Positions 1 through 55,737 of a stretch of DNA of 55,737 bases are shown here, piece after piece. Source of the stretch: an uncultured Muribaculaceae bacterium. Lineage in GTDB: Bacteria; Bacillota_I; Bacilli_A; RF39; UBA660. Location: assembly GCA_964458035.1 (NCBI GenBank), contig CAYWFZ010000005.1, positions 1-55,737 on the forward strand. The letters run 5' to 3'. The notes beneath the pieces were generated by a model. It had not been told where the DNA came from, did not search any database, and saw only the letters and a list, made by a program, of their open reading frames with translations. Positions within the stretch are counted from its first letter, which is position 1; every line of letters starts with the position of its first letter. A program made the translations under genes and the position numbers.

Positions 1-9366: not shown

Positions 9367-10452
9367 TTATTTCTTTTTCTTAAAATCATCTACATTCATT
9401 ACATAAATGTAACCAATGTTTTCACTTATAATGTAGAATACTGCTTCTTCACCAAGTTTTTCTTCATGGTATAAGATTGGTTTATTTAAACTATCTCTTA
9501 TATCCATTAAAGCATTAAAGCTCTTTACAACTTCTATTCTTAAAGATCTAGTCTTCAGCATATCTTCTACTCTTTCAGTTATAACTGTTTCACTTATATA
9601 TCTTTCATTATCTCTTAATATCTTATTAAGTGTTACACGATAATTTTCTTTTTCATCTCTTGTATAAATGATATATAGAACTATACCTGCTATAGCTAAA
9701 ACATCTATTACAATAAATACAATTCCAGCAGTAAATAATGCTTTATTTTTTATAATAGCTTCTCTTTGTTGTAGTGTAGCATTCTTATTATTAGATAGTT
9801 CATAATCCATTGAAATATCTACTGTCTTTGTAGTAAGTGGTATATTTAAAGTAATTACACCAGTATCAGAAATAGTCTTATCAAAGTGAGAATTCTTTCC
9901 TCTAACGTCTACCATTAAACTAACTACAAGATTGGCATTTGCTGTTAAACCATATTCATCAATAAAGTTTTTAGCTATATTATTATATTTACCATAATCA
10001 ATTTTAACATTTTCTTTAACGCTTAAAGCATTATTTTCAGCAGTTACTTTTTTACTGCTTTGTAAGTATTCTTTTTTATCATAGATTACTTTACCATCTG
10101 TATTAGTAACATTAAGTGTTGCTAATATATAGTATTCGTAATCAATATCAATATCGTCTTCACTTGAGAATTTATACGAGAAATCTGCATCTACATAATC
10201 AATTAATGAAGAAATATATTGTTTATCTTTACCTAAGTATTTTGTATCAAAGTGAGTGTTTTTCTTTAAGTATACTTTGTAATCCAAATCAGATGAATCA
10301 CTATAGTTTATCTTATATGTTTTTTTAAATGTCAAAGACAAACTAGTTATTAGTAATAATACAACTAGAATAATTAGTCCTACAGATACTGTTAGAGGAA
10401 TAGACTTTTTACTGTTATTTCCTCTTAAGATTGGTAATTCTATTTTTTCCAT
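9367..10452 (-). CDS. DUF5305-like membrane protein with two TM segments
   Basis: N-terminal TM, DYKVYLKKN, second TM, C-terminal V.SF..L.DI.D.L.KPIL motif; directly downstream of the SipW-type gene. Confidence 0.7.
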   Translation of the reverse strand: MEKIELPILRGNNSKKSIPLTVSVGLIILVVLLLITSLSLTFKKTYKINYSDSSDLDYKVYLKKNTHFDTKYLGKDKQYISSLIDYVDADFSYKFSSEDDIDIDYEYYILATLNVTNTDGKVIYDKKEYLQSSKKVTAENNALSVKENVKIDYGKYNNIAKNFIDEYGLTANANLVVSLMVDVRGKNSHFDKTISDTGVITLNIPLTTKTVDISMDYELSNNKNATLQQREAIIKNKALFTAGIVFIVIDVLAIAGIVLYIIYTRDEKENYRVTLNKILRDNERYISETVITERVEDMLKTRSLRIEVVKSFNALMDIRDSLNKPILYHEEKLGEEAVFYIISENIGYIYVMNVDDFKKKK

Positions 10453-10471
10453 TCTTTACATCACTCACATT

Positions 10472-11605
10472 CTAAAATATTTCACCTAATATAACTGAAG
10501 GCCAAGCAATAAATGGTATTCTTTTTTCTACTGTGCCAAGTATATCACTTTCCTCTACCAACCAATTGTCAGCAGATTCATTTGCGTCACCTTTAGTTTG
10601 ATACACATATTCACCATCTAAAGTATATACCTTTATAACGCGGTGAACAATCATAACATTATTTCTTTTAAACACTATTACTTTGTCTTTAACATTTTCA
10701 TTCTTTTCATGTCTCTTATAGATGATTGCGTCTCCTTTATTTATTGTTCCAGTCATTGATTCTGAACCAATACCTATCATAGAATATTTAAATTCTCTTG
10801 ATACTAAGCAGACAAGAATGACAAATATTACTGTTGAAATAGCTGTTACTATTTTGTTATCTTTTTTCTTTTCTCTTTTTTTTACAACTGTTCTCCTTTT
10901 GTTTAATTCTTTAACATAGTTATAAACAACATATGGGAAAACAAGCAATATTACTGCCTCTAGTAGCATATTTAGTTCTGGTCTTACTGAAAGAAAATAT
11001 ATATATAAATCCATTATCAGTACATAAACGAACGTTAATGGATAACCACCAATAACACTTAAATAGTTAAGTAATATATTCTTAGCTGCACTTGGTATCA
11101 AGAACATCGCTAAGAACTCATAAACTAAAGTAAATGATGTAAAAGTATATATTTTTGGTGCTATTGCTAAATCCACTAGTATACACATTATTATTAATAA
11201 TGTTTGCATAAGTATGCTCTGCCATTTTTTAGTTGTACGAGCATTTATCACTAAGTAACGTATTATTTCTCTTGTGATTACTGTTAGGAATACTAGCAAT
11301 ATTATACTTTTTTCAACATAACTTTTAAACATTGTACTATAGTTAGATATATAACCAGTTTTAGTTCCAACTAGATACAGTATACTTTGTATCAGAAAAG
11401 CAAGCCCTGCTACAAGTATTATTTTATATTTATAATCTCTTTTGTCTATCTTTCTATAGCCGAACAAGAAAATGCTTAAAATAAGCATTCCCAGTAGAAC
11501 TATAAAAGTAAACATAAAATTTATTGTTTTTGAAATATAAATATTAAAGAATAAAAGAGAAATTGTTAATATTATTGAAAGTATTTGCAATATATATTTA
11601 AACAT
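10472..11605 (-). CDS. sipW: Signal peptidase I, SipW/ER-type (S26B), fused to an N-terminal multi-TM domain
   Basis: C-terminal GSESM...KGD, IVHRV, TKGDANESAD (Ser-His type); about 7-8 hydrophobic segments upstream; start ATG 11605 or GTG 11617. Confidence 0.82.
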   Translation of the reverse strand: MFKYILQILSIILTISLLFFNIYISKTINFMFTFIVLLGMLILSIFLFGYRKIDKRDYKYKIILVAGLAFLIQSILYLVGTKTGYISNYSTMFKSYVEKSIILLVFLTVITREIIRYLVINARTTKKWQSILMQTLLIIMCILVDLAIAPKIYTFTSFTLVYEFLAMFLIPSAAKNILLNYLSVIGGYPLTFVYVLIMDLYIYFLSVRPELNMLLEAVILLVFPYVVYNYVKELNKRRTVVKKREKKKDNKIVTAISTVIFVILVCLVSREFKYSMIGIGSESMTGTINKGDAIIYKRHEKNENVKDKVIVFKRNNVMIVHRVIKVYTLDGEYVYQTKGDANESADNWLVEESDILGTVEKRIPFIAWPSVILGEIF

Positions 11606-11635
11606 ATTTCTCACCACTCTTATTTTTTATATCTA

Positions 11636-12274
11636 TTATTCACTTAAACCAGAAGCATTAATCTTACAATTTACTGTATATTGTGTTGTAGCATCTGAAC
11701 CATCAGCAGCAGTACCTACATAAGATTTTCTAAGAGTTACTACAAGAGTACGACCTGCTAGTGTTTCTGTTTTTGCTAACTTAATATTAGTTCTTTCAGT
11801 TGCTCCTTCTTTTACTTCTGTGAAATCTCCTGGATTTAGTGTGATATACTCATTGTTTGTTTCTATACCAGTTACTTGATTAGTAACATTAGTTCCAGCA
11901 GCGTTAGTTACTGTACAAGTAATTCCAGTAAATTCAGCTACATATTGAGAATTATTAGTAATATCATAAGTTAATGTTGCTGTTTCACCAATATTTTTTA
12001 GTGTGTCAGTAGTGAATGTAATTCCTTTTCCATTATCTATGATTCTTAAAGGATCTCCTTCTGCTCCTGCACCAGTTACGTTTTCTACACCAGTTTTAGT
12101 TGTATCACTGTAAGTTAGTGATGCCTTTGTGAAAACTAGGTTGTTTTTGAAGTTGCTTTGGTTTGCTCCTAGACGGATAGTTCCGTTAATTGTTAAAGTA
12201 GTAGTTACAGCTGCAAACCCGATAGATAATAATACTATCAATACTATAATACTCTTTTTTGTTTTACCTTTCAT
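11636..12274 (-). CDS. Secreted SipW-cognate subunit, putative pilin/TasA-like fibre protein (212 aa)
   Basis: ATG 12274 after SD GAGAGG; signal peptide ending IGFA/AVTTTLTING; Thr/Gly-rich beta-type sequence with two Cys; immediately upstream of sipW. Confidence 0.7.
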   Translation of the reverse strand: MKGKTKKSIIVLIVLLSIGFAAVTTTLTINGTIRLGANQSNFKNNLVFTKASLTYSDTTKTGVENVTGAGAEGDPLRIIDNGKGITFTTDTLKNIGETATLTYDITNNSQYVAEFTGITCTVTNAAGTNVTNQVTGIETNNEYITLNPGDFTEVKEGATERTNIKLAKTETLAGRTLVVTLRKSYVGTAADGSDATTQYTVNCKINASGLSE

Positions 12275-12348
12275 ATAAAAACTTCCTCTCTTTTTTATTA
12301 TTGTCTTATGATTAAATTTTATCACAACGATGTCAATTATCAACAATA

Positions 12349-12357
12349 TTCGACAAA
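12349..12357. promoter_or_regulatory. Spo0A box upstream of the subunit-sipW operon
   Basis: TTCGACAAA (reverse complement TTTGTCGAA). Confidence 0.55.
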
Positions 12358-12377
12358 TAATTCAATTATTTGACACT

Positions 12378-13268
12378 TTATTTTTTACTTAGTTTAACTC
12401 TTGCAAATTCTAGTAAAACTATTATTATTATGCCTAATATGAAAAATATTATGTCAAAAGTTTTAATTGTTAGCATTGCTTGAGGAACCTCTAATGTAGT
12501 TGGTCCCATAACAATTGAGAAAAGGGACGCTATCATCATTCCAATAATTGTATAACATATTTGGCTACGATACTTCTTTAATCCAATTCTTAATAAGCGA
12601 ACAAAGAACACAATTCCGAAGATTATGCCTATACCAAATACGATTAGTATAGGTAGTACAGAAAAATTGAATTTTAATAATTCTTTTATAAAGTTCATTA
12701 TTGGAATATATAGGCCAAATACAAGTAGTAAAGTTGATCCAGATATTCCTGGAAGAACCATTGCAGTTATCGCGATAGATGCTGCTACTAGTACATAAAG
12801 GTATGTAAACACATTTGGGTTATTTACATCTACACTTAGTAAAGTGTTTCCATTTAAAAGAGTGATACCTACAACAAGTAATGCCCCCAAAATGGAAAAT
12901 ATGATATTTTTATATTTTCCTTTAAAAGAATCTGATTCTTGCTTTATTATTAAAGGTATTGCTGCAACAATAAATCCAATAAACAAAGAAGACATAGAGT
13001 ATATCTTAGTTGTAAAAAGTGTTGAAAGAACTGTTGCTGATGCAAGGAACCCTATCACCCACCCAATTCCTAATTTAATTAAGAATGTTAATGCACTTTT
13101 TTTCTGTTTTAGTGATCCTCTAAAAAAGTCATCTAAAGAATTAATGAATTTGTCATAAAATCCTAAAAGAAACGCGATTGTTCCACCTGAAACTCCAGGT
13201 ACTGAATCTGCAAGTGCCATGCAGAATCCATTAAACATGTTTATTATATAATCTTTTGCTTTTTTCAT
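12378..13268 (-). CDS. DUF368 family membrane protein (undecaprenyl-phosphate translocase-like)
   Basis: MALADSVPGVSGGTIAF and AMVLPGISGS repeats. Confidence 0.92.
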   Translation of the reverse strand: MKKAKDYIINMFNGFCMALADSVPGVSGGTIAFLLGFYDKFINSLDDFFRGSLKQKKSALTFLIKLGIGWVIGFLASATVLSTLFTTKIYSMSSLFIGFIVAAIPLIIKQESDSFKGKYKNIIFSILGALLVVGITLLNGNTLLSVDVNNPNVFTYLYVLVAASIAITAMVLPGISGSTLLLVFGLYIPIMNFIKELLKFNFSVLPILIVFGIGIIFGIVFFVRLLRIGLKKYRSQICYTIIGMMIASLFSIVMGPTTLEVPQAMLTIKTFDIIFFILGIIIIVLLEFARVKLSKK

Positions 13269-13271
13269 AAA

Positions 13272-14549
13272 TTACTCCTTTTTTGCTGGTTTCATATTTG
13301 ACCATCTTTTTTTCATATAATCATCATCGGCATACTTATCACATAACTCTTCAACTATGTTTGTAGCATTAATTCCTTCGCTTCTTCTATTATATCGCAT
13401 CATAACACAACCCGTTATAAATAAGTCTATTAGAAAAAGAACAAATAACGTATAAGTCATTATACTTCCAAATTTTTTTGGTATCTTTTCTATCGCATTT
13501 GTAAGTATTGGGTATATGTATTTTATGAATATTACTGCAGCTGCCCCCCAAAAGAAGCAAAAAAGCAGGTTAATTCGTCCATTGATGTTAAATGGTATGT
13601 GAGAATAATCCCAAAATATTGTTCCAAAGAAAACTTCTGTAAAAACACTGCAAACATATTCGAATGCTCCACCCATTATACTTCCTACCACAAATATAAA
13701 TGTTTTACTTTTATCTTTATACCTGTGAAGACAAATCGTGGCAAGAGAAAGCCCAAGTCCCCAAACAATGGAAAGTTGTCCAAACACAAGTGATGATCTA
13801 CTCATCCATCTATGCATAGAAAATCTGCAATAGACAATTTCCCAAATATCGCCAACAAAAGCCCCAATGAGAAAAATAAGAAAAAGCTTATAAAAGTTTA
13901 ACCCTTCTGCAAAAAGTTCTTTATCTTCTTTTTTCTTCTTCTTTTTTACATTGGGATAAGCACTTTCTATTCTTTTTTTGGAAGACGATAAAATAAAGTT
14001 ACCTACTTTGTTAGATATGTATTCCAGCTTTTCTGTATGTAGCATTTTTATGGTTATAAAAGATGTAATGAGATCGACTATAGCTATACCAAATAAAGAA
14101 AATAAAATTATACTTCTTATAACAATATTAATATCGTCAAATGCTAACATTAATATTGGGTTTACAACACGTACTAAAAGTACTCCAAGTATTCCCCAAA
14201 GAAGTGAATATTCTAAACATATGTAACCATCAAAGTTAAACTTTTTGTTTGAATAATTCCACCATTTTACTTTATTTATTTTTTCTAGAAATTTACCTAC
14301 AAGAAATTCAGCAAATGTTCCATATATAACTGATGCTAAAAATATACCAAATATACTATGTATATCTCGTGTGATAAGCAATATTATTACTGAACAAAAA
14401 CCATATATTGGGCAAAGAGGTCCATAAGTAACACCACGATTTACAAACTTTCCTTCTTTAACAGCTACAGATGTTACTTCAAGTAGCCAACCAAATGCTG
14501 AATATACTAAAAAAATAAAGATTAAATCCAGTATAGTATTATAATTCAT
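13272..14549 (-). CDS. Putative ABC transporter permease family protein (DUF1113/CmpB-like), two tandem domains
   Basis: YSAFGWLLE, NRG...GPLCPIYG, and two copies of W.YS...FN..G.I.L....WG. Confidence 0.85.
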   Translation of the reverse strand: MNYNTILDLIFIFLVYSAFGWLLEVTSVAVKEGKFVNRGVTYGPLCPIYGFCSVIILLITRDIHSIFGIFLASVIYGTFAEFLVGKFLEKINKVKWWNYSNKKFNFDGYICLEYSLLWGILGVLLVRVVNPILMLAFDDINIVIRSIILFSLFGIAIVDLITSFITIKMLHTEKLEYISNKVGNFILSSSKKRIESAYPNVKKKKKKEDKELFAEGLNFYKLFLIFLIGAFVGDIWEIVYCRFSMHRWMSRSSLVFGQLSIVWGLGLSLATICLHRYKDKSKTFIFVVGSIMGGAFEYVCSVFTEVFFGTIFWDYSHIPFNINGRINLLFCFFWGAAAVIFIKYIYPILTNAIEKIPKKFGSIMTYTLFVLFLIDLFITGCVMMRYNRRSEGINATNIVEELCDKYADDDYMKKRWSNMKPAKKE

Positions 14550-14584
14550 ATATTATCACATATATACTATATCATATTTAATCT

Positions 14585-15178
14585 TTATTTGGAATATTTC
14601 ATATTATTAATTATCTTTTTAAATGTTTGTTTTAACTTATGTTCTTTTTTACTCTTAGGATTTAAAACGTAAGAAATTATCTCTTCACTTCCAGTTAAAT
14701 AGGCTTCATCATAAATAGATAAGCCAAACTTATTTAAGAAGTTACAAACGCATTTATTTCTAAAAAGAATTCTAATGTTTTCTATTAAGCCAGACTTTAT
14801 AGCATAGTTAATTGGCCTATTTCCTACCTTATCAGGAGTATTTATGTCGGCATTACTTTCACATAAAGAATTTAAGTAATAGGAGTTTTCTTTTGTTGAT
14901 GCAATGTGTATTGCTTTTAATCCTTCACTATTTGAAAGTTCTAAATTGGGATTATGTTCAAGTATTATTAAAAAGCACTTAGGGAAATCTTTACCTATTG
15001 CTAACATAAGAGATGTATTTCCAGAGTCATAATCTTTATAATCTAAATTTGCTCCTTCATTGGCAAGCATTTCTATATACAAAGTTAAATCATCTGTTTC
15101 TTCTTCGCTTTGAAGTAATGTATCAACAATTTTTTTACCTAATTCATTTTTATACTCATCTTGATATATATGACGCAT
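14585..15178 (-). CDS. Ankyrin repeat protein
   Basis: GNTSLMLA, GLKAIHIA, ADINTPDKVGNRPINYA repeats about 33 aa apart. Confidence 0.85.
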   Translation of the reverse strand: MRHIYQDEYKNELGKKIVDTLLQSEEETDDLTLYIEMLANEGANLDYKDYDSGNTSLMLAIGKDFPKCFLIILEHNPNLELSNSEGLKAIHIASTKENSYYLNSLCESNADINTPDKVGNRPINYAIKSGLIENIRILFRNKCVCNFLNKFGLSIYDEAYLTGSEEIISYVLNPKSKKEHKLKQTFKKIINNMKYSK

Positions 15179-15250
15179 TTCTTTCACTCCTCTTTTTCAT
15201 ATAATACTCGCTTTTTTAATTATGTTTCGGGCAAAAAAACACATTAAGTT

Positions 15251-15880
15251 TTATCTTAATGTATTAATTGTCTTTTGATAGTCGTCTGATTCACATATAT
15301 ATGAACCCGCAACGATTATGTCTAGATTATCAAGTAAGGAACGCGTATCAGCATTTACCCCACCATCTAATGAAATTTTATAATGATAATTATACTTGTC
15401 ACGATAACTTATTAATTCGCCAATTTTATCAACTGTTGAAAGTGCAAGTTTTTGTCCACCATATCCTGGAGTTACTCCCATTATTAAAACATTTTCAATG
15501 GAATCTAAGTACTCTTCAATGTCTTGGATTGTTGTTTCTATTTTAATTGCAATACCAGCATTAATTCCTAGACTATGAATTAACGATATAAGTTCACCAA
15601 CATCATCTTCAATTTCAGCATGTATTGTAAAAAATGCAACATTAAGTTGTGACAAAGTTTCAATGTATTTTCGTGGGTGAGCACACATAAGATGAATATC
15701 TAAAGGTTTTGTGGAATCCTTAAATAATTCAAGTGTTTCATCAATAGTTAAAACTGTGCGATCAACAAATATACCATCCATGATATCAACATGAATATAG
15801 TCCGTATCAGTTTCCATAATCTTTTTTATAGTTATTGGCCTATCGTACTTACTTTTTAAAAACGTTATTGATGTTTTCAT
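15251..15880 (-). CDS. rpe: Ribulose-phosphate 3-epimerase
   Basis: HVDIMDGIFV, LDIHLM, MGVTPGYGGQ, DGGVN, VAGS. Confidence 0.95.
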   Translation of the reverse strand: MKTSITFLKSKYDRPITIKKIMETDTDYIHVDIMDGIFVDRTVLTIDETLELFKDSTKPLDIHLMCAHPRKYIETLSQLNVAFFTIHAEIEDDVGELISLIHSLGINAGIAIKIETTIQDIEEYLDSIENVLIMGVTPGYGGQKLALSTVDKIGELISYRDKYNYHYKISLDGGVNADTRSLLDNLDIIVAGSYICESDDYQKTINTLR

Positions 15881-16700
15881 CTTCCATCATTCCTTTGTAA
15901 CTTTCATATCTACTTTTTAGTATTTTACCGTTTTCTAAATCCTCTTTTACTTTACAACCGATTTCATTTAAATGCTTACAATCGCGAAATTTGCATTCAT
16001 CATGTTTAAATTCAGGAAAAGCAAAACGAATATTATCTTTATCTTTAATTACATCTAATGCCGAAAATCCTGGAGTATCAGCTATGTAATAGTCACGTAC
16101 TTTAAACAGTTCAACATGTCTCGTGGTGTGTTTACCTCTTCCAAGAGCAAAAGATATTTCATTAGTTGCCAAATTTAAATTAGGGTCTAACTTATTTATA
16201 AAGCTAGATTTTCCTGCTCCAGTTTGTCCAGATAATGTCACAGTCATGCCTGATATGCATTTTTCTATCTCTTTAATTTCAGTGTTTAAAAATGTCTTAA
16301 TACCGATATTTTTATAGTATTCAATTATTTTATCGAACTCGAGTCTTTCTTCTTCTTTTAGTAAATCATACTTAGAAAATACGATTATTGGTTCAATATT
16401 TGATAGATAAACATTTGTTAACATCTTATCTAATAAAAATGCAGAAAAATCAGGATGACGTAAGCTAGTAACAATTATACAAGCATCAACATTTGCAATT
16501 GTTGGTCTAGTTAATTCATTTTTTCTTGATTCTATATTGTCAATAGTAAGTGATGTTTCATCAAACTCAACTATATCACCAACTAGGGGGATGATATTTT
16601 TATTTCTAAATATTCCCCTTGGTTTACAATTATATGATGTGCCATTTGCATCTACTGTATAAAGATTACTTATATTTTTGATAATCCGTCCTATCATCAT
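15849..16700 (-). CDS. rsgA: Ribosome small subunit-dependent GTPase A
   Basis: RPTIANVD, GQTGAGKSS, GRGKHTTRH, DTPGF, CKFRDCKHLNEIGC zinc site. Confidence 0.96.
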   Translation of the reverse strand: MMIGRIIKNISNLYTVDANGTSYNCKPRGIFRNKNIIPLVGDIVEFDETSLTIDNIESRKNELTRPTIANVDACIIVTSLRHPDFSAFLLDKMLTNVYLSNIEPIIVFSKYDLLKEEERLEFDKIIEYYKNIGIKTFLNTEIKEIEKCISGMTVTLSGQTGAGKSSFINKLDPNLNLATNEISFALGRGKHTTRHVELFKVRDYYIADTPGFSALDVIKDKDNIRFAFPEFKHDECKFRDCKHLNEIGCKVKEDLENGKILKSRYESYKGMMEDENINNVFKK

Positions 16701-18506
16701 CTAGTCTTCTCCACCGACAGGTATATCTCCATTATCTAAATCATTTCCACTTTCTGGTTCTTCAGCAATATATATTGTTAATGATTGATTTGGCATTGCT
16801 GATGTTCCAGCTTTTTGAGATTGTGAATAGATTGTTCCAGCTGGGTATTCATCAGTTGGATTATAAACAGGTGTTAAATTAATACTGTATTTTTCGCACC
16901 AAGCTTCTATTTCTTTTAAAGAATACTCACCATTTGTAAAGTCTGGATAGTCACTTGTCTTATTTGGGATATAGATAGTTATTGTATCTCCCTCAGTAAG
17001 TGTAGTTCCTGCCCCAGGTTCAGTACGAATTATTTCGTTAACATTTGCTGTATCATTTTCCTCTTCTTTTAAGATAACGTACAAGTTATACATTCTTTCT
17101 AAAACAGCTTTAACTTCAGTTGCATTTTGTCCTGCAAGTTCTTCAACTACATAACCTTTTTCGCCAGCAGATACATATAAAGTAATTACTGCTCCTTCTT
17201 TTCTTTTGCTTCCCGCTTGAGGAGATGTTCTTACAACACGTCCAGCGTCTATTTCGGATGAGGAAACCTCTTTTTGTTCTTCATCAATTTCAAAGCCCAT
17301 TTCTTGTAACTTCTGTTCTGCTTCTAAAACCGTTAATCCTTCAACTGGTGGTACTTCATTTACCTTTACTTGATTGAATTTAGGCAATAAAAGTACTAGT
17401 GTTGTTACAATAACTACTATAGATGTGAAAATAATTGCGAGTATTAGTAGCAATTTATTCTCTTTTTTCTTTAAATCTCTTTCAGTAATTTGTTTAGCTT
17501 TAATATCGATCTCTCCTGTATCTTCTTTCTTTTCTTCTTTTTTGGTAGTTTTTTTAGTTTCTTTTACTTTTGTTTCTTCTTCATTTTCTTTCAAAAGATC
17601 TGCCTCAATATCTTTTTTCTTCTTAGATGCTTCTCCTTCATCTTCAGGATATTTAAATACATATCTTGGTTCACTAGCACGCGAATCTGAAAGTGCTGTT
17701 TTTAAGTCATCATGCATTTCTTTAGCATCAGCATATCTATTTTTTACATTTTTAGCTGTTGCTCTCATAATAATATTTTCAATTGATTGAGGAATATTTG
17801 GAACTTTATCCCTAACACTTGGAAACGGTTCTTTAATATGTTTAAGAGCTATTTCAACAGCATTATCTCCTCTAAATGGTAAGGACCCTGTTAAAAGTTC
17901 ATACATAAGTATACCCATTGAGTATACATCACTTTGAATTGTTGCACCTTTTCCAGATGCTTGTTCTGGAGGTAGGTAGTGAACTGACCCCATTACTGAA
18001 TTTGTTTGAGTTAACTGAGTTGAATTTAAAGCCATTGCAATACCAAAGTCAGTTATTTTAATAAGTCCATTTTCTAGAATCATGATGTTTTGGGGTTTTA
18101 TGTCTCTATGAATTATATAAGAATCATGGGCAGCTGACATACCATCAGTTACTTGTAACATGATATCAACAACTTCTGTTAGGGTTAAATTGCCACGTTT
18201 TTTTAATAGTTGTTTTAAATGTTTTCCCTCAATATATTCCATTACTATGTAGTATGAACCATTATCTTCACCTACATCGTATACTTCAACAATATTTGGG
18301 TGGCTTAAACTTGATGCTGATAAAGCTTCTCTTTGGAAACGTCTTACGAATTTTTCATCAGTAGCTAAGTCTCCACGAAGGACTTTTACTGCAACATTAC
18401 GATCAAGAATAGTATCATATGCAAGATAAACATTGGCCATACCACCCTCACCAATTGTCTTGATGATTTGGTATCGGTCGTTTATCTTTTGACCTTTCAT
18501 TATCAT
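16701..18506 (-). CDS. prkC: PASTA-domain Ser/Thr kinase (Stk1/PrkC)
   Basis: GEGGMANVY, HRDIKPQN, DFG, TM segment, three PASTA-like repeats. Confidence 0.96.
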   Translation of the reverse strand: MIMKGQKINDRYQIIKTIGEGGMANVYLAYDTILDRNVAVKVLRGDLATDEKFVRRFQREALSASSLSHPNIVEVYDVGEDNGSYYIVMEYIEGKHLKQLLKKRGNLTLTEVVDIMLQVTDGMSAAHDSYIIHRDIKPQNIMILENGLIKITDFGIAMALNSTQLTQTNSVMGSVHYLPPEQASGKGATIQSDVYSMGILMYELLTGSLPFRGDNAVEIALKHIKEPFPSVRDKVPNIPQSIENIIMRATAKNVKNRYADAKEMHDDLKTALSDSRASEPRYVFKYPEDEGEASKKKKDIEADLLKENEEETKVKETKKTTKKEEKKEDTGEIDIKAKQITERDLKKKENKLLLILAIIFTSIVVIVTTLVLLLPKFNQVKVNEVPPVEGLTVLEAEQKLQEMGFEIDEEQKEVSSSEIDAGRVVRTSPQAGSKRKEGAVITLYVSAGEKGYVVEELAGQNATEVKAVLERMYNLYVILKEEENDTANVNEIIRTEPGAGTTLTEGDTITIYIPNKTSDYPDFTNGEYSLKEIEAWCEKYSINLTPVYNPTDEYPAGTIYSQSQKAGTSAMPNQSLTIYIAEEPESGNDLDNGDIPVGGED

Positions 18507-18508
18507 GT

Positions 18509-19249
18509 TTATGCCTCTCTTTCTTTAACTAGATAAGCAATTGATATATTATCTGTTCCACCTCTAACGTTGCATTTCTTTATTAATTTTATCAACTTAT
18601 CTTCAACAGTTATTTCTGTTTCATTTAGTACTTTTTCAATTTGATCCTGTGAAAGCATATTTGTAAGTCCATCACTGCAAAGCATGATTGCATCAATGTC
18701 AGTTTCAACTTCAAATATATCTATTTCACATTGATCGGCTGCGCCTAAAGCTTTCATAAGTACATTTTTCTTTGGATGATTTTGAGCTTCAGCCTCAGAT
18801 AGGTCTCCCGTTTCAACTAAGAAGTTAACTAATGTATGATCACGAGTGATTTTCTTAAGTTTACCATTCTTAAATACGAAGCCGCTTGAATCACCAATAT
18901 TAACGAATAGAAGGAAATCTTTAGTTAGAAGCGCCATAACACAAGTTGTTCCAAGTCCCATTGATTCAGGATGTTCTTCACTATACTTAATAATATTATT
19001 ATTAATTTCTTGAACATTTTCTTTTAACCAATTTACAGCATCTATCTTTGTTCCAATTGTTGATAAAGCTTTAAATTTAGAACCTATTTGTGTTACTACC
19101 ATGGATGATGCTACTTCACCAGCTCTGTGTCCTCCCATTCCGTCTGCAACAATCATTAAATGTTCTGATGCAGCATTTTTTACAATTGTTACTGAGTCTT
19201 CATTATGACTTCTTACTCTTCCTGAGTCTGTAATATAAAATGACTTCAT
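18509..19249 (-). CDS. prpC: PP2C-type Ser/Thr phosphatase (Stp1/PrpC)
   Basis: GRVRSHNED, VADGMGGH, LCSDGL, GGTDNI. Confidence 0.96.
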   Translation of the reverse strand: MKSFYITDSGRVRSHNEDSVTIVKNAASEHLMIVADGMGGHRAGEVASSMVVTQIGSKFKALSTIGTKIDAVNWLKENVQEINNNIIKYSEEHPESMGLGTTCVMALLTKDFLLFVNIGDSSGFVFKNGKLKKITRDHTLVNFLVETGDLSEAEAQNHPKKNVLMKALGAADQCEIDIFEVETDIDAIMLCSDGLTNMLSQDQIEKVLNETEITVEDKLIKLIKKCNVRGGTDNISIAYLVKEREA

Positions 19250-20268
19250 TTTTCCACCTCATTAGCTCGTAACTGTCCACAAGCAGCATCGATATTGCCA
19301 CCAAATTCACGTCTTACAGTTACATTAATTCCCAGTTTTTTTAAAGTATCATAAAACTTCATTATCGTTTCATTGCTACTCTTTTTATATTCTATATGAC
19401 TCGTCTCATTATAAGGAATTAAATTGACATATACATTTAATCCTTTAATTAAATGAGCAAGTTCTTTTGCTTCATTGATTGAATCATTTACTCCATCTAG
19501 TAAAAGATATTCAATGGTTACTCTTCTATTAGTACGCTCAATATAAAACTTAATTGCTGATAGTACTTCTTCTAAAGGGTATGCTTTATTAATCTTCATT
19601 ATTTTATTTCTTAAAATATTATTTGGAGCATGTAGTGATAATGCTAAATTTGTTTGTATTTCTTCTTTGGCATAATCATATATTCTTGGTGCTAACCCAC
19701 TAGTCGATACTGTTATGTGTCTTGCCCCAATCGCAATTCCATTTGGATCATTTATTATTCTAATAAAGTCCATTATGTTATTGTAGTTATCGAATGGTTC
19801 ACCAATACCCATAACTACTACTGATGAAATACGAGACTTAATATCTTCTTCTATCATAAGTATTTGTCTTACAATTTCTCCAGCACGCAAATCACGAACT
19901 TTTTTAAGTCTTCCTGATTCACAGAAGGAACATCCCATATTGCATCCAACTTGACTTGATACACAGACACTTAATCCATAATCATGTCGCATTAGAACAG
20001 CTTCAATTAAATTGCCATCATCAAGTTCAAACAAATACTTATTAGTAAGATCACTCGTCTGTTTGCGCCTTAACTTAAGCATTGAAGTGTCGAATGTGGA
20101 TTCCATTTTTTCCTGTAGTGCATGACTTATGTTACTCATATCAGAAAACTTATAAACTCTTTTTTTATAAAGCCACTCATATATTTGTTTAGCTTTATAT
20201 TTCTTCTCTCCTGATTTAGTAAAATATTCTTGCATATCAGATAATTTGTAATCAAATATACAGTCCAT
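19246..20268 (-). CDS. rlmN: 23S rRNA m2A2503 methyltransferase (radical SAM)
   Basis: CVSSQVGCNMGCSFC, MGIGEP, SLHAP, IDAACGQL. Confidence 0.97.
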   Translation of the reverse strand: MDCIFDYKLSDMQEYFTKSGEKKYKAKQIYEWLYKKRVYKFSDMSNISHALQEKMESTFDTSMLKLRRKQTSDLTNKYLFELDDGNLIEAVLMRHDYGLSVCVSSQVGCNMGCSFCESGRLKKVRDLRAGEIVRQILMIEEDIKSRISSVVVMGIGEPFDNYNNIMDFIRIINDPNGIAIGARHITVSTSGLAPRIYDYAKEEIQTNLALSLHAPNNILRNKIMKINKAYPLEEVLSAIKFYIERTNRRVTIEYLLLDGVNDSINEAKELAHLIKGLNVYVNLIPYNETSHIEYKKSSNETIMKFYDTLKKLGINVTVRREFGGNIDAACGQLRANEVEK

Positions 20269-20316
20269 ATTTTCACCTTACTTACATTATATCAAAAGTG
20301 ATGAAAAAATGATATA

Positions 20317-20346
20317 AAAAAGAAGAAACTTAGATTAGTTTCTTCA
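20317..20346 (-). terminator. Intrinsic terminator after the large-protein array
   Basis: Minus strand GAAGAAACT-AATCTA-AGTTTCTTC followed by T tract. Confidence 0.8.
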
Positions 20347-20354
20347 TATTTTAG

Positions 20355-23300
20355 TTATTGAACAGTTACACCATAATTATTTGCGGATGTACCACCAGTT
20401 TGAATAGCTGTACCAGTGCTATTATGAATAGTTCTTCCGCCGCCATCATTTATAATTTCTCCGCCTGACATATTAAGTTTACCTGCATATATACGAATTG
20501 TTGGATGACCCGATGAATTATTCTTAACACTTCCTCCATATATATTAGTTACAGATGCGTAATTAAGTTTTTCTTCATCTGTTTCATTGTTTTCATCAGA
20601 TATTATTTGTACTAATACTGTTGCCTTATCAATTTGATAGTTCCCAGAATATATGTTAAGTTCACCATGATTTGATATCAGTGGGAATGTTTCAGAACTT
20701 GTGCTGATAATTGAAGGTCCATCAGTTGAAGCATTTCCAAAATTAACTGTAGCATTTGGATGAACAAACACGGCGTTATTGACTGCACCTTCAGGCGAGT
20801 ACAAATATGATCCCCCATTAATTGATGTACTACTATTATCGTAAAAATCAAACAATCCTAGGGACTGACCACCAACTTTCATATCAGCATTATTTATTGT
20901 TAGATTTCCGGATACATAGATTGTTCTAATAGTTCTTGTATTTGCGGTTTGTCTAAGATTTATATTATCTATTGTTAACTTTGAATTAGCATGAACACGA
21001 AGTGTTTCAGCATTTGTTATGTTTACATTTCCGTTTATTATTTTATTTTCGCTATTTGAACGTATAGCTAGCATAGTTGCAGTACCAGTATGGTTCAAGG
21101 TTGGTATTGTAGATTCTAATCCCATATTTAACTTTCCAAAAATACCATATCCAGGACCATTACTTGTATTTATGATTCCTTCATTTATGTTTAGATTGCC
21201 ATATGCTGCAATAGTATAAGTTGTAGAACCATTTCCTATAAAATCAACCGTTTTTCCTTCCTGTCCAATATTTAAAGTTGACCCTGCATAGGTGTATACA
21301 CTGTTTCCTTTTGCATAAGATCCTTCAAAATTACCTCCATTGATATTTGCTGTACCACCATCATTTACTTGCATTATTCCGCCGCCTTTAGTATTTGATG
21401 AACTAACAACATATGTACCATCATTTATTGTTAATTTACCTGATACATGAAATATTCTGTGTGCCGAAAGGGTATGAGAAAAATCTATATCAGCATCATC
21501 TATTGTCAATTTTCCAGTTTTATTAACAGCAATTCCTGTTGAATCCGTGATTTTAAAACAAGCGTTTTTAATTATATTTTCTTGAGTGCTATTAATTGAT
21601 ACCACATTTTTTCTAAATGTTTTTCCGATTATTGTTGGTGATGATGTTTCACTTCCTATTGTAAGTAGTCCGCTGATTCCTAATCCGTAGCCATTTTCAA
21701 AAGTGATGGTACCAGTAGGAATATTAATGTTTCCTGTTGAAAAGACAGTATAATTATTGGTATCATTTCCTATAATATTAACAGTTTTTCCTTCTTTTCC
21801 TAGATTTAAAGTTGTGTTTTCAAATCCATAAAATGAGTTTGATGTTCCATATGTATTATCAAATACTCCACCATTTATTGTTGCTATTCCAGTTTTGTCA
21901 ACTTCGACAAGTCCTTCGGCTCCTAAATTACCTTCGTTAACCTTAAATATTCCGTTATCTATTGTTAAGTTACCGGCTATATATATTGCTCTGCTTATGG
22001 TCTTATTTGTTGTCAATTTGACATTTATATTTGCGTTTATTATTTTATTATCCTCATTTGAGTATACACTCATTAATCTATGTGTACTAACGTGATTAAA
22101 TGTTGGTGTAGTATTCTCTGTTCCAATCGTCATTTTTCCATTAATAATATATCCTGTACCATTGGTTGTATTAATAGTTCCCTCTTTAATATTAAGGTTC
22201 CCTGATGACATAATCGTATGACTTTCACTATCATTACCATACAAATCTATTATTTTTTCAGCTTGTCCCATATTTAAGGTTGATCCGGCAGCATTATATA
22301 TAGTAGCAGCTGTCCCGTAAGTGTTATCAAAAACCCCGGCATTTATTGTTGCGATTCCAGTTGCATTAACACCTAGAATTCCATGACTTTTTTGATTGGT
22401 TTCAGCAATACGATACGAGCCATTATTTATTATCAAATTTCCCGAAACATTGATAGCACTATTTGTTGAGGTGCTTGTAGTTTGTATAAGGTTTATGTTA
22501 TCAATTGTTAGTTTCCCTGTTGGTGTAACATTAATGGCGTAGGTGTTGTATGTATTTATATTTCCATTTATAATCCTGTTGTCAGCATCCGATTCTATAC
22601 GTAATAAATGTCTCGCGTCTTCATGATTCAGTGTTGGAGTCTCAGTTTCTGATCCTATTGTTAACTTTCCATTTACCTCATAGCCAAATCCACCACTTGT
22701 ATTAATAGTTCCAGCCTTTATGTTTATATCTCCATTTGTTTTTAGTGTAACATAACCTTCTCCATTTCCGATTATATCTAATGTTTTTCCATCTTGCCCT
22801 ATATTTATTGTTGAGCTTTTGCTAGTAGTTACTGTGTAATCATCTCCATAAGTATTATTTACAGTACCACTATTTAAGTTAATAGTGCTTCCTTCCCTGC
22901 CATTTAAAAGTCCTCTTACTTTTAAATTAGTTTCTTTAGTTGCAAACGTAGTATCATTATAATTTAGAGTTCCAGAAACTTCGAAAAAGTATTCACCATT
23001 TTTATCACCTTGGCAGTTAATCGTAGAATTATTTAAGGTCGTTATGGAATCCTTACTTGTAGAAAATTGAGTGTTATTTGTGTCTATATTAGAATTATCA
23101 ATTATCGTTGTTCCTAAGTTTTTTATTACTGAGTGACCACTTGATCTTGATTGCTGTGATGCAGTTATACTTGAATTATTGATGTTTAGATTTTTATTGT
23201 TAACTATGATATTTATTTTTTTTGACTCATTTGTATTGTTTTCATAAATCAAATTAAAGTTTTCTTCTAAATTAAGTGTTTCTAAATTAGTAAATGTGTT

Positions 23301-24575
23301 TAATCCACTAGCATTTATTGTTCCGTTTTTTATTGTTAAAGTTCCTGAGTTTGTTATCTTATGTTCTCCGAAGTTAACTGCTAGACTATTTAAGTTTAAT
23401 ATTATATTTTTATCTGTTTTAATATCTTTTGGTATAGTGTTTTGTTTTATTATATCGATAGTTGTCTCATCTGCGTTTGTTATATATTTAAAGGCACTAT
23501 TTAGTGATCTAAATTGTTTTTCACCAATCTTAGCTACACCTTCTCCAAAGTTTGCATTTAGAGTAATATCTTCATTATAAGTATTACTTTCATTAACTGT
23601 TGTTCCATTTTCTTGCCAATCTACAAAAGCAAGTGTTTCATGGTCTATTTCAGTTGGTAAGAATCCAACTTTTTCTCCTTCAATAAGTGTACTTGTGAAA
23701 GTTCCGGTTGTTCCACCTGTTGTATCAAAAGTTATAGTGTGTGTTGTTGGTGCTCCAGAAGTTATTTTTGAATCTCTTATTTCTAAATTCGTTAAAGTAA
23801 TTTTCCCGTTTACAGTGTTAAATTCCGTTTTTTCATCTGCAAGATTAGTTAGTTCTTCATAAGTAAGTGAACTAAGTTCTTCTTCAGTTTTATTGTTAAA
23901 AACTAAGAATTCATAATCTCCACCAACAAGACCAGAAATTATAAACATACCTCTTCCATCTGTTGTTGTAAAGTTTTTACTGTTTTGTGAAACTATTCCG
24001 ATAACTTTATTTTCTAAAGGTAAGTCATCATTTAATAAATAGCCATAGGTATAGTATTCATGATTTTCAAGAATAGTTTCATTAGCAGTTTCTTTTTCTA
24101 GGGCATTTGCTCCTATTTCACATGCTAGAGTCTTATCAAACTCTTCATCACCTGTGTATGGTTTTTTTAATGTTGCTTTTACTTTTCCTCGTGTTCTTTC
24201 TTTGGCTGGTATTATTTCTTTTTCTATTGAGTATTCAAGGTCAATATAATCTAATATCTCTGGTGATTTTGCAGTACATTTTATTTCTACTTTTGCATCA
24301 TATTGGCGTGAATTGTTTGTTACTTCATAATCTAATGTTGAAGTGTCTCCTACTAGTGTTAATTCATTAGTTTCAAAGTCAATTAATTGTTTATTGTCTT
24401 TAATAACCGTATTACTCTTATCAGCGTCATCTAGTATGGCTTCACTAAAGAATATCTGAAAATCTTGCTCATTTGATGCAATTAATGTCACACCATTAAT
24501 CACTAATGTTGCTGATACAGTAGCAAAACCAATTACTAATAGTGCTACCAAAAATAATAATCTTTTTCTTCTCAT
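20355..24575 (-). CDS. Large secreted protein 1: pilin-like N-domain, InlB-B-like repeat, predicted beta-helix repeats
   Basis: IGFATVSATLVING signal, TITFDTTGG..FVDW..ITLNA repeat, many GxLxIxxG turns; no LPXTG or C-terminal TM. Confidence 0.85.
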   Translation of the reverse strand: MRRKRLLFLVALLVIGFATVSATLVINGVTLIASNEQDFQIFFSEAILDDADKSNTVIKDNKQLIDFETNELTLVGDTSTLDYEVTNNSRQYDAKVEIKCTAKSPEILDYIDLEYSIEKEIIPAKERTRGKVKATLKKPYTGDEEFDKTLACEIGANALEKETANETILENHEYYTYGYLLNDDLPLENKVIGIVSQNSKNFTTTDGRGMFIISGLVGGDYEFLVFNNKTEEELSSLTYEELTNLADEKTEFNTVNGKITLTNLEIRDSKITSGAPTTHTITFDTTGGTTGTFTSTLIEGEKVGFLPTEIDHETLAFVDWQENGTTVNESNTYNEDITLNANFGEGVAKIGEKQFRSLNSAFKYITNADETTIDIIKQNTIPKDIKTDKNIILNLNSLAVNFGEHKITNSGTLTIKNGTINASGLNTFTNLETLNLEENFNLIYENNTNESKKINIIVNNKNLNINNSSITASQQSRSSGHSVIKNLGTTIIDNSNIDTNNTQFSTSKDSITTLNNSTINCQGDKNGEYFFEVSGTLNYNDTTFATKETNLKVRGLLNGREGSTINLNSGTVNNTYGDDYTVTTSKSSTINIGQDGKTLDIIGNGEGYVTLKTNGDINIKAGTINTSGGFGYEVNGKLTIGSETETPTLNHEDARHLLRIESDADNRIINGNINTYNTYAINVTPTGKLTIDNINLIQTTSTSTNSAINVSGNLIINNGSYRIAETNQKSHGILGVNATGIATINAGVFDNTYGTAATIYNAAGSTLNMGQAEKIIDLYGNDSESHTIMSSGNLNIKEGTINTTNGTGYIINGKMTIGTENTTPTFNHVSTHRLMSVYSNEDNKIINANINVKLTTNKTISRAIYIAGNLTIDNGIFKVNEGNLGAEGLVEVDKTGIATINGGVFDNTYGTSNSFYGFENTTLNLGKEGKTVNIIGNDTNNYTVFSTGNINIPTGTITFENGYGLGISGLLTIGSETSSPTIIGKTFRKNVVSINSTQENIIKNACFKITDSTGIAVNKTGKLTIDDADIDFSHTLSAHRIFHVSGKLTINDGTYVVSSSNTKGGGIMQVNDGGTANINGGNFEGSYAKGNSVYTYAGSTLNIGQEGKTVDFIGNGSTTYTIAAYGNLNINEGIINTSNGPGYGIFGKLNMGLESTIPTLNHTGTATMLAIRSNSENKIINGNVNITNAETLRVHANSKLTIDNINLRQTANTRTIRTIYVSGNLTINNADMKVGGQSLGLFDFYDNSSTSINGGSYLYSPEGAVNNAVFVHPNATVNFGNASTDGPSIISTSSETFPLISNHGELNIYSGNYQIDKATVLVQIISDENNETDEEKLNYASVTNIYGGSVKNNSSGHPTIRIYAGKLNMSGGEIINDGGGRTIHNSTGTAIQTGGTSANNYGVTVQ

Positions 24576-24700
24576 ACTTACCACCTATAATAATTTAGTC
24601 TATTCTATGTTGATTGTATCAAATATTCGATTTTTTTACTAGGTAAATAAAAAAAATCTAGTAAACTAGATTTCTTTATTTACGGTTGTTGAACAGTTAC
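24576..24700. repeat. Duplicated intergenic unit (terminator, promoter region, SD), copy 1
   Basis: Near-identical to 28913-29037; contains hairpin AAATCTAGT-AA-ACTAGATTT. Confidence 0.9.
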
Positions 24701-27700
24701 ACCATAATTATTTGCGGATGTACCACCAGTTTGGATAGCTGTACCACCATTGTTGTAGATTGTACGCCCACCACCATTATTGATAATTTCTCCGGCTGAC
24801 ATATTAAGCTTACCTGCTGACATATGGAATGTTGCTTTATCTTTACTGTTATTTTCTAAATGTCCTCCATATATATTAGTTGTTGCTGCATAGTTTAGTT
24901 TTTCCTCTGCTGTTTCATTGTTTTCATTTGTTATTAATTGGATGATTACATCACTTGTGTCATGACGGTAGTTTCCAGAATATATATTTAGCTCGCCGTG
25001 ATTTGTTATTAGTGGAAAATTTGATGCACTAGTAGTATTTGTAATTGAAAGGTCAACTTTCGTATCTTTACCTAAATCAACTACGGCATTTTCTTCAATA
25101 AAAATGGCATTACTTCCTGTACCTTCTGGAGAGTAAACATAAGACCCACCATTAATCGTTGTTTTACTATTTGATCGCATTGAAAAAATTCCTAAATATT
25201 TTCCACTTTCAACTACATCAGCATTGTCTATCGTTAAGGTTCCATGTACACCAATCAGTCTTGACTTTTCTTCTACTGCATTTGATCTAATTGTACAGTT
25301 TACAATTTTGTTGTCTTCATTTGAGTGAATGGTTAACAAAGTTTCTGAACTAGTGTTATTAAGCGTTGGAGTTGACGTTTCAGAACCAATCGTTAATTTT
25401 CCATATGCCGCATATCCGCCACCATTGCTTGTGTTAATTGTTCCTGTTGGTATATTTAAAATTCCCTTTGAATATGCAGAAGGATAATTCTTTGAATTTC
25501 CAATTAATTCCACTATTTTGTCTTCTTTTCCTATGTTTAGTGTTGAATCAACATCTGCGTATATGGAATTACTTTTACCATATGTATTATCAAAAGTTCC
25601 GCCATTTATTGTCACTGTTCCTTTTGATAATATTTCTAGAAGACCGAAACCGGTTGTATTAGTATCAGCTATTGCATATCTTCCTCCATTTACTATTAAT
25701 TCACCACCTATTTGGATTGCTCTATATGTCACTGTTGAGTTTGTTTGCTCAAGGTTTACATTATTTATTGTTAGTTTCATGTTTTCGTAGATGTTTATTG
25801 CTCTTGCATCATTAACTTTAATATTCGCATTTTTTATGATGTTTTCTTTGTTGCTTCGAATAGTTAATATAGTTTTTTTACCTGTGTTTCCAACTATTGT
25901 CGGAGTTGTTGTTTCACTTCCTATTGTTAGTAGTCCATAACTTACTACACTGTACCCTTTTGAAAAGTCTATTGTTCCAGCTGGTATATTAATATTTCCA
26001 TATGCACAAACAATATAGGAATTTGAATCATTTCCTATAACGTTGACTTTTTTTCCTTCTGCACCCATATTCAATGTTGATCCTGCATTAGTATAGATAG
26101 AATTACTTTTCCCATATGTATTATCAAATGTACCACCATTTATTGTAACTTTTCCGGTTGAATTTATTGTTAGAAGCCCGTTACTTTTAGTGTTGGACTC
26201 AACGATTTTAAAATTTCCGTTATTAATTATTAATTCTCCAGCGACACTAATCGATCTAGATGTACTATTAGCACTTGTTTGTTTTAAATCAATATCATCA
26301 ACTATCAGTTTCGCATTCTCATAAACGTATATACTCCAAGCATCATTTGAATTAATATTCGCACTTACTATTCTATTTTCTTTGGAACTATTTATACCAA
26401 ACATAGCTTGCTTGCCTATATTACCATTTATCGTTGGGGTTGTCGTTTCGCTTCCTACCGTCACTTTCCCGCCAACTAACATTCCAGAACCATTTGATAT
26501 GTCAATTGTTCCGGTTGGAATGAATAGACTTCCCCCAGCATATAAAGTAGCGGTATTTTCTCCATTACCAATTAAGGTAGTTAAAGTGTCTTCACTTCCA
26601 ATAGTCAAAGTTGTTCCTTCTTTTGCATAAATAGAATTTCCTTCTCCATAAGTATTATCAAAATAGCCACCGTTTATTGTTGCTGTTCCTGGACTATTTA
26701 CTTGAAGAAGTCCGGCACCTCCTGTATTTTCTTCAGAGAACTTGTAGTTTCCACCATTAATAGTTAAATTACCATCGCTAATAATAATTCTTTTATATTG
26801 AATAGTACTCTTATATGTAATATTTGCTTCATCTATAGTCATATTGGCACCAGAAAAAACATCGATTGGCATACCATCTGTACTATTTATATTTGCATTA
26901 ATCACTCTATTATCTTCGTTTGAACGTATATCTATCATATTTCTGGAATCATTATGATTTAATGTTGGGATTTCTGTTTCTGACCCTATATTTATTTTTC
27001 CGAATATTCCATATCCAAAGCCATTACTTGTATTTATTGTTCCTGAAGGTATATTAAAATTTCCATATGTACAAACAGTATAGGAATTTGAATTATTTCC
27101 TATATTGTTGACTTCTTTTCCTTCTTCACCTATTTTCAATGTCGAACCTTCATATGTATAGATTGCATTTCCTTTACCATAAGTATTATCTAATACTCCA
27201 CTGATTATGTTTGCTGTTGCATCTGTTGAAACATGTATTATTCCTAATGATACCGTGTTAGATTCCTTGATTTTTATATTACTATCTGTATAATTCAAAG
27301 TCCCTTTATCTTTTATAAATCTATCATTTTCTATACAATTTTCAAATTCGAGATTTGAGTTATTTATATTTAAAGTTCCTGATTCTTCTATGTAGATTGA
27401 ACCATTACTAGAGTCCATATTTGAGTTATCTATTGTAATTATCCCATAGTTAGTTATCATTGCTTGATCTTGTACGTATGAAGCATATGATGTGTTTACG
27501 CTTGATGAAACAATATTCATTGTTGATGATTCATTATTGGTAATAGTACTTATTACTGTTGTTTCATTTGTATTGTTATTGTGGTTAATTGTTGTATTGT
27601 CTGTTATATTTAATGTTCCATTGTTTTCAAGAACATATTCACCACTTGCATCTATCATTCCATTTTTTATTGTTAAAGTTCCTGAATTAGTTAATTTATG

Positions 27701-28912
27701 GGTATTAAAGTCAACTTTAAACTCATTTAAATTTAATATAACATTTTTATCAGTTGTTATATCTTTTTGAATTGAGTTTGCTTTTATTACATCTATTGTT
27801 GTTTCATCTTTATTATTGATGTAATTAAAAGCATTGTTTAGTGTTCTAAATTGTTTTTCACCAATTTTTGCTACTCCGTCTCCATAGTTAGCATTTAATG
27901 TTATATCTCCATTGTAAACCTTGTCTTCTGAAACTGTAGTTCCATTTTCTTGCCAATCTACAAATGCTAGCGTTTCATGTTCTACTTCTTTTGGTAAATG
28001 TCCGATAGGTTCTCCTTCGATAAGAGTACCTGTGAAAGTTCCGGTTGTTCCACCTGATGTATCAAAAGTTATAGTATGTGTTGTTGGTGACCCTGGATTA
28101 ATTTTCGAGTTAGATATTTCATAATTTGTTAAAGTTAGTTTGCCATCGGCAGTATTAAATGCACTTGAGTCACTCGCAAGTGTTTTTAATTCTTCATGAG
28201 TAAGGGTACCTAGTTCTTCTTCAGTTTTTCCTTCAATAACTAAAAGTTCATAGTCTCCACCTACTAATCCCTCAATTATGAACATACCTCTTATATCTGT
28301 TGTAGACATTTTTGTTTCGCCATTAGCAATTACAGCAACTACTCTGTTTGGTAGTGAGTCTCCATATTTCGTTAAATATCCATATGCATAATGTTCACGT
28401 TCTTCAAGGACTATGTCATTAGCATTTTCTTTTTCTAAGGCATTAGTTTCGATTGAACAAGCTAGAGTTTTATCAAACTCTTCATCACCTGTATAAGGTT
28501 TTTTTAATGTTGCTTTTACTTTTCCTCTTGTTCTTTCTTTTGCGGGTATTATTTCTTTTTCTATTGAATATTCAAGGTCAACATAATCTAATATTTCTGG
28601 TGATTTTGCAACACAGTTTATTTCAACTTCAGCATCATATTGACGAGAATTGTTTGTAACTTCATAATCTAATGTTGATACATCTCCTACTAATGATAAT
28701 TCATTTGTCTCAAAATCTATTATTTGTTTATTATCTTTAATTATTGAATTACTTTTATCAGCGTCATCTAGTATAGCTTCACTAAAGAATATCTGAAAGT
28801 CTTGTTCATTTGAACCTATTAGTGTTACTCCATTTAATACTAGTGTTGTTGATACTGTAGCAAAACCAATTACTAATAATATTATTAAAAATAATAATCT
28901 TTTCCTTGTCAT
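24680..28912 (-). CDS. Large secreted protein 2, paralogue
   Basis: Same architecture; shared C-terminus GTAIQTGGTSANNYGVTVQ. Confidence 0.85.
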   Translation of the reverse strand: MTRKRLLFLIILLVIGFATVSTTLVLNGVTLIGSNEQDFQIFFSEAILDDADKSNSIIKDNKQIIDFETNELSLVGDVSTLDYEVTNNSRQYDAEVEINCVAKSPEILDYVDLEYSIEKEIIPAKERTRGKVKATLKKPYTGDEEFDKTLACSIETNALEKENANDIVLEEREHYAYGYLTKYGDSLPNRVVAVIANGETKMSTTDIRGMFIIEGLVGGDYELLVIEGKTEEELGTLTHEELKTLASDSSAFNTADGKLTLTNYEISNSKINPGSPTTHTITFDTSGGTTGTFTGTLIEGEPIGHLPKEVEHETLAFVDWQENGTTVSEDKVYNGDITLNANYGDGVAKIGEKQFRTLNNAFNYINNKDETTIDVIKANSIQKDITTDKNVILNLNEFKVDFNTHKLTNSGTLTIKNGMIDASGEYVLENNGTLNITDNTTINHNNNTNETTVISTITNNESSTMNIVSSSVNTSYASYVQDQAMITNYGIITIDNSNMDSSNGSIYIEESGTLNINNSNLEFENCIENDRFIKDKGTLNYTDSNIKIKESNTVSLGIIHVSTDATANIISGVLDNTYGKGNAIYTYEGSTLKIGEEGKEVNNIGNNSNSYTVCTYGNFNIPSGTINTSNGFGYGIFGKINIGSETEIPTLNHNDSRNMIDIRSNEDNRVINANINSTDGMPIDVFSGANMTIDEANITYKSTIQYKRIIISDGNLTINGGNYKFSEENTGGAGLLQVNSPGTATINGGYFDNTYGEGNSIYAKEGTTLTIGSEDTLTTLIGNGENTATLYAGGSLFIPTGTIDISNGSGMLVGGKVTVGSETTTPTINGNIGKQAMFGINSSKENRIVSANINSNDAWSIYVYENAKLIVDDIDLKQTSANSTSRSISVAGELIINNGNFKIVESNTKSNGLLTINSTGKVTINGGTFDNTYGKSNSIYTNAGSTLNMGAEGKKVNVIGNDSNSYIVCAYGNINIPAGTIDFSKGYSVVSYGLLTIGSETTTPTIVGNTGKKTILTIRSNKENIIKNANIKVNDARAINIYENMKLTINNVNLEQTNSTVTYRAIQIGGELIVNGGRYAIADTNTTGFGLLEILSKGTVTINGGTFDNTYGKSNSIYADVDSTLNIGKEDKIVELIGNSKNYPSAYSKGILNIPTGTINTSNGGGYAAYGKLTIGSETSTPTLNNTSSETLLTIHSNEDNKIVNCTIRSNAVEEKSRLIGVHGTLTIDNADVVESGKYLGIFSMRSNSKTTINGGSYVYSPEGTGSNAIFIEENAVVDLGKDTKVDLSITNTTSASNFPLITNHGELNIYSGNYRHDTSDVIIQLITNENNETAEEKLNYAATTNIYGGHLENNSKDKATFHMSAGKLNMSAGEIINNGGGRTIYNNGGTAIQTGGTSANNYGVTVQQP

Positions 28913-29037
28913 ACTTACCACCTATAATAATTTAGTCTATTCTATGTTAATTGTATCAAATATCCGTTTTTTTGACTAGATAAATAAAAAAAATCTAGTA
29001 AACTAGATTTTTTAATTTACGGTTGTTGAACAGTTAC
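28913..29037. repeat. Duplicated intergenic unit, copy 2
   Basis: Near-identical to 24576-24700. Confidence 0.9.
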
Positions 29038-32000
29038 ACCATAGTTATTTGCTGATGTACCACCGGTTTGAATAGCTGTACCGCCATTGTTGTTGATTGT
29101 ACATCCACCAGTTGTGTTAATTACTTCTCCACCGGACATATTGATTTTTCCGGCATTTATACTGATTGTTGGAACATGAGAGTTATTTTCAAAATAACCT
29201 CCATATATATTTATAGTAGCAGCGTAGTTAAGTTTTTCCTCTGCTGTTTCATTATCTTCGTTGGATATTCTTTGTACTATTACATTGTTTGCATCAGCAT
29301 GGTAGTTTCCAGAATATATATTAAGTTCTCCTTTATTTGCTATTAATGGATATTCTAGTAATCCTGTGCTAGTAATTGAAAGATCTGCACCATCAGTTGA
29401 TCCAAAATTAGCAACTGCATTTTCAGCTATAGAGATAGCGTTTCCCTGTGAGCTCTTTGCTTCGTCTGGCGAATACTTATAAGACCCACTTTTTATTGTC
29501 AATTGGCCGCCGCTCAAGGCGTCAAAAAGGGTAGCACTTTTTCCACTTACTATCATGCTTGCATTTTCCACTGTTAAAGTACCACTAACAATAATTGTTC
29601 CAAATGAACTAATGCTCTTTTTACCAATAGCATTAATTGAACAGTTTATTATTTTATTATCCTCATTTGAGCGAACAGCTAAGAATCCATTTTGACCAGT
29701 ATGATTAAATACTGGTGCTGTCATTTCTGATCCTATTGTTATCTTTCCGTAAGATGATATCCCCCTACCGTTACTTGTATTGAGAGTCCCAGCTAGAATG
29801 TTTAAAAATCCATTACTTCTAATACAATTGTAAAACATCCCTCCTCTTCCAATGATATCTACATTTTTCCCTTCAACACCAATGTTTAGTGTTGAACCAG
29901 TGTCTGTATATATAGAATCGTTTTTCCCGTAAGAGTTATCTAAAGTTCCACCATTAATAGTTGCATTCCCTGTTGATTCAACTTGTAGAAGTCCGTAGCC
30001 TTTGACGTTTCCCTCACCAATTGCATATCTTCCTCCATTTATTATTAGACTTCCTGAGACACTGATTGCTCTATTAGTTGAAGTCTCTGTTGTCTGTGTA
30101 AGATTTATATTATCTATTGTTAATTTTGAGTTTTCATAAATATTAAATGCACTTGTGTTTGTTATATTTATATTGCCATTTATTATCTTATTTTCTTCAT
30201 TTGAGCGTACAGACATCATGTTTTTATCGCCAGTATGACTTAGGGTTGGCATTTCTGTTTCTGAGCCTACAGTTACTTTACCAAAAATTCCATATCCAGG
30301 GCCATTACTTGTATTTATTGTTCCGGATTTTATATTAAGATTTCCTGAAGGACTTACTATATAATAATTAGTCCCATTTCCTTTTATATCTATTATTTTT
30401 TCTAACGAACCTATATTTAATGTTGAGCCTGATACTGTAACTATAGCACTTGATTTCCCATAGGTATTATCAAATTCTCCTCCATTTATTGTTGCTGTTC
30501 CTGTTGATTGCACGTTTATAAGCCCATAGCTAGCTTGATTTGTTTCTTCGATTTTATAGACTCCATCATTTATTGTTAAATTTCCTAAAACATTAATTGC
30601 TCGAGTTTCTACAGTTTCTGCTGCTTGAGTAAGATTTATATTATCTATTGTTAGCTTAGAGTTTTCATAAATATTAATTGCATATGTGTTTGTTACATTT
30701 ATATTTCCATTTATTATTTTATTTTCTTCATTTGAATGTACATCCATCATGTTTTTATCGCCAGTATGATTTAGGGTTGGCGTTTCTGTTTCTGTTCCTA
30801 TTGTTAGTTTTCCATAAATTACATACGCATAACCGTTACTTGTATTTATTGTTCCATCTTTTATATTAAGATTTCCTGAAGTTCCTATGGTATAGTTATT
30901 AGTTCCATTCCCAATAATGTCTATTATTTTACCTTCTTCGCCCATGTTCAATGTTGAACCTGCATATGTATATATAGCACCATTTTTCCCGTATGTATTA
31001 TCGAGTGTTCCTCCATTTATGTTTGCTGTTCCAGTTGATTCTACTTGTAGAAGGCCATAGCTTGCTTGATTTGTTTCTCCTGTTTTATATATACCATCAT
31101 TTATTATTAGATTACCTGAGACATTGATAGCACGAGTTATTGCAGTTTCTGTTGCTTGTGTAAGATTTACATTATCTATCGTTAGCTTAGAATTTTTATA
31201 AATATTAATTGCATAAGTGTTTGTTACATTTATATTTCCATTTATTATTTTATTTTCTTCATTCGAACGTACATCCATCATGTTTTTATCGCTAGTATGA
31301 TTTAGGGTTGGCGTTTCTGTTTCTGTTCCTATTGTTAATTTCCCGAAAATTCCATATCCATATCCATTGCTTGTACTTATTGTTCCCTCTTTTATATTAA
31401 GATTTCCTAAAGATTCTACTGTATAATAATCAGCCTCATTTCCAATTAATTCTAGTGTTTTCCCTGATGAACCTATATTTAATGTTGAGCCTGCAAACGC
31501 ATAGATGGAGACGTTTTTCCCATATGTATTGTCAAATGTTCCTCCGTTTATATTTGCTATACCTGTTGATTGTACATTTATAAGGCCATAACTAGCTTGA
31601 TTTGTTTCGCCTATTTTATAGATTCCATCATTTATTGTTAATTCACCAGATACATTAATTGCTCTAGTTTCTACAGTTTTTGCTGCTTGAGTAAGATTTA
31701 TATTATCTATTGTTAATTTTGAATCTTTATAAATATTAAATGCATATGTGTTTGTCACGTTTATATTTCCATTTATTATTTTATTTTCTTCATTCGAGCG
31801 TATTTCCATCATATTTTTAGGATCATTGTGATTTAGGGTTGGTGTTTCTGTTTCTGTTCCTATTGTTAATTTCCCGAAAATTCCATATCCATATCCATTG
31901 CTTGTACTTATTGTTCCCTCTTTTATATTTAAATTTCCTGATGCACTAACTGTATAATAATTGGTGTTATTCCCTATAAAATTAATCACTTTTTCTTCTG

Positions 32001-34317
32001 TTCCTATATTCAAAGTTGAACCCGCATTGGTCAATATAGAAGCAGTGGTCCCATACGCGTTATCAAATGACCCGCCATTAATGGTTGCTGTTCCAGTTGA
32101 TTGGACTTGTAATAAACCATAGCTTGCTTGATTTTTTTCTCCTGTTTTATATATACCATCATTTATTATTAGATTACCTGAGACATTGATAGCTCTATTA
32201 GTCACAGTTTCTGTTGCTTGGGTAAGATTTACATTATCTATTGTTAGCTTTGTATCTTTATTAACATTAAGTACATAAGCATTTGTTACATTTATATTTC
32301 CATTTTTTATTCTATGCCCCTCATTTGAGCGTATATCCATCATATATTTAGTATCAGTGTGATTTAATGTTGGTGTTTCTGTTTCTGTTCCTATTGTTAA
32401 TTTCCCGAAAATTCCATATCCATATCCATTGCTTGTACTTATTGTTCCGTTTATTATATTAAGATTACCCGAAGCGCTTACAGAATAGTAATTTGAATTA
32501 TTTCCAATTATTTCTAGTGTTTTACCTTCTTTCCCAAAATTTACAGTTGATCCAGCAGATGATGATATAGAGCCTCCCTTACCATAAGTATTATCTAATA
32601 CTCCACTGATGATGTTTGCTATAGCATCTTTTGAAACAGTTATTATTCCTAATGATACCGTGTTAGATTCTTTGATTTTTATATTACTATCTATATAATT
32701 CAAAGTTCCTTTATCACTTATAAACTGATCATTTTCTATACAATTTTCAAATTCAAAATTTGAGTTATTAACATTTAAAGTCCCTGATTCTTTTATGTAA
32801 ATCGAACCATTACTTGAGTCCATATTGGAATTATCTATTGTAATTATTCCATAGTTAGTTATCATCGCTTGATCTTGAACATATGAAGCATATGATGTAT
32901 TAATGTTTGATGAAATAATATTCATTGTTGATGATTCATTATTGGTGATAGTGCTTATTACTGTTGTTTCATTTGTATTGTTATTATGGTTAATTGTTGT
33001 ATTATCAGTTACATTTAATGTTCCATTGTTTTCAAGAACATATTCACCATCTGCATCTATCATTCCATTTTTTATAGTCAAAGTTCCTGAATTTGTTAAC
33101 TTATAATCATCAAAGTTTACTTTAAACTCATTTAAGTTTAATATTACATTTTTATCGGTTGTAATATTTTTTGGAATTGAGTTTGCTTTTATTACATCTA
33201 TTGTTGTTTCATCTGTATTATTGATGTAATTAAATGCATTGTTTAGTGTTCTAAATTGTTTTTCACCAATTTTTGCAACTCCGTCTCCATAATTTGCATT
33301 TAAAGTAATGTCTGTATTATAGGTACTGGAGTCTGTAACTGTCGTACCATTTTCTTTCCAGTCTACAAATGCAAGTGTTTCGTGATCGATTTCAGTTGGT
33401 AAGAATCCAATTGGTTCTCCTTCAATAATTGTACTTGTGAATCCACTCGTTAATCCACCTGTTGTATCAAATGTTAAAGTATGTGTTGTTGGAGTTCCTG
33501 GATTGATTGTTGAATATCTTATTTCATAATTTGGTAATGAAATTTTACCATTAATGGTATTGAAACTTGCCTTCTCACTTGCAAGCTCAGTTAATTCTTC
33601 ATACGAAAGAGAACTGAGTTCTTCTTCAGTTTTATTATTAAATAATAGGAATTCATAGTCGCCACCAGTTAGACCACTGACTAAAAACATACCTCTTCCA
33701 TCTGTTATTGTAAAGTTTTTACTGTTGGGGGATACAATAGCAGCTACCATATTTGAAACAGGTATATCATCATTTAACAAATAACCATAGGTATAATATT
33801 CGTGAGTTTCAAGAATAGTTTCATTTGCAGTACCTTTTTCTAAAGCTTTTGCTCCAATAGTACAAGCTAGAGTTTTATCAAACTCTTCATCACCTGTATA
33901 TGGCTTTTTTAGAGTTGCTTTTACTTTTCCTCTTGCTCTTTCTTTTGCGGGTATTATTTCTTTTTCTATTGAATATTCAAGGTCAACATAATCTAATATT
34001 TCTGGTGATTTTGCAACACAGTTTATTTCAACTTCAGCATCATATTGACGAGAATTGTTTGTAACTTCATAATCTAATGTTGATACATCTCCTACTAATG
34101 ATAATTCATTTGTCTCAAAATCTATTATTTGTTTATTATCTTTAATTATTGAATTACTTTTATCAGCGTCATCTAGTATAGCTTCACTAAAGAATATCTG
34201 AAAATCTTGTTCATTTGATCCAATTAGTGTTACTCCATTTAATACTAGAGTTGTAGAAACTGTAGCAAAACCTATTACTAATAAAGTTATTAAAAATAAT
34301 AATCTTTTCCTTGTCAT
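29017..34317 (-). CDS. Large secreted protein 3, paralogue with expanded 177-aa repeats
   Basis: Same architecture; about 356 aa longer than paralogue 2, equal to two extra repeats. Confidence 0.85.
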   Translation of the reverse strand: MTRKRLLFLITLLVIGFATVSTTLVLNGVTLIGSNEQDFQIFFSEAILDDADKSNSIIKDNKQIIDFETNELSLVGDVSTLDYEVTNNSRQYDAEVEINCVAKSPEILDYVDLEYSIEKEIIPAKERARGKVKATLKKPYTGDEEFDKTLACTIGAKALEKGTANETILETHEYYTYGYLLNDDIPVSNMVAAIVSPNSKNFTITDGRGMFLVSGLTGGDYEFLLFNNKTEEELSSLSYEELTELASEKASFNTINGKISLPNYEIRYSTINPGTPTTHTLTFDTTGGLTSGFTSTIIEGEPIGFLPTEIDHETLAFVDWKENGTTVTDSSTYNTDITLNANYGDGVAKIGEKQFRTLNNAFNYINNTDETTIDVIKANSIPKNITTDKNVILNLNEFKVNFDDYKLTNSGTLTIKNGMIDADGEYVLENNGTLNVTDNTTINHNNNTNETTVISTITNNESSTMNIISSNINTSYASYVQDQAMITNYGIITIDNSNMDSSNGSIYIKESGTLNVNNSNFEFENCIENDQFISDKGTLNYIDSNIKIKESNTVSLGIITVSKDAIANIISGVLDNTYGKGGSISSSAGSTVNFGKEGKTLEIIGNNSNYYSVSASGNLNIINGTISTSNGYGYGIFGKLTIGTETETPTLNHTDTKYMMDIRSNEGHRIKNGNINVTNAYVLNVNKDTKLTIDNVNLTQATETVTNRAINVSGNLIINDGIYKTGEKNQASYGLLQVQSTGTATINGGSFDNAYGTTASILTNAGSTLNIGTEEKVINFIGNNTNYYTVSASGNLNIKEGTISTSNGYGYGIFGKLTIGTETETPTLNHNDPKNMMEIRSNEENKIINGNINVTNTYAFNIYKDSKLTIDNINLTQAAKTVETRAINVSGELTINDGIYKIGETNQASYGLINVQSTGIANINGGTFDNTYGKNVSIYAFAGSTLNIGSSGKTLELIGNEADYYTVESLGNLNIKEGTISTSNGYGYGIFGKLTIGTETETPTLNHTSDKNMMDVRSNEENKIINGNINVTNTYAINIYKNSKLTIDNVNLTQATETAITRAINVSGNLIINDGIYKTGETNQASYGLLQVESTGTANINGGTLDNTYGKNGAIYTYAGSTLNMGEEGKIIDIIGNGTNNYTIGTSGNLNIKDGTINTSNGYAYVIYGKLTIGTETETPTLNHTGDKNMMDVHSNEENKIINGNINVTNTYAINIYENSKLTIDNINLTQAAETVETRAINVLGNLTINDGVYKIEETNQASYGLINVQSTGTATINGGEFDNTYGKSSAIVTVSGSTLNIGSLEKIIDIKGNGTNYYIVSPSGNLNIKSGTINTSNGPGYGIFGKVTVGSETEMPTLSHTGDKNMMSVRSNEENKIINGNINITNTSAFNIYENSKLTIDNINLTQTTETSTNRAISVSGSLIINGGRYAIGEGNVKGYGLLQVESTGNATINGGTLDNSYGKNDSIYTDTGSTLNIGVEGKNVDIIGRGGMFYNCIRSNGFLNILAGTLNTSNGRGISSYGKITIGSEMTAPVFNHTGQNGFLAVRSNEDNKIINCSINAIGKKSISSFGTIIVSGTLTVENASMIVSGKSATLFDALSGGQLTIKSGSYKYSPDEAKSSQGNAISIAENAVANFGSTDGADLSITSTGLLEYPLIANKGELNIYSGNYHADANNVIVQRISNEDNETAEEKLNYAATINIYGGYFENNSHVPTISINAGKINMSGGEVINTTGGCTINNNGGTAIQTGGTSANNYGVTVQQP
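29750..32470 (-). repeat. Intragenic tandem repeat, 531-bp period (177 aa), about 5 units
   Basis: TTTCCCGAAAATTCCATATCCATATCCATTGC starts at 31339, 31870 and 32401; KxTxGxExxxPxxxH motif occurs six times; boundaries approximate. Confidence 0.9.
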
Positions 34318-34318
34318 A

Positions 34319-34912
34319 CTATTCACCTACGTATTCTACTAATACTTTATAATTATCTGTTGCTACATTATTAAGAGTTTTAATTTCAAATTCAGAAGAT
34401 GATCCAACACGCACTTCTTTGTGGTCACTTGAGCTTCCTTTTAAATTATTATTTGAATCATAAAATTCAACTTTAATAATTACTTTCTCTTTTCCGCTAA
34501 TATTTTTTATTAAACCTTTTACTGTTGATATCTTTTCATTTTTACTAAATTTAACATCAGTAATTTCATAATTCTTTTGAATGGCTTCATCAGCTTTTTT
34601 ATAGCCTTCAAATTCTTTAGAACTGCTTACACTGACATCTTTTTCTGGCATTTCAATTTTGCCTGTTGGTTCTTCATAAACGGGTTCCTCAGCTAGTTCA
34701 TCATTTGGTGTCTCATTATTATCATCTAGTGGATTATGTTCAACATTGCCATTATTATCCATCTTAGTTCCATTCTCATTATCGCTTTTCTCTTCGGTTC
34801 TTTCTTTTCTTGATGAAAGTATGTTTTTTTCTTTATTTATAAAATTTATAGAAAATATTACTAATACAGCTATAGCTATCATCATTATGATTAAAATAAC
34901 TCTGTTCTTCAT
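34319..34912 (-). CDS. Membrane-anchored protein with C-terminal FxLYD-like Ig domain
   Basis: N-terminal TM, acidic linker, VKGLIKNISG...VEFYDSNNNLKG; stop abuts the start of large protein 3. Confidence 0.75.
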   Translation of the reverse strand: MKNRVILIIMMIAIAVLVIFSINFINKEKNILSSRKERTEEKSDNENGTKMDNNGNVEHNPLDDNNETPNDELAEEPVYEEPTGKIEMPEKDVSVSSSKEFEGYKKADEAIQKNYEITDVKFSKNEKISTVKGLIKNISGKEKVIIKVEFYDSNNNLKGSSSDHKEVRVGSSSEFEIKTLNNVATDNYKVLVEYVGE

Positions 34913-34982
34913 ACTTATCACCCTATTCTATATTTATTATAACAAATAAAATGCTTTCTTACTAGCAAAACAAAAAAAGAAT

Positions 34983-36209
34983 CTAGTTACCTAGATTCTT
35001 TTTGTTTATTTTAGCTTTAACTACTTTTTCATTTATCATATCAACCTTAGTATAATAATCTGTATCTGTTGGTAAATTCTTTTTCTTTAATCTCTTATCT
35101 GTAAACTCATTAAATATTTCATAAATAATTGTGAAACATGGTACACCAATTAACATACCTACTATACCAAATAATCCACCAAATAAGGTAATTGCAAATA
35201 ATACCCAGAATGATGGTAATCCAGTTGCTTGTTTTTGAATTCTTGGTGTAATAAAGTTTGCATCAATTTGTTGTAGGATTACCATAAACAAGATGAATGT
35301 TATAGCTTTTACTGGATCTACTAAAAGAATTAAAAGAACAGATGGAACAGATCCAATGTAAGGTCCAAAATATGGTATTAAATCAGTTAAACAAATAATA
35401 ACCGCTATTAAAAGTGGATATGGATATTTAAATATAAGCAAGAATACAAGAGTACACAAACCAACAGTTCCTGAATCACATATCTTTCCAATCATAAATT
35501 GACCAAATACATGATTTATATGACCTACCTCATCAATAAAACCATTTACTTTATCAACATTAAATATTGAGTATAGATTTTTTCTGATTCCTGCACTAAA
35601 GGTTTTAGTGTTAGCAAGTATATAAACAGCAAAGACAAAACCAATTGCAAAATTAAATATAAAGGAAATAATACCAAATATTCCACTACTTAATTTTGAT
35701 AAAGCTCCATTAGCAATAGGTAGTACAACATTATTAAGTGCTGTTGTTAAATATTCACTTATAACTTCATAGTTATTAAGTAAACTTGATTCAACATCTG
35801 AATTTGTAAATGTTTCCTTTAACCATTCACCCAAATCATTAAAATAAATTGGTGCATTGATAATAATGGATTGGATACTTAAAAGTAATTGTGGTATTAT
35901 GAAACTTATTAATGTAACTAAAACTCCAACTATTATTACAAATGTACAAAATATACTTAAATTTCTTCTTGTTGTTTCTTTAGTTACTTTATTAAATACT
36001 TTATGGTCAAATAAATTAACTAAAGGATGCATTATGTATGCTAATACTAAGCCATATATAAGCGGCATTAATATACGTATAATCATACTAAAGAAATTAA
36101 TCACATATCTTACATGGAATAAACAAAATCCAAAAAGAATACATGCTGCAATAACACAAAATGCGGTAATTCCAATTTGAACAATTTTATTGTCTAATAT
36201 TTTTTTCAT
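34983..36209 (-). CDS. AI-2E family transporter
   Basis: LAYIMHPLV, DLIPYFGPYIG, LQQIDANFITPRI, GGLFGIVGMLIGVP. Confidence 0.93.
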   Translation of the reverse strand: MKKILDNKIVQIGITAFCVIAACILFGFCLFHVRYVINFFSMIIRILMPLIYGLVLAYIMHPLVNLFDHKVFNKVTKETTRRNLSIFCTFVIIVGVLVTLISFIIPQLLLSIQSIIINAPIYFNDLGEWLKETFTNSDVESSLLNNYEVISEYLTTALNNVVLPIANGALSKLSSGIFGIISFIFNFAIGFVFAVYILANTKTFSAGIRKNLYSIFNVDKVNGFIDEVGHINHVFGQFMIGKICDSGTVGLCTLVFLLIFKYPYPLLIAVIICLTDLIPYFGPYIGSVPSVLLILLVDPVKAITFILFMVILQQIDANFITPRIQKQATGLPSFWVLFAITLFGGLFGIVGMLIGVPCFTIIYEIFNEFTDKRLKKKNLPTDTDYYTKVDMINEKVVKAKINKKNLGN

Positions 36210-36307
36210 TATATCACCTAATTTTATTATATATCATTTCAAAAAATATTCCTATATTTTTTGTAAATTAGTATGTCATAATAATTCTATTATTGTCACA
36301 ATATAAG

Positions 36308-38089
36308 TTATTCTTTTCCTAAATATGTAATTTTAGCGTAGCCGTCGCCAGTATTACTTCCTTTAGTAGTTGAGGCATTTTTAATATATTCACTTGCATA
36401 ACTTGTACCGGCATATTGGGTATTACCTCCATAGTATCCACCACCGCCTCCTATTGAACCTTGAAAGATTGTGTTATTACTTGACGATTCGGACTTTCCT
36501 TCCGCATATGAATAAGACTCTATTGTTTCTCCTTCTGTCTTATTACAACCTAGGCTATAGGTTACACCTATAACACAATTTCTACAAGTAACCTGTTGCC
36601 CGTCTAGTGATGGTGTTCCAACTGAATGATGAGTAACATGCTTACCACATCTAGGGCAAAAATAATTGTATTGGTTTGCAGCTCCTCCATCCCATTCCCC
36701 GTTTCCTTGCAATGTATAAGTGTAGTAGCTTGAATGAGATACGGTATAGCAACCGCCCCCGCTAGAGCTAGAACCTGAATGTACATGATAGTTCGGTGTA
36801 GTGTAACTTCCTCCTCCACCACCGGCTACAAGAATTCGATTATTTAATGCAACTCCATCTAAACGGATATCCGAAGCTCCTCCGCCGACTGCTTGTTGTG
36901 AACTGCCTTCTCCTCCTCCGTTATAACCATTTTGTCCACCAATAAAAATACTGAGTGATTTACTTTTTTGTAATGATATTGTCCCTGTTTGAAGTGCTCC
37001 TTTTCCTCCTTCGACAGAGTCATTTAAAGATCCACCTTGTGCGCCATTTAGTTCAATTTTATAAACACCTGTGGAGCCCGCTGTAAATGTTTGTTCAGCG
37101 CCAGTATATGAATAGTTGTATACCCCTTTAGTTACTGATATAGAACATGTACTATTTTTTGGTGAACTATTATTGTTTATTCTTATTGTTTCTCTATTGT
37201 AAACTGCTGTTGATTCATCAAAGTTTTCTACTATATATCCATTAGTACATTCTATTTTTGAAATATAGTTTTCTTCTCCTACTGTTATAAGAGTATCTAC
37301 AGATTCTCCGAATGGTACATTTATTTCGGATATTTCTGTTTTATCCGAATATATTTTTTTTAGTTCAACTGAATATGTGTTTTTTGACCATTGAGCATAT
37401 AGGTTTCTGTTCCCTTTTGTATCAAGAATAGTGTCGCCACTAACCATCACATCATCTTCATTGAACCATCCGATGAATTCATACCCTTCTTTTTCTGGTG
37501 TTGCAAGGTTTCCGTAATTTTGATTATATTCAACCATCTTATCCTCTACGCTTGTTCCACCATTGGAATCAAATATTAGTGAGTATGCATAGTTTGTTCT
37601 ACTCGTTGCAATAACTTCTATTGTACATGCTATTTTTATTTCTTGAGTTTCAAGGGATGCTTTAGTTAACTTAACATTTATATATCCCGACTTAATCTCT
37701 TGAGCTTGCATGTTTACTACATTTTCTAATGGTAAAGTCTTACCATCAAATGAACTTGTTACTTCTACATAGTTATTTGCATCATTTGTACAATTAATTG
37801 TTACATCTCCATCATACTGAGTGCTTATATTTTTTACCTTATAATCTATTCTAGCTGTATCATTTATATTTGAAAGTACATTTGTTGTGAATGTCAATGT
37901 TTTCTTATCTTCATTTATAGAAACGTCATTACTTGTTTCTCCATTAAGAAGGCCTTCAATGAACACTACATCGAAGTCCTCTAAATTTGCTGCAACATTA
38001 GTATTTCCATTTATTGCTAGTGTTGCTGATATACTTGCAAAACCTATCACTAATAAAAAAATTAATAAAAAAAACTGTTTCTTCTTCAT
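36308..38089 (-). CDS. Secreted protein: pilin-like N-domain, InlB B-repeat, glycine-rich domain with Cys/His insert
   Basis: IGFASISATLAING; FDSNGG..PEKEGYEFIGW..LYAQW; YTGAEQTF..GVYKIELNGAQGG, GGGASDIR, LVAGGGGG, GDGYAKIT. Confidence 0.85.
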   Translation of the reverse strand: MKKKQFFLLIFLLVIGFASISATLAINGNTNVAANLEDFDVVFIEGLLNGETSNDVSINEDKKTLTFTTNVLSNINDTARIDYKVKNISTQYDGDVTINCTNDANNYVEVTSSFDGKTLPLENVVNMQAQEIKSGYINVKLTKASLETQEIKIACTIEVIATSRTNYAYSLIFDSNGGTSVEDKMVEYNQNYGNLATPEKEGYEFIGWFNEDDVMVSGDTILDTKGNRNLYAQWSKNTYSVELKKIYSDKTEISEINVPFGESVDTLITVGEENYISKIECTNGYIVENFDESTAVYNRETIRINNNSSPKNSTCSISVTKGVYNYSYTGAEQTFTAGSTGVYKIELNGAQGGSLNDSVEGGKGALQTGTISLQKSKSLSIFIGGQNGYNGGGEGSSQQAVGGGASDIRLDGVALNNRILVAGGGGGSYTTPNYHVHSGSSSSGGGCYTVSHSSYYTYTLQGNGEWDGGAANQYNYFCPRCGKHVTHHSVGTPSLDGQQVTCRNCVIGVTYSLGCNKTEGETIESYSYAEGKSESSSNNTIFQGSIGGGGGYYGGNTQYAGTSYASEYIKNASTTKGSNTGDGYAKITYLGKE

Positions 38090-38181
38090 ATTATCACCAT
38101 TACTGTTATGACATTATTGTCATATTATAATTCTATTATAACATTTAGTATGTGTAATTTTCAATATTCTATATGTCTTCG

Positions 38182-38204
38182 ATGTCATACAAATTTTATG
38201 ACAT
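38182..38204. promoter_or_regulatory. Palindromic candidate operator of the XRE regulator
   Basis: ATGTCATA-N7-TATGACAT; further ATGACA/TGTCAT pair at about 38108-38123. Confidence 0.5.
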
Positions 38205-38236
38205 TTATTTCATAATGATTATATAAGGTGACTAAC

Positions 38237-38455
38237 ATGTTCGAAAAATACAGAAAAAAAGCTAAAATGACACAAGAGCAAGTTGCAGAAAAGACCAATA
38301 TAAGTTGGCGTCAATTACAAAGAATAGAAAAAGGTATTTCCATTCCAACTATTGAAACATTTGCTAAGCTAATAACTGTTTTAAATATTAGTGATGAAGA
38401 TGCTTTACAATATATAAAACAATTTGACGAAGAAAAAGTAAAAGAATATGTCTAA
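38237..38455 (+). CDS. XRE/Cro family HTH transcriptional regulator
   Basis: RKKAKMTQEQVAEKTNISWRQLQRIEKGISIPT; SD AAGGTG. Confidence 0.92.
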   Translation: MFEKYRKKAKMTQEQVAEKTNISWRQLQRIEKGISIPTIETFAKLITVLNISDEDALQYIKQFDEEKVKEYV

Positions 38456-38479
38456 AACTTACGCATATTCTTTTTTTTT
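38437..38479 (+). terminator. Intrinsic terminator after XRE gene
   Basis: AAAAGAATATG...CATATTCTTTT followed by T tract. Confidence 0.65.
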
Positions 38480-38506
38480 ATGGTTAGAATATTAACGGTG
38501 AAGAAA

Positions 38507-39886
38507 ATGAACTTTTTAGATAAGATAAAGAAAGATTACGTTGAAGTAACAGACTTAGTAATTAAGCCTTTTGGAAGTATTACTATTGTCTATTTAGAAA
38601 CACTGGCAGATCAGAATAAAATTAATGACTATATCTTAAAAATACTTTCTAACAATAAAAAAGTAACAGACATAAAATCAGTAATACCCTCTCCTAATGT
38701 AAAAGACATTAAAACATATGAAGAATTATGTCTTTTTTTAGAATCAGGATTCACTATCCTTTTTAATAAAAATATAGTTATCGCGATTGAAACAAAAAGT
38801 GATTTAAATAGAAGTATTGATACTCCTTCAACCGAAGCAACTATATATGGACCTAAAGATGCTTTAGTAGAAAACTATCAAACCAATCTCGGTTTAATTA
38901 AAAGACGCGTTAAAAGCAAAAGATTAAAAAATATAATTGTTAATGTTGGAGTCTATACAAAGACTACCACATCACTACTTTATATTGATGGATTAGCTAA
39001 AAAGGAAATTATTAATAAAACTTTAGAAAATTTAAAAGGTATAAAGATCGATGGTATTACTGATGTAGGTGAATTAAAACCACATTTGGTAAGTGATAAA
39101 AGAAATGTATTTCCAGGTATAAAAATAACTGAAAGACCCGATGTTATAGCTGATGCATTACTTAAAGGAAAAATAGTTCTATTGCTTGATACATCTCCTT
39201 ATGCTTTAATATTACCAACATTTTTAGCTGACTTTATTAATCCCATGAGTGATAAATACACCAAACCATCTAGTGTTAATTTTATAAAAATACTGCGTCT
39301 TTTTTGTTTTTTTATAGCAATATTTGTCCCAGCATTCTATGTAGCAGTTACAACAATAAATCAAGAGACTATACCAACTAGCTTACTTATTAATTTGCAA
39401 AATCAAAGGATGAATGTTCCATTCCCTGCTGTTATGGAATGTGTAATAACTCTAATTATTTGTGAAATATTAAGAGAAAGTGATATAAGGTTTCCTTCAA
39501 GTTATGGTTCGGCTATTTCTATTTTAGGAGCTTTAATTTTAGGTGAAGCAGCTGTTTCTGCTGGAATAGTATCTCCTATCATGATAATTGTTGCATCTAT
39601 TACTTTTATTTCTAGCATGATTTTTACAGATACGGAGATAATTGATGCTTTAAGATATTGGAGGTTTATTTCTTTATTTGTTTCTGCTGTATTTGGTCTA
39701 TATGGAGTTGGGCTTTCTATTATCCTTTTGTTTATTAACCTCTCTAATTATGAAGTTAATGGACACTCATATCTTTATCCAGTAGCTCCATTTGATAAGG
39801 TTTATTTAAAAGAAACCTTAATAAAACTAAAAAATAATAAAAGAAGTAGAATTTTAAGTAATAATAGAATTAAGGGGAGATTATGA
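38507..39886 (+). CDS. Spore germinant receptor subunit A (GerAA/GerKA family)
   Basis: RSIDTPSTEATIYGPKDALVE, TERPDV, R.NVPFPA..E, SILGALILGEAAVSAGIVSP. Confidence 0.93.
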   Translation: MNFLDKIKKDYVEVTDLVIKPFGSITIVYLETLADQNKINDYILKILSNNKKVTDIKSVIPSPNVKDIKTYEELCLFLESGFTILFNKNIVIAIETKSDLNRSIDTPSTEATIYGPKDALVENYQTNLGLIKRRVKSKRLKNIIVNVGVYTKTTTSLLYIDGLAKKEIINKTLENLKGIKIDGITDVGELKPHLVSDKRNVFPGIKITERPDVIADALLKGKIVLLLDTSPYALILPTFLADFINPMSDKYTKPSSVNFIKILRLFCFFIAIFVPAFYVAVTTINQETIPTSLLINLQNQRMNVPFPAVMECVITLIICEILRESDIRFPSSYGSAISILGALILGEAAVSAGIVSPIMIIVASITFISSMIFTDTEIIDALRYWRFISLFVSAVFGLYGVGLSIILLFINLSNYEVNGHSYLYPVAPFDKVYLKETLIKLKNNKRSRILSNNRIKGRL

Positions 39887-40854
39887 AAAGATTAATTATA
39901 ATGCTACTATGTTTATTTACTCTAACTGGCTGCTATAACTATATTGAACTTGATAACCTAGCAGTAGTTTCATCTATATTCATTGATTATAAGGATGACG
40001 AATATAAAGTTAATATTGAAGTTTATAAGGAAGATGATAAGGTTGAAACATTTGAAGAATCAGGATCTTCTTTAACAGAAGCATTTAATAACGCTGAAGA
40101 AATGAGTAAAAGAAAGTTTTACTTTAGACATATTAATGCTGTAATATTTACGGGTAATGTTCCTATAAATGATCTTGTATATTATTTTTTTAGAAATCCT
40201 GATACTAATGATAACTTTGCTTTTGTCTATACAAATGAAGACAAGATTTATGAAGATGAAGAAGTTAACGTAGGTGAATTAATTAAGAATAATATAGATG
40301 ATGATGACTTATGTTCTTTCTTTGAAATAATGAAAGGATATGTTAATAAATTAAGAGACTTTGCAATTCCAATGTTTGATGGAAAAAAACTTGGTGGTAT
40401 GAAAGCTTATAAAGAGTTAGATCCTAAAGAAGAATTCAACAGTGAAGATGAAGAAATATTTAAGGTATTAAAGAATAAAAATGACGGTTATCTACAAGCT
40501 CCATGTGGTGACAAAGACTTTATTATTAATATAGATTCAATAAAAACTAAATATAAAATTGGCGATAAAATAAAGATTAAGATAGAACTTAAAACTAGTA
40601 TTCAAGAAATGAACTGTGATTTAGATATCACTAAGCCAAAAGATTTACTGGCTCTTGAGAGAATGGCAGAAAAAAGTTTGGAATCTCGAATGCTAGAATT
40701 TATGGATACTTTAAAACGTGAAGAAACAGACATTTTAGGTATTAATACATTCATTATGAATAAATATAAAAAACTAGATAAGAAGTTTAACGAGTATGAG
40801 TATGAAGCAGATGCAGATATCGCAATATATAAGAAAGGATTACTATTAAAATGA
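39883..40854 (+). CDS. Spore germinant receptor subunit C (Ger(x)C lipoprotein)
   Basis: Lipobox LTGC followed by YNYIELDNLAVV..I.ID; TDILG near the C-terminus; operon position. Confidence 0.88.
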   Translation: MKRLIIMLLCLFTLTGCYNYIELDNLAVVSSIFIDYKDDEYKVNIEVYKEDDKVETFEESGSSLTEAFNNAEEMSKRKFYFRHINAVIFTGNVPINDLVYYFFRNPDTNDNFAFVYTNEDKIYEDEEVNVGELIKNNIDDDDLCSFFEIMKGYVNKLRDFAIPMFDGKKLGGMKAYKELDPKEEFNSEDEEIFKVLKNKNDGYLQAPCGDKDFIINIDSIKTKYKIGDKIKIKIELKTSIQEMNCDLDITKPKDLLALERMAEKSLESRMLEFMDTLKREETDILGINTFIMNKYKKLDKKFNEYEYEADADIAIYKKGLLLK

Positions 40855-41795
40855 AAAAAGAATTTAATATGTTAAACTATTTTAATACTCGAGCATTATT
40901 TATGGGAATTGGCTTATCAAGAATTATTGCAACTTCGAGAGAATATACATATATTTCAATAATAATTGGTACTTTAATAGGATTACTACTCTTATACTTA
41001 TTAAAACTAGAAATGAAGTCATCTATTACTAATGTGCTTCTTAATTCTACAGTTATAATTATTTCTTTAGTTATATTAATAAATATGATATCAACAATGT
41101 ATTTAACAAAAATGCCAAAACTATTAATTGGTCTACCATTTTGTTTATTACTCATGTACTTATTAAATAAAAAAGAAATTGTTTTATATAGATTATCTGG
41201 AATAATGTTATTTTTTAATCTAGCCTGTTATATTTTTGCATTTTTTTCTTTATCAAGATATTTTACTTTAGGCAATTTTTATTATACTAGTGTATCAATA
41301 AAGGAAATCATGTTTGCCGCTTTAGAATTTGCACTTTTTTCTATTACTCCAACATTCTTAACACGAACCACTGAAACAAAAGACATTAATATTTATAAGA
41401 TGTATATTGTATCTTCCATAACAATGGGTGTAATATTTATGCTTACCTATGGTATATTAGGTGCCAATGTTAGTAGTATTGTAAGATATCCAGAATATCT
41501 AATCTTAAAAGAAGTAAGTTTAACAACAGCGATACAAAACATTGAAAACATTGTTTCATTTATGTGGATAATTGATGTATTTATGTTGCTTGGTTCTTGT
41601 GGTAATTCTATAAAAAATAATGTTAAAAAACAATCAGTTATAAACATTATTCTACCAATACTTTTATTTATTACGACATATATGAATAATCATTATCAAT
41701 ATATTTTATTTATATACAAGTTTACCCCATTTATTTTAGTTATTGTATTAATTATTTTATGGCTTTCAAACAAAAAACTTATCTTTAATAGATAA
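40851..41795 (+). CDS. Spore germinant receptor subunit B (GerAB-like membrane protein)
   Basis: Multi-TM protein with YP...ILK.V...IQNIE...SFMW motif; A-C-B operon order. Confidence 0.82.
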   Translation: MKKEFNMLNYFNTRALFMGIGLSRIIATSREYTYISIIIGTLIGLLLLYLLKLEMKSSITNVLLNSTVIIISLVILINMISTMYLTKMPKLLIGLPFCLLLMYLLNKKEIVLYRLSGIMLFFNLACYIFAFFSLSRYFTLGNFYYTSVSIKEIMFAALEFALFSITPTFLTRTTETKDINIYKMYIVSSITMGVIFMLTYGILGANVSSIVRYPEYLILKEVSLTTAIQNIENIVSFMWIIDVFMLLGSCGNSIKNNVKKQSVINIILPILLFITTYMNNHYQYILFIYKFTPFILVIVLIILWLSNKKLIFNR

Positions 41796-41800
41796 GTTTT
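41775..41800. terminator. Bidirectional terminator
   Basis: AAAACTTATCT-TTAAT-AGATAAGTTTT between convergent genes. Confidence 0.75.
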
Positions 41801-42770
41801 ATTTTAGTTTTAGAGTTTTACTATCGACAAATTCAACTAGCTGATTAGGTAAAACACAGTTTCTTAAATATATCATTAGATAAAGTAGTTCTTTATTATT
41901 CGCAAGTATTTTCTTTATTCCATGAAGTTTTTCTTTGTTTAAATCAGGATTAATCATTTCCATATATTTTTCAAAATCTTCATTCATGGGATTTACTTTG
42001 TTTTCCATCCAAGGTTTGATACCTACAAGCCCTGCACTGTGATAAATCTTTCTATCTTGGATATCTTCTACTTTAAAATTGTTGACTGACCTTCTTTTAT
42101 CTTGATAGAATGCTCTATTGAGGTTTAAGAAGTCAATTAAGGCTGCGGGCCAAATATTATATTTATAAGGAAGTTCACTTATTGAGGAATTAAGAGAAGC
42201 ATTTAATAAATCTTGATCAGGCGCCATTAACTTCAATTCAGGATTGCTCATCCTAAAATCAATGATTTTCTTTTGATAATCATTATTAACCCATGAAGGT
42301 ACATCTATTAGTAAGACGCCGCTGTTATAATATTTACTAATTCCAAGCCCTTTTAATCGATATTTTAATACAGGTTCTGGTACAGCACTAATTGTTCCTT
42401 CAAATGAATGTAGTTCACTTAAATCCCCAACTACTATTGTATCAGAGTCTAAATAAAGTAATTTACCCATTTTCTTAGTCTCTATTATGTCAGCAAAAAA
42501 TAATCTAGCATTCGCAATTTGTGTTCCTCGCCAATCAGGAATACTATACTTACTAATATCGTAATTATCCAAGTCATAATAAGAAACTTGGCAATTTCTA
42601 GCCCCCTTAATAATATTATTAATTAAGATATAATCTACTTCTGTAAAAGAGGATGTAATTATATGAAAGTGAATATTAGTATCCTTATTATTTATTATTA
42701 AAGATAATAAAGATGAAGCCATAATATTTACATAGTTGTGATTCGCTGTATATAAAACATTTAAAGTCAT
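41799..42770 (-). CDS. Glycosyltransferase family 8
   Basis: ARLF, KLLYLDSDTIV, YYNSGVLLID, DQDLLN, H....KPW. Confidence 0.92.
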   Translation of the reverse strand: MTLNVLYTANHNYVNIMASSLLSLIINNKDTNIHFHIITSSFTEVDYILINNIIKGARNCQVSYYDLDNYDISKYSIPDWRGTQIANARLFFADIIETKKMGKLLYLDSDTIVVGDLSELHSFEGTISAVPEPVLKYRLKGLGISKYYNSGVLLIDVPSWVNNDYQKKIIDFRMSNPELKLMAPDQDLLNASLNSSISELPYKYNIWPAALIDFLNLNRAFYQDKRRSVNNFKVEDIQDRKIYHSAGLVGIKPWMENKVNPMNEDFEKYMEMINPDLNKEKLHGIKKILANNKELLYLMIYLRNCVLPNQLVEFVDSKTLKLK

Positions 42771-42870
42771 ATGGTCTTTCCCCCTTTATAGTTAACCTAT
42801 AATATTATACTAGAAATTAAAATATTTAGTAGTAAAAAAATGTACTTCAATTAGATGAAGCACATCTTTT

Positions 42871-44403
42871 TTATTCTTCGAATAGTTTCTTACCTGAATA
42901 TGTATAGTAAGTAGTTTTTCCGTCATTTTCAACTCTTATATAGTGATCTAAAAATGATGGAGTTGTGTTAAACTTAAGAACCTCTTTTTTAGTTTTTAAA
43001 GAAACTAGTTTGTACTCATCACCTTTTTTGGTGAATGCATAAAAGTCTTCTCCATTCGTTTTTATTTCTGCATTGTCATTTATAACATCAACAATGATTT
43101 TTCCTTTTTTATCTGCTATACCTTTTTTGTTGTCTTTAGTTATTATGTAATAATCTTTAACTTGATAAGATGCATCAAGGAAATCGCCTACTTTTTTGCC
43201 TTCAGTATTAATGAAGTAATAATTTTCTCCATCTTCACTTACTCTGGCAAGATTATTAGAATCGAATGTAATGGCCTTGTTAAATTTACGACCAAATAAT
43301 TCTTTACCTTTATAATTTACAAAAGTATATTCTTTATCTTTATATATTAGATATATACCATTTTCTGTATATCCCTTGTCAGAAAGTATGGCATTTTCGA
43401 TAGTTTTTATTGTCTTTCCATTTCTTAAAATTTGAACATCGTTGCCAACTTTAACAGCATAATTTTTGGCATCTTTATAAGACATTAAACTTAAATCTGT
43501 ATCTAATATTTTCCATTTTTTATCTAATAAATGACTTACTTCATTTTTAGTACATATTAATTTGTCATTACTTAGTGATATTGAATCACATTCTCCGTCT
43601 TTGCTTTTTAATTTACCATTTTCAAGTATTTTATACTTGACATTCTCCGATGCTTCATACCATGTTACACACGAATTTAAAGCAATTGTTTCCCCATCCT
43701 CACTGACATTATTTATACAATATTGTTCATCTTCTTTTATTTTAGAGATGATTTTACCTGTATCAGCATTAAATATTATGGTTAAACCATCATAGAATAC
43801 TGAAACATATTCTAAAAAGTCACTTGAAGTTGGTGCAATTTGCTCTTCTGCATCTTTATTTACTTTAAACGTATAGACTTTCTTTCCATTATACGTATAG
43901 ACAACATATTTATCTTTGTTTAAAATAATTGTTGCTGAATTTAAGTAAGAGTTTGACTTAATATCAAAGTTTTTTGATTTTATAATTTTTTTACCCTTAG
44001 AATTTAATAGACTATAGGTATTTTCTTTTTCTTCTACTCTAAATAATCCACCATTTTGCATTATAGAGTTATATTTCCCTGGCTTTGCAACATATTTACC
44101 TTTTTCATTTATAATAGCTACTTTCCCATCCTTATCTTTTACTTTAGCAACACCATTATAAAGCTCTTCAACAGAATCGTATATAAATTCCGTTAATTGT
44201 TTTCCTTTTTCATTAAACATTGCGTACTTTTCATCTTTATTCTTGATGAAGAAAGATGTTGATACTTCTGGATCACTTGGCTTACTTGTTGCCATATTTA
44301 TAAATTTAACAACAAATAATACAAGTATAAGTAATATTAAAACAGCGATTACTCGTAATATTGTAGTTCTATGTTTACCAATAAATTTGTTTATTTTTTC
44401 CAT
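42871..44403 (-). CDS. Membrane-anchored WG-repeat-like protein
   Basis: N-terminal TM and repeated (Y/V)xxINxKGK units. Confidence 0.75.
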   Translation of the reverse strand: MEKINKFIGKHRTTILRVIAVLILLILVLFVVKFINMATSKPSDPEVSTSFFIKNKDEKYAMFNEKGKQLTEFIYDSVEELYNGVAKVKDKDGKVAIINEKGKYVAKPGKYNSIMQNGGLFRVEEKENTYSLLNSKGKKIIKSKNFDIKSNSYLNSATIILNKDKYVVYTYNGKKVYTFKVNKDAEEQIAPTSSDFLEYVSVFYDGLTIIFNADTGKIISKIKEDEQYCINNVSEDGETIALNSCVTWYEASENVKYKILENGKLKSKDGECDSISLSNDKLICTKNEVSHLLDKKWKILDTDLSLMSYKDAKNYAVKVGNDVQILRNGKTIKTIENAILSDKGYTENGIYLIYKDKEYTFVNYKGKELFGRKFNKAITFDSNNLARVSEDGENYYFINTEGKKVGDFLDASYQVKDYYIITKDNKKGIADKKGKIIVDVINDNAEIKTNGEDFYAFTKKGDEYKLVSLKTKKEVLKFNTTPSFLDHYIRVENDGKTTYYTYSGKKLFEE

Positions 44404-44519
44404 ATTACACCTCTATTAATATATTATCAAAAATAATTCGTTTTTTAAACCTATTTCATTAAAAGAAATAAAAAATAGTGCAATAAAAATTAGCGCCTAG
44501 TATCTTAATTGATAAAAAC

Positions 44520-44548
44520 TTGTATTGTTAAATAAACTCTGTTATACT
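44520..44548 (+). promoter_or_regulatory. Sigma-A promoter of candidate antitoxin sRNA 2
   Basis: TTGTAT, 17 nt spacer, extended TG-n-TATACT; same -35 as locus 1. Confidence 0.7.
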
Positions 44549-44554
44549 TTAGAT

Positions 44555-44643
44555 GAGTGTGAAGCAGAAGTCCCTTTTGGCTGATGCGCAACACTATGTT
44601 TTTTGGTTTAGCATCTTTATTCAGAAAATAAAGATGCTTTTTT
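44555..44643 (+). ncRNA. Candidate antisense (type I antitoxin) sRNA 2, about 90 nt
   Basis: 5' hairpin AGUGU..GCA-GA-AGUC-loop-GGCU-GA-UGC..ACACU; terminator AGCATCTTTATT-CAGAA-AATAAAGATGCT with T tract; homologous to 7262-7343. Confidence 0.65.
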
Positions 44644-44647
44644 AATG

Positions 44648-44722
44648 TCAACCTTTTATAATTAACAATAAAATTATAATTAACAATAGTACTATGATAT
44701 CTAGCAACCTACGATTAATCAT
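44648..44722 (-). CDS. Small hydrophobic peptide, candidate type I toxin (MINRRLLDIIVLLLIIILLLIIKG)
   Basis: ATG after SD GAAGGGGTG; single TM; SD region pairs with upstream 44780-44793. Confidence 0.75.
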   Translation of the reverse strand: MINRRLLDIIVLLLIIILLLIIKG

Positions 44723-44824
44723 AAACAACACCCCTTCTATTCACTTCAATCCCCCCTGAATAAATTTAAGCCAAAAGGTATAGAATGAGTGTTACGCATC
44801 TTTTCTTCTGCTTCACAAGTTGTT

Positions 44825-44853
44825 ATTATAAAAACATTTCTATATTCTAACAA
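44825..44853 (-). promoter_or_regulatory. Sigma-A promoter of peptide mRNA 2
   Basis: Minus strand TTGTTA, 17 nt spacer, TATAAT. Confidence 0.65.
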
Positions 44854-44871
44854 GAGTTTATTTTAGCTTGT

Positions 44872-44880
44872 TTTGTCGAA
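44872..44880. promoter_or_regulatory. Spo0A box
   Basis: TTTGTCGAA, same orientation relative to the peptide gene as in locus 1. Confidence 0.6.
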
Positions 44881-44931
44881 AAAGGACAAACTACTAACAG
44901 ATATTAAAAATACGCACGAAAAAAGATATTA

Positions 44932-46443
44932 CTATAATAGTAACATCTTCACTTCTTCACTTAAAGAAACTACTTTCTTTCCTTTTAGTGTATCTTTATT
45001 TTCACGAATAGCTTTAATAAAGAAACTAAGTTCGCTTGATTTTTTAGCATATTGTTTTGATAGGTTATCAGCTATTTGAATTAGTAAGTCTCCAAGACTT
45101 GTATTACCTAAGCGATAGTTCTCACGAGCCATTATAGCAATTTTAAATACATCTTCTTCTGTATACTGTTCCATATTGGCATACTCTGCATAATTAATAG
45201 TATTATTTTTAATACTTTCGATAATATCTGAAATTCCTTCAATATTATAGTTATATTCTATATCCATTTTATGTACTCTAGAATATGGATGTACTTCTTT
45301 TTTTGGTGCCATATATTTTTCTATAAGTGCATTTTCCATTTCTTCAGTCATTGGTCTTGAGACAAGTACTAATAAATCGAATATTTCAGCAAGTTTTAAT
45401 ACTCTCTTTTCTTCATTCATTTCCTCATAAGATGATTCAAAATCATTAAGGATGTTTAGAATGTAGAAAATCCATGAATCTTTTTTTATAGTTTCTAAGT
45501 ATTCCCATATAACCTCATCAGCAGATGAGAAGTCTTTATTTTGAATGCAGTTGTAAATACTTTCTAAAGTATCATAAAGATATCCACTTAAATCTCCCTT
45601 GTAATCATAAACTATACTTTCTTCTTCAGTCTTTTTTATCTTTTTAGCCATAGCTGTAATTATAGAATCATTGTTAAATTTAATTATCTTATCTAAATCT
45701 CTTGCTTCAACCAAATCATAAATATCATAACATTTTGGAAGTTCTTTTGGCTTCTCTAAAGGTAACCCATAAAGAACATCATTTAATAAGTCGCACATAG
45801 CAATTTGATTTTTTGTTGTACCTGAGTTTTGATCGAAAGTATTTAAAGTCTTTCTTATTTCTTCAATATTTCCATTTTCAATGCAATATAGAAGATAATC
45901 TCTCTTTTGATTTTTTATTGCTTTAAGTAAGTAATATGTTATACTTTCTGCTGGATTTAATGCACGATTGAAAAGTTTTCTAAAACCCTTAAGTGCTTTA
46001 TCATATTCTTTGTTATAAATAAGAGTTCTCAAATAATTTTGATAATTTATATTACTAAATCTTTCATCCCTTCTATCTAATAGAATATCTTTTAATTTAA
46101 AGCTATATTGTTTTACTCCCCTAAGTTCTTCTAAAAGCGTAATATATAAAGATAAATCTTTCTCATATTTACCCTTAGATGAATATAATTTTAAAGCATA
46201 TTTATATGCAACATCAATATTATTAAGTTTAATGTTATAAAACATGATTAAGAATTTTAAATAATTTTTTTCACTCTTCTTATCAAAAATCATAAGAATA
46301 CTTAAAAATCTTTCTAAGTTTATTTCATTATAATAAGTACAATTTAATACTTCATCTAATGTAACTCCATTTTCATTTAATAACTCTTCAGTTATTTCTA
46401 TATCACTTGAAACTATTTCTTCTAATGTCATAAAAGTGCACAT
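44932..46443 (-). CDS. Hypothetical alpha-helical protein
   Basis: Long ORF, Leu/Ile/Lys/Glu-rich, no motif recognised. Confidence 0.8.
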   Translation of the reverse strand: MCTFMTLEEIVSSDIEITEELLNENGVTLDEVLNCTYYNEINLERFLSILMIFDKKSEKNYLKFLIMFYNIKLNNIDVAYKYALKLYSSKGKYEKDLSLYITLLEELRGVKQYSFKLKDILLDRRDERFSNINYQNYLRTLIYNKEYDKALKGFRKLFNRALNPAESITYYLLKAIKNQKRDYLLYCIENGNIEEIRKTLNTFDQNSGTTKNQIAMCDLLNDVLYGLPLEKPKELPKCYDIYDLVEARDLDKIIKFNNDSIITAMAKKIKKTEEESIVYDYKGDLSGYLYDTLESIYNCIQNKDFSSADEVIWEYLETIKKDSWIFYILNILNDFESSYEEMNEEKRVLKLAEIFDLLVLVSRPMTEEMENALIEKYMAPKKEVHPYSRVHKMDIEYNYNIEGISDIIESIKNNTINYAEYANMEQYTEEDVFKIAIMARENYRLGNTSLGDLLIQIADNLSKQYAKKSSELSFFIKAIRENKDTLKGKKVVSLSEEVKMLLL

Positions 46444-46516
46444 CCTTTTCTTGTCTTAGTAAGTTATTATAGCAGTGTTTATACAAAAATAAAAGAAGAA
46501 ATTGGCATTTCCTCTT

Positions 46517-47188
46517 TTAATCTCTATCTCTAAATGCAAGTAGGTAGTATAACATTTGTAATAAAGTCGTTAATACTCCTGCAACATAAGTCATTGCAGC
46601 TGATGTTAATACTTTTTTAGTACCAGTTTGCTCAACTTCATCTATTAGATTTAGACTTAATAATATTTCATTAGCACGTTTTGATGCATCAAACTCAACA
46701 GGTAAAGTAACAAGTTGAAATGCTAAAGATGCTGATGTTAAAACTACAGAAACCATAATTAAATCAACACTTTGAAATATAAAACCAGCTATTAAAGTAA
46801 AATAGGCAATTTTATTAGAAAATGAAACTAATGGAAATATAGCACTTCTTATTTTCATCCAAGTATATCCTTCTTTATCTTGGATAGCGTGTCCACATTC
46901 ATGAGCAGCAACTGATGCAGCAGCTATACTCTCACCATGAAATATATCACTGCTAAGTTTTACTGTCTTTCTCGAAGGATCATAGCAATCTGTTAATTCA
47001 CCTGGAACTTCAACAATATAGATATCTTCTAGACCATTAGCATCTAGTATTTTTCTAGCTACTTCAAAACCACTTAACTTTTTATTTGTATCAATTTGTT
47101 TAAATTTCTTGTAATTTGCATTAATATTAAACGATGCAATTGCTGGTATTACAAGTAATAATAAATATATTATAATCATTAAATCCAT
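46517..47188 (-). CDS. Zinc metallopeptidase, YugP family
   Basis: G.LTD.YDP, VAAHECGHAIQ (HExxH), TLPVEFDAS.RA, AAMTYVA. Confidence 0.93.
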   Translation of the reverse strand: MDLMIIIYLLLLVIPAIASFNINANYKKFKQIDTNKKLSGFEVARKILDANGLEDIYIVEVPGELTDCYDPSRKTVKLSSDIFHGESIAAASVAAHECGHAIQDKEGYTWMKIRSAIFPLVSFSNKIAYFTLIAGFIFQSVDLIMVSVVLTSASLAFQLVTLPVEFDASKRANEILLSLNLIDEVEQTGTKKVLTSAAMTYVAGVLTTLLQMLYYLLAFRDRD

Positions 47189-47238
47189 TTATATTCACCA
47201 TATTTAATTTAACATACATTTATGAATTTTATGTTAAA

Positions 47239-48636
47239 TTATGACCCAACTATTTTATAAGTTGTTCCTTCCCTTGTATCTATTAACTCGATTCCTTTTT
47301 TATATAAATCATCTCTTATTGAATCGGCTAATTCATAATCTTTTTTCTTCTTTGCTTCATTTCTTGCGTCAATTAATTTTAAAATTTCTTCATCTGCTTC
47401 AAATACTTTACTTTCTTGAATTAAATCAAGTGCTAAAACTTCATCAAAAGATTTAATAAGTTCTAGTTTTGTGTTTCCATTTACTTCACTATCTTTTAAT
47501 AAATCATATAGAGTCGATAAAGCATTTGCTGTATTTAAGTCATTTTCTAAATGAGTTTTAAATGTTTCATTGTATTTTTTAAATGATACTTCATCTAATT
47601 CGCCAGATGTTTCAATAGATGATATTTTATTTCGCAATTTTTTTAATGTCGATTCTGCTTGATTTATAGAATCATATGAGAATAACATTTGTTTACGATA
47701 ATGACTATTTAGGCATAAGAATCTAAAACTTAGTGGATCATAGCCTTTTTCTTTTAAAAGAGATACTGTTAAAAATTCGCCATGAGACTTACTCATCTTA
47801 CCTGTATCATCTAATAAGTGTTCGTTATGGAACCAGTAGTTGCACCACTTATGTCCAAGGTATGCTTCACTTTGAGCTATTTCATTTGTGTGATGTGGGA
47901 ATATATTATCAACTCCACCACCATGGATATCTAAATACTCTCCTAAATATTTAATTGAGATACCAGAACATTCAATATGCCATCCAGGGTAACCTACTCC
48001 AAATGGAGAATCCCAAAGCATTTCGTGATTCTCAAACTTAGAAGATGTAAACCATAAGGCAAAATCAGCTTGATTTCTTTTATTACTATCAAACTCAACA
48101 CCTTCTCTTACTCCAACAACCATTTTATCTTCTGCTGCTTGATTAGTTAAGCAGTAATAGTTATTAGCCTTTGATATATCAAAGTAAACATTTCCTCCGG
48201 AGATATATGCGATGTCATCATCTAATAATTTTTGAATCATCTTAATATACATATCAATATTTTCTGTAGCAGGAGATGTTATATCCGGTCTTAAATTATT
48301 TAAGGCATCATAATCCTTAAAGAATGCATCTGTATAAAACGCAGCAATTTCATAAGCTGACTTACCTTCGCGTTTCTTAGCTACTTCCATTTTATCTTCA
48401 CCCGAGTCAGAATCACTTGTTAAATGTCCAACATCGGTAATATTCATAGCTCTAGTTACATTATAGCCAATGTATTTTAAAGTTCTAACTAATATATCAT
48501 GGCCAATATAATTACGCATATTACCTATATGAGCATAATGGTAAACTGTTGGTCCACATGTATATATTTTTACTTCTCCCTCTTGGTTAGGAACAAACTC
48601 TTCTATTTTTTTTGTTAATGTATTATATAATTTCAT
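47239..48636 (-). CDS. cysS: Cysteine--tRNA ligase
   Basis: [47 protein letters not shown]. Confidence 0.98.
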
Positions 48637-48661
48637 AAATATCACCTTTCTTATCGTTTTA

Positions 48662-48694
48662 TTAAATTATATAATTGCAACATCGTTTATACAT
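48662..48694 (-). CDS. Candidate cysS leader peptide MYKRCCNYII
   Basis: SD AAAGAAGGGA 5 nt before ATG; tandem Cys codons TGT TGC; stop 25 nt before the cysS ATG. Confidence 0.55.
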   Translation of the reverse strand: MYKRCCNYII

Positions 48695-48748
48695 AATTAT
48701 CCCTTCTTTTATATATCTATTATAAACTAATTAAGTCAGTTTTAAAAG

Positions 48749-48779
48749 AAAAAGTACATACCTAATTATATGTACTTTT
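48749..48779 (-). terminator. Intrinsic terminator
   Basis: AAAAGTACATA...TATGTACTTTT. Confidence 0.75.
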
Positions 48780-48787
48780 ACTATAAA

Positions 48788-55737: not shown

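Follow-up and report, generated by a model that had tools for sequence, protein, structure and literature searches.

Convergent small RNA and peptide genes in an uncultured RF39 gut bacterium: a probable new family of type I toxin-antitoxin modules

Layout of the cassette and its predicted transcription units

Within the window, that is, the whole stretch of 55,737 nt that was analysed, a convergent gene pair lies at 44517-44880, in which an sRNA gene on the plus strand faces the gene of a peptide mRNA on the minus strand, and one hairpin is common to both. The cassette lies in the intergenic gap between two minus-strand genes, which encode a WG-repeat protein and a 503-aa protein without a Pfam family, the latter located upstream of the cassette on the mRNA strand. 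A sister cassette, belonging to subfamily B, is found at 7225-7545 (plus strand), with an sRNA at 7261-7344 (plus strand; 88.4 bits) and a peptide ORF at 7345-7416 (minus strand). The first-pass annotation regarded the two loci as diverged copies of one architecture, a view borne out by the mean column identity of 76% in the alignment of the two window copies, 44517-44880 and 7225-7545, and by the presence of both predicted RNAs and of the ORF in each locus. The five motifs that it listed as shared are all found at both sites, namely GAAGCAGA (44561-44568 and 7268-7275), GATGC (44583-44587 and 7290-7294), the hairpin arms GCATCTTTATTCAGAA..AATAAAGATG (44611-44637 and 7311-7337), CCCCCTGAA (44752-44760 and 7449-7457), and ACTTCAA (44744-44750 and 7431-7437). 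The cassette is a real feature of this DNA, far beyond chance.

The predicted antitoxin sRNA, of ~89 nt (44555-44643, plus strand), is matched by the covariance model R1 with 91.2 bits (E 2.7e-18), its ends being placed according to the positions of the promoter and the terminator. It comprises a three-tier 5′ hairpin (44556-44595), a U/G-rich single-stranded linker (44596-44609), and a terminator hairpin (44610-44638) followed by a T-run, and it folds with an MFE of -27.8 kcal/mol and a z of -3.68, with none of 200 shuffles as good. RNAalifold, applied to 16 sRNAs, found this structure only in part, as the register of the apical stem shifts from one subfamily to another; nor do all copies form this stem, 19 of the 31 distinct apical segments folding alone into at least 4 bp. 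Two ORFs on the sRNA strand, of 30 and 33 aa, were rejected as genes, since they have no SD and show 1-nt indels between close copies.

The hairpin common to both RNAs (12 bp, 44610-44638) is, according to the terminator scan, a canonical terminator for the plus-strand sRNA only. At least six T occur in the 9 nt past the hairpin on the sRNA side in 34/35 cassettes and on the mRNA side in 0/35, the hairpin counts referring to 35 cassettes because one of the 36 did not match the search pattern. On the minus strand the hairpin loop reads UUUUCUGA, with a YUNR motif inside, and the mRNA-side loop ends in CUGA or UUGA (YUNR) in 34/35 cassettes, a count that concerns the presence of a putative contact motif. 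The hairpin is nearly identical among cassettes of one subfamily. Public assemblies break contigs at this repeated hairpin; in four public runs, the contigs either covered the flanks or ended there.

Both promoters had been described as recognisable, and they were seen again, the one at 44520-44548 (plus strand) and the other at 44853-44825 (minus strand), each kept family-wide. The sRNA promoter consists of a -35 element TTGTAT (44520-44525), a 17-nt spacer, and the extended -10 element TGTTATACT (44540-44548), which is TATACT with a TG extension; it was missed by the consensus scan, and its -35 element matches the consensus at 3/6 positions. Among the 36 distinct cassettes of the family, the extended -10 element (TGnTAYAHT) is present in 34 and TTG within the -35 zone in 32. 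The mRNA promoter (44825-44853, minus strand) combines TTGTTA, a spacer of 17 nt, and TATAAT, with a 10/12 consensus match; a TAnnnT hexamer is found at this place in 33/36 cassettes and the TG extension in only 7/36. As predicted, the promoters of the sRNA and of the peptide mRNA would converge. An 11-mer, AAATAAACTCT, which the first-pass annotation had noticed in both promoter regions, does occur at 44530-44540 (plus strand) and 44853-44863 (minus strand), and these two matches in the window compare with 0.22 expected, two being reached in 1/100 shuffles. However, the two occurrences occupy non-equivalent positions in the two promoters and the 11-mer was not found in the other cassette copies; it is read as copy-specific or as chance.

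A multi-copy family and its peptide gene

The assembly to which the window belongs (1.72 Mb in 107 contigs, 28% G+C, 71% complete) contains 11 copies of the cassette according to blastn and 12 according to nhmmer and the sRNA covariance model R1; they fall into at least three sequence groups, and one tandem pair is located on contig 21. A search of the genome and its relatives with a covariance model had been proposed, and was run on 61 genomes: besides the 12 own copies, R1 has matches in 15 of the 21 other genomes of the same genus (1-11 each), in 1 of the 15 from other genera of the family, and in 0 of the 24 from outside the family, so that the idea of a multi-copy family is confirmed. The lone out-of-genus match (genome G025) was rejected as a cassette, being only a terminator after an ordinary gene. 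Tandem matches 350-440 nt apart recur, as on contig 21 of the own assembly, in G018 (contig C1, 209827 and 210203), G004 (C4), G010 (C111), and G008 (C8). In a scan of one genome per species, the hairpin pattern was found in only two records, both assigned to an "uncultured Bacilli bacterium" of a mouse-gut catalogue, and no match was found in plasmid, phage, or viral-contig collections. The cassette family seems to be confined to one genus of uncultured gut bacteria.

In total, 45 full-length cassettes were extracted, 36 of them distinct (11 own and 25 from relatives), and the twelfth own copy, on contig C44, was handled separately. The position of the cassette is not conserved: three relatives (G007, G018, and G014) have an orthologue of the 503-aa gene (51-40% identity) with no cassette beside it, and carry 8-11 cassettes elsewhere in the genome. 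These neighbourhoods, together with the missing mRNA-side U-tract (35/35 cassettes), bear on a different role for the locus, in which the peptide mRNA would be a leader transcript that reads through the U-less hairpin, and the cassette with its antisense sRNA would regulate the downstream gene. In line with it, the peptide mRNA runs in the direction of the upstream gene in 12/12 own copies and of the downstream gene in 9/12, although this orientation bias may merely mirror the gene strand bias of these genomes and the downstream gene is convergent in 3/12. Similarly, a crude scan detected no downstream terminator-like site in 8/12 own copies (C44, with its hairpin misplaced, is unreliable among these eight), but in 4/12 it placed such a site just past the sRNA gene. 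Moreover, the downstream genes (for a WG-repeat protein, DUF4186, and others) are unrelated to one another, and orthologous neighbour genes occur in three other species without the cassette, which makes control of a downstream gene quite improbable.

The peptide ORF (44648-44722, minus strand) begins with ATG and encodes 24 aa before its stop codon, MINRRLLDIIVLLLIIILLLIIKG, a predicted membrane toxin. A 24-aa peptide had been reported for both copies, which is correct at 44648-44722, whereas the sister ORF at 7345-7416 starts with GTG and encodes 23 aa, (GTG)INLKDLIMLIQTITILLLILFG. An SD and an ORF of 23-30 codons that ends next to the hairpin are present in 34/36 distinct cassettes; the two without a clean start codon are the own copy on contig 26, which looks frameshifted, and the copy L026. 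Within clusters of related ORFs, variable sites fall 56 times on the third codon position, 35 times on the first, and 20 times on the second, and 36 of the 80 variable codon columns show synonymous change only. The earlier reading had been made to depend on conservation of the ORF in further copies, and this conservation, with its bias of variation towards the third position, was found. Judged by this coding signature, the peptide ORF appears to be a gene.

The 27 distinct peptides have 23-30 aa, of which 59-78% are I, L, V, F, A, or M, with 1-4 charged residues among the first eight positions and, in most cases, a single basic residue close to the C-terminus, a composition that suggests small hydrophobic (membrane) peptides of the type I kind. 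In Fozo et al. (2010), candidate type I toxins are recognised by the shortness of the ORF, by 10 or more hydrophobic residues within 15, and by intergenic tandem repeats, a description with which the cassette peptides agree. Searches of Pfam and NCBIfam with the peptides gave no relevant family (best Pfam E-value 0.11 among the 27 peptides), and a sequence search of the PDB with the peptide gave no match.

Self-pairing of the mRNA and its relation to the sRNA

The peptide mRNA is predicted to begin near 44816 (minus strand) and to consist of a 94-nt leader, the SD, the ORF, and the complement of the common hairpin; in its ~206-nt version it folds with a z of -5.01, and none of 200 shuffles is as good. 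Its 5′ end, GUGAAGCAGAAGAAAAGAUGC (44796-44817, minus strand; repeats I2 and I20), forms the 5′ strand of a 15-bp 5′-3′ clamp, whose partner in both the MFE and the centroid structures is the mRNA-side hairpin arm and loop (44622-44637), and it has the same sequence as the 5′ end of the sRNA (44558-44570). The SD region, AUAGAAGGGGUGUUG (44726-44740, minus strand), is the 3′ strand of a sequestering helix (inverted repeat I7) formed with an anti-SD segment of the leader, AACACUCAUUCUAU (44780-44793, minus strand), to which the sRNA 5′ arm would also pair via the direct repeat D3. Between the two strands of this helix stands an apical leader hairpin (44751-44778, minus strand), in which CCUUUUGG (44770-44778) is paired with a conserved UUCAGGGGG tract (44751-44759), the pair corresponding to inverted repeat I12.

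In an alignment of 27 sequences, the three nested mRNA helices have 84.4% of their cells paired, compared with 43-51% after a shift of the partners by 1-3 columns, and the covariation score was matched by 0/500 shuffles. The clamp (helix 1) has 94.2% of cells paired and one compensatory pair, 22-224 (CG 18, UA 7, UG 2); the anti-SD/SD helix (helix 2, alignment A3) has 90.3% of cells paired and 5/9 pairs changed on both sides; and the apical leader hairpin (helix 4) has 74.5%, with weaker covariation support. These figures refer to 27 of the 36 cassettes, four being dropped for an identical mRNA stretch and five for ends that were not set by the script, and to helices read from the window copy, itself among the aligned sequences; moreover, few independent events lie behind the covariation counts because all the sequences come from one genus. 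Within this scope, covariation supports the predicted RBS-burying helix and the predicted 5′-3′ clamp. Such a double silencing of the mRNA suggests a dangerous product.

The only perfect complementarity between sRNA and mRNA is the common hairpin, of at least 27-29 nt, which stops 4 nt short of the stop codon; as no U-tract follows this hairpin on the mRNA side, the overlap would span the whole sRNA if the mRNA reads through. A second complementarity joins sRNA nt 1-12 to mRNA nt ~16-31, 60-80 nt upstream of the start codon, and the direct repeat D3 (14 nt, 86%; 44553-44566 and 44785-44798) underlies it. Outside the overlap, nowhere along the mRNA is the excess over shuffled sRNAs stronger than at this site, where the pairing has a mean of -10.5 kcal/mol and a mean z of -2.4, 17/27 cases lying below -2, mostly in one register. 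Since this second site coincides with the 5′ half of the anti-SD, pairing there alone would open, not hide, the RBS; repression could run via a strand swap, with the 3′ arm of the sRNA capturing the SD spacer, via cleavage of the 3′ duplex, or otherwise. Full-length co-folding of the two RNAs is dominated by the trivial 3′ overlap, and when the hairpin is removed the U-rich linker pairs with the purine-rich mRNA 5′ end in 8/12 copies, a pairing of low specificity. The sRNA apical loop was rejected as an anti-SD element, since start-region duplex energies are no better than shuffles and the excess at -20 is only ~1 kcal/mol.

The first-pass annotation further supposed that differences in the sRNA loop could give each copy specificity for its cognate partner. 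The apical loops do differ, yet the sRNA 5′ domain pairs with the cognate translation start region no better than shuffles (mean z ~-0.6, 3/34 below -2), and cognate and non-cognate energies at the second site are barely separated (-10.5 vs. -9.45 kcal/mol), so the proposal is not supported. In addition, the near identity of the hairpin within a subfamily predicts cross-talk rather than specificity.

Besides these complementarities, the sRNA 5′ domain and the mRNA leader carry sequence in the same sense, which corresponds to three inverted DNA repeats, I2 (TGTGAAGCAGAAG, 13 nt, 100%), I5 (GATGCGCAACACT, 13 nt, 92%), and I12 (CCTTTTGGCT, 10 nt, 100%), and CCUUUUGGCU of the apical leader hairpin recurs in the same sense in the sRNA apex (44573-44582). 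An origin of the sRNA by inverted duplication of the mRNA promoter and leader, as had been proposed, agrees with this sharing. However, the modules are permuted (I2-I12-I5 in the sRNA, I2-I5-I12 in the mRNA) and the promoters lie outside the repeat, so that a simple inverted duplication of "promoter and leader" does not describe the sRNA.

The third element varies among lineages, yet it is identical in the sRNA and the leader of one cassette; for instance, the sRNA and the leader of one cassette both have CCUUUGGGAU, and those of its close relative both have CCUUAUGUG. On average, the longest word that the two RNAs have in common in the same sense measures 7.46 nt in 26 cognate pairs, 5.27 nt in other-group pairs, and 4.77 nt with shuffled apices (10/36 cassettes were dropped from these counts, eight by a failed regular expression and two without an ORF), and no third, complementary copy of the lineage-specific element was found within the cassette. 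Either gene conversion between the arms or selection for leader mimicry would explain this co-change. The sRNA, with its 5′ hairpin sequence, GAUGC-NNN-CAC, and a 7-10-nt "address", might even be less a plain antisense RNA than a mimic of the leader, a decoy that competes with it for a common partner and thereby decides whether the clamp is kept; we put this forward tentatively, as a rather unlikely mode of action. As the common partner, the arm and loop of the 3′ hairpin in the mRNA, a 3′ extension made by read-through, or a protein would come into question.

A size of ~320 bp, the number of copies, and the inverted repeats (I2) close to the two ends would also suit a miniature repeat or mobile element, whose ORF and promoter-like motifs would be incidental, and the non-syntenic positions between species and the breakage of public contigs at the repeated hairpin point the same way. 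However, the copies are strongly diverged (at most 76% identity between subfamilies) and still keep a third-position-biased ORF, compensatory helix changes, and both promoters, whereas the flanks contain no transposase or phage genes and the plasmid, phage, and viral-contig collections gave no match; an element of this kind is therefore very improbable.

Relation to type I systems and possible mode of action

We consider it fairly likely that the cassette is a chromosomal type I toxin-antitoxin module, representing a new family of one genus that is built, and probably controlled, like par and SprA1/SprA1AS. This reading builds on the architecture, the copy number, the coding constraint on the ORF, the covariation of the cis helices, and the complementarities between the two RNAs. 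At gathering thresholds, Rfam recognises only a T-box in the window, and a permissive scan of both loci gave nothing relevant. Our literature search retrieved reviews of known families but no paper linking type I systems to RF39, Mollicutes, Erysipelotrichales, Acholeplasmatales, or Turicibacter; the supplementary lists of Fozo et al. (2010) or entries of T1TAdb might hold similar peptides.

In par of the E. faecalis plasmid pAD1 (Fst RNA I/RNA II), as described in PMC7472228, a YUNR-type loop motif starts the loop-loop contact. According to that account, the cassette resembles par in its convergent promoters, in a 3′ hairpin in common with complementary loops and YUNR in the toxin-RNA loop, in an intramolecular stem that hides the SD and a helix that hides the extreme 5′ end, in an overlap that falls short of the ORF, and in a second, dispersed complementarity that derives from a DNA direct repeat (PMC7472228). 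It differs in that its hairpin terminates the sRNA only, whereas the par terminator is bidirectional; in that its direct repeat maps to the anti-SD, whereas DRa and DRb of par match the SD and the start codon; and in that its mRNA 5′ end is predicted to pair with the 3′ hairpin arm itself. The same source gives as the Fst/Ldr toxin signature a TM helix with a P/D/S/TxxxG(C) motif, then a conserved Trp and a charged C-terminal tail (PMC7472228). The cassette peptides are without this signature: [PDST]xxx[GC] is found in 0/27 and Trp in 2/27, and 25/27 have at most one charged residue in the last six. Given that there is no bidirectional terminator, no start-site repeats, no Fst/Ldr signature, and no match to a curated model, the cassette is assigned to a new family and not to Fst.

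The 5′-3′ clamp of the cassette resembles the hok and AapA1 mRNAs. In hok/sok and AapA1/IsoA1, which are Gram-negative systems, the full-length toxin mRNA is locked by long-distance 5′-3′ pairing together with a buried SD, and the antisense RNA lies inside the mRNA 5′ region, whereas the cassette antisense is located at the 3′ end instead. By analogy, a lock of this kind suggests that the cassette mRNA might be activated by 3′ processing. In S. aureus, the 5′ domain of SprA1AS is reported to pair at the translation start; by contrast, the start-region complementarity of the cassette sRNA is not above shuffles, and the peptides are unrelated. In B. subtilis, the overlaps of TxpA/RatA and BsrG/SR4 include the ORF and extend over ~75-120 nt, and the toxins have 38-59 aa, unlike the cassette, in which the certain overlap of 27-29 nt ends 4 nt before the stop codon.

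There are likenesses to these Gram-positive systems as well. The T1TAdb paper places Fst/RNA II and SprA1/SprA1AS in a Gram-positive group with a 3′-side antisense, an overlap outside the ORF, and an action partly outside the overlap (PMC8594479). The cassette is like SprA1/SprA1AS in that a 3′-side antisense overlaps the mRNA and not the ORF, and functional pairing is expected via the sRNA 5′ domain; like TxpA/RatA and BsrG/SR4, it is a convergent pair with a 3′ overlap, in which a long duplex would suit a double-strand RNase (PMC8594479). SR4 is also described as altering the structure around the SD (PMC3834814). Ibs/Sib, an enterobacterial system, shares with the cassette very short, almost purely hydrophobic peptides and multi-copy tandem intergenic loci, as set out in Fozo et al. 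(2010), but its Sib RNAs span the whole ORF (PMC8594479).

Alternatively, the peptide gene may encode a small membrane protein that is not toxic, a micro-protein of regulatory or structural function whose level is tuned by the antisense RNA, rather than form part of an addiction or stress module. The features known so far (coding signature, hydrophobicity, and an antisense partner) are at sequence level only, and the peptides are without the motifs of characterised toxin families, both of which are compatible with this function. However, 12 diverged paralogues in a 1.72 Mb assembly, common tandems, and positions that turn over between species are traits typical of type I loci (Fozo et al., 2010) but uncommon among housekeeping micro-proteins, and the double silencing of the mRNA argues in the same direction; we judge a non-toxic function unlikely.

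If the cassette is a type I module, its working, from transcription and toxicity to neutralisation and the course and result of pairing between the RNAs, can be pictured from its features as follows. A weak promoter would produce an mRNA of ~206 nt or longer for a membrane-inserting peptide of 23-30 aa, and this mRNA would silence itself, both by pairing of a leader segment with the SD region and by the clamp between its extreme 5′ end and the 5′ arm and loop of the 3′ hairpin. A strong convergent promoter would give rise to an sRNA of ~85 nt that ends at the common hairpin. Contact would begin between the complementary hairpin loops, that of the mRNA having the YUNR motif, and pairing would then spread along the hairpin and be reinforced where the sRNA 5′ arm forms 10-11 bp with mRNA nt ~16-31. 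The resulting complex would be left untranslated, cut by a double-strand RNase, or both.

Most likely, the element is of an ordinary kind, a type I toxin-antitoxin module, and belongs to a previously undescribed family that is distinguished by its high copy number and its leader-like antitoxin. Type I peptides are too short for gene callers and are thus missing when uncultured gut bacteria are annotated. At least 12 such modules are present in this reduced genome (1.72 Mb assembled, 71% complete), and up to 11 in its congeners; if the peptides are real toxins, these would make up a sizeable unannotated share of the equipment for stress, persistence, or genome stability. In practice, metagenome assemblies break at the repeated hairpin. 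The dozens of diverged paralogues with a buried RBS, a clamp, and a leader-like antitoxin constitute a clean comparative data set, suited to the study of RNA co-evolution and of the sharing or partition of targets among paralogous sRNAs, and the decoy logic, if true, would be a mode of control not described for type I systems.

Promoter and leader of the peptide mRNA

Upstream of the -10 box of the peptide mRNA, a TGTCGAA/TTCGACA motif is conserved in both copies of the predicted toxin-antitoxin cassette in the window (7534-7546 and 44874-44880), as well as at loci L036, L052, L033 and others, and one group of relatives carries several repeats of it that contain GTCGAC (TCGACAAATGTCGAC). This motif may be the -35 box of the peptide mRNA or a site for a regulator. 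In the copy at 44520-44880, extra sequence carrying a different -35 box displaces it about 25 nt upstream, and at one locus from a relative (L051) the peptide-mRNA promoter lacks its -10 region, the remainder of the cassette being intact.

In the subfamily B copy of the window, GGUUUUGUUUUUUU comes after the apical hairpin in the leader of the peptide mRNA (7450-7470, minus strand), an arrangement that is listed as terminator-like in the scan and occupies the same place in other cassettes of subfamilies B and C. Lying upstream of the Shine-Dalgarno sequence (SD), the hairpin and GGUUUUGUUUUUUU could be a premature terminator, that is, an attenuator, in these two subfamilies. The U-run is absent after the corresponding hairpin (44751-44778) of the copy at 44520-44880. 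A T-box leader at 5252-5452 (minus strand; 96.7 bits) is the sole Rfam family at or above its gathering score within the window.

Peptide reading frame and its probable decay in one copy

The peptide reading frame at 44648-44722 includes a tandem direct repeat of 18 nt, 89% identical (44656-44691), which codes for both LLLII stretches. Five of the 36 distinct cassettes (L004, on own contig C21, copy b; L038; L039; L055; and L059) contain an in-frame TTG about 8 nt past the conserved CAGGGGG tract, and initiation there would lengthen their peptides, giving 32-36 aa; stop codons occupy the corresponding region of the window copies. The G-tract of CAGGGGG might act as a standby or alternative ribosome site.

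Another copy from the same assembly (C26:18109-18438, locus L007) retains the sRNA, which scores 81.5 bits with the covariance model. Its peptide frame is missing the start codon after the SD, as with a one-base shift, and its hairpin loop is devoid of the YUNR motif; this locus is probably a decaying toxin gene beside a surviving sRNA.

Genomic setting and assembly breaks

In all 12 copies of this assembly the peptide mRNA and its upstream neighbour gene point the same way, and in nine the downstream gene does so too. This shared orientation may come from replication-strand bias or have a functional basis. Contigs from public runs that carry the window locus start or end at the repeated hairpin (44611-44643). 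The cassette family fragments short-read assemblies and, thus, its copy numbers in metagenome-assembled genomes are lower bounds.
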